DNA of 64,000 nt, taken from Clostridia bacterium. GTDB lineage: Bacteria > Bacillota > Clostridia > JAAYHZ01. The stretch is taken from assembly GCA_050950825.1 (NCBI GenBank), contig JBMNIH010000010.1, forward strand, positions 32,001-96,000. The letters are read 5' to 3'. This document shows, piece after piece, positions 1 through 64,000 of this stretch (its first letter is position 1; each line of letters opens with the position of its first letter). The notes under the pieces are model-generated. The model was not told the DNA's origin and ran no database searches. It was given only the letters and a program-made list of their open reading frames with translations. The translations under genes were made by a program, and so were the position numbers.

Positions 1-536
1 TGGATATTAAAGACATTAAAAGAGACGAGCTTCGGAAGAACATCGCCATGGTATTGCAGGATACCCATTTGTTCACCGGAACCATTATGGAAAACATTCG
101 ATACGGTCGATTGGATGCTACCGACGAAGAAGTCATAGAAGCGGCAAAAACCGCCAATGCCCACGGCTTTATCGAGCGGTTGGAAAAAGGCTACGATACC
201 GTTATCGAAGGAGACGGCGCCAACCTTTCCCAAGGCCAGCGGCAGCTTCTCAATATCGCCCGAGCCGCCCTCAGTAAAGCACCCATATTGGTGCTAGACG
301 AAGCCACGTCATCGGTGGATACCCGAACGGAAAAGCAAATCGAAAAGGGAATGGACAGCTTAATGAAAAACCGCACCACCTTTGTCATTGCCCACAGACT
401 GTCTACCGTTCGAAATGCCAATGTGATCATGGTTTTAGAGCAAGGGGAAATCATCGAACGCGGTACCCACGAGGAACTGCTTGAACTAAAGGGAAGGTAT
501 TACGAGCTGTATACCGGAATGAGAGAATTGGAATAA
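1..536 (+). CDS. ABC transporter ATP-binding/permease protein (multidrug exporter type), C-terminal part, truncated by window edge
   Basis: Signature LSQGQRQ, Walker B ILVLDEATS, H-loop IAHRLST; frame is open back to the window start. Confidence 0.93.
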   Translation, partial: DIKDIKRDELRKNIAMVLQDTHLFTGTIMENIRYGRLDATDEEVIEAAKTANAHGFIERLEKGYDTVIEGDGANLSQGQRQLLNIARAALSKAPILVLDEATSSVDTRTEKQIEKGMDSLMKNRTTFVIAHRLSTVRNANVIMVLEQGEIIERGTHEELLELKGRYYELYTGMRELE

Positions 537-542
537 AAAATG

Positions 543-583
543 AAAAGCAAATCCGCCGAAAGTATGGGGGATTTGCTTTTTTT
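543..583. terminator. Bidirectional intrinsic terminator
   Basis: AAAAGCAAATCC...GGATTTGCTTTT stem with A/T tails between convergent genes. Confidence 0.8.
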
Positions 584-584
584 A

Positions 585-1286
585 TTATACCGGTGTAAAA
601 ACACTTTTCGGAGCTCTGCATAAAGGACAGGTCCAGTCTTCAGGCAGATCGTTGAAGGAAGTTCCGGGCTTGATGCCGTGCTCCTCGTCCCCTTCTGCCG
701 GGTCGTAAATATATCCGCAAATGGGACAACGATATTTCGGATATCCCGAAGCCGCTTCTTTTTGTAAGCTTCCTTCCTCCTCCGGTCCCCGATATGTCGG
801 CGCCGTTTTGGGAGCCGTCCCTTTTTTCACTTCGTGATAATAGGCGTAGGTTAATGGCTTGTCCTTCTTAAACACCATCGCGTCAATCACATCCCCAATA
901 AACATGGTATGGGTGCCTACGTCTACCGTTTGCTTCACATTGCACTCCAAATACCCGAGGCAGTGGTCGATGATAATGGGGGATCCTCCTTGCGCGTTGA
1001 TATAATCGAGTCCGGCAAACTTATCCGTGTCGCGTCCGCTTTTAAATCCGAACAAACCGATAATATCCATGGGGGTATCCGTTGAGAGTATGCATACTCC
1101 GAATCGTTTGGCCCTCATAATCATTTCATGGGTTAAATTTTCTTTGTTGATGCATACGGTAATGGTTTTCGGCTCCGCCGTAACCTGAAAAACCGTATTG
1201 GCTATTTGTCCGTTGATTCGATCTTGATCGCGTACCGTTATGATATAGAGTCCGTACGTTATGTCATAAAGCGCTTTGTCATCCAT
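585..1286 (-). CDS. High-molecular-weight rubredoxin (flavin reductase domain + C-terminal rubredoxin)
   Basis: N-terminal flavin-reductase-like domain ([25 protein letters not shown]) and rubredoxin [10 protein letters not shown]...WTCPLC. Start placed at ATG 1286 after AAAGGA; ORF track gives 1313. Confidence 0.9.
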
Positions 1287-1460
1287 AAAAGAAATCCTTT
1301 CTCCGTCTGACATTTATTGTTCATCTATATAGTATCATTTTCCTTGCCGGAATTCTATATAAAATAAGCGGAAGATACCCATTGTCCCTATATCTCACCG
1401 ATCGGTTACGTTATGGTACAATTGCGTTAAACAAAAATAGAAAGGAAGAGATCTTTGCAT

Positions 1461-2162
1461 ATGAAAGGAAAAACGGCAGTGGTAACCGGCGGAGCAAAAG
1501 GAATCGGAAAAAATATTTGCGACGCTTTTCGAAGGGAAGGAGCCAATGTCTGCGTAATTGACGTGCTTCCCAATGACTATTTCGTTGGCGATATCGCCGA
1601 TGAGAAGACTCTTGTGGCATTTTCTCAAAAAGTGATTCAAGACTACAACAAAATCGACTTTTTAATCAACAACGCCTGCTTGACAAAAGGAGGCATCCAT
1701 ACCTGCAGTTATGACGATTTCAATTACGTTCTTCGCGTCGGCGTAACGGCACCGTTTATGTTAACCAAATTATTTAAAGATCACTTTAATCCGGGAGGCT
1801 GCATCGTAAACATTTCTTCAATCCGGCACATGATGAGCCAAGCGGATACGGAAAGCTACACGGCGACAAAAGGAGCCATCACCGCATTAACCCACGGATT
1901 GGCCATAAGCCTTGCCGGGAAAGTGCGGGTAAACGCCATTTCTCCCGGTTGGATCGATACAACCTACGGCGTTTTCAGTGAGGAAGACAACAAGCAGCAT
2001 CCCGTTGGCCGCATAGGGCTTCCGGAAGACATTACAAACGCCGTCATGTTTCTCTGCAGCGATAAAAGCGGTTTTATCACCGGGCAGGATATAACGATTG
2101 ACGGCGGCATGTCAAAACTCCTAATCTATCATAACGAGTGCGGCTGGACATATAACAAGTAG
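1461..2162 (+). CDS. Short-chain dehydrogenase/reductase (SDR)
   Basis: TGGAKGIG NAD(P)-binding motif, NNA, catalytic YTATK, PGWIDT. Confidence 0.92.
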   Translation: MKGKTAVVTGGAKGIGKNICDAFRREGANVCVIDVLPNDYFVGDIADEKTLVAFSQKVIQDYNKIDFLINNACLTKGGIHTCSYDDFNYVLRVGVTAPFMLTKLFKDHFNPGGCIVNISSIRHMMSQADTESYTATKGAITALTHGLAISLAGKVRVNAISPGWIDTTYGVFSEEDNKQHPVGRIGLPEDITNAVMFLCSDKSGFITGQDITIDGGMSKLLIYHNECGWTYNK

Positions 2163-2354
2163 CTAAGCATCGATCTCCGTATCTTTTTTACCCTTTTTAC
2201 GTTGTCGGACGCATTCGGTCAAAAGGTATTCGATTTGTCCGTTGATGGAGCGAAATTCTTCGGCGGACCATTGGGCAAGCTCTTTCCACAGGGATGACGA
2301 TATTCTTAAAACGATTTGCTTTTTTTCATCGTTTTCGTTTTTCAAGATCATCAT
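2163..2354 (-). CDS. Arc-like ribbon-helix-helix DNA-binding protein
   Basis: KKQIVLRISSSLWKELAQWSAEEFRSINGQIEYLL pattern; directly downstream of the SPFH gene, a common pairing. Confidence 0.85.
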   Translation of the reverse strand: MMILKNENDEKKQIVLRISSSLWKELAQWSAEEFRSINGQIEYLLTECVRQRKKGKKDTEIDA

Positions 2355-2368
2355 CCCCCTTTTCTTTC

Positions 2369-3409
2369 TTAATAAAGCGATCCACTGTTTACCACCGGTT
2401 GCGCATCCCTGTTACCGCAAAGAACCACTAACAAATTGCTAACCATGGCAGCCTTTCTTTCTTCGTCCAATTCCACTATACCGTTTTCGCTGAGCTTGGA
2501 CAAAGCCATTTCCACCATCCCGACGGCTCCTTCTACGATCATTTGCCTTGCGTCGATGATTGCCGAAGCTTGCTGTCTTTGAAGCATCGCCGCCGCAATT
2601 TCCGGAGCATAAGCCAAGTGGGTGATTCTGGCTTCCAAAATCTCCAGTCCCGCGACCTCCACTCTCGCTTGAATATCCTTCGCCAATCGATCGGAAACCT
2701 CTTGGCTGCTGCCCCTTAGCGATTTTTCATTGTCCTTGTCACCGGATACATCGTAAGGATAAAGCCTTACAATGTTTCTTAAAGCCGCATCGCTTTGAAT
2801 GGATAAAAACTCGGTGTAGTTATCCACGTTGAATACCGCTTTCGCCGTGTTTACTACTCTCCAAATGACCACAATTCCGATTATAACGGGATTGCCCAAT
2901 AAATCGTTGACTTTTTGCTTGTCGTTATTCAATGTAACGGCTTTTAAAGATATGACCTTTCTTCTGGTTAAAGCGCTAAGGTCCGTTGCCATAGGCTGGC
3001 TTTTTGCCGTGGGAAGGACCTGCTCCGGTATGATTTTCCCGGAAGAGGTGGCTTTCAAAGCAGGATTGACAGCCGTAACAAAAGGATTGACAAAGTAGAA
3101 ACCCGCTCCTTTTAATGTACCGTAGTATTTTCCGAAAAGAGTAAACACATACGCTTCGTTCGGGCCTAAGACCTTTAAACCGGCAAACAATACGGGACCG
3201 ACTATGAAAGCATATAAAGAACCGACCACAATCAATATGACCCATCCCGCTCCGCCGCCTTCTTCAAGCCGGACGGCGCTGACGACGAATAAAGCGAGAA
3301 ATCCGATAATCAACACAATATTCAGCAGCAACATCATCATACCGTTTGTATGTTTTGCCTTGATCTCTTGATATTCCGTCATTTTTCCTACTACCGAATT
3401 GTTTTCCAT
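2369..3409 (-). CDS. SPFH/Band 7 domain membrane protein
   Basis: Two N-terminal TM helices, [37 protein letters not shown]. Start at ATG 3409 after AAGGAG; ORF track gives 3430. Confidence 0.92.
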
Positions 3410-3454
3410 ATGCCACGATTCTCCTTTCACGAAATTTTATAATCATCCTTATAT

Positions 3455-3495
3455 TGATATGTAAATGATATCATTTTGATATCACTTTGATAATA
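3455..3495. promoter_or_regulatory. Array of TGATATCA boxes at 11-bp spacing (putative RHH operator)
   Basis: TGATATGT 3455, TGATATCA 3466, TGATATCA 3477, TGATAATA 3488, upstream of the SPFH-Arc operon. Confidence 0.7.
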
Positions 3496-3584
3496 CAATA
3501 AATAACCGAAGATGTAAACAGTCATTGAAAAAAAAGTATAAATACCGGTATACTTAAAAAAACAGAACAAAGAGGAGAAAACGG

Positions 3585-3845
3585 ATGAAAGAGCTTACCT
3601 ATTTTTATTTACCCGGATGCCCGTTTTGTAAACAAGCATCGGCTTGGATGGAGGAACTTATCAAAGAAAATCCCGATTACGGGAAAATTCCCGTACAACG
3701 AGTAGACGAAAGGCAGAATCGAGCATTAGCCGATCAATACGACTATTGGCTCGTTCCCTCTTTCTTTATAGGAGACGAAAAGCTGCACGAAGGTGCCGCA
3801 ACGAAGGATATTATTAAAAAAGTTCTTGACAAAGCCTTGGAATAA
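3585..3845 (+). CDS. Glutaredoxin/thioredoxin family protein
   Basis: CPFC active site, YDYWLVP cis-Pro motif, AGGAG RBS. Confidence 0.88.
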   Translation: MKELTYFYLPGCPFCKQASAWMEELIKENPDYGKIPVQRVDERQNRALADQYDYWLVPSFFIGDEKLHEGAATKDIIKKVLDKALE

Positions 3846-3931
3846 AAATAAAAGGGTCCGTTCCTCTATTCAACAACACCAACCACGAAATATTGCTGTA
3901 GATGAACGGACTCGCAACTAAAGGGAGGCTT

Positions 3932-6442
3932 CTACGGAATAACAACCGGATCTTTCTTTAAGTTAAATACATTATCTTTAACGATGAATTTATCGTAATA
4001 ATCGGAATTCCAACCGTACAAATACCCTTTTTCATAGGCATCCAACGGCATATACACGGCGTTTCGGTAAAACTCCTGTACTCCGGAGGGCAGCCCTCGT
4101 ATGAGATACGGGTATTTTTCCGATAAAAAGGTATTGTGATAAATCATGATATTTTCTCCTGCCGTGGATGTTCCGTCTTTTCGGTCACTGCCGCCGTGCA
4201 TATCGAAGCAATGGCTCAAAGAGTGGCCCATCTGCAGGTTGTAACGTGCCGTATAACCGGAGCCGGGTTCCCCGCTTCCTTGAATGTCGTGACGATTGTA
4301 ATCGAACAAATTGTATTCGATTAACGATATCGCCTTTCCGTGGCTTACGCCGTAGCCTAAGCCGTTTCTTTGGTTGTGGTGGATGTAGTTATGATGGATG
4401 TGATGATTTTTGCTTTCACCGGAGATGCTGATGGCACCGGTGCTGAAGCCCGCCAATTCGCAATTATCCACCTGCAACCCGTTATAATTGGTCAGCAGCC
4501 CGTACATGGTAACCAATTTAAAATAGTAGTCGTGGCCTTTCGGATTATCGCCGCCAAAGGACCTTTTATGGAAATCCAATCTCGGTTCGGGATCCGGACC
4601 CTTGATGCACATTCCGGTAATGCGGACATTTTCTTTTAACTCAAATACCGGTGCATAAAAAGTATCGCAGTATATCAATGCTCCCGGAGAATCACCGTTT
4701 CCGCGGTCGCTTGCGATGGTTACGCCGCTGTTCACCTTTAAGGTGTTGCTGATAACGGTTAAATCAATCGTCGCATTTCCTTTGACGAAAATAACTTCTC
4801 CTTCCTTGGCTTTCGACAAAGCATCCGTGAATTCTTCCACGGTTTCCACTACGTAATCGCCGTCGGTAAAAATCTCATCATACCCGTACCCGCCTCCTAA
4901 AGGCCGGTCATCCGGTATGGCACCGTATTTTTCTCCGTCGATTACCGTGTAAGGTTGTTCCAAATAGTCGTATGCCAAATCATAGCCTTCGATTGTTCGA
5001 ATGATATTTTTAATGGAACCAAAGGTCTTTTCCTTTTCTTCCTCCTTCGAGCTTTCCAACTCCGTTAAAAGAGTGTTCATAAGGTCATGCACAACGCTTA
5101 AATCGCAGTAATAGATCCGGGCAGTGATATTGGCAGTCCTCATTTCGGGCGTATGCTTCGCCATATATTCCTCAATACGAAATTCGTCATCAATCTTCTT
5201 TTCATCCTGTAAATCTTTTAATCCGAAGGCGTTGCTTTCACCGAAGGAAGCATCCAAGCCTATATACTCTTCTTTCTTTTGGTACAAATGATTGTTCTTA
5301 AACTCGATGCTTTCGATCAAAAAGTCCTTTATATCCATAGCGGGAGCTTCGGAAAGCAGCGTATTGTTAACGATGACAACTCCTTCCGGTTCGTTATACG
5401 TTCCCTCGGCCTTCGATTTTTCCAATCTCAAAAAGCATTCCTTGGTATTACCCATGTCCACGTTGTTCGCGATTTCCAAACGAAGGGACGGCCTTTTGAC
5501 TCCTTTTATGGAAACTCGAAGATTATTAAACAAATTGCCTTCAACCCGAACAAAGGCTCCTTCCGCCAATACGCCGAATCCTCGGTTGACCGATTTGCAA
5601 TCGTGAATGTAATTGTTTTTTACAATCGCTTCTTCCGACCCGAAAATTTCAATGGCGGCGTAATTAAATCCGGATATTTCGCAATTATCTACCGTGGCAC
5701 CGGTACCGTTGATGAAAATACCGCTCATTTTCAATCGATTTTTCCAATCTCTTTCCTTTGCATCCGGACCTTGTATGCGCAGTCCGGTTACACGAGCGTT
5801 TTTGTCCATTTGGATGAAAGGAACCGCCCGCATGGCGCTTGTATAAATCATGCCGCCCTTTGATCCGTTGTTTCCACGATCGGAGGCTAACGTTACGCCT
5901 TCCTTTAATTTGATATCGTATTGGTCCGCATACATAAACTCCGTCATATCGATCTTTACGTCCCTCGGTACGAATATGACGTCACCGGCTTCGGCTTTTT
6001 CCAAAGCATTCACCAGCTCCTCGGCATTTTTAACGACGTATTTGCCGGTTTGGAGAATTTCGGGATATCCCGCTCCCCCTCCTACGGGACCTTGGTCGTC
6101 GGTAATTCCGTAACGAATACCGTCCTTTTCAACGGTTAAATAAGGCAGGCAGCTGTAGTATCGGAAGGATTCTTCCATCTCCCTTATGAGGAATGCCAAA
6201 ACCTTCGAAGCGTCTTCCTTGGATATTTTTTCGTTTTTGTATTCATAAAGCAAAACCTCCAAGGATCGATGAATGAAGTATGGGTCAATGAAAAAGCTGC
6301 CAACGGCTAACTTGAATTCACCGAAGAGATTTTCCGGTTTGATTCCCTCGGAGCTTTCGGAAATTTTTACGCAACCTTGGTTGCTTCCCGCCAATAACAG
6401 CGTCATCGCCATCATATAGAACAAAAACCTATTTCTTTTCAT
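3932..6442 (-). CDS. Secreted/lipoprotein with two tandem right-handed parallel beta-helix modules
   Basis: N-terminal hydrophobic signal with Cys; two homologous modules (GGGAGY...GVTLASDRG and GGGYGY...GVTIASDRG) with PbH1-like Asn ladders (VDNCEISGF, IHHNYIHHNQ). Confidence 0.78.
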   Translation of the reverse strand: MKRNRFLFYMMAMTLLLAGSNQGCVKISESSEGIKPENLFGEFKLAVGSFFIDPYFIHRSLEVLLYEYKNEKISKEDASKVLAFLIREMEESFRYYSCLPYLTVEKDGIRYGITDDQGPVGGGAGYPEILQTGKYVVKNAEELVNALEKAEAGDVIFVPRDVKIDMTEFMYADQYDIKLKEGVTLASDRGNNGSKGGMIYTSAMRAVPFIQMDKNARVTGLRIQGPDAKERDWKNRLKMSGIFINGTGATVDNCEISGFNYAAIEIFGSEEAIVKNNYIHDCKSVNRGFGVLAEGAFVRVEGNLFNNLRVSIKGVKRPSLRLEIANNVDMGNTKECFLRLEKSKAEGTYNEPEGVVIVNNTLLSEAPAMDIKDFLIESIEFKNNHLYQKKEEYIGLDASFGESNAFGLKDLQDEKKIDDEFRIEEYMAKHTPEMRTANITARIYYCDLSVVHDLMNTLLTELESSKEEEKEKTFGSIKNIIRTIEGYDLAYDYLEQPYTVIDGEKYGAIPDDRPLGGGYGYDEIFTDGDYVVETVEEFTDALSKAKEGEVIFVKGNATIDLTVISNTLKVNSGVTIASDRGNGDSPGALIYCDTFYAPVFELKENVRITGMCIKGPDPEPRLDFHKRSFGGDNPKGHDYYFKLVTMYGLLTNYNGLQVDNCELAGFSTGAISISGESKNHHIHHNYIHHNQRNGLGYGVSHGKAISLIEYNLFDYNRHDIQGSGEPGSGYTARYNLQMGHSLSHCFDMHGGSDRKDGTSTAGENIMIYHNTFLSEKYPYLIRGLPSGVQEFYRNAVYMPLDAYEKGYLYGWNSDYYDKFIVKDNVFNLKKDPVVIP

Positions 6443-6445
6443 CCT

Positions 6446-8884
6446 TTATCTACCTCCGGAAAGCTTTTCACGGTGAAACCCAAACGGTTCGATCTTTATT
6501 TTTTTTATACCGTATTTTCGGGTTTCCATCTCAAGCTCCACAGGTTCACTTCCTCCGTTCATGATACTGATATCCCCTTCTTCGCCGGTTTGTATGACAA
6601 TTCCTTCTTTCATGTGACGAACTCGACCGAAGGAATTGAAAAAGCCTGCGGAATGCTTCGGAATCATTTTCTCATATACCCACTCCGAAGAAAAGGCGGT
6701 AATCAAACCGGGGTAAATATCCATAGGGTCTTGGCTTATAGGCCGCTTTATATTCAACACCGCATTCCGGTCGTCGTGATTAAAATAGCAAAGATAATCC
6801 TCGACCTTCAATACGTCGATATTCGGGCGCCCTGCATCCCATATTTCAAGTTTTTCGTAAACTTCTTTCCCTTGCAAGTAGTCCCGGTTCGGCATGATGA
6901 CCGAAATCAATTTACCGAAAAACTCCCCCTCTTTCACAAAGAAGGGCTCGTTAATATGGTCCAGTATACATACGTCTTCCAATCCCACCCATTTCGGATA
7001 ACGATGGACGTTAATATACTTGGTCTGTTTATTATACAGAGCAATAAAGCCCATTTCGTTGTCGATGTTCATATAGTGCAAATCGGGATAATAATCCGTA
7101 ATATCCTCGCCGCCCATATACCCGAAATACCGTTTCACGCGGTGCTTCGTATAAAGGGTACGGTATCCTTTCGCAACGTCCTCGTTGTTTTTGTAGCTTT
7201 CATTCCGTATGCCGATAATGCCGGCATTTAAGGATGTGACTTTTAAGTCGCGATTGGCGGCATAGATATGAGAATATACGCACATATCGCCGGGCAATGC
7301 AATAAACCCCACGTTTTGGTCCGTCATTCCCAAACCGCGATCAACGGTTCCCCGAGCCGTGTAATGGTCCTTCTCCTTATGGATATTCACCTTCTTCATA
7401 TTTCGAACCGTATGAAAGTTCGACAAGCCGGGATCTCCTTCATATCCTTCCACGGTGATTTCTCCTATGAAATTCGCCGTTTTGGGAGTAAAAGACCACA
7501 ACCCTTTTTCCGGGAAACAAAAGACCATGCAATTGTTTCGATATGTGAAACAGGAAAAGCTTTTTCCCGAGTTTCGTATAATACTGTTGCCGTACGGATA
7601 GTGGAAAACGCCTACGGTATTGGCAGACCTTTTGGCCGGAACCTTTTTCGCAAACTTATGCAGCAAAAAGGTTAAAGCAACGGAGGAGGCCGCCATATGA
7701 TCCATCTCGAAAGCGCTTTGGTGCTCATTGATCACGAATTTTTTACCGTCTTTTTCATAAAAGCATCCGTTTCCGTTTCCGTCCTGTATGCTTTTAATCC
7801 GTTCCAAGGCCTTCTTTTCGAAAATACCCGCTTCTTCGTCGCCTTGAAGAACGTACATTACCGCATGGGTAAAATGGCTGTCGGGTAGCGTATAATACCA
7901 CCAGTCCTGGCCTTGGATCGGTATCGGGGTTCCGTCCATATCCGACCATATTTTGATGGTATTGTCGTATACATCCTTCCATCGATATGTAACCGCTTCC
8001 GGGATCTCAAGACCCGCCATTTGGTACATGATGGCGATCACCGCACGAATATGAATTCCGCAGGCGATGTAATTCGGATGTACAAACCGATGGTTTTCCG
8101 CCGTAAAGTCCGGATGGGTGGTTACCGTATTGATCCATCCTCCGGCAATCCTTCTTCCTTCCCACTTATCTTCTCTGAAAGCATCCAAATAGGTTGTACA
8201 GGAGTTAAAAGCCCACCGCTTTGCGGCCCTTTCCCACTTGTCGCGGTTCGGATGATCCTTCAGCAAAAAGCTTGCCGTGGCGATTCCCATAGCGGTCCAG
8301 GCATTTTCCTCCGTCTGTGTATCCGAATACGTCCCCGAGGGACAAGGATAGTCCATCCAACGATCGGCATAATTCTCTAAAACGTTCCATACCAATCCCT
8401 TTGTCTCGTTATCAAGGTACTCCCACAACAACCAAGCCGCTAATCCGAATCTGGAGATCGACGTCCCATGTTGACTGGCCATGAAAAAATTGTCATTCAG
8501 CCCGCCCCACTTTTTATTGCTGCAGTGCGGATTATTGGATTTTTCTCTGACGCAATCGGCAGGACCGGTATCATGGGTAAAACCCAAATACCGAATAGCC
8601 GATACGGCCTTTTGAATAATTTCATCTTTAGGTACTCTGCATAAAGCGGGATCGATTTCGTCGAAAGAAGCTACAACGGCATATACGAAGGCTGCAAAGG
8701 TTGTTTCTATTTCGTACCAATAGGATCCGCCAAAAAAATGTCCGCAATTTTCTCTTCCGTTCCACTTGCTGTAATGGTCGTCGGCGAAGTTGATCCACTT
8801 TTGCAGCATCCGGTGGGTCAAGCGAGTGACTTCGTCATCCTTGGTATCCTTTACGATGTCAAAACAAGTATAATTAAAGTTCAT
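6446..8884 (-). CDS. Hypothetical 812-aa protein, possibly lyase-like (alpha/alpha toroid + beta-sandwich)
   Basis: Long ORF with GAGG RBS; helical Trp/His/Tyr-rich N-half (EENAW, ENHRFVHPNY), beta-rich C-half. Function is inference. Confidence 0.6.
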   Translation of the reverse strand: MNFNYTCFDIVKDTKDDEVTRLTHRMLQKWINFADDHYSKWNGRENCGHFFGGSYWYEIETTFAAFVYAVVASFDEIDPALCRVPKDEIIQKAVSAIRYLGFTHDTGPADCVREKSNNPHCSNKKWGGLNDNFFMASQHGTSISRFGLAAWLLWEYLDNETKGLVWNVLENYADRWMDYPCPSGTYSDTQTEENAWTAMGIATASFLLKDHPNRDKWERAAKRWAFNSCTTYLDAFREDKWEGRRIAGGWINTVTTHPDFTAENHRFVHPNYIACGIHIRAVIAIMYQMAGLEIPEAVTYRWKDVYDNTIKIWSDMDGTPIPIQGQDWWYYTLPDSHFTHAVMYVLQGDEEAGIFEKKALERIKSIQDGNGNGCFYEKDGKKFVINEHQSAFEMDHMAASSVALTFLLHKFAKKVPAKRSANTVGVFHYPYGNSIIRNSGKSFSCFTYRNNCMVFCFPEKGLWSFTPKTANFIGEITVEGYEGDPGLSNFHTVRNMKKVNIHKEKDHYTARGTVDRGLGMTDQNVGFIALPGDMCVYSHIYAANRDLKVTSLNAGIIGIRNESYKNNEDVAKGYRTLYTKHRVKRYFGYMGGEDITDYYPDLHYMNIDNEMGFIALYNKQTKYINVHRYPKWVGLEDVCILDHINEPFFVKEGEFFGKLISVIMPNRDYLQGKEVYEKLEIWDAGRPNIDVLKVEDYLCYFNHDDRNAVLNIKRPISQDPMDIYPGLITAFSSEWVYEKMIPKHSAGFFNSFGRVRHMKEGIVIQTGEEGDISIMNGGSEPVELEMETRKYGIKKIKIEPFGFHREKLSGGR

Positions 8885-8934
8885 AGGACGCTACCTCGTA
8901 GTATCAGATTCTAATACGGTCTCATATAAAGGAG

Positions 8935-8961
8935 GGAAGTTGCCGTTTTATGGCAACTTCC
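8935..8961 (-). terminator. Intergenic stem-loop after solute-binding protein gene
   Basis: GGAAGTTGCC...GGCAACTTCC perfect 10-bp stem. Confidence 0.6.
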
Positions 8962-8981
8962 GGGAGTCTAGGCCGATTCAG

Positions 8982-10862
8982 CTACTCTTTTAATATAAAC
9001 TTCAAACCGGGGTCGTATTTTTCAAATTCAGGATTGTTGAAGAAATCGTCAACCAACCTCTGCAAGCCGTTTGCATACAGCTGATCGATATATTGGCTCC
9101 ACTCCGTATCGAAGTTTGCAATCTGTCCCTTCAAGGCTCTGTTCTTAAAGTCGGCGATAATGGGATTCAATTGTGCGTTGATTTCCGCGCTGACTTCGTT
9201 GTATTGGGCAAACAGTTCTCTTCCCATGTAGGCTTCGGACAAGTGCTTTTCAGGGTTTAACGCATACTTTTCAAACAATCCGTAGTAGTGCATGAAGGGC
9301 ATGAACCACCAGTAACCGTCTTTTAACGCGTTGTCAATCTGGGATTGAACCGTCGAGGGTGTATAGAACAAGCTGAACACCTTCAACTGTCCTCTGTATT
9401 CTTCGGGAAGATCGGCGGCATTCACTTTAATGATATTGCTCTTGTAAGGTTCGCCTGCCCATGTGAAATGGATGCCTTCGATACCGTTGTTGTAGCGGGT
9501 ATAGTTTTCAATGCTGCTGAAGGTGGTATACTGGAGTATTCTGCAGATTCTTTCCAGTTTTCCGTCATCCACTTGGGCTCCGATCAGCTGCAATCTGTAG
9601 GATCCGGTTCCATAGGGGTCGATATCGTATGTCATATTCACGAGTTTTCCTTCGGGACCTCTGAACATGGGACCGATGACGAATCTTGCATCCTTAAATT
9701 GCTCTTGCAAGAAAATATTTTGAGGAGGATACACCTGGTAGCCGGAACTGTTTAAGTAAACATAACCGTCGCTAACAATGGACATTACGCCTACTTTGTT
9801 GGTTCCGGAGAGCTGGCAGTATTCCGTTACCCAGCTTTCTTTTCCGGGAAGGGTTGTCATATAGCCTTTTGCAATAACGTCGGCAACCCATTGTAAGTAA
9901 TCTTTATACGGAGTATAGGCATATTTCGGTACAATATCACCTGTGACCGGATCCTTGTACAGGTACTTGGCATCGTGAACAAAACCGAACAAACCTTCTT
10001 GGGTCATATTCGTCCATTGGGTTTCAGGCATATACATGGTTCCGACGGTGTCGTCGATTCCGTTTCCGTCAGGGTCGTCTTCCGTGAACTTCTTAAGTAT
10101 GTCGTTGTATTCTTCAAAAGTGAAGTTTCCTTCTGCGAAATAAATGTTATCATTGTACTGCTCATAACCGGATACGGTGGTCTTAAACGGAGTAAGCTGA
10201 CTTTCGTCAAATCCGTATCCGATAGCTTCTAACCAGTCTAAGTTCACGCAGGTAGCATCATAGAAGAACTGGCAGCTTCCCATTTGGTTGAATGTAAATC
10301 CGATGTACTCATCGTCTTTTCCCGGTACCAAATTGTACTTGAAGCCTATGGGTATCTTTTCCATTGCTTCCACATAACCCGGAATCCAATCCTTCATTTG
10401 TTGGAGGGTAATGGAACGAATGATACCGGCATCATACATGTCATAAGGCTGCATGGGAGCTTGAGGCATATAGAAGTAATCGGGAATATCTCCTGCAGCA
10501 ACCAACTGGGCCATTCTTTCCGTATTTCTACCGTCTTCCGCCCAAACCTGAAGATCTACGTTGAACAACTCTTCCAATTCCAGCTCGTCCCATCTTCCTT
10601 CTCTCCAGTCGGCGTTCAATTGAGTCAACCACGTAATCTCATAGAACGTTTCCAGAGGATTCGGCTCGGGAGCCGCTGTCGTTGTCGTTGTTTGTGCGGC
10701 TGTCGTTGTGGTAGCCGGTTTACTTGTCGTCGTTTGAGCTTTTGTTGTTGTTGTGTCGGACGCAACGGGCTCCTTCTCAGCGGATTGAGAACACCCTATC
10801 AATGATACAAGCATTGATATCACGACCAATAAACAGATCAAACAAAGCAATCGTTTAAACAT
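8982..10862 (-). CDS. Extracellular solute-binding lipoprotein (carbohydrate ABC type)
   Basis: Lipobox LIGC, Thr-rich linker, AGDIPD, DPDGNGIDDT motif. Start at ATG 10862 after AAGGAGG. Confidence 0.85.
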   Translation of the reverse strand: MFKRLLCLICLLVVISMLVSLIGCSQSAEKEPVASDTTTTKAQTTTSKPATTTTAAQTTTTTAAPEPNPLETFYEITWLTQLNADWREGRWDELELEELFNVDLQVWAEDGRNTERMAQLVAAGDIPDYFYMPQAPMQPYDMYDAGIIRSITLQQMKDWIPGYVEAMEKIPIGFKYNLVPGKDDEYIGFTFNQMGSCQFFYDATCVNLDWLEAIGYGFDESQLTPFKTTVSGYEQYNDNIYFAEGNFTFEEYNDILKKFTEDDPDGNGIDDTVGTMYMPETQWTNMTQEGLFGFVHDAKYLYKDPVTGDIVPKYAYTPYKDYLQWVADVIAKGYMTTLPGKESWVTEYCQLSGTNKVGVMSIVSDGYVYLNSSGYQVYPPQNIFLQEQFKDARFVIGPMFRGPEGKLVNMTYDIDPYGTGSYRLQLIGAQVDDGKLERICRILQYTTFSSIENYTRYNNGIEGIHFTWAGEPYKSNIIKVNAADLPEEYRGQLKVFSLFYTPSTVQSQIDNALKDGYWWFMPFMHYYGLFEKYALNPEKHLSEAYMGRELFAQYNEVSAEINAQLNPIIADFKNRALKGQIANFDTEWSQYIDQLYANGLQRLVDDFFNNPEFEKYDPGLKFILKE

Positions 10863-11124
10863 ATTTGTAACCTCCTTATATATAGGCGCGAAAATTTTTT
10901 TCAGCACCGGTTATCCGTAAAAAAGCAATAGTAAAATTGTGCAATGAACAATACGTTTTTCACTGCAAAAAAATCCCCGTTTCCGGTCTTTCGAAGTATA
11001 AATGTTTTCCGATTTCTTGTTATGTGCCTGATGATAGTGTATAATATAAGCAGGAATATTTCCTTGACTATCATGCAATTTATTAGTAATATCCTACAAA
11101 ATTCATTTTCATACGTTCTCTCGT

Positions 11125-12024
11125 ATGGAAAAAGAGGTGTTGAAGATGACCCATCACGCATTATATAGAAAGCCCTATTTACCGGATTCCTATTTCCCCA
11201 TCATCATTCGGCGGGTTCGCTATGCGGTCCAAGGTCCTATTTGCGACAGCCATTGGCATGAGCAAATAGAAATATTGTATTTTGTTGAGGCCGATGCGGT
11301 AGTGGAATGTAATTTCAACGATATCAAAGTGAAATCCCGGGACATCATCTATATCAACAGCAACGAGCTTCATCGAATCTACAACCCGGGAGGAAAAGCC
11401 TTGGAGTATTACTGCATCGCTTTTGACCCTTCCTTGATTCAAAGCAGCTTTTTTGACTCCATCAACAGCAAATATATCGTTCCCATCGAAAACAACCAAA
11501 TCCTGTTTAAAAACAGAATCAGCGACGATCCTACCGTTTCTCGATATATCAGCGAAATGATATGGGAGGCGGAAACCAACGAGGAAGGCTATGAAATTGC
11601 CGTAAAAGCCTACGTCTATTTGCTTTTGGTGTGTCTGCTCCGTAGCCATAAAAAAGCGGTACTCAGCAAAAAGGAATCCCGTATTCGGAGCAACAACTTG
11701 GATTGCTTGAACAAAGTCATCGTGTACATAGAAGAGCACTACAACGAAAGGCTTACGGTCAACCAATTGGCCCGCTATGCCGGTATGAGCACATCCAATC
11801 TGCATCTTTTGTTTAAAAAAGCCTCCGGCAAAACCATCACCGACTACATAAACCAGGTGCGGATACAAAACGCCGATCGCCTTTTAAGAAACTCCGATAT
11901 GAACATATCGGAAATTGCAACCGCCGTAGGCGTGGATGACAGCAATTACTTTACCAAGCTGTTTAAAAAGTACAAGAAAATCGCGCCTTCTCAAATTCGG
12001 AAGGCCGAAGGGACCGGTGCTTAA
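11125..12024 (+). CDS. AraC family transcriptional regulator (cupin + HTH)
   Basis: HWHEQIEILY cupin; C-terminal ISEIATAVGVDDSNYFTKLFKK HTH; divergent from the SBP operon. Confidence 0.92.
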   Translation: MEKEVLKMTHHALYRKPYLPDSYFPIIIRRVRYAVQGPICDSHWHEQIEILYFVEADAVVECNFNDIKVKSRDIIYINSNELHRIYNPGGKALEYYCIAFDPSLIQSSFFDSINSKYIVPIENNQILFKNRISDDPTVSRYISEMIWEAETNEEGYEIAVKAYVYLLLVCLLRSHKKAVLSKKESRIRSNNLDCLNKVIVYIEEHYNERLTVNQLARYAGMSTSNLHLLFKKASGKTITDYINQVRIQNADRLLRNSDMNISEIATAVGVDDSNYFTKLFKKYKKIAPSQIRKAEGTGA

Positions 12025-13379
12025 GAAGACAAATACGCTCCCTGCTCGATTAAAATCCTCCGAAGCTCTTTGACGGGAACCTCTTTGGGAATCGTTTGAT
12101 GCTTTAAAGAAAGATACGCCGCAACCCCTCCGCCGTGGCCGATGGCTCCCGCCGTAGGCGTGGTTCGAATGGCCCCTTGGGCTTCAAAGGTAGCCGAGAT
12201 ACATCTTCCTACCGTTATCAAATTTACGACATCTTTGTTCACTAAACAGCGATAAGGTATGCTGTAGACCGTACCGTGCTTAATATGCATATCGTCCTTG
12301 ACGGCGACTTCTTTTCCGTCCGGGCTATGGATATCAATGGGATACCCTGCATGCGCTATGGTATCCTCGAATTTTGTACCTTTCAAAATGTCTTCGTGGG
12401 TCAGGGTGTATAAGCCCTTGATTTGTCGTGAGCTTCGAGCGCCGACCGAAGGGCCGGATTGCAGCAATATCGCATTTTCGAACCCGGGAATTCGGTTTTT
12501 AAAAAAGGTCTCCAGCTCGCGAACTTGCTTTCTCCCCTCGATTTCGGCCTTGGTCAGTTGATCGGGATCCGTCGGATCGTATCCGTAAAGGCGGCTTGTG
12601 TTTATGATGACCTCTCCCGGATTGTTTGTTTCAAAAAACAAAACACCCTCCAACCTTTCCGTGATCTCTTTGTTTTCAATCGCTTTTTCCAATGTTTTTA
12701 CGAAACCGCTTACGGACAGATGGGAAGCCATGTTCACCATCCGGGTGTTTCCTTTCAAATACGGAAATTCCTCCGGATGGTCCAAAACATAAGCTTTTAC
12801 CTTTTCAAGATCCACATTCCCCATCTTCATGTTCATGGTTAAAGGCTGGCATGCACCGTCGGGGACCCTGCCTTTTGTACATTCCACTCCTGCCCATGCC
12901 GACAAATCTCCGTCCCCGGTGGCATCGATAAAAATCTTAGCGCGAATAGGATTGATTCCGGCTTTGTTGCATACGTAAATCGCTTCGATACACTGACCCT
13001 TCTTTTCCACGCCGGCCAACATGGTATGATACAAAACTTCGCCGCCGCTCTCTTGCAGCATCAATTCCATCTCGTGCTTCATCCATTCCGCATCGAAGGG
13101 CGTCACCGTATAGGTGTATCCGATGGTGTCAAAAACATGACCCGGAGATTTTTTCTTTTTCACCATTCGGTCGATCAATTCGGAGGTAATGCCTCGGACG
13201 ACTTGGTCTGCTCCCGCATGGAAAGTCATCATGGGACCTACCCCGGCCATGGTCAGCATGCCCCCTAAAAAGCCGTATTGCTCGACAACCAATACCTTCG
13301 CACCGAGTCGAGAGGCGGCTACGGCTGCGGCAAAACCCGATATGCCGCCGCCAACCACACAAATATCCGTATATCGCAT
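12021..13379 (-). CDS. FAD-dependent oxidoreductase (FAD_oxidored family)
   Basis: VVGGGISG, FIDATGDGDL, YPIDIH, YSIPYRCL, GRCISA motifs. Confidence 0.9.
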   Translation of the reverse strand: MRYTDICVVGGGISGFAAAVAASRLGAKVLVVEQYGFLGGMLTMAGVGPMMTFHAGADQVVRGITSELIDRMVKKKKSPGHVFDTIGYTYTVTPFDAEWMKHEMELMLQESGGEVLYHTMLAGVEKKGQCIEAIYVCNKAGINPIRAKIFIDATGDGDLSAWAGVECTKGRVPDGACQPLTMNMKMGNVDLEKVKAYVLDHPEEFPYLKGNTRMVNMASHLSVSGFVKTLEKAIENKEITERLEGVLFFETNNPGEVIINTSRLYGYDPTDPDQLTKAEIEGRKQVRELETFFKNRIPGFENAILLQSGPSVGARSSRQIKGLYTLTHEDILKGTKFEDTIAHAGYPIDIHSPDGKEVAVKDDMHIKHGTVYSIPYRCLVNKDVVNLITVGRCISATFEAQGAIRTTPTAGAIGHGGGVAAYLSLKHQTIPKEVPVKELRRILIEQGAYLSS

Positions 13380-13426
13380 AAAAAATTATCTCCTCGTACA
13401 TGATCTTATGTCATTTTACCATAAAA

Positions 13427-13711
13427 TCAGATTTCCGAATCCGCCCCTTGCGAAATATCGATCATCTCCGCCGTGGAAAGCACCATGCCGTTGTCCAAGG
13501 ATTCCGGATCGCTGTCTTCTTTCGGGTTATGAAATGCCTTTTTCTCTTGATCTTCTTGGGGCTTTTTATACCCGTCACCGGCGGCATCTACAATAGGATA
13601 GCCGGTCATGGGCGTTCGACTTCCCTTTTTTAAGTTGTATTTTCTTACAATTACAGGATCCAGCTTGTACAGATTCCCCTCGATATTAACGAAAAGTTCC
13701 TGTTCATCCAT
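13427..13711 (-). CDS. Hypothetical protein (94 aa)
   Basis: Strong AAGGAGG RBS, fills intergenic space; no recognised domain. Confidence 0.7.
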   Translation of the reverse strand: MDEQELFVNIEGNLYKLDPVIVRKYNLKKGSRTPMTGYPIVDAAGDGYKKPQEDQEKKAFHNPKEDSDPESLDNGMVLSTAEMIDISQGADSEI

Positions 13712-13881
13712 TTTGCATCCTCCTTCAACATGTTTTCTTTTTTAGGTTTTGTAAAAAAGAAAAATGTATCCGAAAGTACAATAAATATTTCGGCTGTCCG
13801 AATATTATCACAAAAGCTTTATCGTTTTCCCGTGGTATAATATTGCAAAGCCATTTATTCCTGCAAGAGGAGAATAAGGAA

Positions 13882-16596
13882 ATGATAAATTATGAAACCT
13901 CGCTGTTACGTTGGAAGGAAAACAGGGACAAGTGCACCGTAAAAGACTTTTTTTACAAGGAAAGCACTCTGGAGCAAGCTCGACAAGGTTTTTTAAATAA
14001 TCATCCGGTCATGGTTTCTCTTTGCAATAGCATCAAGGAAAAATTCGGATATCTGTTGGAAACGGATTCCGAATACCTAATCCGAATGATTGAAGACACC
14101 ACACCCGGTCCATGCCACATGAATCTGTCTCCCGAACACGATTTCGGTGTTCCCCACGGCGTATGGACGTGGGATCCGAAGGACCCGGACGTCATCGTAG
14201 ACGAAATTACAAAAACTCGATTCCCCAATGATAAGTATCCGGAAACCGGCGTTTTGGAAACGCATTGGGGACGTCCTCAGCGATTCACCTTCTACACCGG
14301 AAAATCCATTCTGTACAACCGCTATCATATCTTTGCAAGCTTCAGCGGAAAGGTTCGATTTTACAAAGTTCAGTACATGACGGAAGCCGCTTACAACCTG
14401 GCCTTTTTGTACCGATTGACGGGACATTTCCCGTACGCACAAAAAGCTCGGGAAATACTGCTGCGCTTTGCCGAAGTCTACCCCTATTGGCTGGCCCACG
14501 GCATGTACGGAGATATCGCCGATATGGACCCGAGGATTGCAGGGCAAGACCCCGCCAATTTACCGTATCCGAGGACCTGCCTGCCTCCTAATGAGTCGAT
14601 CCGGTCGATTCACGTAGGCTATTGGAGCTTAGGAAGAGCCACCGCATCGGGACAGGAAGGAGGAGGCTTCCTGCTGCCCATGTGCATTACCTATTCCCTT
14701 ATCGCCGATGCCGTATCCCCCGAAAATATTCCTCTTTTTACCCAAGAGGAACGATACAAAATCGAAAAGGATATTCTTTTAGAGGGGATCTCTTTGGTTG
14801 TAAACGATACGAAGCTGAACAACAAATCCTGCAGCAACCGCTTCGCCGCTTTGGCGGTAGGTATACTAACAGGCGTAGAAGAGTACATCCGGTTCGGCCT
14901 GGAGGGCTTCTTTAATATCGTGGAGGACTGGTATTTAAAGGACGGCAGTACCTCGGAGTCTCCTTCCTACAGCATGATGGTTATGAACTCCATGTGGATA
15001 GCATCGGAGCTTATCGACGGATGCGAGAAGATAACCCGAGACGGGAAGCCCTTTGACGTATATCGGTGGGATAAATACCGCGCCGTGTGGAAAGGGATGT
15101 ACGATACTTTGCTTCAAAACTGCCAATACCCCCCTAGCGCCGATTGCCGAATGGGCACAAAGCTGTCCCCCTTATATATTCAAGTATTGGCTCATCGGTT
15201 CGGAAATCCGGAATACAAAGCCCTTCTTAAGCAATGTCCCGAAGTCGGCCTTCCTTCAAGAAGCATGTATCATTTTCTTCCGGACCTTGATGAAGCCCCA
15301 AAGCAATACGATCTCATATTCCGAGATCAATATTTTCCCGACTTCGGTCAAGCCTATTTAAGAATAGGAAAGAATAATCAAAAAGGTACCTTCATCCTTT
15401 ATGCTACCGATTGGGGCATTCATCATCATATGGACAGTCTGAACATCTTTTATTATTGGAACGGAAACGAATGGCTGTCCGATTTAGGGTATTTATGGGA
15501 CCAGCCGGAGCGGTATATGACCGTACGGACAGCGGCCCACAATCTGGTGGTTATCGATGAAAAAGACCAAATCCGAGAAGGTCGAGGCGGCGATTTGAAT
15601 CGGTTTGTAATCCTACCCGAAAAATGGAAAATAGCGGACGCATCCTCTCACGCTTACCCGGACGCATCCGTCTATCGTCGGGCGGTGATGCTGTGCGAGC
15701 ATTCCCCGGATCATCATTATATACTCGATTTGTTCCGTGTCCAAGGAGGAGAGGTCCGGGATCTTCTGCTCCACGGTCCCTCCATGGATTACACAATAGA
15801 AAATGCCGAATCCGGTCCTTGGGACGAAAAGCTTCCCTACGAATTGAAAAATGCCAAAAGGCTTTCTTCGACAAAGGACCTGACAATTACTTGGAAAGGT
15901 AAGGACCGAAACCTTTTCGGCCTTCATATTCCGGAAAACGGTAGTAAAAACGAGCGAATTCTCATGACGGAGGGTTGGGGACAAAGAGGCGTCACCGACG
16001 TAGGTGCCGTACTGCCCTACTTAATGAGAAGACATGAAGGAAAAGATCCCCATACCTTCATTACGATTTATTCAAGCTCGGAAAACGATCCCTTCGTTTT
16101 ATCAAGCAGATGCTTCCAAAGCCAAGACGAAAACATGGTCCTTTGCGAGGTTCAAACGCAATCCGGAAAAGACCTTCTCGTTTATCGCTTCGGACCGGGA
16201 GAAACCGTCGTAGACACTCCTTACGGTTCCTTAGAATACGACGGAGCGGCGGCTTGGATTCAAGACACAAAAGATCCTAAGGTCTATTTGTACGGAGGGG
16301 GAGCATTGCGTTTTGCGGGCCGCGAATGGAAGGCGTGTCACGAGACCTTGACAGGGGATATAGAAAGCTTCGACGAGAACGGTTTTTACGTATCCGTACC
16401 CTACGACCAAGCAAAGGATTGGATCGGAAGATCCGTCTATATTCAAAACGACCGAAGAAACACAGGATACTTGGTAAAAGGCATAATCAAAGAAAAAGAG
16501 GGTTCGAAAATTCTCACAAGATCCGAAGACGGCGACGGTTTTTCTTTCTTAGGCGGAAGGTCGTGGAGGATGGATGACGTAACGATTTACGAATAA
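13882..16596 (+). CDS. Heparinase II/III-like protein (putative oligosaccharide lyase)
   Basis: HHHMDSLNI, SDLGY, RTAAHNLVVID motifs of the Hepar_II_III domain; no signal peptide. Start at ATG 13882; ORF track gives 13843. Confidence 0.8.
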   Translation: MINYETSLLRWKENRDKCTVKDFFYKESTLEQARQGFLNNHPVMVSLCNSIKEKFGYLLETDSEYLIRMIEDTTPGPCHMNLSPEHDFGVPHGVWTWDPKDPDVIVDEITKTRFPNDKYPETGVLETHWGRPQRFTFYTGKSILYNRYHIFASFSGKVRFYKVQYMTEAAYNLAFLYRLTGHFPYAQKAREILLRFAEVYPYWLAHGMYGDIADMDPRIAGQDPANLPYPRTCLPPNESIRSIHVGYWSLGRATASGQEGGGFLLPMCITYSLIADAVSPENIPLFTQEERYKIEKDILLEGISLVVNDTKLNNKSCSNRFAALAVGILTGVEEYIRFGLEGFFNIVEDWYLKDGSTSESPSYSMMVMNSMWIASELIDGCEKITRDGKPFDVYRWDKYRAVWKGMYDTLLQNCQYPPSADCRMGTKLSPLYIQVLAHRFGNPEYKALLKQCPEVGLPSRSMYHFLPDLDEAPKQYDLIFRDQYFPDFGQAYLRIGKNNQKGTFILYATDWGIHHHMDSLNIFYYWNGNEWLSDLGYLWDQPERYMTVRTAAHNLVVIDEKDQIREGRGGDLNRFVILPEKWKIADASSHAYPDASVYRRAVMLCEHSPDHHYILDLFRVQGGEVRDLLLHGPSMDYTIENAESGPWDEKLPYELKNAKRLSSTKDLTITWKGKDRNLFGLHIPENGSKNERILMTEGWGQRGVTDVGAVLPYLMRRHEGKDPHTFITIYSSSENDPFVLSSRCFQSQDENMVLCEVQTQSGKDLLVYRFGPGETVVDTPYGSLEYDGAAAWIQDTKDPKVYLYGGGALRFAGREWKACHETLTGDIESFDENGFYVSVPYDQAKDWIGRSVYIQNDRRNTGYLVKGIIKEKEGSKILTRSEDGDGFSFLGGRSWRMDDVTIYE

Positions 16597-16604
16597 AGGC
16601 TTTT

Positions 16605-16642
16605 AAAAAAATCCCTTCCGGCTTTGCCGGAGGGATTTTTTA
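16605..16642. terminator. Bidirectional intrinsic terminator
   Basis: AAAAAAATCCCTTCCGG...CCGGAGGGATTTTTT between convergent genes. Confidence 0.85.
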
Positions 16643-16651
16643 TTCCTTGGT

Positions 16652-17749
16652 TTATATAATTTCAACCTTCGGAGGGCAGATATAGTCATGGAAACGACGG
16701 GCTGTGCAAGCGCTGTCGGCATCTCCGTCATGGAAATAGATTCGGTAGCGATAAACGGCACTTTCTCCTTCCTCCAAAGTACGGCTTCCCGTAAAGTAGA
16801 AGTTATTAGGGGCAAACAACCCGTAGTTACGAATATGCCAGTAAGTCGGATAGTGATCGTTTTCCGGGTTATCATAAACGGCAATTCCCGCAAGATATCC
16901 GTCGCTTATCCCGTAATAATCGCACCAGTGTGCTCTTTTTCCCCAGCACTCTTCTTCATCCTTCGCACCGTAGGAATTGATCATGGTGCCGCCCTTTGTA
17001 ACGTTCATGGTTTCCGCAACGCGGATTCCCAAGGGGCCCGCTTCTTTGGTGGGACCGAAAACAACTTTACCGAAGGAAGCTTTAAACCGGCTTTCGATAT
17101 CCACGTATCTTCCGGAGGAGGGCATATTGTAAAAGGTAAGGGTTCGGAATTCTTCCAAAACGGGATTTCCGTCAAAATCCGTCCAAAGATTGATAGCGTC
17201 AATCGCACCGTATACCGGACCGGATTTGCAGCAAGCCTTCGTTTGTTTTTGTTTTCCGTATCCTTCTCTTTCATTCCAAAAATCGATTCCGTTCACGTCT
17301 CCGATCGCAATCCAGACCGAACGCTGATGAGGATGCTCCTTTACCTGAAAGTCCAGTCGGGTAAACCTGTGGCCGTATGTCCCGATAATAGGTCCTAAAT
17401 ACGGCTTGGCGAAGTTGGAATCGTAAACATAAGATGTAAAGAGCTTGCCGTCAATGGAAACATCGATGCGATTTTCTTGTTGCAATAAGCTTACACCTGA
17501 AGAAGGAAAATCGCCTTGTTCCAAAACGTAGGTTTTTTGCTCTCCCGCCTTAAGAGACACCGTAAAATGCAAAACGACGGCATCCTTATCCGTACTTATT
17601 TGAACGGGAAATCTTTCATTCGCTTCATCTCTCAAGACATGCGCTCCGTCCGTTAAAATGCTCCCTTTTTCCTTCGGCAGAGTAACGGAAACCGGACAAT
17701 CCTGCCTGTCATGACGTCCGGCATTTACAACCAGCTTGATTCCTTCCAT
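16652..17749 (-). CDS. DUF6807 / 'PmoA-like' family protein (sugar-locus associated)
   Basis: KPYLGP, HPHQRSVW, GIDFW, WGKRAHWCDY, WHIRNYGLFAPN motifs. Confidence 0.75.
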   Translation of the reverse strand: MEGIKLVVNAGRHDRQDCPVSVTLPKEKGSILTDGAHVLRDEANERFPVQISTDKDAVVLHFTVSLKAGEQKTYVLEQGDFPSSGVSLLQQENRIDVSIDGKLFTSYVYDSNFAKPYLGPIIGTYGHRFTRLDFQVKEHPHQRSVWIAIGDVNGIDFWNEREGYGKQKQTKACCKSGPVYGAIDAINLWTDFDGNPVLEEFRTLTFYNMPSSGRYVDIESRFKASFGKVVFGPTKEAGPLGIRVAETMNVTKGGTMINSYGAKDEEECWGKRAHWCDYYGISDGYLAGIAVYDNPENDHYPTYWHIRNYGLFAPNNFYFTGSRTLEEGESAVYRYRIYFHDGDADSACTARRFHDYICPPKVEII

Positions 17750-17803
17750 ATTAACATCACATTCCTTTCGCTGTGCTCAAGGCACAAAATAGAATGAAAA
17801 ATT

Positions 17804-17832
17804 TTTACTTAAGCCACCCTCTGTAGTAAAAT
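17804..17832 (+). promoter_or_regulatory. Sigma-A-type promoter in the IS110 left end
   Basis: TTTACT (17804-17809) - 17 bp - TAAAAT (17827-17832). Confidence 0.6.
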
Positions 17833-17838
17833 ATAAGT

Positions 17839-18025
17839 GGGTATGCAGGTATACTACAGAGCACGGGGAGGTGAGTGTGACAACCAAACTTTGAGTTGTC
17901 CGTATATTAACATGTGCCGTTCGCTCTCTCAAGTACAAATAAGTGTGCCATCGAGCACGAACACTAATCTTTGTTTTAAACAAAGCTCTTGTTTATATTG
18001 AGTGGACAGTCAATGCCTGCATCCC
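17839..18025 (+). ncRNA. Candidate IS110 bridge RNA
   Basis: Closing stem GGG-T-ATGCAGG / CCTGCAT-CCC; two internal stem-loop domains (GACAAC/GTTGTC; CTCAA..ATAAG/CTTGT..TTGAG); starts at the predicted TSS; short loop segments match the element junctions. Confidence 0.62.
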
Positions 18026-18049
18026 TAAATATTTACAAGGGTGAGGTTG

Positions 18050-19315
18050 ATGCTTAAGATTGTCTATCCCATCTGTTGTGGAATTGATGTCCACAAAAAG
18101 TTTGTAATTGCCACTATTGCCACCACCAATGATAAAAATGTTACTTCCTATCAAACACGTCGTTTTAATACTTTCAAAAATGATCTAATCGCTCTCAACA
18201 ACTGGTTAGTAGAAAACAAGTGCAAAGATGTCTGTATGGAATCCACCGGAAAGTACTGGATTCCTGTTTTTAACGTGCTCGAGGATTTCTGCACTATTAC
18301 CCTTGCAAACCCGAGATACGTTAAAAATATCCCAGGTAAGAAAACCGATAAGCGAGATTCAATTTGGCTTGCTGACTTACACAAGCATGCATTGGTAAAA
18401 GGTAGCTTTATCCCATCTAAGCCTATACGGGAGTTGCGGGATTTAATTCGGTACAAGTCTAAACTTACCAACGTCTCTTCCAGTGAGAAAAACCGGGTGC
18501 AAAATTCGCTTACAGTTTCAAACATCATGCTTGCCAATGTTGTTTCCGACACCTTCGGCAAGTCTGCTTCCTCAATTATTAAGCACATGATAGAGAATCC
18601 TGATATCATCGACTTTGATTATTCTTCAATGCTCCACAAAAGTCTGAAGAAAAAATCGGATGAAATTGAACAAGCCGTTGCTGGTAAATTCTCTAAGGAG
18701 CAAGCGGCAAAATTGTCTGTATGCTATGAGCACTATAACAGCGTTGAAAAATGCATCGAAATACTGGAAGCTACAATACTCGAGCTATCTTTACCTTTCA
18801 AAGAACAAATTGACATCATCGCTACTTTACCTGGTATTAAGCAGGCATCGGCTACAGCTATTCTTTCAGAAATCGGAACCGATATGTCCGTCTTCACCTC
18901 GGACAAGCATCTTTGTTCCTGGGCTGGCCTTACACCCCAGAGTAATGAAAGTGCCGGTAAGAAGAAAAGTGTCCGTATTAGCCGCGCCGGTGTCTACATT
19001 AAACCTTTACTTGTCCAGTGTGCTAATGCCGCTGTAAAGGACAAGTCCTGCACTGTTTTCAAAAACCGCTATGAAGCGATTAAAAAACGTCGTGGTCACA
19101 AACGTGCTATTATTGCTACCGCAAGAATGATTTTAACCTGCATCTATCACATGCTCTCTAAAAATGAGCCATTCAATCCATTGCTGTATGATGACAATGC
19201 GAAATCTAAGAAGCGTAATCAGCAGGATTCTCTAAGTATTGAGCAGGCCATCGCATTTTTGCAAGCCAATGGGTATACTGTGAATATTTCTGATCTAGTG
19301 GCAATAACAAACTAA
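18050..19315 (+). CDS. IS110 family transposase/recombinase
   Basis: DEDD RuvC-like motifs GIDVHK, MESTG, KTDKRD; C-terminal SWAGLTPQSNESAG with conserved Ser. Confidence 0.95.
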   Translation: MLKIVYPICCGIDVHKKFVIATIATTNDKNVTSYQTRRFNTFKNDLIALNNWLVENKCKDVCMESTGKYWIPVFNVLEDFCTITLANPRYVKNIPGKKTDKRDSIWLADLHKHALVKGSFIPSKPIRELRDLIRYKSKLTNVSSSEKNRVQNSLTVSNIMLANVVSDTFGKSASSIIKHMIENPDIIDFDYSSMLHKSLKKKSDEIEQAVAGKFSKEQAAKLSVCYEHYNSVEKCIEILEATILELSLPFKEQIDIIATLPGIKQASATAILSEIGTDMSVFTSDKHLCSWAGLTPQSNESAGKKKSVRISRAGVYIKPLLVQCANAAVKDKSCTVFKNRYEAIKKRRGHKRAIIATARMILTCIYHMLSKNEPFNPLLYDDNAKSKKRNQQDSLSIEQAIAFLQANGYTVNISDLVAITN

Positions 19316-19421
19316 TAGTGTAATTCCAGTTTCATCCACAGTCCTAGGTATTCCTTAAGGGCTTGCTTTGTTGCGGCCTTCGCGGGTCTTTTTTATTTTC
19401 ACACTAAAACCTCCCGGCTTT

Positions 19422-20042
19422 TTATTGTCTCTTCGTTAAGGTTTTTTCCAAAAAACCGAGCACGATATGTCCCGCCTTTAACATGGTAAATGCCTGCCAT
19501 GCCGTTCCAAAAAGAAGGCAAAACAGGTGTATATAAAGACCTTTGTATGCCAATAAGTTTCCTACAATTATATATATGCATACCACAATTATCGATCTTC
19601 TTTTTAGCTTTTTGATTTTCTCCGGTTTGGTAATCGGTTTATTCGGACTGTCTACCGGGGCTTTGGCAATAACGACCCAAAGTGCAAGCAGCAAAAGAAT
19701 ATCGGTTAAGACATATACAAAGACAGGATCCGCGTTTTGTACCCCTATCAGCTTAAATACCGTAGGCATCAAAACGCTTATTACCACTCCCGTAAGGCTG
19801 CAAATCCAAATCGATGACAAATGAGCACCGCCTGCATTGATTCTTAAGATGCTTACGGAAAAACTTAAAATCAAAGATGCATACAAAGTGCCCAGTAAAG
19901 AAGAAAAAACGAGAATCAAAATCATTACGAAAACAAATTGAATAATGGCCAAAAGCCCGTAAATAATGACTTCTTTTTGATCTTGATCCGCCTTAATTGC
20001 CTCGGCGATCTTTTCTCCTAAATTTTCGGCCAGCTTATACAT
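19422..20042 (-). CDS. agrB: Accessory gene regulator B (autoinducer peptide maturation protease)
   Basis: EVIIYGL, LRINAGGAH...C catalytic His/Cys, APVDSPNKPI motif; multiple TM helices. Confidence 0.93.
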   Translation of the reverse strand: MYKLAENLGEKIAEAIKADQDQKEVIIYGLLAIIQFVFVMILILVFSSLLGTLYASLILSFSVSILRINAGGAHLSSIWICSLTGVVISVLMPTVFKLIGVQNADPVFVYVLTDILLLLALWVVIAKAPVDSPNKPITKPEKIKKLKRRSIIVVCIYIIVGNLLAYKGLYIHLFCLLFGTAWQAFTMLKAGHIVLGFLEKTLTKRQ

Positions 20043-20505
20043 CTTTCCTCTTCCTCATGAACTTAAAGTAATAAACAAGAAATACTTGAACCGCAAGAAT
20101 GATGGTTGACGGAATCGTGTATACCATTCGGGTGTTTGAATCCTTCAAAATCAATTCCATCTTTTCGGGGAATAATAAGTGGATCGATAAAAAATTCAAC
20201 GCTTCCGATATAATTAAAAACAGTACCAACATCAAAGTACCGTTAATAACCTTGGTAAGCGGAATTTTTGCAATAAGATTAAAAATGACCACCAAAACGG
20301 CCATGGTGATGAGTAAGCTCATGCCGTATCCTGTCATCTGAAGAACGGACCGAGATATAAAAGTAACGATCATTAAGATCGCCCAAAGTAAAAGCATTTC
20401 ACCGGTTTTCGGCCTCTTTATATCGCAAAAATAATAAACGCACAAAGCGGCAAGAATTGATTCCGGCGCTCCTTTTACAAGTATTTCCCAAACACTAGTT
20501 TCCAT
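20035..20505 (-). CDS. Small multi-TM membrane protein of the agr operon
   Basis: 156 aa, about 5 hydrophobic helices, overlaps agrB by 8 nt; no catalytic domain. Confidence 0.75.
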   Translation of the reverse strand: METSVWEILVKGAPESILAALCVYYFCDIKRPKTGEMLLLWAILMIVTFISRSVLQMTGYGMSLLITMAVLVVIFNLIAKIPLTKVINGTLMLVLFLIISEALNFLSIHLLFPEKMELILKDSNTRMVYTIPSTIILAVQVFLVYYFKFMRKRKDV

Positions 20506-20508
20506 TCC

Positions 20509-21093
20509 CTACTTCCCCCCGCAATATCTGTTATTTAATAAAACAATCATATTATAAAAAACGATCACAAAATATGCTTTCATTATAATATCGCCGATAC
20601 TCATTACACAATAACCAAAATCAAATATGTCACCTAAAAAATTCATTTTGGTTTGTTCACTCATACCGATATGTATGGCCCCCGGCGCGGAGAAAGTAGC
20701 TTCATTCGAAAAACCGGTCAAGTTGGAAAAGGTAAACTTAACCGGCATTTTGCCCCCGTTCGCATTCATTACCAATTTATTTAACAATGTTCCGACCAAG
20801 ACCAAGCCGCATCCGAATATTGCCGATCGGTAAAGCTTAAAATAAAAAACCGGTAATATCAAATACAAGAAAAACCCGGTTTTTAAAATTCCGGCGTACC
20901 GGATTACGTCAAGGTTACCCTTTGCCGACAGGTATTGAAAAACCCAAAAAACAATTTCCAATGCCAAGAACGGATAAATTATGAAACTTCTAAAAATAAC
21001 AAAAGGCTTGTATCCTTTAATCCAAGCAATAACAAATGCAGCTATTAAAAAAGGTAACAATTTAATGTGCCTCCGCAAGTTCAATATTGGCAT
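20509..21093 (-). CDS. DUF5317 family membrane protein
   Basis: LNKLVMNANGGKMPV ... TKMNFLGDIF ... SIGDII motifs. True start may be TTG at 21060 after GGAGG. Confidence 0.82.
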   Translation of the reverse strand: MPILNLRRHIKLLPFLIAAFVIAWIKGYKPFVIFRSFIIYPFLALEIVFWVFQYLSAKGNLDVIRYAGILKTGFFLYLILPVFYFKLYRSAIFGCGLVLVGTLLNKLVMNANGGKMPVKFTFSNLTGFSNEATFSAPGAIHIGMSEQTKMNFLGDIFDFGYCVMSIGDIIMKAYFVIVFYNMIVLLNNRYCGGK

Positions 21094-22756
21094 GCTCCGA
21101 AGCCGTTAACAAAAACTCCAAGAATTGATCCGTCAATTCAGGATCAAAATGTTTTCCTTTGCACCGTTTTATTTCTTCGACGGCTTCCTCAAAGGATAAT
21201 TTTTTTTTGTATGGACGGTCATTGGTCATGGCATCGAAGCTATCGATAATCGTAAGCAAACGAGCCTCTTTGCATATTTGCTCGCCTGCCAAGCCGTCCG
21301 GATAACCGGTACCGTCATAACGCTCGTGATGCTGCCTTACAATCGGTATGATTTCCGGATCGTATCCTAATTCCGATATGATTCTTGCGCCCCATTCGGG
21401 ATGCTTCTGCAGCATTTGGAATTCTTCGTCGGTCAATTTGGTTGATTTCATTAATACGCGAGAAGGAATATTGATTTTACCGATATCGTGCATATACGCT
21501 GCAAAAATCATTACTTTTTTGGTGCATTCATCGTATCCTGCCCACTCGGCAAAGCTCTTCATGTAATTGACAACGTTTTCGATGTGATTGTATGTAAATT
21601 CGTCTCGGGTATTAATGACCGTAATTAACGTCCTTATGGCCGTAAACATTTCGCTTGTATATTTATCGTCGTTATCTATGTTTTCAAATATGTTTTCATA
21701 TTTTCGAACCTGGTTCTTGTCCATAAATTTCGCACGATACAATGCTATATCCGCAAAGCGAACCAGATCGTCCACGGACTTCGCTTCATCGCTCATTTTT
21801 GCAACGCCAATGGATACCGTCAATTTCTTTTCAGGCAAATATTCCTCTCCGTAGAATTTCGTAGATTTCACTTGGTCGCAAATTTTATGAGCGATTTCCA
21901 TGGCTTGATTTTCGGTGAAAGGCCCGGTTATGGCAAACTCGTCTCCGCCTTGCCTGCAAACAATGCCGTTTTGAGCATTTTCCGTAAAGATATTGGCAAA
22001 TTGGACTAGAATGTCATCGCCTTGGACGTGTCCGTGGTATTCGTTATAGGTCTTGAAATTATCAATATCTATTAATATTAAAGCTAAGGGAGTATTGTCA
22101 TGATGGTAATGCTGGATCTTGTCTTCAAGATAAGAGATCAGATATCGATGGTTATAAACGCCCGTCAAACCGTCTTTTTCCGCCAAATCCTTTAAAACAC
22201 CGATATATTTTTCTTTTTCACTTAAGTAATATCCGATTATGTAAGAGGTTAAAACAAGCTCCAAAGCAAAGAGAATGTTTCCCTCCATCATGACCTCGGT
22301 GGCCGTTTTAAAATGCGATTGGGCAAGGGTATATATGGTGACAAAAGCAAGAGAGGACGATATACCCCATGTCAATCCGTTTTCTATGGTCATGATGATA
22401 ACAACAAGGAAAAACAAGTGCTTGTGGTCTCGCGCTAAGGAAGGAGATGCGCATGCTATAATAATCCCGCCTACTAAAAAAAACAAAAAAATGTTCTGCA
22501 GTTTTTTCAGTATCTTCTCTCTTTTTGAAAACTTAAATCCGATAAAAAGCCATATGGAGAAAAGAGCAAGAAAAAGTATTATGCTTGCATAAAAAGGACC
22601 CGGACCTTCCATAATTATTTCCGTAACGCTTCTATCGGAGAAAAGTACTTGAAATAACATGAAAGCCGAAGCAAACATCAACAGCAACTTGATTGATGAC
22701 AATAGATTGATAAGTTTTCCGTTATTGTACGAGTACACTGTCGCAATGACCTCCAC
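21062..22756 (-). CDS. Membrane-bound diguanylate cyclase / HD-GYP phosphodiesterase
   Basis: N-terminal TM region, DGLTGVYN, DIDNFK, RQGGDEF, then MHDIGK and HHERYDGTGYP. Start may be GTG at 22738. Confidence 0.93.
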   Translation of the reverse strand: MEVIATVYSYNNGKLINLLSSIKLLLMFASAFMLFQVLFSDRSVTEIIMEGPGPFYASIILFLALFSIWLFIGFKFSKREKILKKLQNIFLFFLVGGIIIACASPSLARDHKHLFFLVVIIMTIENGLTWGISSSLAFVTIYTLAQSHFKTATEVMMEGNILFALELVLTSYIIGYYLSEKEKYIGVLKDLAEKDGLTGVYNHRYLISYLEDKIQHYHHDNTPLALILIDIDNFKTYNEYHGHVQGDDILVQFANIFTENAQNGIVCRQGGDEFAITGPFTENQAMEIAHKICDQVKSTKFYGEEYLPEKKLTVSIGVAKMSDEAKSVDDLVRFADIALYRAKFMDKNQVRKYENIFENIDNDDKYTSEMFTAIRTLITVINTRDEFTYNHIENVVNYMKSFAEWAGYDECTKKVMIFAAYMHDIGKINIPSRVLMKSTKLTDEEFQMLQKHPEWGARIISELGYDPEIIPIVRQHHERYDGTGYPDGLAGEQICKEARLLTIIDSFDAMTNDRPYKKKLSFEEAVEEIKRCKGKHFDPELTDQFLEFLLTASEHANIELAEAH

Positions 22757-22763
22757 CTAGTGA

Positions 22764-22797
22764 AAAGGCTGTAAAAAGTAACCTTTCCACAGCCTTT
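22764..22797 (-). terminator. Stem-loop between agrD and the GGDEF/HD-GYP gene (partial terminator or mRNA stabiliser)
   Basis: AAAGGCTGT (22764-22772) / ACAGCCTTT (22789-22797), short U tract on the minus strand. Confidence 0.6.
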
Positions 22798-22808
22798 CTT
22801 GTAGCTTG

Positions 22809-22934
22809 TTACTTATTTTGCAACGATGTCGGCTCCTTCGGTTGGTGGATGAAAAGCCAGCATGCCGAGGTTGCCAATAGTGTTGCTACTACAGAAGCTA
22901 CAACTGCAGCTACTTTTAGTGCTTTTTGTTTCAT
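22809..22934 (-). CDS. agrD: AgrD cyclic thiolactone autoinducer precursor, MKQKALKVAAVVASVVATLLATSACWLFIHQPKEPTSLQNK (41 aa)
   Basis: Translated by hand; below the ORF-track size cutoff. GAAGGAGGT RBS, amphipathic leader, TSA-C-xxxx-HQPxEP motif typical of clostridial AgrD. Confidence 0.93.
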   Translation of the reverse strand: MKQKALKVAAVVASVVATLLATSACWLFIHQPKEPTSLQNK

Positions 22935-23146
22935 TTGTTTTACCTCCTTCTTTAAGTATTCATTCATATGATATAAACATGAATGTCTATTTAATAAGCC
23001 GGTCTCTTTTCATAAGAAGCCTTTCCATCGATATAATTGTTCTAATAACCTTCCGCTTGCCCATACGTCTAATTGTGATTGTACCAAACCGCTGCGCGGT
23101 AGCTCAACAGTATTTACCCTTTTCGGGTCCTAACCTTTATATTTAA

Positions 23147-23175
23147 TTCCTATCACCTTCAAAATCGTATATAAT
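23147..23175 (+). promoter_or_regulatory. Putative sigma-A promoter for the integrase-transposase pair
   Basis: TTCCTA - 17 bp - TATAAT, about 40 bp upstream of the integrase ATG. Confidence 0.55.
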
Positions 23176-23212
23176 AGCTCCCATTAATTTGATTTTGAAA
23201 GGTGGTATTGTT

Positions 23213-24088
23213 ATGTCAACAAATTTATCCGTCGATTTTGATCAAGCGCTCCACAATGTTAAGTTTGTTCTTGAGACCTGCCGTTATTCTCAAAGAACAA
23301 TCTATCTTTATGAGCGACAAATTATTAAGTTTTATCAAACGGTTCAGAAACATCCCTGTCAAATCTCTCAGCAAGATGTACTTTTGTATTTGCACGGTCT
23401 TGTTAAGCGATCCTTGAGTGCGGATTACATCAACCAAGTCAGAGCAGCCATACGTCTTTTCTTCCGTGTAGGATTGCAAAAAACTTTTGATGAGTCTTTA
23501 CTTCCTCGTGTTCGTAAGGAAACTGTACTGCCTGCCGTATTGTCGCAAAATGAAATCAAACGAATATTTTCCTACATAAGAAACCCTCGATACAGAGTCA
23601 TTCTATACCTTTGTTATTCTGCAGGTCTTCGTCTCGGAGAAGCCTTGAATCTAAAAATCAAAGATATTGACAGTGAGAATATGCAGATCGCCGTTCGAAA
23701 AAGTAAAAACAACAAAGATCGCTATACGATACTGTCTCCGGAGTATTTGACGCTTCTTCGAGATTATTGGAGGCTTTACAGACCTGAAGGTCCTTATCTT
23801 TTCCCGGGTGCCTCTTCCGGTAAGCCTATGGCAGCGCAGGGAATCCAAAAGGCGTTTCATGATGCCGTAATAAAAGCCGGAATCCGCAAAAATGCGTGCA
23901 TTCATTCTTTACGCCATAGCTTTGCGACACACCTTTACGAATCCGGACAAGATATCGAAGTCATACAATCCCTACTCGGTCATGCAAGCATTTGGACCAC
24001 CAAACGTTACACGCACTTGGCACGGAAGCATCTTCAAGGGGTGAAGAGTCCGGCTGACGGTTTCGGAGGTGATTTTAATGTCCTCTAA
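23213..24088 (+). CDS. Tyrosine recombinase/integrase
   Basis: AGLRLGE (R), KNNKDR (K), HSLRHSF (HxxR), LLGH, TKRY (Y); N-terminal SAM-like domain. Start at ATG 23213. Confidence 0.93.
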   Translation: MSTNLSVDFDQALHNVKFVLETCRYSQRTIYLYERQIIKFYQTVQKHPCQISQQDVLLYLHGLVKRSLSADYINQVRAAIRLFFRVGLQKTFDESLLPRVRKETVLPAVLSQNEIKRIFSYIRNPRYRVILYLCYSAGLRLGEALNLKIKDIDSENMQIAVRKSKNNKDRYTILSPEYLTLLRDYWRLYRPEGPYLFPGASSGKPMAAQGIQKAFHDAVIKAGIRKNACIHSLRHSFATHLYESGQDIEVIQSLLGHASIWTTKRYTHLARKHLQGVKSPADGFGGDFNVL

Positions 24089-25235
24089 AATTCAAAAGAT
24101 CTTTCAGTCCTTTAAAGAGAGATTGCCGTCCCAAAGCTATTCTCCCCAAAAAACAAAAGTCATTGACGCAATCTGTAAGTGCCGCACTCCCGAAATGGGA
24201 GGATTCGTCCAACGATGTGACGATTGCGGTTACACCGAGGCACATTTCAATTCCTGCCGAAATCGACATTGTCCCGTTTGTCAAGGGTCCAACCAAAGAA
24301 AATGGGTTGAAAAGCAAGTCGCCAACACGCTCCCGATACCCTATTTCCACGTGGTTTTCACCGTGCCTGCCGAACTCAATCCCTTGTTTCTTGCAAACCC
24401 CGACAATATGTTCAATCTGCTCTTTCGTGCCGCTAGTCAAACCGTTTTGACTCTCTCGGAGAACGAAAAATTTCTCGGGGCGCAACCCGGCTTTATCGCC
24501 GTCTTACATACATGGGGGCGAAACATTCAGTTCCATCCCCATTTGCATTGTATCGTAACGGGCGGCGGATTGTCCAGCGATCGCAAACGATTCGTTGTTT
24601 CCAAAGATTCCTTTTTCCTTCCTCTTAAAGCGATCAGCATCGTTTTCCGGGGAAAGTTCCTCGAGGAATTGAAAACATTCTTTGTTAATAACACCCTTCA
24701 ATTGACGGAAGGTTTGGATACCGTTCAAAAAAGGCAACAATTTCTGGACTTACTGTACTCCAAGGATTGGGTATGCTATTGCAAGAAACCGTTTAAAGAC
24801 GCTTCCGCCGTTATACGGTATCTCGGCCGATATACTCACAAAGTGGCGATCTCGGACAGCCGAATCGTTTCTCATAATCCCGACACGCAGACGGTGCGTT
24901 TCCACTGGAAAGATTACAAAGATCACAACAAAATCAAGATCATGCAGCTTTCCGAAGACGAGTTCGTACGCCGTTTTCTCCTCCATGTGTTGCCCAAAGG
25001 ATTCATGAAAATTCGACATTACGGATTGCTTGCCAACCGAGGAAGAGAAGAGCGTTTGGAATTATGCAGAGATTTGCTGAAGGCAACCGCACCCACGGGA
25101 GTTATTCAAGAATTCCCCAAGTGCAAAGTTGAACCTCTTGACCGCTGTCCGAAATGCGGAAGCCAATCTTTTCTTTTGGTTCCTCGCTCTTTGTACGCGC
25201 AGCCGGCTTTATTGCCTACCGGTACCGGACCGTAG
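24078..25235 (+). CDS. IS91 family (HUH, Y2) rolling-circle transposase
   Basis: N-terminal Zn-binding CDDC...SCRNRHCPVC, HVVFT, HPHLH (HUH), YLGRY (YxxxY), KIRHYG. Start at ATG 24078 after GGAGG. Confidence 0.94.
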   Translation: MSSKIQKIFQSFKERLPSQSYSPQKTKVIDAICKCRTPEMGGFVQRCDDCGYTEAHFNSCRNRHCPVCQGSNQRKWVEKQVANTLPIPYFHVVFTVPAELNPLFLANPDNMFNLLFRAASQTVLTLSENEKFLGAQPGFIAVLHTWGRNIQFHPHLHCIVTGGGLSSDRKRFVVSKDSFFLPLKAISIVFRGKFLEELKTFFVNNTLQLTEGLDTVQKRQQFLDLLYSKDWVCYCKKPFKDASAVIRYLGRYTHKVAISDSRIVSHNPDTQTVRFHWKDYKDHNKIKIMQLSEDEFVRRFLLHVLPKGFMKIRHYGLLANRGREERLELCRDLLKATAPTGVIQEFPKCKVEPLDRCPKCGSQSFLLVPRSLYAQPALLPTGTGP

Positions 25236-25443
25236 ATTCTTGACAACTGAATATCGTGTAAAACGACCCTTTATGGGAGGGCGTAGCTTGCTCTTTTTCA
25301 GGCGATTTTCCGCTTTTTCTTCGATTTTCAAGGTGCGAAGTACCGTTTTAACGTACTTTTAAGCCTAAAATGTTCGAATCAAACCGATGTTGACCTTTTA
25401 AAATTCCCATGGGAAAATGAGAACCTACGCGGTTTGGTACAAT

Positions 25444-25565
25444 ATGCGTTTATCAATTCTCTTGTCCGAATATATTTTAGTTTACAACACCCGCCACATT
25501 CACATTGTGGTGGTTTCTTTTTGTGTTGCGAATTGATAAAACGCATAATCATTATACCACAATTA
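25444..25565. repeat. Long imperfect inverted repeat / nested hairpin adjoining the element's right end
   Basis: ATGCGTTTATCAATTC (25444-25459) / GAATTGATAAAACGCAT (25530-25546); inner CAACAC/GTGTTG and CCGCCACA/TGTGGTGG stems. Confidence 0.8.
25551..25561 (-). promoter_or_regulatory. Extended -10 promoter pointing toward the hairpin, the element and agrD
   Basis: Minus strand reads TGTG-G-TATAAT, a consensus extended -10. Confidence 0.6.
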
Positions 25566-25642
25566 CAGCGATGACTATATGTTTTTCTTAGAAAAAAGCC
25601 ATTTTTTGCGATTAAAACGCCTAAAACGTTAGAAAAACTCTT

Positions 25643-26488
25643 CTAATTGTCAAATCCCCATATCTTCTTTATGTATTCTAATGCCTCTTTGCTATTTTTT
25701 TCAAAGTTATCGGTTTTACACTCGAACGAGAAATAACCGTTGTAACAAATCTTGTCCAATACTTGGGCTAATCGGAGAAAATCAACACCTTCTTCTATGG
25801 TTTCTTTCGGGAACAGGCGATTCCTATCGGACAAATGAACATGAACCAGCTCATGGGCTGCATACTCGATAATATCGAAAGATTCGCTTTCTTCGAACAT
25901 ATGGTAGGTATCCGCTAACAATTTGATACGAGGCAGATTCAAGTCCTTTACAATCGTAAGCCCCTCCGCTACGGTATTGATAACGTTGCACTCTTTTCGG
26001 TTCAACGGCTCTACCGCTACCGTCAGCCGATATTTTTCTCCGTATTCATTGCACAATTTTAAAAAATCCGTTAATTGGCTCATTCCTTTTTCAACCGGGT
26101 AACCGTCGGGAATCCTTCGAGCACCGCCGCTTCCGAAAATAATGAGCTTCCCATTCAGACGTCGGATACGGCTCATGACAAGATCCAAATACTTTGCAAT
26201 TTCGTCTCGGTCCACAAGGTTCCCTGTTAACGGTAAACGCGAAGGAATGAAACTATTGAACACGGGTATTTCATAAGAATTTTCTTCTAAAATCTCCGAA
26301 AGTCGATACGTTTCCTCGTCCGTCAACCCGGCAACGGCACCGACGGTCAATTCACCGAAATCAAATCCGTTGGATTTTAATAAAGCCAGCCCTTTTTCAA
26401 TACCGGTGACCGTATCAAGCGCATTCTTCTCTTTATCCTCAATTTGAGGAACAAAAGAACCTAACGGTAAACAACATCCGAAAGACAT
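25643..26488 (-). CDS. Sugar phosphate isomerase/epimerase (xylose-isomerase-like TIM barrel)
   Basis: IFGSGGAR, VEPLNRKE, LADTYHM, HVHLSD, SFEC metal-binding motifs. Confidence 0.9.
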   Translation of the reverse strand: MSFGCCLPLGSFVPQIEDKEKNALDTVTGIEKGLALLKSNGFDFGELTVGAVAGLTDEETYRLSEILEENSYEIPVFNSFIPSRLPLTGNLVDRDEIAKYLDLVMSRIRRLNGKLIIFGSGGARRIPDGYPVEKGMSQLTDFLKLCNEYGEKYRLTVAVEPLNRKECNVINTVAEGLTIVKDLNLPRIKLLADTYHMFEESESFDIIEYAAHELVHVHLSDRNRLFPKETIEEGVDFLRLAQVLDKICYNGYFSFECKTDNFEKNSKEALEYIKKIWGFDN

Positions 26489-26897
26489 TTTTTTACCCTT
26501 TCTTCAATAATGAATACAATCTAAAGCCATATAAAGTAAAGCGACGATTATAGTTTACCATATTTCTGTGAACATGTATATTTATTCTGAACATTTTTAT
26601 CTTTTTTATTATTTGACAATAATCGCTGTGGCAGCACTCGTAACCGTTTCCATCAAAAATCATCGTTTTCATCCGATTAATCAATAATTTAAGCATAAAT
26701 ATACACCATAATATAAATAATGAAAAGATTTTTCTCGTTGTTTCCGCCGGAATATAAAATTATAAGAAAAAAATACTGACAAACTGCAATATTCGCAAAA
26801 TGAAATTTTCATCAATAAGTATTGCTATACCCTATGGCAGCCGGTAGAATTTTTTTAACCGGTAGTAAATGAAAACTCTCACGACAGGAGGAGTATT

Positions 26898-28673
26898 ATG
26901 TCTGTTGCTCTGCTGATCGAAGAAAAAAAAAGGGTCTCGAACGGTTCCGATCCGAACAATTGGAACCCGTATATGGAGGAGGTTTTTGACGAATTGGGTA
27001 TCGCCGCTTCCGTATACCGTACCGAAGAAGAACTGCTCCGAGATCTTCAAGGGAAAAAATGCGTAGTACTTACGGATTCCGATTTATCGGAAAAAGCTTT
27101 TCTCAAATTATCCGAGTGGGTTGAAAAAGGAAGCGTTCTTATCGGTTTTCAAACAAAGGGAGCCGACCCGTTATTCGGAATCGAGGACGCCGGAGAGTTA
27201 AAACAGGGGGACGACCCCTTTACGATCAACGGGTATATCTCCCTAAAGAAAAAAGAATACCTTCCGGTGGAAGAAGCGTACAAGCATACGCTGCCGGTGA
27301 TCTCTCCCGTTCGAAGAATCCTTCCAAAGGACGCGGAGGTCATCGGAGAAATGCTGACTCCCGTATCATCCAATATCTTTCAAGGTAATTCCGAATACGC
27401 CGCCATAACCGTCAAGCCGAAGGGCAAGGGCTTTTGCTTTTACTTCTCCTACGGCCTCGCCCAGACGGTATGCGTTATTCACCAAGGCCGCCCCGTGGAC
27501 AGAGATTACGACCAAGACGGTATGTATCGAACCGGAGACGGCATCGTATTGACCTCCGCCCACGACTTAAGCCTTCCTTATGCCGATTACCATTTGTACA
27601 TTTTACAGTACATGACGGATAAAGCGGGGATTCCTTCCAAACACTTTTTGCCTCCTGCGGACGGTCAAATTTCGGACCTTTTGCTCCACTACGGCGGCGA
27701 TGACGAAGCGGACCCGAGCGGCATACAAAGAAAAGCCATGGAATTCATGAAAAGCCGAGGACTGCCTTATCATTTCAACATCATGCCTAATAAGGACATA
27801 ACCGGTTTTGAAGTGGACAAAGAGCTTTACGACGAAATTCGAAGAAACGGACAGGAATGCTCTCTTCATTTTAACTTCTTAAAAATTCGAGAATTCTTAA
27901 CGAAGGAAGAATTCGATCAACAGCTGGACCTCTATGAAAAATACTACGGCGAAACGCCGGTTGTCACCGTTAATCACTGCTTAATTTTTCGAGGTTGGAC
28001 CGAACAAGCTCGCTGGGCTTCCGAAAGAGGAATAAAAGGAGACAACAGCAGAGCCCATACGCGGCTAATGCCGGAAGCCAATCCCGTGAACGTATTCGGT
28101 TTGGCCTTCGGAACCACTTACCCTCATTTCGTTTACGACGATCATCTTCACGGCAATCGTCGTCTACCATACACCTATATCCCCATTGCTTTCTACGAAG
28201 CACGGGTACGGATCGATGAACACCATGAAAAGGACATAAAAAGGCTTTGGGACATCCTGCAAAAAGCGGTGGACAACGCGTGGACCATGAACATGTTTTT
28301 CCACCCGGTCTATATCGCAAGAACTCCGGAATGTACCGAAGCCATCGACCAATTGTTAAAATTTATAGAACAAACCGGATACCGATCCGTTCATATGGGC
28401 AACGATAAGCTGTGCTTATGGTGGTTTGATCGGTCAAAAAGCGAAGTAATAACGGAAAAGCAAACGGAAAAAGAGCTTGTTTTGAAGGTTTCCGCAACGA
28501 ATAAAGAAGGCTTGGTTATTAGAATTCCCGATTCTTTAGGTTTTAATGTTTGTTTTGTAGACGAAAAGAAAACCGTTTGTGAAAGAAGAAAGATTGCCGG
28601 GAGATACTGTCTTTTAGCCGTTATCCCCCAAGGCGTTCATCAAGTAGTTTTAAAACGAGAGGTGCCTTTATGA
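26898..28673 (+). CDS. Hypothetical protein with putative C-terminal polysaccharide-deacetylase-like barrel
   Basis: AGGAGG RBS; GGDDE...SLHFN...VNHCL...FFHP pattern resembles NodB-type metal barrels (inference). Confidence 0.6.
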   Translation: MSVALLIEEKKRVSNGSDPNNWNPYMEEVFDELGIAASVYRTEEELLRDLQGKKCVVLTDSDLSEKAFLKLSEWVEKGSVLIGFQTKGADPLFGIEDAGELKQGDDPFTINGYISLKKKEYLPVEEAYKHTLPVISPVRRILPKDAEVIGEMLTPVSSNIFQGNSEYAAITVKPKGKGFCFYFSYGLAQTVCVIHQGRPVDRDYDQDGMYRTGDGIVLTSAHDLSLPYADYHLYILQYMTDKAGIPSKHFLPPADGQISDLLLHYGGDDEADPSGIQRKAMEFMKSRGLPYHFNIMPNKDITGFEVDKELYDEIRRNGQECSLHFNFLKIREFLTKEEFDQQLDLYEKYYGETPVVTVNHCLIFRGWTEQARWASERGIKGDNSRAHTRLMPEANPVNVFGLAFGTTYPHFVYDDHLHGNRRLPYTYIPIAFYEARVRIDEHHEKDIKRLWDILQKAVDNAWTMNMFFHPVYIARTPECTEAIDQLLKFIEQTGYRSVHMGNDKLCLWWFDRSKSEVITEKQTEKELVLKVSATNKEGLVIRIPDSLGFNVCFVDEKKTVCERRKIAGRYCLLAVIPQGVHQVVLKREVPL

Positions 28674-30679
28674 AAGAATTCTTGTTAAACGGACCGGAAG
28701 ATTACAAAGTCATGTGCCAAGAAGGCGTAAAGCAGTATGTGTTTCCCTTGGAATATTCGCATAATGCCATATGGGACAGCAACGTAAGTCCTGAAGGCAA
28801 ATTCTATTTCGGCCTTGCTTCCGAAATATTCACAGGAAACTATGTACGTTTGTGCGAGTACGACTATGAAAAGAACGATATTCATGTTCTGTTTGCCGTC
28901 GAGGACGTCATTTTGCCAAGCGACCGTACCATAAGAGCAAGTAAATTTCATACTTCCATCAGCTTCATGAAGGACGGCAAAATGATTATGACCACCCACA
29001 CCACGGACAAAAGTCCCGCCCATCCCACATGGATGCCGGAAGCGTATTACCACCACCTGTGGGAAGGATTCCCGGGATCCAACATCATCATTTACGATCC
29101 TTCCACAAAAGAAGCATGGAATATGGGTGTTCCGGTTCCCCGAGAGTCGATATACGGTGCCGTGTACGATCCCGGACACCATGCCCTATTTTTCACCGGC
29201 TTTTTCAAAGGCCATATCTACCGATACGACATTGACAAAAAGAGGGTTGCCGACTTAGGAAGAGTGTCGGAAAACTATGCTTTCCGACTGGTATTAGGTC
29301 CGGACGGTAACATTTACGGCGCCTCACGAAGCGGATATGTCTATAAAGTAGACTCCGAAACCTTAAGGATTACGGACATGAATTATCGGCTTCCCCATTA
29401 CAACTACAAATACTCGAGAGATTTTCGTAATATCAGTATCGGACGGATCGGGCCGGATGGACGCCTTTACTTTGCGGTGATGTACGGTCGTGACATAGTC
29501 GCATTGGATACAAAAACCGGTAAATTTGAAAGTATGGGAAGTTATCTTCCTTCCGACCACTATGTCAAAGGCGAAAACCGAAACGGGATTTTCGGCATGG
29601 ATTTTGACAGCAAGGGGGTCCTTTGGTATGCGGTATCCGCAAAAAACGATACCGCCGACAAGCCTGAAACCGGTCTTCCCGGCTCTTTGTTCCGCTGGGA
29701 TATTACAAGATCCGGAAAACCGGAATGGGTCGGACTTTTAGGCACCAAAAAACGTGTCGGCGCATGGATCAGCGAGGTATGCATCTCCAAAGACGATATC
29801 CTTTATGCGGCCGGCTCCAACCACAGCCTGGACGGTCCGGACATTACCGCTATCGATCTGAAAACGTTCGAACCGAATATGCATAAGCTTTCGGAAGGCT
29901 TGGAAGACCGATTCTATGATCCGAGTGCACCCGAATACATTGCAAGCTCGAAAAAGCTGTTCGATTTGGAGGAAATCGGAAAGGAAAATCCCCATACCTT
30001 CGACCTGCCTTTGGCCGCATCACCTATACTTCTTTGGCGGGCGTTAGCACCCGACAGCATTGACAATTCCTCCGTGACGGGATTGTTTTGGAATGAAGAG
30101 GGAATTTTGTACGGCATTTGCGGCAAAGACCAAAGGTTTATCTTTGAAATCAAGGATTTGAAATTGAATCGTATAGAAAAAATCGACAGCTTGGATAAGG
30201 ATTTTGTTTCGGACCTTTTGGACAAATTCGAACCGAAGCCTTCGAACTTAAAAACGTCATTTAAGCTTCCTTCGTATCCCGGAAGGCAATACAAAGCGGT
30301 ACCTTCGGTCCATGCGGAATTCTCCGAAGGACGAATCGTCGTAGGAACAAAAGACGGCATGTTAGCTATCGTATCCGATAACGGCGTATATTCCCTAGGA
30401 CCCGCTTCGCCGAACGGGCCTATTCATGCCATGACCGTAACACCGGACAAGACCCTTTTGTTCGGCGTTGCCGGCGACCCGGACGACATCGGTTCCGTCT
30501 TTACCTACGACGACAAAAACGGTCTTTTGTGGAAAGGATATATCATCTATGAAGCCGTCGATTCGGCAGGTGCGGTATGCTGTTCTCGATTGTCCTGCTG
30601 TTCCGTCAGCAAAGACGGGAAATATTTGGCCATTGCATCCAACGACCGATTAGGAACGGTCCTTTTGTATCAATTGTAG
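28670..30679 (+). CDS. Beta-propeller hypothetical protein
   Basis: Repeated GPDGNIY / GPDGRLY / DSKGVLWY blade-like motifs; ATGA overlap with the previous gene. Confidence 0.65.
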   Translation: MKEFLLNGPEDYKVMCQEGVKQYVFPLEYSHNAIWDSNVSPEGKFYFGLASEIFTGNYVRLCEYDYEKNDIHVLFAVEDVILPSDRTIRASKFHTSISFMKDGKMIMTTHTTDKSPAHPTWMPEAYYHHLWEGFPGSNIIIYDPSTKEAWNMGVPVPRESIYGAVYDPGHHALFFTGFFKGHIYRYDIDKKRVADLGRVSENYAFRLVLGPDGNIYGASRSGYVYKVDSETLRITDMNYRLPHYNYKYSRDFRNISIGRIGPDGRLYFAVMYGRDIVALDTKTGKFESMGSYLPSDHYVKGENRNGIFGMDFDSKGVLWYAVSAKNDTADKPETGLPGSLFRWDITRSGKPEWVGLLGTKKRVGAWISEVCISKDDILYAAGSNHSLDGPDITAIDLKTFEPNMHKLSEGLEDRFYDPSAPEYIASSKKLFDLEEIGKENPHTFDLPLAASPILLWRALAPDSIDNSSVTGLFWNEEGILYGICGKDQRFIFEIKDLKLNRIEKIDSLDKDFVSDLLDKFEPKPSNLKTSFKLPSYPGRQYKAVPSVHAEFSEGRIVVGTKDGMLAIVSDNGVYSLGPASPNGPIHAMTVTPDKTLLFGVAGDPDDIGSVFTYDDKNGLLWKGYIIYEAVDSAGAVCCSRLSCCSVSKDGKYLAIASNDRLGTVLLYQL

Positions 30680-30694
30680 CCAAGGAGGTCTTTT

Positions 30695-31843
30695 ATGGAA
30701 CAGAAAAAATTACGATTAGGTGTCGTCGGATTGGGACATCGAGCCGTTCATTTAATGCGATTGTACAATGCTCATCCCCTTTGGCAGGTGGTAGCCTTAT
30801 GCGACAAGTACCAAGCGTTGACGCAAAAGACGGCAGCCGCTTTAGGACAGCCGGACGTCAAGCTCTTTACGTCCTACGAAGAAATGGTACGCTCCGTCCC
30901 TATGGATGCTTTGCTTATTACCGTCGACCCCAATATCCAAACGGAGTTGGCTTGCGACGCCATGACACGGGGACTTCACGTTACTACGGAGGTCCCGGCG
31001 GCATACACTCTTGATCAATGCAGAAGTCTGGTTCGGACCGTGAGAAAAACGGGCGCAAAATACCAATTGAGCGAACAAACCCGATATTGGGGCTTTATTC
31101 AAGAATGGCGCCGAATGGCCGAAAGAGGGGAATTCGGAAAAATCCTTTTTATGGAAGGAGAGTACCTTCACTACGAAGAGAACTGGATGTTTTGGGTGGA
31201 CCCGGAAACCGGAGAGCTCTTCGGCGGAGGCAAGCCACCGGAGGGAAGAAAAACGGTTCCCACCTGGCGAAACACCACCTTTAGGCATCCCATCTACTAT
31301 TTGCCCCATGAATTAAGTCCCTTGCTCAGTATCATTGATGATAGGGTTACAAAAGTGTCCTGTATGGGAACTCGACCCGTAAGCTATCATACGGAGGATT
31401 TCCCGGCAAGAGATATGGAAGTGGCGCTGATGCATACGGAAAAAGACGTTATTATGCGGTTGGCGGTAGGCTTTACTTCTCCGCACCCGCCGAGAAGCAA
31501 AATACATGCCCACTGGTACCAGGTAAAAGGGACAAAATGCACGGTGGAATGGGCAAGAACCGATAAAGAGCAGCCGAAAATGTGGCGATACGAGGACAAT
31601 ACCTGGCGGGATATGAACTGGTCTCCGGAAGTAAAAGAGGCTTCGGAATTCATCAAAAGCAGCGGACATTTAGGAGCCGACTGGTGGCCCGTTGACAGCT
31701 TTGCAAGAGCGATTCTGTACGACGAACCGCTTTCGATGGATGTTTACAAGGCAGTGGAAACGGCGGCTCCTGCCATATTGGCAGCGGAATCTTGTGAAAA
31801 GGGCGGAATTCTTTTGGAGGTTCCGAATTTTAGGGAGGAATGA
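30695..31843 (+). CDS. Gfo/Idh/MocA family oxidoreductase
   Basis: GVVGLGHRA Rossmann, HVTTEVP, EGEYLH, GHLGAD. Confidence 0.88.
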   Translation: MEQKKLRLGVVGLGHRAVHLMRLYNAHPLWQVVALCDKYQALTQKTAAALGQPDVKLFTSYEEMVRSVPMDALLITVDPNIQTELACDAMTRGLHVTTEVPAAYTLDQCRSLVRTVRKTGAKYQLSEQTRYWGFIQEWRRMAERGEFGKILFMEGEYLHYEENWMFWVDPETGELFGGGKPPEGRKTVPTWRNTTFRHPIYYLPHELSPLLSIIDDRVTKVSCMGTRPVSYHTEDFPARDMEVALMHTEKDVIMRLAVGFTSPHPPRSKIHAHWYQVKGTKCTVEWARTDKEQPKMWRYEDNTWRDMNWSPEVKEASEFIKSSGHLGADWWPVDSFARAILYDEPLSMDVYKAVETAAPAILAAESCEKGGILLEVPNFREE

Positions 31844-31846
31844 TAT

Positions 31847-32842
31847 ATGAAATACAAGTGGATACCGGTAAACTTAAACGCACCCTTTGCACCTCGTGAC
31901 GGTGCGGGGCTTCTGTCTTTCAAAGGGAAGCTGTGGCTTTTGGGAGGATGGAACCCGAAAGACAAAGTAAACTTCCCCTCCATATGCAATTCCGAGGTAT
32001 GGTCTTCCGAGGACGGATTGAACTGGACTTTGGAGATAAAGGAAGCACCCTGGGAAGGAAGACATACGGCGGGTTATGTGGTTCATGATCAAAAGATGTG
32101 GATTGTGGGAGGCGATTGCATCCAAGGGCGCTACCAGCCGGATGTGTGGTGCTCGGAAAACGGCAAGGACTGGGAGCTCGTCTCGGATAACGTTCCGTGG
32201 GGGCAAAGAGTGCTGCATCATACCGTGGCTTTCAAAGGGAAAATATGGGTCATGGGCGGACAAACCGTCCCCGGATTCGTACCTTCCGAACCGAGAACGA
32301 TATACTATAACGATGTATGGTGCTCCGAAGACGGAAAGCATTGGGATCTCGTACTGGAGCACGCACCGTGGGTTCCGAGGGGCATGATCGGGAATAACGC
32401 CGTACTCCATGATCGTATATGGTTATTAGGTGGCGGTACCTATGATACGCCGGAGTTTCCCGTAAGAAAATATTACAACGACGTTTGGAGTACGGAAGAC
32501 GGAATCCGGTGGGAGCTTCACAGAGAAACGAGCCCGTGGAAAGGAAGACAGTACCATGAGATTGCGGCATTTGACGGACATTTGTGGGTAATGGAAGGCT
32601 TTGACGGCGTCTTTTACATCGAAATGCCGGACGGTACAAAGAAATTTAAAAATCCGGATAGAAGCGGCAATATTAAAGACGTTTGGTATTCTCCGGACGG
32701 TGTTCATTGGGAGGAATTACCCGATACGCCTTGGCTGCCTCGCCATGCGGCAAGTGTTACGGTACATCAAGATGCGTTGTGGATGGTAGCGGGAAACAAT
32801 ATGACACCGGATGTGTGGAAATTGGTAAGGATTTCCGACTAA
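31847..32842 (+). CDS. Kelch-like repeat beta-propeller protein
   Basis: About six repeats of PW..R....V..GKxWxxGG...DVWxSEDGxxW. Confidence 0.85.
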   Translation: MKYKWIPVNLNAPFAPRDGAGLLSFKGKLWLLGGWNPKDKVNFPSICNSEVWSSEDGLNWTLEIKEAPWEGRHTAGYVVHDQKMWIVGGDCIQGRYQPDVWCSENGKDWELVSDNVPWGQRVLHHTVAFKGKIWVMGGQTVPGFVPSEPRTIYYNDVWCSEDGKHWDLVLEHAPWVPRGMIGNNAVLHDRIWLLGGGTYDTPEFPVRKYYNDVWSTEDGIRWELHRETSPWKGRQYHEIAAFDGHLWVMEGFDGVFYIEMPDGTKKFKNPDRSGNIKDVWYSPDGVHWEELPDTPWLPRHAASVTVHQDALWMVAGNNMTPDVWKLVRISD

Positions 32843-33005
32843 TGCATAAAGAATAAACCATGTATGGCTCCTATAGGCCATATTTCCACAAATTTGTGCG
32901 TTTTAAATCTTTTTTAACCTATTTACTTTCTCGGTCTATTGATATATATTAAATAACAACAACAATATTTACTATGTTTTTTTTTATGTGAGAAGGAGGA
33001 GAAGT

Positions 33006-34997
33006 ATGAGAAAAAGAACTATTTTTGCACTCCTATTAGTTGTTGCAATGACAATGTCTTTGTTGGCGGGTTGTGAATCCTACAATCCGACGTATGATAC
33101 ATTGGTTATCGCAACGACATCCTTTGAAGGTAAATTTAATCCCTTCTATGCAGAGAGTGCTTATGACTGGCAGGTTTTGAACCAAATCTTTGTTACCCCG
33201 CAGATGGTAAACAAAGATAACGTGCTGGAAGATTATGCAGGTTCCATCGATTACAAAGAAATCAAAGCCGACGACGGACATACGCAAGTAGAATATACCA
33301 TCAAAATTAAAAAAGGTATGAAGTATACCGACGGTACACCGGTGACTATCGACGACGTTATCTACTGCTACTATGTTTGGGCTGACCCTTCCTACACAGG
33401 TCCGAGTTCTACATTCTACACCGAGGACATCGTAGGTTTGAAGGAATACTACTATGACGACCCGAACTACTCGTCCGTAATCGAAGGTTATGCGAAAGCC
33501 GTTGAAGAAAAATACTCCTTGGATACCATTTCCAAAGAAGACTTTATTACGTACTTAATAGAGACGAAATTGGAAGGCTGGTGGAATGGAAATCCTTCGG
33601 CTGAAATCGCAAGCGGCTATACTTGGTCCGATTACATCATTGACGAAGGTTTCGAAGAACAACTTAAGAACATCGACGCTTCCAACCCCGACCAAATGCT
33701 GGCATTGTTAGCGGAAGTGGAATATACCAACTATGCAGAATACTACGATCCTGCAACTTGGTGGGGAGCAAAGCTTGCCGAAGATTATATCAAAGGCAAC
33801 TTGGAAGACGGTATTGACGTTCCGACCATCACCGGTATTACCAAGGTTGACGATTATACATGCAAAGTATTGTACAATTCCGTTAATATTTACGGAGACC
33901 GTACCGTCAACGCTTATTTGGTTCCCAGACACTACTACGGTGAATTTACAAAGGGTAATGCGGAAGCCGTTGTAAGTGCGAATATGGATAAGCCGATGGG
34001 CTCGGGTCCGTACATTTGGCAAGGTTACGCCGATAATATCGTTACTTGCGTAGCCAATGACAACTTCTTCTTAGGAAAACCCTACATCAAGACGGTTAAA
34101 TGGCAAGTTTACACCGATGAAGACATTCTTGCGGCATTTGTTGCCGGAGACATCGATATTGCAAACCCGACCTTGAACAAAGATAAATTACAGGCTTACA
34201 TTGATGCAGGCCTCCACTACGACTTGGTTGACAACAACGGTTACGGATACTTAGGTATCAACTCCAACAATGTTGAAAAACTGGTAAGACAAGGGTTTAT
34301 GCACTTATTGAACCGCAAGCCTTCCGTTGAAGGTTACTACGGAACAATGGCTCAATTGATCGAACGTCCGATGACCACCACATTAGCCGAATATCCGGAC
34401 GAAGCGAAGGAATACTACGGATACGATCCTCAAAAGGCACTTGCGAAATTCAAGGAAGCCGGATACGAACAAAAAGACGGTAAGCTGGTGAAAAACGGAC
34501 AGCAATTAGTGCTTAACGTTTACATCGGCGGTGACGGTATCGGTGACCATCCGGGTTATGCGATGCTGACACAAGCGGCGAACGACTTAAAGAACATGGG
34601 CGGCGAGCTCATTATCCACGACGTTCAATTCTCCGTATTGCAAGCGGCCATGAACAGCGGAGAAGCCGATATGTTCGTACTTGCTTGGGGTACCGTTACC
34701 ACTTGCGACCAAAGATCGCAATACATGACCGGCGGAGGACAAAACCGTACCAATATCAGCAACAAAGAACTTGACAATATTTTGGAACAAATCGTCGTTA
34801 CCATGGATCTGAAAGAAAGAAAGGCTCTTGTTGCCAAAGCATTGGATATCGTTATGGAAGAAGCCGTTGAAATGCCTCTTTATCAAAGAAAGAACGGATA
34901 CGTTTACAATCCGGTTACCGTCGATATTTCATCACTGCCTGAAACATCGACCTACTGGAGCTACGAAAACGTTCTGTACAAGATCAAGCTTAACTAA
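33006..34997 (+). CDS. oppA: Oligopeptide-family ABC transporter substrate-binding lipoprotein
   Basis: Lipobox LAGC, FNPFY, DGTPVTIDDV, PMGSGPY; family 5 SBP. Confidence 0.88.
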   Translation: MRKRTIFALLLVVAMTMSLLAGCESYNPTYDTLVIATTSFEGKFNPFYAESAYDWQVLNQIFVTPQMVNKDNVLEDYAGSIDYKEIKADDGHTQVEYTIKIKKGMKYTDGTPVTIDDVIYCYYVWADPSYTGPSSTFYTEDIVGLKEYYYDDPNYSSVIEGYAKAVEEKYSLDTISKEDFITYLIETKLEGWWNGNPSAEIASGYTWSDYIIDEGFEEQLKNIDASNPDQMLALLAEVEYTNYAEYYDPATWWGAKLAEDYIKGNLEDGIDVPTITGITKVDDYTCKVLYNSVNIYGDRTVNAYLVPRHYYGEFTKGNAEAVVSANMDKPMGSGPYIWQGYADNIVTCVANDNFFLGKPYIKTVKWQVYTDEDILAAFVAGDIDIANPTLNKDKLQAYIDAGLHYDLVDNNGYGYLGINSNNVEKLVRQGFMHLLNRKPSVEGYYGTMAQLIERPMTTTLAEYPDEAKEYYGYDPQKALAKFKEAGYEQKDGKLVKNGQQLVLNVYIGGDGIGDHPGYAMLTQAANDLKNMGGELIIHDVQFSVLQAAMNSGEADMFVLAWGTVTTCDQRSQYMTGGGQNRTNISNKELDNILEQIVVTMDLKERKALVAKALDIVMEEAVEMPLYQRKNGYVYNPVTVDISSLPETSTYWSYENVLYKIKLN

Positions 34998-35016
34998 TAT
35001 CGAAGAAAAAGGCTTG

Positions 35017-35048
35017 AATCTCTCCGCTGTGAATACAGCGGAGAGATT
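35017..35048 (+). terminator. Stem-loop after oppA
   Basis: AATCTCTCCGCTGT / ACAGCGGAGAGATT 14-bp stem. Confidence 0.75.
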
Positions 35049-35160
35049 TATTATATTCAACAATAGCCGGAATAAATAACCATAAGTAAGGGTTATCGGC
35101 GATATGAAAATGATCCATGTCTTACATATACCATCTTACTAAAGGGGAAGGAAGAAGAAG

Positions 35161-36138
35161 ATGAGACAATACATTATCAAAAGGGTGATAATCAGTTTCA
35201 TTGTGCTGATCGGCGTATCCATTATGCTATACGCCATAACCAGAATGATGCCGTCTGATTTTGTAGAATTATCGACAGCCAATAACTTGAAAATCACCGA
35301 AGAACAAAAAGAACATTTGCGAGAATTGTACGGCCTCAATACGGGTATTATTGAAGGCTACTTTTTATGGTTAGGGAAAGTTATTAAAGGAGACCTTGGC
35401 GTATCGTTATATTATAAACGACCGGTTGCGGAATTAATTAAATCCTATGCGCCCATTACCTTTACGGTAGCATTTATCGCCTTGATATTGGAATTGCTTG
35501 TAGCCATACCGCTAGGCATTATAGCGGCTACAAACCAATACAGCAAAAAAGACTATTTGATCGTTATGTTTGCATTTATGGGAATTTCCCTGCCGATTTT
35601 CTTTTTTGCCGTGATATTAAAACGAATATTCGGCCCGTTTGGATTGAACATCCTGCCGGTAGCAGGAATGTTGAATGCCCGAGCTACATATACAGGTTTT
35701 TCATTTGCTAAATTAATGGATTATGCACGGCATTTGATCATGCCCATTACGTGCTTCGTTATTACCAGTGTCGGGGGGCTTTTGCGCTATACTCGAACCA
35801 ACATGCTGGAGGTTTTAAATTCCGACTATGTCAGAACCGCCAGAGCCAAGGGACTGCCGGAGCGGAAGGTCATAGGAAAACATGCCTTTAAGAATACATT
35901 GATTCCTATCGTTACCTTGGTAGGAGGCATGCTGCCCGGATTGTTTTCCGGTGCCGCCATTACCGAAGGACTTTTCTCCATCGAAGGATTGGGAAACATG
36001 GCGCTGACCGCTTCTTATCAAGCGGACGTTCCCTACTTAATGGGATTTAACATGTTTCTTGCGGTTATGACCCTAATCGGCACATTATTATCCGACATAC
36101 TTTATGCCGCCGTAGATCCGCGTATTCGATACAGTTAG
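35161..36138 (+). CDS. oppB: Oligopeptide ABC permease
   Basis: GDLGVS, DYVRTARAKGL EAA motif, DPRIR end. Confidence 0.92.
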   Translation: MRQYIIKRVIISFIVLIGVSIMLYAITRMMPSDFVELSTANNLKITEEQKEHLRELYGLNTGIIEGYFLWLGKVIKGDLGVSLYYKRPVAELIKSYAPITFTVAFIALILELLVAIPLGIIAATNQYSKKDYLIVMFAFMGISLPIFFFAVILKRIFGPFGLNILPVAGMLNARATYTGFSFAKLMDYARHLIMPITCFVITSVGGLLRYTRTNMLEVLNSDYVRTARAKGLPERKVIGKHAFKNTLIPIVTLVGGMLPGLFSGAAITEGLFSIEGLGNMALTASYQADVPYLMGFNMFLAVMTLIGTLLSDILYAAVDPRIRYS

Positions 36139-36146
36139 GAGGACGA

Positions 36147-37472
36147 ATGATGGAAGAAATTAAAACTAACAATATCGAAGCCCGTGATTCTACGGAGAAT
36201 AATCGGATCTTTTTAACCCCGGGCCAATTGGTCATGAGGCGTTTTATTCGTAACAGAGCCGCCGTTATCGGAATAGTGGTTTTAGTCTTCATGGTCGTGT
36301 TTTGCTTTATCGGTCCTTTGTTTTTGCCGTATACCGAAACCGAATTGTTTTACATGGCAAAGGAACAAAATACGGTAACCGCGGAAGACGGTACCGTTAT
36401 CGGTTTTATCTTTGAAATCGACGAAAGCTTAACCTTTACAAGCGAAACGGAATACGGAAGAGTAAGTAACAATACACCTTTTGTTGAAACCACAAAAGGA
36501 TCTTTGCTCTCTATGGAAGAACGAGATCTTACGGCTCTCACTTCCAAAGACACCGATGCCGAATACTATGTAAGCATGATGAGCGGCGTTTCCGGCAACG
36601 AGCAAGCCGTTGCGGCTTTTTATGAGGACGGAACATGGATTATGAACGTGTTAACCGATAGCGGTTTCATCAACGTTAGCGGTACATGGGAGTACCACGA
36701 CAAGGAAGAAATCCGCATGAACGATCGTCGTATCGTCAATGCCGTATTGAATGTTCGTGCCGCACCGTCGAAGGCTCATCCCTTAGGGACCGACCAAGGA
36801 GGTCGCGACATGCTTACCCGCCTTATGTACGGCGGAAGGGTCTCCCTATTGGTAGGCTTGTGTGTTGTAATTGTGGAATTACTCATCGGCGTAACTTTAG
36901 GAGGTATTGCAGGTTATTACGGCGGAAAAATCGATATGGTTATCATGAGGCTGGTAGAAATATTCTACGCCATTCCCTTTATCCCGCTGATGCTGATTAT
37001 CTCGTCCATAATGATGCAGCTTCGAATATCACCTGCTAATAAGATATATTACATCATGTTTGTCATGGGTATCTTGTATTGGGCCGGCGTCGCCCGTATG
37101 ATCCGCGGACAGATTCTCTCTTTAAGAGAAATGGAATACATGCAAGCGGCGGAGGCATTAGGCTTGAGGACATCTCGGAAGATTTTCAAGCATTTAATCC
37201 CCAACGTAATGCCCTTGATTATTGTTATGGCTACCATGGATTTAGGAAGCATTATATTAACGGAATCCACCATGAGCTTCTTAGGCGTCGGAGTTGCCGC
37301 TCCCTACGCTTCGTGGGGAAATATGGTCAGCGCCGTTACATCCGCTACGGTTATGAAAAACAATCCATGGATTTGGATACCGCCCGGATTATGCATTCTG
37401 ATCACCGTTTTGGCATTTAACTTTGTCGGTGACGGTCTGCGTGATGCCTTCGATCCCAAGATGAAACGGTAG
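36147..37472 (+). CDS. oppC: Oligopeptide ABC permease with extracytoplasmic insertion
   Basis: HPLGTDQGGRD, EYMQAAEALG, GDGLRDAFDPK. Confidence 0.9.
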   Translation: MMEEIKTNNIEARDSTENNRIFLTPGQLVMRRFIRNRAAVIGIVVLVFMVVFCFIGPLFLPYTETELFYMAKEQNTVTAEDGTVIGFIFEIDESLTFTSETEYGRVSNNTPFVETTKGSLLSMEERDLTALTSKDTDAEYYVSMMSGVSGNEQAVAAFYEDGTWIMNVLTDSGFINVSGTWEYHDKEEIRMNDRRIVNAVLNVRAAPSKAHPLGTDQGGRDMLTRLMYGGRVSLLVGLCVVIVELLIGVTLGGIAGYYGGKIDMVIMRLVEIFYAIPFIPLMLIISSIMMQLRISPANKIYYIMFVMGILYWAGVARMIRGQILSLREMEYMQAAEALGLRTSRKIFKHLIPNVMPLIIVMATMDLGSIILTESTMSFLGVGVAAPYASWGNMVSAVTSATVMKNNPWIWIPPGLCILITVLAFNFVGDGLRDAFDPKMKR

Positions 37473-37480
37473 GTGATAAA

Positions 37481-38626
37481 ATGACAGCGAAAAGCGATAA
37501 AAAAGTTTTAAAAGAAATAAAGAGATTTAACAATCAAAAGTATCGAGATTACAATAAATATTTGAAGCGTAAACGGGTGCCGGAAAACGAATACATCACC
37601 GTCATGAAGGATCCGAATAATATTTTGGAGATCGATAACCTTCAAGCCTATTTCTACACCGATATCGGAACGGTGAAAGCGGTAGACGGTGTTACCTTCG
37701 ATGTGCCCATGGGAAAAACCATCGGCGTTGTAGGCGAATCCGGATGCGGGAAAAGCGTAACCGGTCTTTCCATTATGCGCCTGCTTCAAAGTCCCCAGGG
37801 GCAGATTACCGGAGGAGAAATTCGGTTGAATCAGGTAGGCTTGAACCGAGCCGTTAATATTCCGAAAATGCCTTTGAAGGAAGTGGAAAAAATCCGGGGC
37901 AAGGAAATCGCTATGATCTTCCAAGAACCCATGACATCTCTGAACCCGGTCTTTACCATCGGAGACCAAATCGATGAGATTATTGAGCTGCATAACCCGA
38001 ATATGAACAAAAACGAAGTAAAAGCTCGTACGATAGAAATGTTGAACATGGTAGGCATTCCGCGAGCGGAAGGGGTCTACAAAAACTATCCCCACGAGCT
38101 TTCCGGCGGTATGAGGCAGCGTGTCATGATCGCCATGGCATTGTCTTGCAACCCTCGTTTAATTATCGCCGACGAACCTACGACGGCATTGGACGTTACC
38201 ATACAAGCGCAAATATTGGATTTGCTGGTCACGTTAAAAGAAAAAATCAACTCCTCCATCATGCTGATCACCCATGACTTGGGTGTCGTGGCGGAAGTGG
38301 CGGATATCGTCGTCGTTATGTATGCAGGAAGAGTTGTGGAGCAGGGTACGGCGGAGGAAATCTTTTATCATCCAAGCCATCCCTATACACTGGGACTGAT
38401 GAAATCCCGTCCTTCTTTGAATGCAGACGCAAAAAGATTGTATTCCATACCGGGCAACGTTCCGAACCCGATTAATATGCCGAACCACTGCTACTACAGG
38501 AACCGATGCGAATTTGCTACGGCAGAATGCGGCGGGGTTTATCCCCCTATGATACAATTAAGCGAAACCCACAAGGTCTGCTGTTACAACCCTATCAAAG
38601 GGAATTTTACGTTAGGAGGAGAGTAA
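37481..38626 (+). CDS. oppD: Oligopeptide ABC ATP-binding protein
   Basis: [30 protein letters not shown]-terminal Cys motif. Confidence 0.93.
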
Positions 38627-38627
38627 T

Positions 38628-39656
38628 ATGCAAAAAAATGACAACATACTGGAAGTGAAAAACCTCAAAACGTATTTTCCCATTAAGTCCGGTGTCTTGC
38701 AAAGAACCGTTGGCCATATTAAAGCGGTAGACGATGTGAGTTTCTCCATAAAAAAAGGACAAACTTTCGGGCTGGTGGGAGAATCCGGTTGCGGAAAAAC
38801 CACGATCGGGAGATCCATACTTCGGTTGGTAGAGCCCACGGCCGGCTCCATCATTATTGACGGAGTGGATATCTCCAAGTTAAAATCGAAAGAGCTGCGG
38901 AGTATGCGGAAAAAGATGCAACTCATTTTCCAAGACCCGTATTCTTCCTTGAACCCTCGCTTACCGGTGGGAGAAATCATCGGAGAAGCCGTGTGGGAGC
39001 ACTACATCCGAAACCAAAAAAACGGTACGCCGGATAACGAATTGAACTTAACAAAGGAAAATTTCCGTGATTATATTCTGTCCGTCATGAACGACTGCGG
39101 TCTGTTCCCTTACTATATTGACCGTTATCCCCACGAGTTTTCGGGGGGACAAAGACAGAGAATATGTATAGCAAGAGCACTGGCTTTAAACCCCGGGCTC
39201 ATTATTGCAGACGAACCGGTTTCGGCCTTGGACGTTTCCATACAAGCCCAAATTATTAACCTCATGAAGGAGCTGCAGGAAAAAAGGAATTTGACCTACT
39301 TGTTCATTTCCCATGACTTGTCGGTGGTTGAATACATTTCGGATGTTGTGGCGGTAATGTATTTGGGAAATATCGTGGAAATGGCACCGAAGAAAAGCTT
39401 GTTCGGCAACCCCTTACATCCCTATACGGAAGCGCTTTTGTCCGCCGTTCCTTATCCCGATCCTGCGGCAAAGCGCAATAAAAAGAGGATTATCTTAAAA
39501 GGCGACCTTCCGTCTCCCGCAAATCCTCCCGTAGGATGCCGATTCCACACCCGATGTCCTTACGCAAAGGACATTTGTGCACAAAAGATTCCGGAATACA
39601 AAGAGGTTGCTCCCGAGCACTACTGCATGTGTCACAAGGTAAACGGACTATTTTAA
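38628..39656 (+). CDS. oppF: Oligopeptide ABC ATP-binding protein
   Basis: [34 protein letters not shown]. Confidence 0.93.
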
Positions 39657-39667
39657 AAAATATAAAG

Positions 39668-39693
39668 AACAGGAGCGTGTGCTCCTGTTTTTT
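39668..39693. terminator. Intrinsic terminator
   Basis: AACAGGAGC / GCTCCTGTT followed by a T tract. Confidence 0.8.
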
Positions 39694-39733
39694 ATGCCCA
39701 ATAACCTCATTTTACTTTTCATATCCTAAAACC

Positions 39734-42700
39734 TTATTCTTGTCCGTAGGACACCGCCAAAGGAATTTCGAAGTCCGCTCCTACGTCGAACACATACGTA
39801 TATATTCCTCCTTCGTTTCTTTCCTTCACAAAGGTTCGATTGGTAACCAATCGATAGCGGTTATTGCCCAAATCCTCTATACCTTCGATAAAGTAAGATG
39901 CGTTCCACGGTCCCGAAGGCCGAATGTGTATGTATCGGTTCACCAATCCCTGCAAATTGGCGGGCTTTTCGTCGAATTCAACGTCGATAAAGCGGTTGTC
40001 GTTTAATTCTTTTTGGAAATCCGTGACCTTCCCCTTGGCGCACCCTAAAGGAGAGGTCAGGGTATACCGATAGTCTCCTTCTTTGTACTCAAGCAGGGTA
40101 CCCTTTGACAAAAATGCATAAACGACCTTGCCTTCTTTTATGCGGAGAAAACCCAATCTTCCTTTAAAGCGAATTCTTTCGTCAATGAGAACCTCCGTAT
40201 CTTCCGAAATACTCGAGAATACATAATCCGTAATGCCGTCTTTATGAGGTACCTTCACGGCGCCGAAGAGGAACGATGCGTCTTTTTTCTTGTTCTCATC
40301 CTTTACCTCAACAACAACCGGTTGCGGCTTCGTCAAGCTCGAAGCGTCGTCGTAAGCCTCGTAAACAGAGGTAAACAAGCTCTTTAGTCCGGGCCCTTTT
40401 CTTAAGCCTAACAAGTAATAAAGAAACTTCGGATTTCCGGGCTTGTTTTGTGGAGGTACTCCCTTTCCTTTTGTAACCTCATCAAATGGTCCCATAAGCC
40501 AAGCCTTGAAAGCAACGGAATCGATTTTTCCTTGGGAAACGTTCCAAGTATCCTTTACATTCCACACGGCCTCCACGATACCGTTCGGAACGGTGCTGCA
40601 TTCCGCGTTGTATATATAGCTTAATCCGGAGCCATGGCTTTTTCCTCTGTCCGGATTTTCGCCGTAGGAAATGCCTTCTCCGGCTGCCGTTTCGAACCAT
40701 TTTACTTGATTACCGAGATTCACATCCAAAGAGCCTTCCCCGCCGTGCAAGGAAAACCGGTGGCTTTCTCCTCCGGATACACGGAAGAAATCTACGTAGT
40801 AGGCTTTCCCCGGTGAAATTTCGATCATGGTTAGGGATCGGTTGTACATATCCGTTTCATCGTATACATTCGGCGCATCCACATCGATATTTTTCACGAC
40901 GGCATCGTCTTCAAAGCCTTTTACTACACCGGGATCATACGTGGTTTTTTGGCATTTGTCGTTGACCAAAACGCAGTTGTGGCTTAGGGTATGATTGTTC
41001 CACTCCGGTACGTCATAAAATCCCGCTTCGCAATAGCTCGGATAGCCTAAATCCGGAGAGATGTCAATACCCTTGTAGTACAACTCCATGTTCAATTTGT
41101 CCCAATGACCGTGACCGACGGTGCGACCGAAATAAAGGTTGGCAAAATTCCCTCCTTTATAGGGCTGCCTTAATATGCAGTTTCCGTAACCGCATAAAAG
41201 ATCGGAACGGGTGTAAGAGGATTGCGATGATTTCATGTTTTGTCTTAACAACGTAATCATTTCCTCTTTGCCGGTTATCCGAGGATTTTCAAACTCTCCC
41301 GTTTGGGCATCCGGCCAAACCTTTTGGATATATTCGAGGATTCGAGGATCTTTTGTTATCCGATACCCGTTCATCAGCATATACAGGTCTTCGTCGCTTT
41401 TGAGGATCAGCCCGGGAGCTCCGGTAGAGGCATTGTCGCCGGTATTCGGAACATATCGATCGTCAATAACCAAAGGAATGTAGCTTCTCAACATCATTTG
41501 CATCTTGGGATGACGGTAAATGTTGTATTCGGATTCTTCAATTCCCGGGTAATAAGATAAAATATCCGCCAATCGCGCCAATTGACGAAGCCATAGGCTG
41601 TTGTATCCCAAGGAGCACTCGCCCCCCAAGCCGTCCCGGTCCACCTTGTTTTCCAAAATACCGAAGATGTTTCCACCGGTTAAGGAAGCGGTCAGTCTTT
41701 TTACGGGATCCTCTTTGATAATCCTTTTTCCGTTTCGGAATAGGTACTCAATCCATTCGTCCGCTTCCTCGCATTTGCCCATACAAACGGCCGCCATGGC
41801 CAATGCACATTGGTGCATGCCTTCATTGCCTAATATAGCCGCTTTTTGGAGGCCGGGATATACCTGTCGAACGATTCCGTCCAAGATGGAAGCCTCGATT
41901 TTTCGAACATCCGCCGCTTCAAATCCGAGGAAGGCTTCCTCGATTTCCTTCGGATATTTTTCAAAAGCAGGCAACAATGCATCGCAGGCTTCACACAAGG
42001 TTTCGCTTAAGAAGGTTTCCCAAATACACCCGACCACCTTTCCCTGCAGGCTGTGACCGTCGCTGTTTCTATACGGTCTGCCCTTCCCTCGCATCCAGAC
42101 ATTTAGGTCCATATCGGGATAAACCTTTGAAATTCGGTACAAAAGCAGCAACCCGGTAACGGCATAACGAACATCCGAGGTGAAAACCCATGCATATGCC
42201 AGATGGCGGATAGCGTTTTGAATACTTCCGGTTTGGTTTTTGCTGCGGTCCTGTTCCCCGTACCAAACACCCCAGTGGTGATAGTAGGCGATAAAAGCCC
42301 AACTGTGGCCGTTTTCGTCAATATATCCCTTACCGTCGTCCACGTATTTATCGGGACCGTATTGGGGATACAGCTCGTTAACCAACAGTGAACGGTCGGC
42401 CAAGTCTTCCCTGAAAAAACCGAACTCATCCAAACCGCTTTCATAATACTTTTTAAAATCATTGCTCGGAAACAGGGATCCGCAATGAGGGCATTGAATC
42501 TTCCAACGGTTGTTTTCCGTCAAGCAAACCCAACCGTATACACCGTATTTGTTTAAGAACGCATCTCCGCATTCGGGACAGCCGCTGTTTCTTTCTCCGG
42601 GCATCGCTCCTCTGGGGAGGGAGTTGTTCGTTACGAAATTCCACCAAAAATCATTCCCCAAAGAAAGGTGCTTTTCCGCTTCATCCAAGATCTTTTTAGC

Positions 42701-42784
42701 ATACCCCGCCGCTTTTTTATCGGTTTTGATGTTTTCTTGAATGATTTGCACCATCCGAGGGTTGTAATAATGTCCGCCGCTCAT
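39734..42784 (-). CDS. Heparinase II/III-like protein with N-terminal Zn-ribbon
   Basis: CPECG...CPHCG; GHGHWDKLN, PDLGYP, HTLSHNCVLVN. Start at ATG 42784 after AGGAGG. Confidence 0.82.
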   Translation of the reverse strand: MSGGHYYNPRMVQIIQENIKTDKKAAGYAKKILDEAEKHLSLGNDFWWNFVTNNSLPRGAMPGERNSGCPECGDAFLNKYGVYGWVCLTENNRWKIQCPHCGSLFPSNDFKKYYESGLDEFGFFREDLADRSLLVNELYPQYGPDKYVDDGKGYIDENGHSWAFIAYYHHWGVWYGEQDRSKNQTGSIQNAIRHLAYAWVFTSDVRYAVTGLLLLYRISKVYPDMDLNVWMRGKGRPYRNSDGHSLQGKVVGCIWETFLSETLCEACDALLPAFEKYPKEIEEAFLGFEAADVRKIEASILDGIVRQVYPGLQKAAILGNEGMHQCALAMAAVCMGKCEEADEWIEYLFRNGKRIIKEDPVKRLTASLTGGNIFGILENKVDRDGLGGECSLGYNSLWLRQLARLADILSYYPGIEESEYNIYRHPKMQMMLRSYIPLVIDDRYVPNTGDNASTGAPGLILKSDEDLYMLMNGYRITKDPRILEYIQKVWPDAQTGEFENPRITGKEEMITLLRQNMKSSQSSYTRSDLLCGYGNCILRQPYKGGNFANLYFGRTVGHGHWDKLNMELYYKGIDISPDLGYPSYCEAGFYDVPEWNNHTLSHNCVLVNDKCQKTTYDPGVVKGFEDDAVVKNIDVDAPNVYDETDMYNRSLTMIEISPGKAYYVDFFRVSGGESHRFSLHGGEGSLDVNLGNQVKWFETAAGEGISYGENPDRGKSHGSGLSYIYNAECSTVPNGIVEAVWNVKDTWNVSQGKIDSVAFKAWLMGPFDEVTKGKGVPPQNKPGNPKFLYYLLGLRKGPGLKSLFTSVYEAYDDASSLTKPQPVVVEVKDENKKKDASFLFGAVKVPHKDGITDYVFSSISEDTEVLIDERIRFKGRLGFLRIKEGKVVYAFLSKGTLLEYKEGDYRYTLTSPLGCAKGKVTDFQKELNDNRFIDVEFDEKPANLQGLVNRYIHIRPSGPWNASYFIEGIEDLGNNRYRLVTNRTFVKERNEGGIYTYVFDVGADFEIPLAVSYGQE

Positions 42785-42817
42785 GATTTTATACCTCCTA
42801 AAACACAAAAAAGGATC

Positions 42818-43390
42818 CTATAGCGATCCTCTTAACCCGATTTTATCCGCAACCTTTTTCATACCTTCAATGGTTTGGTAAATGACTTCGTCAAGGTCCA
42901 TGTTAAGCATGGCGGCACCTTCCGTAATGATGTCCCGGTTAACACCTTGAGCAAAGCTTTTTTGCTTGAATTTCTTTTTTACCGAGCTTACCGAAAGGTC
43001 CAAAACGCTTTTGCTTGGCCTCATCAAACAGGTGGCATTTATTAAGCCCGTCAGTTCGTCAATAGTGTAAAGAACCTTCTCCATAACATGGACAGGCTCC
43101 GTATCGGAGCATATTTTCCATCCGTGACTGACCGCCGCACGAATATATTCTTCGGGCCAGTTTTCCTCTCGCAATATCTTTTCCGTTATCGTACAGTGCC
43201 GGTCCGGATATTGCTCATAATCTAAATCGTGAATCAACCCAATCACGCCCCATTTTAAAACATCTTCTTCTCCGAAAAGCTCCGCAAAATGAAGCATAAC
43301 GCCTTCCACGGCCAAGGCATGGCGAATCAGACTTTCATCTTTGTTGTATTTTAACAACAATTCATACGCTTGTTCTCCGGTCGGTGTCAT
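42818..43390 (-). CDS. HD/HDIG-domain metal-dependent hydrolase
   Basis: HALAVE, IHDLDYE, SHG, DELTGL motifs. Confidence 0.88.
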   Translation of the reverse strand: MTPTGEQAYELLLKYNKDESLIRHALAVEGVMLHFAELFGEEDVLKWGVIGLIHDLDYEQYPDRHCTITEKILREENWPEEYIRAAVSHGWKICSDTEPVHVMEKVLYTIDELTGLINATCLMRPSKSVLDLSVSSVKKKFKQKSFAQGVNRDIITEGAAMLNMDLDEVIYQTIEGMKKVADKIGLRGSL

Positions 43391-43597
43391 AATTCTCCTT
43401 CAACCTTTCTTGACATTTTTAAATACATCAAAAAATCTAATCATATTTTACCATCAAAATCGTCCTAATCCGACCGGTATTTATAAAAATTACATCTGTT
43501 AAAATCGATTTTTTCGTACATAATACGAATGTGCGTACAATCTCATTTCTTTTTAGGAAAGAGAAATCCTTTTTTAAAAAGGAGAAGGAGGCTAACT

Positions 43598-43774
43598 GTG
43601 AGTAAAAGAAGAAGTGTTATGTCCGATGAATTGAAGGCGGAATTCGCCCGAGAACTCGGCGTTTATGACACTGTAAAACGAGAAGGTTGGGGAAGCGTTT
43701 CTTCCAAAAATTGCGGTAACCTAGTCAAACTGGCTATAGAAAAAGCAAATAGAAATGCGAACCAACAAAAGTAG
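43598..43774 (+). CDS. Small acid-soluble spore protein, alpha/beta type (SspF-like)
   Basis: GTG start after AGGAGG; MSDELKAEFARELG...EGWGSVSSKNCGNLV. Confidence 0.88.
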   Translation: MSKRRSVMSDELKAEFARELGVYDTVKREGWGSVSSKNCGNLVKLAIEKANRNANQQK

Positions 43775-43791
43775 CTGCCGTATGCACTTTA

Positions 43792-43815
43792 AAGGGGCTG
43801 CAATCGCAGCCCCTT
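43792..43815. terminator. Bidirectional terminator
   Basis: AAGGGGCTGC / GCAGCCCCTT. Confidence 0.8.
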
Positions 43816-43846
43816 ATTACTTTTTTTAAAATCCGTTATTCCAATA

Positions 43847-44470
43847 TTAGGATATTAAATTGTAAAGAAGCTGTGCCATTTCCGCTTTTGTTGCATAGCC
43901 TCTCGGATTCAATTTCCCGTTGTAGCCGCTAATGATTTCCGCTTCAACCAGCGCCGCAATCGCTTCTCTCGCCCAAGAAGCAATTTCGTTTTCATCCGAG
44001 AATACGGATAAAGGCTTATTTATTCTTTTCTCCGGCAGTTTCCCGATGGCATTTAAGATATTGTACAACATAACGAATACCTCCTGCCGTGTTACGGTTT
44101 GATTCGGAGCAAATCGGTTGTTACCGACTCCTGAAACGATTCCCAAACGTTTTGCCGCTGCCAAGTAGCCGGAATATACGGTTTCGTTCGCATCGACAAA
44201 ATTATCCGTCGGATTTTCATCGGGACCGATACCGTAGGCCTTCATCAACATAACAAGGAACTGTACTCTTGTAAGATATGCTCCGGGCTTGAAATTCCCG
44301 TCTTCCGTATCGATGGCGATATCTCGAGCCGCGATAAAGCTTACGGGCTTGTAATACCAAGCATTCGAAGCCGCATCACATTGTTATACCCTCCCCTATA
44401 GGTCCCAAGTATAGACAATCGCTTTCGCATCGGAGTCGTATTGTCCGTTAGGTACGATAGTCAAACGAAA
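43847..44470 (-). pseudogene. Remnant of an S-layer-homology (3xSLH) protein C-terminus
   Basis: SLH repeats (WYYKPVSFIAAR..LTRVQF, GVGNNRFAP..TRQE, GYNGKLNP..TKAE) continue upstream of ATG 44251 to an in-frame TAA near 44385; further degenerate fragment IVPNGQYD upstream; no signal peptide. Confidence 0.7.
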
Positions 44471-44478
44471 ATTCACTT

Positions 44479-45276
44479 TTAAAGTCCGTAATCTCTTCTT
44501 TTTGCTGCGGACATTCTCCGATAAACGGAAGGCGATACGCCGGTTTTTTCTTTGAACATCTTTGCCGAGTGGCCGTTGTAGTTCATGTTGCATGCGGCAA
44601 AGGCTTGGGCAACGGAAAGATTGGGATCCAACAGCTTTTCCTTTAGCTTCTCGATTTTTATATTCCGATAATACTCGTGAGGGGTTATACCCATATGCTT
44701 TTTAAACACCTTCGTAAATTGGGCCTTGCTAAGGCACGCCGCTTTCGCGGTCTCCTGCAGGTCAAAAGGCTCCTGCCAATGGATGTCTAAGTATTGCCGT
44801 CCTCGTGCAATTTCTTCTTTCCCTCTGTATACTTTTTTAAAAATGAAAAATACGGCAAAGTATTCCATCCTTCCGTCTGTATTTGCTAAAGGAAAGCATG
44901 TAATATCCGCATGTATGGATTGGATATCTCGATCGACAACATTGAAATAGCGGACCAAATCCCGATAGGATGCATAGAAATCGGAAATATGAACTACATT
45001 CCCTTTCAATACCTCCCTTACTTGATCCGTATAACCGAGCTTTCGAACAACAGGGTCTCTGAATACGTTGTATTTCCCCACATGAGTTTCGACGCTTCGG
45101 ATACCGATCATCTCCAGGGCGGCTCTGTTAATCAGCTGTGCCGTTCCGTCAAGGGAAAAAATCTGTATGGGGTAAGGGAACTGCTCGATAACTTTTGCAA
45201 GCAGTGTTTGATTCTCAAAACACGATTCAAAGGATTTCGTAAAATTCTTTTGTTCCTCATCCATTTGATTCATCAT
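44479..45276 (-). CDS. AraC family regulator with N-terminal PAS-like domain
   Basis: FPYPIQIFSLDG...NRAA PAS-like start; C-terminal AraC HTH (FKKHMGITP, FKEKTGVSPS). Confidence 0.85.
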   Translation of the reverse strand: MMNQMDEEQKNFTKSFESCFENQTLLAKVIEQFPYPIQIFSLDGTAQLINRAALEMIGIRSVETHVGKYNVFRDPVVRKLGYTDQVREVLKGNVVHISDFYASYRDLVRYFNVVDRDIQSIHADITCFPLANTDGRMEYFAVFFIFKKVYRGKEEIARGRQYLDIHWQEPFDLQETAKAACLSKAQFTKVFKKHMGITPHEYYRNIKIEKLKEKLLDPNLSVAQAFAACNMNYNGHSAKMFKEKTGVSPSVYRRMSAAKRRDYGL

Positions 45277-45344
45277 GCCATTCCCCCATTTTCCATTATT
45301 ATCTAATTTGTATTATATGAAAAATGAAAAATAAAGGCAATAGC

Positions 45345-45836
45345 TTATTCCTCTCCTTCCGCCACAGAACCGTCCTTTTTGCTCCTCCTGTTTTTATTGA
45401 AAATGGAATCGAACAGATTGTATATGCTTGCGGCAATGATTACCGCACTGGCAATGGCGGTAGCAACCAACAAGGTCTCCGTCCCTTTGTAAACGGCGTT
45501 TTTGTAATCCTCCTGAAGCAGCGAGATCATGGTAAAATACATGCCTGCTCCGGGGACCAAAGGAATAATTCCCGGCAATAGTGTAATTGTTATCGGCATC
45601 TTTTTAAATCGGGCGATGAACCGGCTTGCCAGGCTGGCCGCCAAGGCTCCCGTAAAGGTAGCCCCTACTACGGAATCGTAAGCGGTAAGGAATAATAAAT
45701 ATGTAAACCAAGCCAAAGCGCCGCAAAAACCGGCATAAGGTACGGCTCTTTTCGGGCAGCGGAACAAAATGCAAAAGCACATGGTGGCTATAAATGCATA
45801 AAAAAAGTTAAGCAAAAGATTTATAAAAGTACTCAT
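45345..45836 (-). CDS. Threonine/serine exporter family (ThrE_2) small subunit
   Basis: PGIIPLVPG motif, TM helices, overlaps partner gene. Confidence 0.88.
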   Translation of the reverse strand: MSTFINLLLNFFYAFIATMCFCILFRCPKRAVPYAGFCGALAWFTYLLFLTAYDSVVGATFTGALAASLASRFIARFKKMPITITLLPGIIPLVPGAGMYFTMISLLQEDYKNAVYKGTETLLVATAIASAVIIAASIYNLFDSIFNKNRRSKKDGSVAEGEE

Positions 45837-46609
45837 AGAAAACCACCCTCAAACATGTTGGACAAGCTGAATACAATGGCTACTCCGGCTGAAACCGCGA
45901 CAATGGTGAGCAAGGCGTCCACCGCCTTTACCGTTCCGCTGATATAGTCCTGATGAAAAATATCAAGAATGGCATTGGTGATGGCCACTCCGGGAACCAA
46001 AATCATGATGGATCCGATAATAATTTCGTTAATATTCCCGGTGTTAAAAAAAGATGACAAGCTAATGGAAAAAAAGGAAATCAGCATTCCTCCGGCCAAA
46101 TCATTGATAAAGCCGGTAAATCCGGCCTTCGCCAATAAAATCAATACCAACCGCGTTAAAGCCCCCGTAAAAAAAGCCAATATGCTGCTTTCGATTCTTC
46201 CTTTGAACATGAAACAGAAAAAAGCGGAAGAAATACCGGAAAACAAGACCAACCATACGGCTTTATAGCTTCGAATGGCGTTAATTTCATCCAACAATTC
46301 TTTTGCTTTTTGAATATCCGGCTCGCCTTGAGCCAAATCTCTTGACAGTTGGTTGATTCTTTCGATCTTTGTCAAGTTTATTTCTTTTTTTCTTACTCGC
46401 TGAATTAGCGTCACCGTTTCGCCTTGGTAGCAAATACTTGCATCCATACCGGTAACCGTGATGGTGCATTCGATGCGAGAAGCACCGAAGCTTTTGCATA
46501 TTCGGGCAACGGTGTCTTCCACACGATAAACCTCGGCACCGCTTTCCAGCATAATTCTGCCTGCATACATGGCAAGCTCCAATATATCGATTGCCTTCAT
46601 AAACTGCAC
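45833..46609 (-). CDS. Threonine/serine exporter family (ThrE) large subunit
   Basis: GRIMLESGAEVYRVEDT, IMILVPGVAITNAI. Confidence 0.9.
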   Translation of the reverse strand: MQFMKAIDILELAMYAGRIMLESGAEVYRVEDTVARICKSFGASRIECTITVTGMDASICYQGETVTLIQRVRKKEINLTKIERINQLSRDLAQGEPDIQKAKELLDEINAIRSYKAVWLVLFSGISSAFFCFMFKGRIESSILAFFTGALTRLVLILLAKAGFTGFINDLAGGMLISFFSISLSSFFNTGNINEIIIGSIMILVPGVAITNAILDIFHQDYISGTVKAVDALLTIVAVSAGVAIVFSLSNMFEGGFL

Positions 46610-46630
46610 CCTAACAAAATCTATTTTAAA

Positions 46631-46655
46631 AGGTCCCCGACAACGACGGGGACCT
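46631..46655 (-). terminator. Terminator after rubrerythrin
   Basis: AGGTCCCCG / CGGGGACCT with TTTT on the minus strand. Confidence 0.75.
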
Positions 46656-46687
46656 GCCTATCTTCGGTTAATATACCCTCGAATTCA

Positions 46688-47227
46688 TTAATAGTTTTTG
46701 CACACCAATTCAAAAAAGGCCTTCGGATGGCTGCAAACCGGGCAAACCTCCGGAGCTTTATCGCCTTCATAAATATGACCGCAGTTACGGCATTTCCATT
46801 GAACTTTTTCGCCCTTTTCAAATACCGTCCCGTCTTCTACATTTTTCAACAAAGCGAGATATCGTGCTTCATGTTCCTTTTCGATAGCCGCAACGCCTTC
46901 GAACAATTTGGCTATTTCATCGAAGCCTTCTTCATAAGCTTCTTCGGCCATACGCTTGTACATCTCAACCCATTCGTAATTTTCACCGGATGCAGCATCT
47001 TTCAGGTTTGCGATGGTATCGCCGATACCGTGGAACAGCTTAAACCAAATTTTTGCATGTTCTTTTTCGTTTTCAGCCGTTTCCAAGAACAAGGCTGCAA
47101 TCTGTTCGTATCCTGCTTTCTTTGCTGCCGAAGCATAGTACGTATATTTATTACGAGCTTGAGATTCACCGGCAAACGCTTCCATCAAATTTCTTTCGGT
47201 TTTCGTACCTTTCAGATCTTTCTTCAT
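46688..47227 (-). CDS. rbr: Rubrerythrin
   Basis: [17 protein letters not shown] diiron motifs, CRNCG...CPVC. Start at ATG 47227 after AGGAGG. Confidence 0.95.
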
Positions 47228-47417
47228 TGATTTTCCGAACCTCCTTTTGTCAAATCGTTTATTATTAATTATAAACAAAGTGAAGCGAATAGTAAACATT
47301 ATTTTCCGGCCCGAACTTAATATTCTCCCTTTATTGAATTTACATACAAAATTTTATAATTTTCTACATTCCGGAGATACTAAAGAAAAAATGTGAAAGG
47401 ACAAGGACAGGAGCATT

Positions 47418-48977
47418 ATGAATCAATCCGTTTCTTATTGGATGGATACTGCAACACCTCCCGATTTTCCGCCTTTTCAAGGAGACCGCACATGCGACGC
47501 GGCTATAATCGGCGGAGGGTTAACCGGTATAACAACGGGAACTTTATTGGCACAAAAAGGGCTTCATGTCATCGTTTTGGAATCCGATAAGGTAGGCAGC
47601 GGTACCACATCCAAAACAACAGCGAAGATAACCATCCAACACGGTTTGAAATACCGGCAGTATATCCGCGGAATCGGTGTCGAGAATACCGCCATGTATG
47701 CCAAAGCCAACCTGTTGGGGTTTGATTTGATCGAAAAGCTTATACGAGATCACAACATCTCCTGCGATTATACGATAGAAACGGCTTACATTTTCGCCGA
47801 CAGCGAAAAGGATTTAAGCAAGCTGGAAGACGAAAAAAGAGCCTATGACAAATTGGGACTCACTTCCTATGTGATCGAGCAATGCAAATTGCCCTTTCCG
47901 GTATCCGGGGCATTCGGTGTACCAAGGCAAGCTTATTTTCATCCTCTAAAATATCTGTATGCATTAACCGATGTATTAAAAAAAAGCGGCGGCGAAATCT
48001 TCGAGCATTCTCATGTAAAAAACGTGGACAAGGAAAACGGAACCGTTTACGTCAACGGAGGATCCCTTCGTGCCAAATACGTCATATTAGCCACCAACTA
48101 TCCCTTCTTGGATATGCCCGGCTATTACTTCATTCGAATTTTCCAGGTTCGGTCCTATCTTACGGAAACCGTCACCTCCGACTACAATGTTCAGGGTATG
48201 TATTTAAACGCAGGGAATCCTACGATTACCATCCGATCTCACGCAGACGAAAACGGGCAACATCTTTTGCTCGGCGGATACAATCATAAAACCGGACATC
48301 AAAAGAACCAAAAGCCTATTTACGAAAAAATCGATTTGGTCAAGCAAGATCGATTCCCTTTTATCAAGGAACCGATACAACATTACTGGTCCACCCAAGA
48401 CAGCGTTACGTTAGACCACATTCCCTATATCGGCCGCCTTTCTTCCCAAACGCCCAATATCTTTATCGCTACCGGCTACGACAAATGGGGCATGACCAAT
48501 TCCGCTGCGGCGGCATTAATCCTTGCCCACGAAATTACCGAAGAAAAGCATCCTATCATGGAGACAAAAGGCATCTTTTCACCCTCGCGATTTACGCCGG
48601 GTGCGGCGGCAAAAGAATTTTTATTCCTTGGAGCCGACGCGGTAAAAGAATATGCGTTAAGCGGTTTGATCATACCCAAAGGACAAATTGACAAAATAAA
48701 AAAGGGAGAAGGCAAAGTCATACGTGCCGACGGGCAAATCTTGGCGGTTTACCGAGATCAAGAAAACAACCTGTCCGTTTTTGACGCCCATTGCACCCAT
48801 CGGATGTGTCCTTTGACCTTTAATAAAAACGAGAATTCTTGGGATTGCCCGTGCCACGGATCCCGCTTCGATATGAAGGGCAATATCATCAGCGGTCCTG
48901 CGGTAGAGCCCCTTAAAAGGTTTGAAATAAAATCGGAAGAAGTAAAAGAAGAAACGACCGAACAAAAAGAATCATAA
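47418..48977 (+). CDS. FAD-dependent oxidoreductase with C-terminal Rieske domain (YhfW-like)
   Basis: IIGGGLTG, FHPLKY, KWGMT, Rieske CTHRMC...CPCHGS. Confidence 0.9.
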   Translation: MNQSVSYWMDTATPPDFPPFQGDRTCDAAIIGGGLTGITTGTLLAQKGLHVIVLESDKVGSGTTSKTTAKITIQHGLKYRQYIRGIGVENTAMYAKANLLGFDLIEKLIRDHNISCDYTIETAYIFADSEKDLSKLEDEKRAYDKLGLTSYVIEQCKLPFPVSGAFGVPRQAYFHPLKYLYALTDVLKKSGGEIFEHSHVKNVDKENGTVYVNGGSLRAKYVILATNYPFLDMPGYYFIRIFQVRSYLTETVTSDYNVQGMYLNAGNPTITIRSHADENGQHLLLGGYNHKTGHQKNQKPIYEKIDLVKQDRFPFIKEPIQHYWSTQDSVTLDHIPYIGRLSSQTPNIFIATGYDKWGMTNSAAAALILAHEITEEKHPIMETKGIFSPSRFTPGAAAKEFLFLGADAVKEYALSGLIIPKGQIDKIKKGEGKVIRADGQILAVYRDQENNLSVFDAHCTHRMCPLTFNKNENSWDCPCHGSRFDMKGNIISGPAVEPLKRFEIKSEEVKEETTEQKES

Positions 48978-49007
48978 AAAAAGGGGCTTTCAAAGCCCTT
49001 TTCTTTT
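48978..49007. terminator. Bidirectional terminator
   Basis: AAAAAGGGGCTTT / AAAGCCCTTTT between convergent genes. Confidence 0.75.
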
Positions 49008-50625
49008 ATGCCGCTTCGGTGGATTCGGTCGATACACGTTCCGCACCTTTTTGAACAATTTGGTCCAGCTTGCTGTACCAGCTGGGTCTTAATTGCTCTA
49101 CCTCCACCTTATCCCCTTCTTTGAAAATTCGTTTCGCCGTTACATAATAACCGGTCATACCGGATTGCTTAATCACCGTCTGCCCCGGTTGAAGGGTGGG
49201 TACAATCTCTTCTATAACACTGAAAGGATAAACTTGTTCAATTTTTGTTTCCACCGTTACAACTCTTCCCGGATGCTCGTCGGTTCCTCGGAATACGATT
49301 TCCACCGCTTGGTCTTGCAAATAGCATTCGATTTTTAAGGGGTAATTGGTATTGTTTCTGAATTTAAAGTCGACGGACCCCCAAGAGACCGTTGCGTCGG
49401 TTCCTAAATCCACGTAGCTTACGGTAAACTGGTGGTTTAATCGCTCCACGATTTCCAATCCGGAATAAAGAGCGGAGTTATATAAAAGAGATGAAATCTG
49501 GCAAATGCCTCCGCCGTAATCGGTTTCAATCCGCCCGCTTGTATAAACATTAGCCGGTTTAAACCCTCTTTCGGGGGATCGTTCCCCCACTACATCGTTG
49601 AAGGAGAAGACTTCCCCGGGAGCCAACACCTTACCGTTTACGTATTGGGCTACCAATCGGATGTTGTGACCACGGTTTTTTGTATTGGTATCGTATTCGC
49701 TGTACACGGTGGTTCTTCGGTCCAAAACATCCCTGAAAATTTTCTCTTTCACATCGTCGTATCTTACATCCGGAATCACCGTTTGGATAGACAAGGGAAT
49801 CGTGATCTTTTCTTTTTTCCCTAATTGGTCCACGGATTCCTCCAAGATCTTTTTGTCCACGGTTTTTCCCTGTTTTTCCGGGATAATTATGACTTGGTTG
49901 TCCTCTACCTTAAAAGTAGCCGGCTCTTCTTGGACATAAACTTTTTGGAATATTTCCTCGGCATTTACGTTTTTTCTGGGATAAACGGATACTTCCGCTT
50001 GGAACCGAGCGCTTTCCAATCGATCCAAAGCTTCGTAGACTTGATCCGCCAATTGAACTCTTTTTAATTCCTTTCCGTCGGTTCCCGATTTTAACAGGAT
50101 TTCACCCTCGGTAATTTCATAGGAATTGTCGATTCGTTCAACGAAGATATCATCATAAATTTCCGTGATGATTTTCTCTACCGCAAGCGGGTCGTAGGTT
50201 ACGTTGGTATAGAACTTTTTAGGTCTTAAATAAACGGACAGAATTTCAAATACACGCTCTTTTTTCGTACCTACTCGGCCAATGCTCCAAACGGCTTCGA
50301 CGATTTCATCGATATTGACGTCAATATCCACGTCGGTGAAACGTATTTCCCGCGTTTTATCGTTATAGCTTACCGTAATGGATTTTTGCTCCAATACGTT
50401 TTTTTCGCTTTCTACAAGCCACTGCTTGAGCTCTTCCTTTGTAAGCCCGCTTACATCCCTATCGTTAACCGTTATTCCTTTATAAATCACGTTTTGGTCC
50501 AAAAGGTCGCCAAAAAGGATAACGGCGTAGGAAGAAGCGCCGATGAGCAGTAAAGCTAAGAATATTAAGATTATACTAATGGAGGATACTCCCCTTTTAT
50601 CAAATAAGTTCAGCAAAAGCAACAT
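49006..50625 (-). CDS. VanW-family protein with peptidoglycan-binding and G5 domains
   Basis: N-terminal TM, NRGHNI, FSFNDVVG, GGGICQISS, DATVSWG..DFKFRN; G5-like tail. Confidence 0.88.
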   Translation of the reverse strand: MLLLLNLFDKRGVSSISIILIFLALLLIGASSYAVILFGDLLDQNVIYKGITVNDRDVSGLTKEELKQWLVESEKNVLEQKSITVSYNDKTREIRFTDVDIDVNIDEIVEAVWSIGRVGTKKERVFEILSVYLRPKKFYTNVTYDPLAVEKIITEIYDDIFVERIDNSYEITEGEILLKSGTDGKELKRVQLADQVYEALDRLESARFQAEVSVYPRKNVNAEEIFQKVYVQEEPATFKVEDNQVIIIPEKQGKTVDKKILEESVDQLGKKEKITIPLSIQTVIPDVRYDDVKEKIFRDVLDRRTTVYSEYDTNTKNRGHNIRLVAQYVNGKVLAPGEVFSFNDVVGERSPERGFKPANVYTSGRIETDYGGGICQISSLLYNSALYSGLEIVERLNHQFTVSYVDLGTDATVSWGSVDFKFRNNTNYPLKIECYLQDQAVEIVFRGTDEHPGRVVTVETKIEQVYPFSVIEEIVPTLQPGQTVIKQSGMTGYYVTAKRIFKEGDKVEVEQLRPSWYSKLDQIVQKGAERVSTESTEAA

Positions 50626-50841
50626 CTCCGTTTTTTATATTTATATTTTTATCTTTTCATATTATCGCAAGTAAACAGACGAAAAACTACAAAGGATTTG
50701 CTTTATTATTTGGCTCTATTTCCATAGACTTCAATTGCGAATTTAGCCTTTATTTTCCCTCACAATTCTTTTTGCATCCGTTCGAACTGCATCAATTATA
50801 CCACAGGAAATCAAAATTATAAAAGCTTTATTTTCAAAAAG

Positions 50842-50871
50842 GCATATTCCGACACACGGTTATCATACTTT
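50842..50871 (+). promoter_or_regulatory. Putative sigma-E promoter of yaaL-bofA
   Basis: GCATATT - 15 bp - CATACTTT. Confidence 0.55.
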
Positions 50872-50908
50872 TACATAGGATATCGAAAAAGAAAAGGAGG
50901 CGGCATTT

Positions 50909-51259
50909 ATGCGTATACCGCTGTTAAACAGAAAATCGATCCGTTCCATTGCTTTAAAGCATTTCCTTAGAAAATACGAAGCTCCGGCGTTACCCGATCC
51001 TAACAAAGATCCTCTTGACTTTTCCGATGAAGAGCTGTTAATTGCCATAAAAAACGCCAAAGAAGAAATGGACCAAGCCATGGAAAACTTTAATTACGCC
51101 GAATCCTTCGAAATCATCGATTGTTGTATTTATCGAATAAAAGCAAGCACGGAATATTACCAATACTTAATAAAAATCGCCAAGAAAAAAAATTTAGCCA
51201 CAACCTACATACCCTACCGGTTAAAAAAAAGCAAGGGAAAGGAGGAGAATAAGAATTGA
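50909..51259 (+). CDS. YaaL / DUF2508 family protein
   Basis: AKEEMDQAMENFNYA...IDCCIYRIKA...YQYLIKIAK; precedes bofA. Confidence 0.8.
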   Translation: MRIPLLNRKSIRSIALKHFLRKYEAPALPDPNKDPLDFSDEELLIAIKNAKEEMDQAMENFNYAESFEIIDCCIYRIKASTEYYQYLIKIAKKKNLATTYIPYRLKKSKGKEENKN

Positions 51260-51441
51260 AGAAAGTATTGAAATTTTTTCTGAACGTACTTTTTGGCGCC
51301 GTCTTTTTATTTTTCTTAAATAGATTCTGTGCAGGGTCTCGATTTACCCTTCCTTTGAACCTCTACACCGTCCTCTGTACGGGTATTTTCGGGGTTCCCG
51401 GCGTCATCCTATTAATATCCGTCAAGTACATTCTTCTGTAA
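51256..51441 (+). CDS. bofA: Pro-sigmaK processing inhibitor BofA family protein
   Basis: N..G...L..LN...LPLNLYT....GIFGVPGVILL pattern; TTG start after GGAGG. Confidence 0.82.
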   Translation: MKKVLKFFLNVLFGAVFLFFLNRFCAGSRFTLPLNLYTVLCTGIFGVPGVILLISVKYILL

Positions 51442-51608
51442 TCAATTTGTATACATAATACAAATTTTTTTCTCCTGAGTATTTTAAAACATTATGTTTT
51501 ATGTTATGATGTATGGTGGTAACAAGATACATACAGATTATGTCGTAATCCCTTACAACGACATCTTCATAATAACATATACAAAAATATTTAAAGGAGA
51601 AAAAGAAT

Positions 51609-54600
51609 ATGGGTAAAAAGATGCAGACAATGGATGGAAATACCGCTGCGGCTCACGTTGCGTATGCGTTTACGGAAGTTGCCGGTATATATCCGATTAC
51701 ACCTTCGTCCCCCATGGCTGAAAACATTGACGAGTGGTCAGCCAACGGTCGAAAAAACATATTCGGACAACCTGTCAAGGTCATCGAAATGCAGTCAGAA
51801 GCCGGTGCAGCCGGAGTCGTTCACGGTTCCTTACAAGCCGGTGCATTGACAACAACCTTCACAGCTTCCCAAGGGCTATTGTTAATGATTCCTAACATGT
51901 ATAAAATCGCCGGTGAATTATTGCCGGGCGTTTTCCATGTCAGTGCTCGTGCCGTAGCAACCCACGCGCTTTCCATTTTCGGAGATCATTCCGACGTAAT
52001 GGCTTGCCGTCAAACGGGATTTGCGCTCTTGGCATCGGGCGGAGTACAGGAAATTATGGACTTGGCCGGTGTTGCACACTTAAGTGCCATCAAAGGTCGC
52101 GTACCTTTCCTACATTTCTTCGACGGATTCCGCTCTTCTCACGAAGTTCAAAAAATCGAAGTACTGGATTACAACGATTTGAAAGAACTTACGGATATGG
52201 AAGCAATTAAGGAATTCCGCAAACGTGCTTTAAATCCCAACAAACCCGTTTTGAGAGGAACGGCTCAAAACCCGGACATTTTCTTCCAAGCAAGAGAATC
52301 CTCCAATACATATTACGCAAACATCCCTGCTGTCGTCGAAGAGTATATGGAAAAAATCAGCCTGCTCACCGGAAGAAAATACGGTTTGTTTAACTACTAC
52401 GGTGCACCCGATGCGGAAAGAGTCATCGTCGCAATGGGATCCGTCACCGAAACCATTCACGAAACCGTAGACTATTTACTTGCCAGAGGAGAAAAAGTGG
52501 GTGTATTGAAGGTTCACTTGTACAGACCCTTCTCCATCGAACATTTCTTGAAAGAAATGCCGAAAACCGTGAAGAAGATCGCCGTTTTAGACAGAACAAA
52601 GGAACCGGGCTCCATCGGAGAACCGCTGTACTTAGACGTTTGCACGGTATATAAGGACAAAGAAGATGTTCCTGTGATCGTCGGCGGAAGATACGGTTTA
52701 GGCTCGAAAGATACCACACCGGGACAAATCATCGCCGTATACGACAATTTGAAGAAAGACGAACCGAAGAACGGATTCACCATCGGCATCGTTGACGACG
52801 TAACCTATACATCGTTGCCGGTTTTCGAAGACGTGGACACAACTCCGGAAGGAACCATCAGCTGCAAGTTCTGGGGATTGGGCAGCGACGGTACCGTAGG
52901 AGCCAATAAAAATGCCATCAAAATTATCGGTGACAACACCGACATGTACGCGCAAGCTTACTTCTCCTACGACTCGAAGAAATCCGGCGGTATTACCGTA
53001 TCCCACTTAAGATTCGGAACGAAGCCCATCAAGTCCACCTATTTAATCAAGAAAGCGGACTTTTTGGCATGCCACAACCCGTCCTACGTATTTAAATACG
53101 ATATGCTCTCCGACCTTAAGAAGAACGGCACCTTCCTTCTGAACTGCGGATGGAACATGGAAGAATTGGAAGCCAACCTGCCGGCAAAAATGAAGCGTTA
53201 TTTGGCACAAAACAATATCAAGTTCTATATCATTGACGGCGTAAAGATTGCAAGAGAAATCGGATTGGGTAACAGAATCAACATGATTATGATGGCCGCC
53301 TTCTTCAAACTGGCTAACATCATCCCCATTGAAGATGCCGTCAAGCATATGGAAGATGCCATCGTTCATTCCTACAGCAAATTCGGCGATAAGGTCGTTA
53401 CCATGAACAAATTATCCGTTCAAAAGGGCATCGAATTGCTGCAGCGTGTTGAAGTTCCGGCTTCTTGGGCCGATGCTCAAGACGAAGAACCGAAAGACGA
53501 AGTCAAGAGAGATAAGTTCTTAACCGAATTCGTCGACGTAATCAATGCCCAAGAGGGTGACTCGCTGCCGGTAAGCGCATTTGTAGGCATCGAAGACGGA
53601 ACATTCCCGCAGGGATTGTCCAAGTTTGAAAAAAGAGGAATTGCTCCGGTGGTTCCGGAATGGATACCCGAAAACTGTATCCAATGCAACCAGTGCTCTT
53701 ACGTATGTCCTCATGCCGTTATTCGCCCGTTCCTTTTGAATAATGAAGAAGAAGCTAACAAGCCTGAAAGCTTTGAAACCCTCAAAGCCGTCGGAAAGGG
53801 CTTTGAAAACTATACCTTTAGAATTCAAGTTTCTTTGATGGACTGTGTCGGCTGCGGCAGCTGCGCAGACGTATGTCCCGCTAAGACGAAGGCGTTGGTT
53901 ATGAAAGAATTCGATACGCAGCATGTTCAAGCGAAGAATTGGGAATACGCAATGTCCTTGAGCAAGAAGCCCAATCCCATGAACAAGGCTACCGTCAAGG
54001 GTTCTCAGTTCGAAATGCCTTACTTGGAATTCTCCGGCGCATGCCCGGGCTGCGGCGAAACACCGTATTTGAAGCTGATTACCCAATTCTTTGGAAACAG
54101 AATGATGATCGCCAATGCGACAGGATGCTCCTCCATCTGGGGCGGAAGTGCTCCTTCCACACCGTTTGCCGTTGACAAGGACGGCAGAGGACCGGCTTGG
54201 GCAAACTCTCTGTTCGAAGATAACGCCGAATTCGGTTTGGGTATGTACTTCGGCGTAAAACAAATTCAAAACAAGATCCAAGAACTGTGCGAAGCGTTAA
54301 TGACGAAGAATGTGGACGATGCCGTTAAGGCCGCTTGCCAAAAATGGATCGACTCCCGTACCGACGGCGAAGCCTCTGAAATCGCTTCCGCCGAATTGGT
54401 AGCCGCACTGGAATCCATCGATACCGATGATGCCGAAACCAAAGCGTTGAAAGCCGAATTGTTGGAAAAGAAAGACTATATGGTCAAACGTTCCTTCTGG
54501 ATCGTCGGCGGCGACGGTTGGGCATACGACATCGGCTTCGGCGGATTGGACCATGTTCTTGCATCCGGAGAAGACGTAAACGTTCTTGTCTTTGACACCG

Positions 54601-55139
54601 AAGTTTACTCCAACACCGGCGGACAAGCCTCCAAGGCCACACCGACAGGAAGCGTTGCTCAATTTGCGGCGGCAGGAAAACCCGTGGGCAAGAAAGACTT
54701 AGGCCGAATCGCCATGTCCTACGGCTATGTATACGTTGCGCAAGTAGCGATGGGCGCAAACCAGAACCAATTGATCAAAGCCATTACGGAAGCGGAAAAA
54801 TACAACGGACCGTCTTTGATTATTGCTTACGCTCCTTGTATCAACCACGGTATTAAAGCCGGTATGGGTTGCTCGCAGGCCCAAGAAAAGAAAGCCGTAG
54901 AATCCGGTTACTGGTATCTGTACCGTTACAATCCGGAATTGCTCAAGGAAAACAAGAATCCGTTCGTTCTGGATTCCAAAGAACCGCGCTTGAGCTACCA
55001 AGACTTCTTGATGAGCGAGTCCCGTTATGCTCGTTTGGTGAAGGAATTCCCCGAAAGAGCAAAAGAGCTGTTCAAGAAATCCGAAGAGGATGCGAAGTTC
55101 CGTTACGAAGCTTACAAGAAGATGGCCGAACAGAATTAA
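51609..55139 (+). CDS. nifJ: Pyruvate:ferredoxin (flavodoxin) oxidoreductase
   Basis: YPITPS, GLGSDGTVGANK, two 4Fe-4S motifs (CIQCNQC, CVGCGSC), GACPGCGE, GGDGWAYDIG. Confidence 0.97.
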   Translation: MGKKMQTMDGNTAAAHVAYAFTEVAGIYPITPSSPMAENIDEWSANGRKNIFGQPVKVIEMQSEAGAAGVVHGSLQAGALTTTFTASQGLLLMIPNMYKIAGELLPGVFHVSARAVATHALSIFGDHSDVMACRQTGFALLASGGVQEIMDLAGVAHLSAIKGRVPFLHFFDGFRSSHEVQKIEVLDYNDLKELTDMEAIKEFRKRALNPNKPVLRGTAQNPDIFFQARESSNTYYANIPAVVEEYMEKISLLTGRKYGLFNYYGAPDAERVIVAMGSVTETIHETVDYLLARGEKVGVLKVHLYRPFSIEHFLKEMPKTVKKIAVLDRTKEPGSIGEPLYLDVCTVYKDKEDVPVIVGGRYGLGSKDTTPGQIIAVYDNLKKDEPKNGFTIGIVDDVTYTSLPVFEDVDTTPEGTISCKFWGLGSDGTVGANKNAIKIIGDNTDMYAQAYFSYDSKKSGGITVSHLRFGTKPIKSTYLIKKADFLACHNPSYVFKYDMLSDLKKNGTFLLNCGWNMEELEANLPAKMKRYLAQNNIKFYIIDGVKIAREIGLGNRINMIMMAAFFKLANIIPIEDAVKHMEDAIVHSYSKFGDKVVTMNKLSVQKGIELLQRVEVPASWADAQDEEPKDEVKRDKFLTEFVDVINAQEGDSLPVSAFVGIEDGTFPQGLSKFEKRGIAPVVPEWIPENCIQCNQCSYVCPHAVIRPFLLNNEEEANKPESFETLKAVGKGFENYTFRIQVSLMDCVGCGSCADVCPAKTKALVMKEFDTQHVQAKNWEYAMSLSKKPNPMNKATVKGSQFEMPYLEFSGACPGCGETPYLKLITQFFGNRMMIANATGCSSIWGGSAPSTPFAVDKDGRGPAWANSLFEDNAEFGLGMYFGVKQIQNKIQELCEALMTKNVDDAVKAACQKWIDSRTDGEASEIASAELVAALESIDTDDAETKALKAELLEKKDYMVKRSFWIVGGDGWAYDIGFGGLDHVLASGEDVNVLVFDTEVYSNTGGQASKATPTGSVAQFAAAGKPVGKKDLGRIAMSYGYVYVAQVAMGANQNQLIKAITEAEKYNGPSLIIAYAPCINHGIKAGMGCSQAQEKKAVESGYWYLYRYNPELLKENKNPFVLDSKEPRLSYQDFLMSESRYARLVKEFPERAKELFKKSEEDAKFRYEAYKKMAEQN

Positions 55140-55166
55140 CAAAAAGATCGGTTAGCAATTATAATA

Positions 55167-55201
55167 GGCTCCCTTTGCAAGGCAAAGGGAGCTTTGTTTT
55201 T
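55167..55201 (+). terminator. Intrinsic terminator after PFOR
   Basis: GGCTCCCTTTGC / GCAAAGGGAGCT followed by a T tract. Confidence 0.85.
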
Positions 55202-55272
55202 AATCATAATAATATTTCCATAGGTATGTCCTTCTTTAGGTTTCATTTTGCAGTCTGTTTTTCACAATTGAA

Positions 55273-55300
55273 CATAATCCCTTATCCTTCTTCATATATT
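55273..55300 (+). promoter_or_regulatory. Putative mother-cell (sigma-E/K) promoter of the cotS-like gene
   Basis: CATA - 16 bp - CATATATT. Confidence 0.5.
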
Positions 55301-55337
55301 GAATTAGCTGTACTACATAGGCGGAGGGATATAACAT

Positions 55338-56318
55338 ATGGAAATAGAGAAAATGATTGAAGAAAATTACGATATCAAAGTATCTTCCTATATACCATAT
55401 CGGGACGGATTCATTATTAATGCACAGGACAAGCAAAAATATTTTTTAAAATCCGTTCCTTTTTCCGAAGAACGCCTGCTTTTTATTGACGGCTTGAAAA
55501 AATACTTAAACCGAAACGGTTTTCATAATACAGACGGATACATAACCACAAAACAGGGGTCTATCGGCGTTCCTGACGACCCCACTCGTTACGTGCTTTC
55601 CGAATTTATACCCGGAAGAGAATGCGACTTTTTTGACAGCCAAGACATAACGGCCGCCGCGTATTTATTGGCCGAATTCCATAATGCATCGGAAGGATAT
55701 GTACAACCCGGCAATGCCTATATGCAAAACTATTTGGGCTTGACTCCCAAGTGGTATGCAAAGAAAATCAAAGAATTCAAGCGGATTAAAAATCGAGCAT
55801 CCGATCGAAAGACCATGTTTGACTCGCTTCTCATGGAGAATGCAGATTATTTTTTGGATCGAAGCGAAACGGCTTTGGCAAAGCTGAAGCAATCCCGGTA
55901 CGGGGAATTGGTCAAAAAAGCACAAGAGCGTCACCCTGTCTGCCATAACGATTTTTCGTACTACAGCATTTTATGCTCCGATAAAGGCATGTATCTGATC
56001 AACTTCGATTCCTGCCGTTACGAATTATGCATCTTTGATTTGGCGGACTTTTTGGTAAGAAGAATGCGAAAATGCAATTGGGACATAAGCGAAGCCAAAA
56101 GGATATTGAAGATATACGACAGCGTGCGTCCCCTATCCGATGACGAGCTTCAACTGCTGAAGATCATTATTACGTTTCCGGAAAAGCTATGCAAAACCGT
56201 GAACCGATACTACAATAGCAAAAGAACCAAGGCGAAAAGCGGATATTTTTTAAAATTGCAAGAAATCGTCGATGAAATCCCATTTTACGAAAAGTTTATG
56301 GAGCGTTTTTCATTTTGA
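55338..56318 (+). CDS. CotS-family spore coat protein (kinase-like fold)
   Basis: GRECDF, LAEFHNAS, CHND, INFD, DLADFL motifs. Confidence 0.85.
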   Translation: MEIEKMIEENYDIKVSSYIPYRDGFIINAQDKQKYFLKSVPFSEERLLFIDGLKKYLNRNGFHNTDGYITTKQGSIGVPDDPTRYVLSEFIPGRECDFFDSQDITAAAYLLAEFHNASEGYVQPGNAYMQNYLGLTPKWYAKKIKEFKRIKNRASDRKTMFDSLLMENADYFLDRSETALAKLKQSRYGELVKKAQERHPVCHNDFSYYSILCSDKGMYLINFDSCRYELCIFDLADFLVRRMRKCNWDISEAKRILKIYDSVRPLSDDELQLLKIIITFPEKLCKTVNRYYNSKRTKAKSGYFLKLQEIVDEIPFYEKFMERFSF

Positions 56319-57617
56319 CACGGCAATGTCGTTGTATTTCTTTTTGTTTAAGTATAAATAAAGGATCAACAAGCTGTTAGCGATAAAGCTGACGATAAAG
56401 ACCAATCGGATTTGGCTGTCGGGAAAAATATCTCCCGAGAATACGGGCATATTCACTCGAAGAAGATTTCCCACAAGGGGTCCGAGAATGCATCCCAATC
56501 CTACAAACATATTGTAAAAGCCTTCGTATACGGACTTTTGCATGGAAGGCATACTGTTGAATCTTAAGTTTAATGTGGACAGCACCAGCCCGCTGTTGGC
56601 GATTCCGGAAAAAGCATGGGATACAAACAGCATCCATATGGCGTTCTTCGTAACGAAGGACCAGCTGATGTACTCCAGGCTGAAGCAGACCAAACATCCG
56701 ATAAAGACCGCATACCATCCTTTTTTTATGCCCATCCTTCCCCAAAGAGGCGAAACCAGTCCTTGGACAATCATTCGAAAGGAGAATAAAACGGAATAGA
56801 GCATATAGGAGATCTCGATGTACTTAAGCATAAAGATGTTGCGGAAGGAATAGCACAACCACGCAATGAAGAAAAAGACCGCAATATAGAACGTCAGGTT
56901 ACGAAAGGTTTTGGATCGAAGAGGAATGGTTATCAAATCGGAAAACTTGGTCTTTTCCTCCGCCAATTTGTATTCCACGTCGGTTATTTTTCGCAATTGA
57001 TAATACTGCACCAAAGCAAAGACAAAGCAAAGGCTATAGATGATTAAGAAGCCGGCATAGCCTCGATTGAAAAAGTCCAGGACCAAGCCCAAGGTGAATA
57101 CTACGATACAAGTAATGATTTTATCCAATATTTCTCTTTTGGCAAAATATTCTCCTCGGTGCTCCAAAGGAACGATTTCCATCACCCATACGTTGGTTCC
57201 GGCCGTCACCATTCCGTACAAGATAATGCCGATAACCGTAACAAACAACAGAATAAAACCTGCCACGGCACCTTTTGCAAATAGCGGGATCAGTACCAAA
57301 CCGCATAATAAAATATACCCGATGATCTGCATAAGGCAGATAACGCTTCGTCTTCGGGACAACCGTTCGAAAATCAAGGGGGACAAAAACATCGGCAAAA
57401 AGCTGTACACGTTCATGGATGAGATGATACTGGACAAGGTGTCACCCGCTCCGACGAAAATGGCAAAACCGGATAAATAAACGGAAACCGCCACCGTGCT
57501 GGCGGTAAGTCCGCCGGTATTGGCAATGTAGAATCGGGTCATATCTTCTTTCGTCTTATCGCCAATACCGATATAGTTTCTATAAAACACGAAAAAGTCC
57601 CTTAATTTTTTAAACAT
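56310..57617 (-). CDS. MFS transporter
   Basis: About 12 TM helices, VPLEHRGEYFA, GPLVG. Confidence 0.85.
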   Translation of the reverse strand: MFKKLRDFFVFYRNYIGIGDKTKEDMTRFYIANTGGLTASTVAVSVYLSGFAIFVGAGDTLSSIISSMNVYSFLPMFLSPLIFERLSRRRSVICLMQIIGYILLCGLVLIPLFAKGAVAGFILLFVTVIGIILYGMVTAGTNVWVMEIVPLEHRGEYFAKREILDKIITCIVVFTLGLVLDFFNRGYAGFLIIYSLCFVFALVQYYQLRKITDVEYKLAEEKTKFSDLITIPLRSKTFRNLTFYIAVFFFIAWLCYSFRNIFMLKYIEISYMLYSVLFSFRMIVQGLVSPLWGRMGIKKGWYAVFIGCLVCFSLEYISWSFVTKNAIWMLFVSHAFSGIANSGLVLSTLNLRFNSMPSMQKSVYEGFYNMFVGLGCILGPLVGNLLRVNMPVFSGDIFPDSQIRLVFIVSFIANSLLILYLYLNKKKYNDIAVSK

Positions 57618-57672
57618 TGTTCCCCTTTTTCTTTGTCAAACAAATAAACAACAGATGAATTTATAAATTTCG

Positions 57673-59343
57673 TTAAAACAGCCCGGTAAAAGATCCGTCA
57701 TTGAGGATATCCATATTCTCTGCCGCCGGTTTTTTCGGCAATCCCGGCATAATCATAATGTTTCCCGTAATAACGACGATAAACCCCGCTCCGGCGGAAA
57801 GCTTCACTTCCCTTACGGTTATATCAAAGCCTTCGGGTCGGCCGATTAATTCCGGATCATCGGACAAGGAATATTGGGTTTTCGCCATGCAAACGGGAAG
57901 AGAACCCATATTCATTTTTTCAATTTGTTCGATTTCCTTTTCCGCCGACTTGGTATAGCTGACACCGGCGCCACCGTAGATCTCGGTTACAATTTTATGA
58001 ATCTTCTCTTTGATCGGAAGATTGACGTCATACAAAGGCTTAAAGCTCGTAGGTTCTTTATCCAACAAGTCAAGGAGCACCCGAACCAATTCCGTACCGC
58101 CATTTCCGCCTTGGGTATAAACGTCGGATACGGCCGCTTCCACGCCGTTTTGCCTGCATAAATCGCGCACGGTATCCAACTCTTCCGGAGTGTCGGTTTC
58201 AAACCGATTGATGGCCACCATAACCGGAACACCGAATTTTTTGATGTTTTCAATATGCTTTTGCAGGTTGCAAAAGCCTTTTTTCACGCTTTCTACGTCT
58301 TCTTTGGAAAGGTTCTCCTTCGCTACTCCGCCGTTGTATTTCAATGCCCGAACCGTTGCTACGATAACCGCCGCATCCGGTTTCAGATTTGCATACCTGC
58401 ATTTGATGTCCATAAACTTTTCCGCTCCGAGATCCGCACCGAAACCGGCTTCCGTAACTACATAATCCGCCAATTTCAATCCCAAACGGGTAGCCACCAC
58501 GCTGTTGCAGCCGTGGGCGATATTGGCAAAAGGACCTCCGTGTATAAAGGCGGGCGTGTGCTCCAAGGTTTGCACCAAATTCGGTTTGACGGCATCCTTC
58601 AGAAGGAGAGCTACGGCTCCTTGTATTTTCAAATCACCTACCGTAATCGGTTCCCCTGTCACGGAATAGGCGACAACGATTCTCTTGACTCTTTCCTTCA
58701 AGTCCTCAATATCTTCGCTTAAGCATAATATGGCCATAATTTCAGAGGCGACGGTCATAATAAAGCCGTCTTCTCGGGGAACACCGTTGATTTTTCCTCC
58801 CAACCCTATCACAATCTGCCGTAAGGCTCTGTCGTTCATATCCATGGATCTTTTCCAAAGGATTTGGGCGGGATGAATATTCAGACTGTTTCCTTGATGA
58901 ATGTGATTGTCGATACAGGCACTGATCAAATTGTTGGCGGCGGTAACGGCATGAATGTCCCCGGTAAAATGAAGATTGATGTCCTCCATCGGTACAACCT
59001 GGGAATATCCTCCCCCTGCGGCACCGCCCTTCATTCCCATAACCGGTCCTAAGGAGGGCTCCCGAAGACATACGATCGCCTTTTTCCCGGCCTTGCACAA
59101 GGCTTGGCCCAACCCGATGGTAACGGTGGTTTTCCCTTCTCCGGCAGGAGTGGGGTTGATGGCGGTAACCAAGATCAGCTTGCCGTTCTTTCTTTCCTTT
59201 AAGGATTTGAGTGATTCCAATGAAATTTTCGCTTTGTATTTTCCGTATAATTCCACGTGTTCTTCCGGAATACCGAGATCGGCTGCTATGTCCAAGATGG
59301 GTTTCATTTCACAATTTGCGGCTATATCAATATCACGTAACAT
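57673..59343 (-). CDS. fhs: Formate--tetrahydrofolate ligase
   Basis: [42 protein letters not shown]. Confidence 0.97.
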
Positions 59344-59428
59344 ACTCTTCCCCTTTGCTTGATTGTTCCGTTTGTAAAACAGTTGAGTAGATTATATCTA
59401 TAACCGTACTATTATTCAATAGGATAAA

Positions 59429-59469
59429 AAGTCCGGCAAACAAAATCAAAGATTTTATCGGCCGGACTT
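59429..59469 (-). terminator. Probable terminator after gcvPB
   Basis: AAGTCCGGC / GCCGGACTT stem, T tract on the minus strand. Confidence 0.55.
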
Positions 59470-59489
59470 GGCTTTGTTAATCTCAAGAT

Positions 59490-60929
59490 TTACGGTTCGT
59501 ACTTGATGATCGGATTTCTTGCTGCTGTGACTTCGTCCAACCGCTTCACCGATTTCGTGTGAGGCGCGGTTTTCAGTTGATCCGGATCATGCAAGCCTTC
59601 TTCTAATATTTGCTTCATCGTTTGGCAGAAACGGTCCAACGTTTCTTTGCTTTCGGTTTCCGTAGGCTCGATCATCAAGGCCTCAGGCACAATGGCGGGG
59701 AAATACATGGTAGGAGGATGAATGCCGAAGTCAATCAACCGCTTTGCGGCGTCTCTTGCGGTTACCCCTTTATCGAGCAGCGTGTCGAAGGAAACGATAA
59801 ATTCGTGCATTATCCCTTTGTTATACGGAATCTTTAAAAATTCTCCCAGCTTCTTCGCGGCGTAATTGGCGTTTAAAACCGCATTCTTCGCCACCTGAAC
59901 CAAGCCTTCCTGACCCATCGTGAGAATGTAGCAGTAGGCTTTTACCTGCACACCGAAATTTCCGTAGAAAGAATGAATTTTTCCGATGGATGAAGGCAAA
60001 TCGTATTCCAAGTAATAGCGTTCCTTGTCCTTCCTTACCACGGGAACGGGCAAGTAGTCGGCAAGATGCTTTTTAACGCCGATAGGCCCTGCTCCGGGGC
60101 CGCCTCCTCCGTGGGGCGTGGAGAAGGTTTTGTGGAGGTTAAAGTGTACCAAATCAAATCCCATATCCCCCGCTCGGGCGATACCCACAATGGCGTTGGC
60201 GTTGGCACCGTCGTAGTACAAAAGGCCGTTTACGCCGTGAATCAAATCGGCAATCTCTTCGATATTTTCCTCAAATACCCCTACGGTATTCGGATTGGTC
60301 AGCATTAAGCCGGCCACCTTGTCGTTAATCATGGCTTTTAATTGCTCCATATCCGTCAGGCCTTTTTCATTGCTGGGAACGGTTTGTACTTCAAAACCGG
60401 CCAAAGCCGCCGAAGCCGGATTGGTTCCGTGGGAGGAATCCGGTACCAATATAATGTTTTTATGCCCTAGACCGTGATCATCCAAATATTTTCTCATGAT
60501 CATCAGGCCGGTGATTTCTCCTTGGGCTCCCGCCGCCGGCTGCAGAGAAAAAGCATCCATGCCGGCAATCTCGCATAAAAGCGCCTCCAACCGATACATC
60601 AGCTCCAAGCACCCTTGCACCGTTTCCTCCGGCTGCAACGGGTGGACCGAAGAAAAGCCCGGCAATGCCGCCATTTCCTCGTTGATCTTCGGATTGTATT
60701 TCATAGTGCAAGATCCTAATGGATAAAAGTTTGCGTCCACACCGAAATTTTTCATGGAAAGATTCGTGTAATGGCGAATAATGTCCGGTTCGCTTACTTC
60801 CGGAAGCTCCGCCGGTTTTTTGCGAAGATATTTTTCAGGAAGATGCTCCATATAGTCCGGCGTGTCACACTCCGGCAAAGAAACGGCTTTTCTTCCCGGC
60901 ATTCCAAGTTCAAAAATCGTCTTCGTCAT
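59490..60929 (-). CDS. gcvPB: Glycine dehydrogenase (decarboxylating) subunit 2
   Basis: YPLGSCTMKYNP, NLHKTFSTPHGGGGPG PLP lysine motif. Confidence 0.97.
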   Translation of the reverse strand: MTKTIFELGMPGRKAVSLPECDTPDYMEHLPEKYLRKKPAELPEVSEPDIIRHYTNLSMKNFGVDANFYPLGSCTMKYNPKINEEMAALPGFSSVHPLQPEETVQGCLELMYRLEALLCEIAGMDAFSLQPAAGAQGEITGLMIMRKYLDDHGLGHKNIILVPDSSHGTNPASAALAGFEVQTVPSNEKGLTDMEQLKAMINDKVAGLMLTNPNTVGVFEENIEEIADLIHGVNGLLYYDGANANAIVGIARAGDMGFDLVHFNLHKTFSTPHGGGGPGAGPIGVKKHLADYLPVPVVRKDKERYYLEYDLPSSIGKIHSFYGNFGVQVKAYCYILTMGQEGLVQVAKNAVLNANYAAKKLGEFLKIPYNKGIMHEFIVSFDTLLDKGVTARDAAKRLIDFGIHPPTMYFPAIVPEALMIEPTETESKETLDRFCQTMKQILEEGLHDPDQLKTAPHTKSVKRLDEVTAARNPIIKYEP

Positions 60930-62269
60930 ACAAAATCACCTGCCATTTCCAATACCCGATCCATTTCTTCTTTGGTCCTTTTCTCGGTTACGGCAATCAA
61001 CAAGTCGTTTTCCATATCGGGAAATTCGTCTTTGAGACTGTGCCCGAAAAGAATATTCCTTTCCAGAAATGCTTTTTGAAGCTTTCCGGGATCCGTTCCG
61101 GCATCCAACACAAACTCGTTAAAGAAAGGCGTTTGGAACCGCTCTTTGAAAAGGCCGGTTTTTATTAATCCCTCATACAAGTATCGGGCTTTATTGAAGC
61201 TTAAGCGCGCAACCTCCCGAATCCCCTCCTTCCCTAAAGCGGCCAAATACACCGCTGCCGCCAAGGCGTTCAGGGCTTGGTTGGAGCAGATGTTGGAGGT
61301 TGCCTTTTCTCTTCGTATATGCTGTTCTCGGGCTTGCATGGTTAAAACATATCCGGTTTTTCCTTCCGCATCCTTGGTTTGACCCACAATCCTTCCCGGC
61401 ATCCTTCGGATGAAGGCTTTGGATACGGCCATAAATCCAAGGTAAGGACCGCCGAAGGACAAGGCATTTCCTAATTCTTGGCCTTCACCCGTGACGATAT
61501 CGGCTTCGTATTCACCGGGAGGCTGCAGTATGCCTAACGAAATCGGGTTCACCGAAACAATCAAATGCAGGTTGTTTTTCTTGGCGAATTCCGATACATA
61601 AGTCATGTCCTCCAAGCATCCGAAATAGTTGGGGTTTTGGATAATCAAGCATCCGCTTTCGGCCAGATCCTCTTTCGACACGGATTCCAAGTCGGTTATG
61701 CCGTTTACTTGAGGAACTACCGAAAGTTTAATGTGTTTATACCTTACATACGTGTCAAGAACCTTTTTGTACCGGGGATTCAAGCATCCGCTGACAAGTA
61801 TGCATCCTTTCTTCTTAACAAGGTTTGACAGTGTAACCGCTTCCGCTAAAGCCGAACCTCCGTCGTACAAAGATGCGTTGGATCCCTCCATGCCGGTTAA
61901 GCTGCATATCATGGACTGGTATTCGAATATGGCCTGAAGCCATCCTTGGCTGGCTTCCCCTTGGTAAGGCGTATAGGCGGTATAGAATTCTTGTCTTCGA
62001 AGAATCGCCTTTACAACGGCAGGGATATAGCGGTCATACGCCCCGGCTCCTATAAAGCAAATAAAATCTTCCGTATTTTTGTTTTTGCCGGCTAAAGAAC
62101 GAAGCGTTCTTTCCAAATCCGGATCCGATAAACCCTTCGGAAGGTTCATTCGGTTTTTGCTCTTAATGGAATCGGGAATACAATCAAACAACCGGTCTAC
62201 ACTATCGATCCCCAAAGCGGAAAGCATTTCTTTTGCTTGAGTCGGTGTATTCGGAATATATTTATTCAT
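60926..62269 (-). CDS. gcvPA: Glycine dehydrogenase (decarboxylating) subunit 1
   Basis: FYTAYTPYQ, FGGPYLG, REQHIRREKATSNICSNQ. Confidence 0.97.
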   Translation of the reverse strand: MNKYIPNTPTQAKEMLSALGIDSVDRLFDCIPDSIKSKNRMNLPKGLSDPDLERTLRSLAGKNKNTEDFICFIGAGAYDRYIPAVVKAILRRQEFYTAYTPYQGEASQGWLQAIFEYQSMICSLTGMEGSNASLYDGGSALAEAVTLSNLVKKKGCILVSGCLNPRYKKVLDTYVRYKHIKLSVVPQVNGITDLESVSKEDLAESGCLIIQNPNYFGCLEDMTYVSEFAKKNNLHLIVSVNPISLGILQPPGEYEADIVTGEGQELGNALSFGGPYLGFMAVSKAFIRRMPGRIVGQTKDAEGKTGYVLTMQAREQHIRREKATSNICSNQALNALAAAVYLAALGKEGIREVARLSFNKARYLYEGLIKTGLFKERFQTPFFNEFVLDAGTDPGKLQKAFLERNILFGHSLKDEFPDMENDLLIAVTEKRTKEEMDRVLEMAGDFV

Positions 62270-62646
62270 TCTCCCAGCTCCTTAAGGTATTCGGCGTACT
62301 CGTCGGCGCTCAGCAAGCCGCTAAGATCGGCATCCTCCGCATCGATTATGAAAATGTAGTTTGTGTAGCAATCTTCATTGATGAGCTCCGGACGGTCTTC
62401 CAATTCACGATTGACCGCCTTTATGACGCCTTTTACCGGCATGTAAATATCCGATGCCGTTTTTACCGACTCCACCACCGATGCGGCATCTTGTGCATTA
62501 AATTCGCTGCCTACCTCCGGCAGTTCCACGTACACAATATCACCTAACTGCTCTTGGGCATAATGGGTTATGCCCACAACCAAACCTTCGTCGGTGACTT
62601 TTACCCATTCGTGTTCCTTGGTGTAGTATAAATTTTTCGGTATCAT
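62266..62646 (-). CDS. gcvH: Glycine cleavage system H protein
   Basis: YTKEHEW, GDIVYVELP, VESVKT lipoyl lysine. Confidence 0.97.
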   Translation of the reverse strand: MIPKNLYYTKEHEWVKVTDEGLVVGITHYAQEQLGDIVYVELPEVGSEFNAQDAASVVESVKTASDIYMPVKGVIKAVNRELEDRPELINEDCYTNYIFIIDAEDADLSGLLSADEYAEYLKELGE

Positions 62647-62658
62647 AATCCCGTCTCC

Positions 62659-63735
62659 TTATTTTTTATATTTCTTTGTATAAAAAGGCATACTCACCTT
62701 TTTTGCACCTGCCGGCTTATTCCGGATCATAACCTCAAAGCCTTCTTCGGAATACTCTTTCTTGTCCACGATGCACATGGCATAAACGCCGTTTAAAGAA
62801 GGACAAAAACCTCCCGACGTTACCTTTCCCACCTCTTGACGGTTATAATACACCGGGTACCCGGTTCGAGGTATCGCCTTGCCGTCCATTTTCAATCCGA
62901 TTAGCATTCTTTTCGCTTCCCCGAAAGCCTTTTTCCCTAAAAAGTCCCCTTTTTCCATATGAACGAATCTCGAAAGGTTCGCTTCAAAGGGCGTAACGGT
63001 TTCGTCCAATTCCTGTCCGTAAAGAGGCAAGCAGGCTTCAAAGCGCAGCGTGTCTCTTGCTCCTAAACCGATGGGTTTTACAAGGGGATTTTCCAAAAGG
63101 GAAGTCCAAAGAGATGCGGCATCCGAAGGCCGGCAATAGATTTCAAAGCCGTCCTCTCCGGTATATCCCGTACGAGAGATCAGACAAGGAACGTTTTTTA
63201 CTTTAACGTCGGTTTTAAAACGGAAGAATTTTAGTTGGGAAAGATCAAAATCACAAAGAGGCTGTAATACTTGTTGACTTTTAGGGCCTTGTACGGCGAT
63301 TTGTGCATATTCCGAGGATTTGTTTTCCACGATGACATCAAATCCTTCTTTAACGGAACAAAGCTTTTCGAAATCCTTTTCCGTATTGGAGGCATTGACC
63401 ACCAGTAAAAATTCCGAAGGACCGATTCCGTAAACGATCAAGTCGTCAACGATTTTTCCTTCTTCATTGCACAAAATCGCATACACCGCTTTTTGACCGG
63501 CATAAGAATCTTTCACGTCGGCAGTCAAAGCATACTGTAAAAATTCCAATGCTTGGGGGCCTTTTACGATGATTTCCCCCATATGGGAAACGTCAAAGAT
63601 TCCTACATTGCTTCTTACATGGAGATGTTCATTGACAATTCCTTCGAACTGAACGGGCAGCTCCCATCCGTGAAAATCCGTCATCCTTCCACCTAAAGAC
63701 TTATGCAAATCGTACAAAACTGTTCTCATATCCAT
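62659..63735 (-). CDS. gcvT: Aminomethyltransferase (glycine cleavage T protein)
   Basis: FDVSHMGE, SRTGYTGEDGFE, GLGARDTLRFEA. Confidence 0.97.
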   Translation of the reverse strand: MDMRTVLYDLHKSLGGRMTDFHGWELPVQFEGIVNEHLHVRSNVGIFDVSHMGEIIVKGPQALEFLQYALTADVKDSYAGQKAVYAILCNEEGKIVDDLIVYGIGPSEFLLVVNASNTEKDFEKLCSVKEGFDVIVENKSSEYAQIAVQGPKSQQVLQPLCDFDLSQLKFFRFKTDVKVKNVPCLISRTGYTGEDGFEIYCRPSDAASLWTSLLENPLVKPIGLGARDTLRFEACLPLYGQELDETVTPFEANLSRFVHMEKGDFLGKKAFGEAKRMLIGLKMDGKAIPRTGYPVYYNRQEVGKVTSGGFCPSLNGVYAMCIVDKKEYSEEGFEVMIRNKPAGAKKVSMPFYTKKYKK

Positions 63736-63794
63736 AAACCCTTTCGAATATTTTATGCTAATAAAAAAAACAAGAAAAACAACGCCGTCATTTT

Positions 63795-63978
63795 CCCTGT
63801 TCCCTTACCTGAGAGTTTCTATTGAACAATATTGCTCCTTCGGTGCTTTTCGCTTTTCAGAGTGTTGTCCGGATTCGGTCCTTTTGCCTGAAAGATTCAT
63901 CCTCCGCCGACTTGACTTACGGAAGACTTGCTTCTTCGGCTTCCGCATAAACGGGAAATCTCCCGATATCCATCATCC
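63795..63978 (-). ncRNA. Tandem glycine riboswitch
   Basis: Minus strand: GGGAGA...GCCGAAGAAGCAA...AATCTTTCAGGCAAAAGGAC (aptamer 1, ~63971-63871) and CTCTGAAAA...CACCGAAGGAGCAA...AAACTCTCAGGTAAGGGAACAGGG (aptamer 2, ~63862-63795), upstream of gcvT. Confidence 0.95.
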
Positions 63979-64000
63979 ACAGTATTCACTTTTTCAATTT

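Follow-up and report, generated by a model that had tools for sequence, protein, structure and literature searches.

The window, the whole 64,000-nucleotide stretch of a Clostridia genome that was analyzed (contig C10:32001-96000), contains a five-gene agr-type cluster on the minus strand. agrD (22809..22934; TIGR04223 AgrD, E 9.9e-12) is followed by a gene for a 564-aa GGDEF-HD-GYP protein (21062-22756; Pfam GGDEF and HD_5), a DUF5317 membrane protein gene (20509-21093; PF17248, E 2.5e-21), the gene for a 156-aa five-helix membrane protein recognized by homology to the sensor half of AgrC-class kinases (TM5; 20035-20505), and agrB (19422-20042; PF04647, E 1.5e-36). The sequence-only reading had described a tightly coupled operon of these five genes, the last four overlapping or nearly abutting, and the open reading frames and family matches bear out both points. 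The HD-GYP gene overlaps DUF5317 by 32 nt, or abuts it if DUF5317 begins at its probable TTG start at 21060. A gap of 3 nt separates DUF5317 from TM5, and TM5 overlaps agrB by 8 nt (ATGTATAA). The longest agrD open reading frame on this strand is 22809-22967. Translation probably begins at the ATG at 22934, which lies behind the ribosome-binding site GAAGGAGG and gives a 41-aa product, the same length as the homologues. Directly 3' of the agrD stop, on the same strand, lies a 16-bp hairpin (22763..22798) followed by UUUUCAC. It has a centroid energy of -22.1 kcal/mol (z -3.95; 0 of 200 shuffles equally stable) and is a possible attenuator or 3' stabilizer ahead of the enzyme gene. Metatranscriptome contigs with at least 99% identity span DUF5317, the enzyme gene and agrD, and likewise agrB and TM5; DNA carry-over is possible, and a single transcript is not demonstrable by these contigs.

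The agrB product matches its family over residues 5-186, is the only AgrB in the genome, and is predicted to be the membrane peptidase that processes and cyclizes AgrD. AgrD has the canonical Cys/Ser at five residues ahead of the cleavage site, together with a conserved acidic, proline-containing tail; its C-terminal sequence is ...ATSACWLFIHQPKEPTSLQNK. The core, ...SACWLFIHQPKEP..., lines up by eye with 70 homologues, and the pattern (T/S)SAC-xxxx-(Y/H)QP(E/K)EP is found in the window as in 70 of 71 AgrB-linked loci. An AgrD-like open reading frame was found in 70 of the 71 loci with AgrB and also in 5 clusters without it.

The enzyme consists of a six-helix membrane domain (NTD; residues 1-190; 22187..22756), a GGDEF diguanylate cyclase domain (residues 194-348; 21713..22177; PF00990, E 5.7e-36) and an HD-GYP c-di-GMP phosphodiesterase domain (residues 376-541; 21134..21631; HD_5 PF13487, E 3.1e-39), all encoded on the minus strand. 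The active-site sequence RQGGDEF, with its motif at residues 270-274, is intact, and the HD-GYP domain likewise retains MHDIGK from residue 422 and HHERYDGTGYP from residue 476. Among 78 related proteins, 75 have GG[DE]EF and all 78 have HD and HHExx[DN]GxGYP. The RxxD I-site, an optional inhibitory site upstream of the GGDEF motif, is absent from the window protein and present in 55 of 75 relatives. No Pfam family matches the NTD, not even at a loosened cut-off of E 10. Its structure model (pLDDT 86.7) is closest in fold to the membrane portion of the diguanylate cyclase ImcA, at a score under the safe level for helical bundles, and its language-model features lie nearest a MASE2 cluster (score 0.91), which is a lead only. 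The NTD shares homology with the N-terminal part of PAS-HisKA kinases linked to agr (phmmer E 1e-10; profile E 1e-45 to 1e-56). It heads GGDEF-HD-GYP in 67 loci and, by Pfam, PAS-HisKA-HATPase_c kinases in the sole cluster of 5 loci and the second cluster of 5 more. The domain tracks the agr genes rather than one particular output, and it is a candidate transmitter or sensor partner of TM5.

The DUF5317 match scores 76.7 bits against a Pfam gathering cut-off of 25. The earlier placement of this protein in an agr cluster stands as far as synteny is conserved, but the association is not specific to Agr. Of 30 loci collected across the phylum by the DUF5317 family alone, 22 place it beside an HD-GYP protein, and it is present in 49 of 67 GGDEF-HD-GYP clusters compared to 0 of 5 kinase-only clusters. 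These neighborhoods suggest a general partner of HD-GYP enzymes. No mention of DUF5317 was found in the literature searched.

TM5 matches no Pfam or NCBIfam family, and its structure model has a pLDDT of 87.2. It aligns colinearly with 452-aa SPOB_a+HATPase_c_5 kinases over their residues 5-143 (hhalign probability 98%, E 1e-14, ~139 columns; phmmer E down to 5e-16), and its structural match in the atlas is a HATPase_c_5 kinase cluster at a TM-score of 0.76. The matching kinases have LytTR partners, and the search turned up 68 protein clusters of them. Fused TM5-kinases at L046 and L047 have LytTR partners and no AgrB match within the 12.5-kb loci fetched. TM5 gave an hhalign probability of at most 0.3% against two AgrC-like kinases adjoining a second AgrB (L096, L116). 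Among the AgrC-class kinases compared, it resembles one subfamily only. Judged by homology, TM5 corresponds to the sensor half of an AgrC-class kinase, encoded as a protein by itself.

This is supported by operons in which the receptor appears to be divided. In 8 of 11 further loci, a TM5-like gene is followed by a short kinase (~residues 176-450 of the fused kinase) and then AgrB. The TM5 profile matched these operons (L170-L179) with E 1e-13 to 1e-20. Their kinase cores are 282-311 aa with the architecture 2TM-SPOB_a-HATPase_c_5, and a REC-LytTR regulator lies downstream. Pfam searches on five loci found SPOB_a+HATPase_c_5 in 5/5 short kinases and REC-LytTR in 5/5 regulators, and the three loci read further (L172, L176, L179) have AgrD after AgrB. 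In 8 of the 11 loci the TM5-like protein is best described as the agrC(N) of a split AgrC, within a complete operon of the order agrC(N)-agrC(C)-agrB-agrD-agrA. We know of no description of these operons. Like the window, they join a TM5-like gene to a signaling partner and agrB-agrD, and in them that gene lies directly upstream of both. The partner is a kinase core and REC-LytTR regulator in the split-AgrC operons, whereas it is NTD-GGDEF-HD-GYP and DUF5317 in the window.

The sequence-only reading had also reported no kinase and no LytTR regulator in the window, and the searches agree. HATPase_c and HATPase_c_5 had 0 matches in the window, compared to 21 and 4 genome-wide, and LytTR (PF04397) had 0 matches across the whole genome, which is 97.1% complete. 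AgrA, the REC-LytTR response regulator, is thus absent, and so the genome is without a VirR/AgrA-type partner. Canonical AgrC, with its sensor fused to an HPK10 kinase core, is also absent from the window. The proposal that the locus works "instead of AgrC/AgrA" holds for the kinase core and for LytTR, but AgrC is not plainly missing, since the ~5TM protein is a homologue of its sensor half. One distal AgrC-like kinase (contig C4:59921-61300) adjoins a REC-only protein, and this pair could be an alternative peptide sensor. This kinase showed no likeness to TM5 (hhalign probability at most 0.3%), and its N-terminus is unrelated.

Conserved synteny of agrB/agrD with DUF5317 and GGDEF/HD-GYP had been set in advance as a test, and it was strongly passed. 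The TM5 motif by itself retrieved 78 named loci, and in 72 of them, with Clostridium perfringens, C. sporogenes and C. botulinum represented, a gene for an NTD protein comes after TM5. In 67 of these 72 loci the NTD heads GGDEF-HD-GYP; the other 5 have it joined only to a PAS histidine kinase. Because the arrangement recurs in loci retrieved by TM5 alone, the cluster is not a chance adjacency. In a class-wide sample of 399 genomes, 26 have the NTD and 24 of those have TM5; the two are neighbors in 19 genomes, lie on separate contigs in 4 and are clearly distant from each other in 1. Exceptions to the linkage are G041, where TM5 and NTD are 1.4 Mb apart, and L052, which has DUF5317-TM5-AgrB-AgrD without an enzyme gene. 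Five clusters without AgrB retain TM5, AgrD and the NTD protein, and in five loci an NTD kinase gene comes immediately after TM5, with no agrB or agrD intervening. agrD heads the operon in the window, whereas in most other loci it sits after agrB and before the enzyme gene; gene order is therefore flexible. The window order is also found in both other genomes of the same taxonomic order.

Divergence and distance correlations were calculated with 59 non-redundant clusters. Divergence was 0.57 for TM5, 0.55 for AgrB and 0.53 for the NTD, compared to 0.32 for the catalytic part. Ring-residue distance was correlated with TM5, AgrB and NTD distance at partial r of 0.25, 0.19 and 0.14 with catalytic distance controlled (partial Mantel), values that shared ancestry inflates. 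The segments that vary most are predicted to lie on the outer side, and in the NTD this segment is residues 39-52. This variation looks like ligand-like co-variation with the peptide ring. AgrB, AgrD and the sensor are likewise the fast-evolving parts of S. aureus agr.

We read the locus as Agr-type peptide signaling with a receptor in separate parts and c-di-GMP as its output (probability roughly 0.6). AgrB would cleave AgrD and close it into a thiolactone with the predicted ring C-W-L-F-I, and TM5 would detect this secreted peptide outside the cell. The signal would be relayed within the membrane from TM5 to the NTD of the GGDEF-HD-GYP protein and would shift the balance of c-di-GMP synthesis and breakdown, in one direction or the other. 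DUF5317 would be a membrane accessory of the HD-GYP moiety, as for HD-GYP enzymes generally. On this reading TM5 would be a portable module that senses the peptide and, working in trans on the NTD, sets c-di-GMP turnover. The computation establishes the gene content, its conservation, the shared domains, the split and fused forms, the intact catalytic motifs and the presence in RNA libraries. We infer that TM5 and/or the NTD binds the peptide and that the two are in contact; co-variation and the outward-facing variable segments provide indirect support for binding by TM5. Because TM5 pairs elsewhere with an AgrC kinase core and AgrA, or with an NTD-PAS histidine kinase, it would be a portable input with exchangeable outputs. 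Whether it plugs in trans into at least three transmitters, namely the AgrC core with AgrA, an orphan PAS histidine kinase and the bifunctional GGDEF-HD-GYP enzyme, is a tentative extension to which we give slightly less than even odds.

We favor the split-receptor reading because the cluster is conserved, the NTD tracks the agr genes, TM5 and NTD co-occur and TM5 is homologous to the AgrC sensor, and also because of the ligand-like co-variation, the intact catalytic motifs, the lack of LytTR in the genome and the metatranscriptome contigs. Counted against it were VirS in C. perfringens, the C4 kinase, the likeness to one subfamily and the G041 and L052 exceptions. Of the earlier proposal that the autoinducer controls the c-di-GMP enzyme through a membrane complex, the comparative evidence points to the membrane sensing complex, while control by the peptide is presumptive. 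The circuit was also called self-contained, which the distal AgrC-like kinase with its REC-only partner, and VirS in C. perfringens, leave doubtful. No description of a peptide-to-c-di-GMP link was found in the literature searched.

Another possible explanation is that a distal AgrC/VirS-type kinase senses the peptide and that the enzyme, TM5 and DUF5317 are agr operon cargo, so that quorum state alters their amount while NTD and TM5 sense another membrane cue. The same cluster is present in C. perfringens (L061), where VirS has been demonstrated to act as receptor according to the portion of the source available (PMC8043184). The C4 kinase and REC protein could fill this role in the window genome, and the hairpin and operon layout suit simple transcriptional coupling. 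We consider this unlikely, since the NTD adjoins TM5/agrD whether the output is GGDEF-HD-GYP or a PAS-kinase, TM5 matches the sensor half of split AgrC receptors in agr operons, and both TM5 and NTD evolve quickly and co-vary with the peptide ring. The absence of LytTR regulators and the unrelated N-terminus of the C4 kinase argue in the same direction.

It is more doubtful that TM5, perhaps with DUF5317, helps AgrB in peptide maturation or export while the enzyme is under other control. The clusters that keep TM5, AgrD and the NTD protein without AgrB do not fit this role, nor do the five loci with TM5 directly before an NTD kinase, the kinase-fused TM5-like domains of L046 and L047, or the pairing of DUF5317 with HD-GYP proteins. 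These weigh against the translational coupling of TM5 and agrB through their 8-nt overlap in the window, the position of TM5 before AgrB in most loci, and the report that a C. perfringens agrB mutant was complemented only by a plasmid also bearing the two upstream genes, which its authors read as operon structure (PMC2706048, in the text available). The available text of a review states that these two genes are "of unknown function" (PMC8043184). Least probable, and by our estimate improbable indeed, is a reversed wiring in which the enzyme senses an unrelated signal and lies upstream of Agr, with c-di-GMP or the enzyme controlling peptide production. Gene linkage alone does not give direction, and the order is flexible, with agrD first here and between agrB and the enzyme gene in most loci, but the homology of TM5 to a receptor input domain and the variation of TM5/NTD with the peptide ring would be left unexplained.

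These results bear on how clostridial agrBD-only loci transmit their signal. The window and about 90 related loci lead to a testable model, a detachable AgrC sensor half whose outputs are exchangeable and most commonly a membrane GGDEF-HD-GYP enzyme. If true, Gram-positive bacteria would have a direct link from peptide to c-di-GMP, and the receptor would be an example of one split and re-paired in evolution. Agr peptides would directly set c-di-GMP in many clostridia, independent of VirS/AgrA-type regulators, and quorum sensing would be tied to biofilm, motility and sporulation decisions. DUF5317 gains context as a partner of HD-GYP enzymes. Both "unknown" C. perfringens agr operon genes would be assigned roles, and there would be a candidate for the additional peptide receptor left open by Li and McClane, whose VirS paper leaves room for further receptors. 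Orphan kinases, of which the agr-linked ones of C. botulinum are uncharacterized according to the available part of PMC11210211, would then possibly carry peptide input to the sporulation phosphorelay.

Several known systems can be compared to the window. Pseudomonas aeruginosa ImcA and membrane adenylyl cyclases have, like the NTD, a six-helix membrane bundle before a nucleotide cyclase domain. The fold matches (8wcn_B, Z 11.9 over 174 residues; 8sl3_A, Z 11.0; 6r3q_A, Z 10.8) have 8-10% identity and Z scores that helical bundles can attain by chance, so no family membership is claimed. In the DSF-family quorum sensing of Gram-negative bacteria (RpfC/RpfG HD-GYP; RpfR), a quorum signal is likewise proposed to act directly on c-di-GMP turnover. 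That signal is a fatty acid rather than a peptide, the receptors are different, RpfG is a soluble response regulator, and no homology is claimed.

In C. botulinum and C. sporogenes, a c-di-GMP-type cluster is followed by TM5 and an NTD-PAS-kinase (L066, L069, L070, L078, L086), and each fetched stretch has one more TM5 gene at its end or close to it. The relatives L037 and L039 have this third TM5, then AgrB and a second NTD-PAS-kinase. Based on size, architecture and tag order, we take these NTD-PAS-kinase loci to include CBO0336 and CBO0340. The available text of a review lists CBO0336 (615 aa) and CBO0340 (617 aa) as '5 TM-PAS-HisKA-HATPase' with function not determined (PMC11210211). Unlike these agr regions with orphan kinases, the window carries the c-di-GMP type only.

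The same cluster is found in C. perfringens L061 and L074. The L061 order is DUF5317 (188 aa), TM5, AgrB (214 aa), AgrD (...TSACLWFTHQPEEPKSLRDE) and NTD-GGDEF-HD-GYP (567 aa), and identity to the window is 36% for DUF5317, 29% for TM5, 31% for AgrB, 45% for AgrD and 37% for the enzyme. DUF5317, TM5, AgrB and AgrD are likewise on one strand in the window, in an order (agrD-enzyme-DUF5317-TM5-agrB) that is a cyclic permutation of the C. perfringens order, and the NTD-GGDEF-HD-GYP gene is adjacent, as in 67 of 78 loci. In C. perfringens, the four genes CPE1563-CPE1562-agrB-agrD are co-transcribed according to the text available (PMC2706048). CPE1563 and CPE1562 would be DUF5317 and TM5, judging from gene order in another strain. 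No discussion of the enzyme gene downstream of this operon was found in the literature searched, as far as its text was available. The available text of the review PMC8043184 presents VirS as an experimentally supported peptide receptor that explains toxin regulation; unlike C. perfringens with VirS/VirR, the window genome has no LytTR protein and thus no VirR/AgrA-type partner. S. aureus agrBDCA shares with the window AgrB and AgrD, a cyclic thiolactone peptide and a polytopic membrane sensor alongside. It has the AgrC kinase core and AgrA, whereas the window has neither and carries a separate 156-aa sensor and a GGDEF-HD-GYP output.

Five minus-strand open reading frames were called within 19422-22967 of the window. 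AgrB (19422-20042) matched PF04647 at E 1.5e-36, and its gene overlaps by 8 nt with that of TM5 (20035-20505, from the ORF call), a 156-aa five-helix membrane protein that matched no Pfam or NCBIfam model, for Pfam even at E 10. A gap of 3 nt separates TM5 from DUF5317 (20509-21093; PF17248, E 2.5e-21), and the DUF5317 and enzyme genes overlap or abut. The 564-aa enzyme (21062-22756) carries about 190 hydrophobic residues, the six-helix membrane domain called NTD here, ahead of a GGDEF domain (residues 194-348, E 5.7e-36) and an HD-GYP-type HD_5 domain (residues 376-541, E 3.1e-39). AgrD matched TIGR04223 at E 9.9e-12; its longest ORF spans 22809-22967, and the most likely start, judged by the GGAGG box in front of it, is the ATG at 22934, giving a predicted product of 41 aa. 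A hairpin of 16 bp lies 3' of agrD (about -22 kcal/mol, z -3.95). The sequence-only reading had described a tightly coupled minus-strand operon of five genes with agrD starting at 22934, and the ORFs, families, and overlaps or short gaps agree with it on both points. Its claim that no kinase or LytTR regulator occurs in the window was also borne out, as HATPase_c and HATPase_c_5 had no match anywhere in the 64 kb and LytTR had 0 matches in the whole genome (97% complete).

Just upstream of agrD lie an integrase gene (23189-24088, plus strand) and an IS91-type transposase gene with Y2_Tnp and Zn_Tnp_IS91 domains (24069-25235, plus strand). Contigs from the RNA libraries break off at 23078-23086, with depth rising abruptly there to values of up to 2086, and other sequence continues from loose contig ends at 23086. 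This suggests that a mobile element, present in several copies or highly represented, occupies 23078-25235 and is missing from this site in some strains. An IS110-family transposase gene (18041-19315, plus strand) separates agrB from a minus-strand ORF of 365 aa (16652-17749). In a related genome (G001), a 372-aa DUF6807 gene comes directly after AgrB, with no transposase between; if the 365-aa ORF is its counterpart, as we assumed, the IS110 element would have inserted recently on the downstream side of the operon. The only Rfam matches in the window were the two aptamers (55.6 and 36.4 bits) of a tandem glycine riboswitch at 63795-63975 on the minus strand.

The DNA of the window occurs in anaerobic-digester and bioreactor metagenomes and in six RNA libraries. 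Contigs of at least 99% identity bridge DUF5317, the enzyme and agrD (20755-23086) in four of the six, and agrB-TM5 (18900-20321) is bridged in the same four at 99% identity or more; these contigs demonstrate that the sequence is represented in RNA libraries and not that it forms one transcript. In run X18, contig depth was 82 at the agrD region vs 2-6 downstream, which is a hint only and gives no ranking of expression.

Searching with TM5 only, we found it in 3/3 genomes of the organism's order and in 19/399 genomes of its class. Among 12-kb loci around these matches (local phmmer), 11 had DUF5317, one to three TM5 copies, AgrB, a gap and GGDEF-HD-GYP in that order, and in a twelfth TM5-AgrB precedes a kinase that carries the NTD. 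When named genomes were scanned with a motif from a narrower TM5 alignment, 78 loci were obtained, including the two ends of one contig with identical content (L099 and L103), and these were annotated with profiles from the first locus set. TM5 is followed on the same strand by an NTD protein in 72 of the 78 loci, and 67 of those 72 have a GGDEF-HD-GYP output. The synteny of agrB/agrD with DUF5317 and GGDEF/HD-GYP, for which the sequence-only reading had proposed a survey, was clearly conserved. With U for DUF5317, T for TM5, B for AgrB, G for the GGDEF-HD-GYP protein and K for the NTD kinase, the architectures of the 67 loci were UTBG (43), TBG (14), UTBGTKT (5), TG (4) and UTTBG (1), and those of the five kinase-only loci were TBK (3), TTK (1) and TTBK (1). 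Contig ends cut four of the six remaining loci (L068, L079, L104 and L110), L052 has a different gene 3' of agrD, and TM5 stands alone in L084. An AgrD-like ORF ending ...(T/S)SAC-xxxx-(Y/H)QP(E/K)EP... follows AgrB in 70 of 71 loci, and in five clusters without AgrB such an ORF lies between TM5 and the NTD protein. The order agrD-enzyme-DUF5317-TM5-agrB, found in the window and two other genomes of its order, is a cyclic permutation of the usual one. Carriers include C. perfringens (L061, L074), C. sporogenes (L070), C. botulinum (L078), C. tepidum, C. cadaveris, C. tertium and C. carboxidivorans, as well as MAGs labelled Peptococcaceae and Cellulosilyticaceae.

The NTD occurs with more than one output. 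Residues 13-182 of the window enzyme matched residues 15-185 of 617-aa proteins at E about 1e-10 with phmmer and at E 1e-45 to 1e-56 with a profile. These proteins are PAS-HisKA-HATPase_c kinases by Pfam and, in other genomes, come after TM5 or TM5-AgrB-AgrD. Judged from these comparisons, the NTD goes with the agr genes and not with the output. Within the class sample it was found in 26/399 genomes, always in proteins of 563-640 aa except for contig-end fragments and two weak short matches. TM5 is present in 24 of these 26 genomes and adjacent to the NTD in 19 of the 24; the two are 1.4 Mb apart in the complete genome G041 and on separate contigs in G074, G104, G121 and G173. A review table (PMC11210211) gives two orphan kinases of C. 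botulinum, CBO0336 (615 aa) and CBO0340 (617 aa), as '5 TM-PAS-HisKA-HATPase', function not determined. The kinases of loci L066, L069, L070 and L086 (615-618 aa) have the same size and architecture, and the kinase ORF of L078, as called, is 592 aa.

No Pfam family was found for the NTD. It was modelled as a six-helix bundle (pLDDT 86.7). Among solved structures, the bundle most resembles the membrane portion of ImcA, a diguanylate cyclase of P. aeruginosa (Z 11.9 over 174 residues), and next to that membrane adenylyl cyclases; as Z values for helical bundles, these likenesses are suggestive only. A language-model search placed a MASE2 cluster nearest (0.91), which is a lead, and a word-based protein search was too insensitive, returning 4 close relatives only. 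Complex prediction of the NTD with TM5 gave 'no answer' (score 0.00), which weighs neither for nor against binding.

In a search of 1.84 billion proteins, the TM5 profile matched 983 representatives (E 0.001 or better). Since the best 150 of the 983 are all 117-205 aa, TM5 is a sizeable family of stand-alone membrane proteins. It also weakly matched two 452-aa kinases with SPOB_a and HATPase_c_5 domains (Pfam), both adjoined by REC-LytTR regulators. TM5 is colinear with residues 5-143 of these kinases (hhalign probability 98%, E 1e-14; phmmer E as low as 5e-16). The same N-terminus is common to 68 protein clusters of such kinases of about 450 aa, and a structural search of the ESM Atlas matched TM5 to a cluster of HATPase_c_5 kinases of 438 aa (TM-score 0.76, 147 residues). 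The class sample was then searched with the first 150 residues of the fused kinase, which gave further stand-alone TM5-like genes, and 11 loci were fetched. In eight of these (within L170-L179; genomes G210, G156, G091, G262, G181, G033, G068 and G288), a TM5-like sensor of 152-171 aa is followed by a short kinase core of 282-311 aa with two TM helices, matching residues ~176-450 of the fused kinase, and then by AgrB, AgrD and a REC-LytTR regulator; the AgrD-like ORF next to AgrB is 41-44 aa in L172, L176 and L179. Where Pfam was run, at five loci, the short kinases had SPOB_a and HATPase_c_5 in 5/5 and the downstream regulators had REC and LytTR in 5/5. By domain content and order, these are complete agr operons with AgrC split into two genes, and TM5 corresponds to the sensor half. 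We know of no description of such split-AgrC operons.

The 2TM start of the split kinase cores was considered as a relative of the NTD or TM5 and rejected, being related to neither. A common origin of TM5, NTD, DUF5317 and AgrB was also rejected (mutual hhalign probability 1.6% or less). One stand-alone 155-aa TM5-like ORF (L169, G306:C1:2234472-2234885) shares 67% identity with the N-terminal part of the fused kinases of 452 aa. Neither AgrB nor a kinase or NTD gene was detected in the surrounding 5 kb or so, and this ORF may represent a sensor half that was recently detached or orphaned. With the TM5 model, Foldseek found nothing in the PDB at E 0.001 or better, and the TM5 profile had no match there; by sequence search, AgrC is represented in the PDB by its cytoplasmic modules only.

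Other agr-like genes were seen beside some clusters and in the genome of the window. At L096 (2447-4330) and L116 (2425-4288), the c-di-GMP-type cluster is preceded, about 2.5 kb upstream, by a second and different agr-like pair, an AgrC-like kinase of 423-426 aa and then a divergent AgrB. The genome's only AgrC-like kinase is a 459-aa ORF with a multi-pass N-terminus (within the stretch C4:54000-66000; HATPase_c_5, E 5.3e-15). It adjoins a REC protein of 205 aa in which no output domain was recognised, a radical-SAM gene is near, and the kinase may belong to another peptide system. Because TM5 had no detectable likeness to these three AgrC-like kinases, it represents one subfamily of Agr sensors.

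DUF5317 was found in 129/401 genomes of the phylum sample. It adjoins an HD-GYP-domain protein in 22 of the 30 loci returned (L139-L168), a GGDEF-only match in three and neither in five; the HD-GYP neighbours are mostly 420-450 aa, and usually the HD-GYP gene is first and the genes overlap, as in the window. In agr clusters, DUF5317 accompanies 49/67 GGDEF-HD-GYP types vs 0/5 kinase-only types. By these counts it is an accessory of HD-GYP enzymes, not of Agr. Its conserved polar motifs, N..aN.G.MPV and D.iD.GY..SiGD, hint at a binding or catalytic site, and the family is unmentioned in the literature searched.

Both catalytic signatures are kept in the enzymes. Of 78 NTD-GGDEF-HD-GYP proteins, 75 have GG[DE]EF and all 78 have HD and HHExx[DN]GxGYP; the window enzyme has GGDEF and HHERYDGTGYP and is without RxxD. 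Across 59 non-redundant complete clusters, mean pairwise distance was 0.57 for TM5, 0.55 for AgrB, 0.53 for the NTD and 0.32 for the catalytic part. The most variable segments, TM5 113-121 and NTD 39-52, are loops predicted to lie outside the cell (positive-inside rule). With peptide-ring distance taken over the four ring residues after Cys and controlled for catalytic distance, the partial r was 0.25 for TM5, 0.19 for AgrB and 0.14 for the NTD, each reached by 0/999 permutations; as tests of this kind are inflated by shared ancestry, this co-variation is a lead.

In C. perfringens, the agr genes form the co-transcribed operon CPE1563-CPE1562-agrB-agrD (Vidal et al. 2009, PMC2706048). A 2021 review (PMC8043184) states that it does not encode AgrA/AgrC and that the peptide receptor is VirS. 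C. perfringens L061 has DUF5317 and TM5 upstream of agrB, as in the gene set of the window, and the gene after agrD encodes a 567-aa NTD-GGDEF-HD-GYP protein. From gene order, CPE1563 and CPE1562 would be DUF5317 and TM5. Li and McClane (PMC7492741) allow for additional receptors and report an unidentified band of about 75 kDa in a peptide pulldown; that this band relates to the 567-aa enzyme is pure speculation.

The most economical reading, to which we give a probability of roughly 0.6, is that AgrB and AgrD produce a peptide that would be sensed by TM5, which would act in trans on the NTD. The NTD would in turn switch the balance between GGDEF and HD-GYP, with DUF5317 assisting the HD-GYP part. 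The genes could instead be merely co-expressed and the peptide sensed by a distal kinase, an idea kept alive by VirS in C. perfringens and, in the window's genome, by the kinase at C4:59921-61300 with its REC-only neighbour; we consider this unlikely. That TM5 helps AgrB in maturation or export is more doubtful still: some clusters have TM5, AgrD and the NTD but no AgrB, which weakens the idea, as do the fused and split kinases. Wiring that runs in the reverse direction seems the most improbable of these.

The literature found on agr and c-di-GMP consists of reviews and of studies on C. difficile, where AgrA regulates c-di-GMP genes. No description of a linkage between agrB/agrD and a c-di-GMP enzyme gene was found in the texts covered, which include few subscription-journal papers and were available in part, and there was nothing on it in PMC4983038, PMC8748961 or PMC5261816. 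We regard the split-AgrC operons and the NTD common to the orphan kinases as the most useful new leads. Quorum signals that act directly on c-di-GMP enzymes are known from DSF signalling in Gram-negative bacteria. From gene and sequence comparison, the system proposed here would be Agr signalling in which one half of the receptor is detachable and the output is c-di-GMP.
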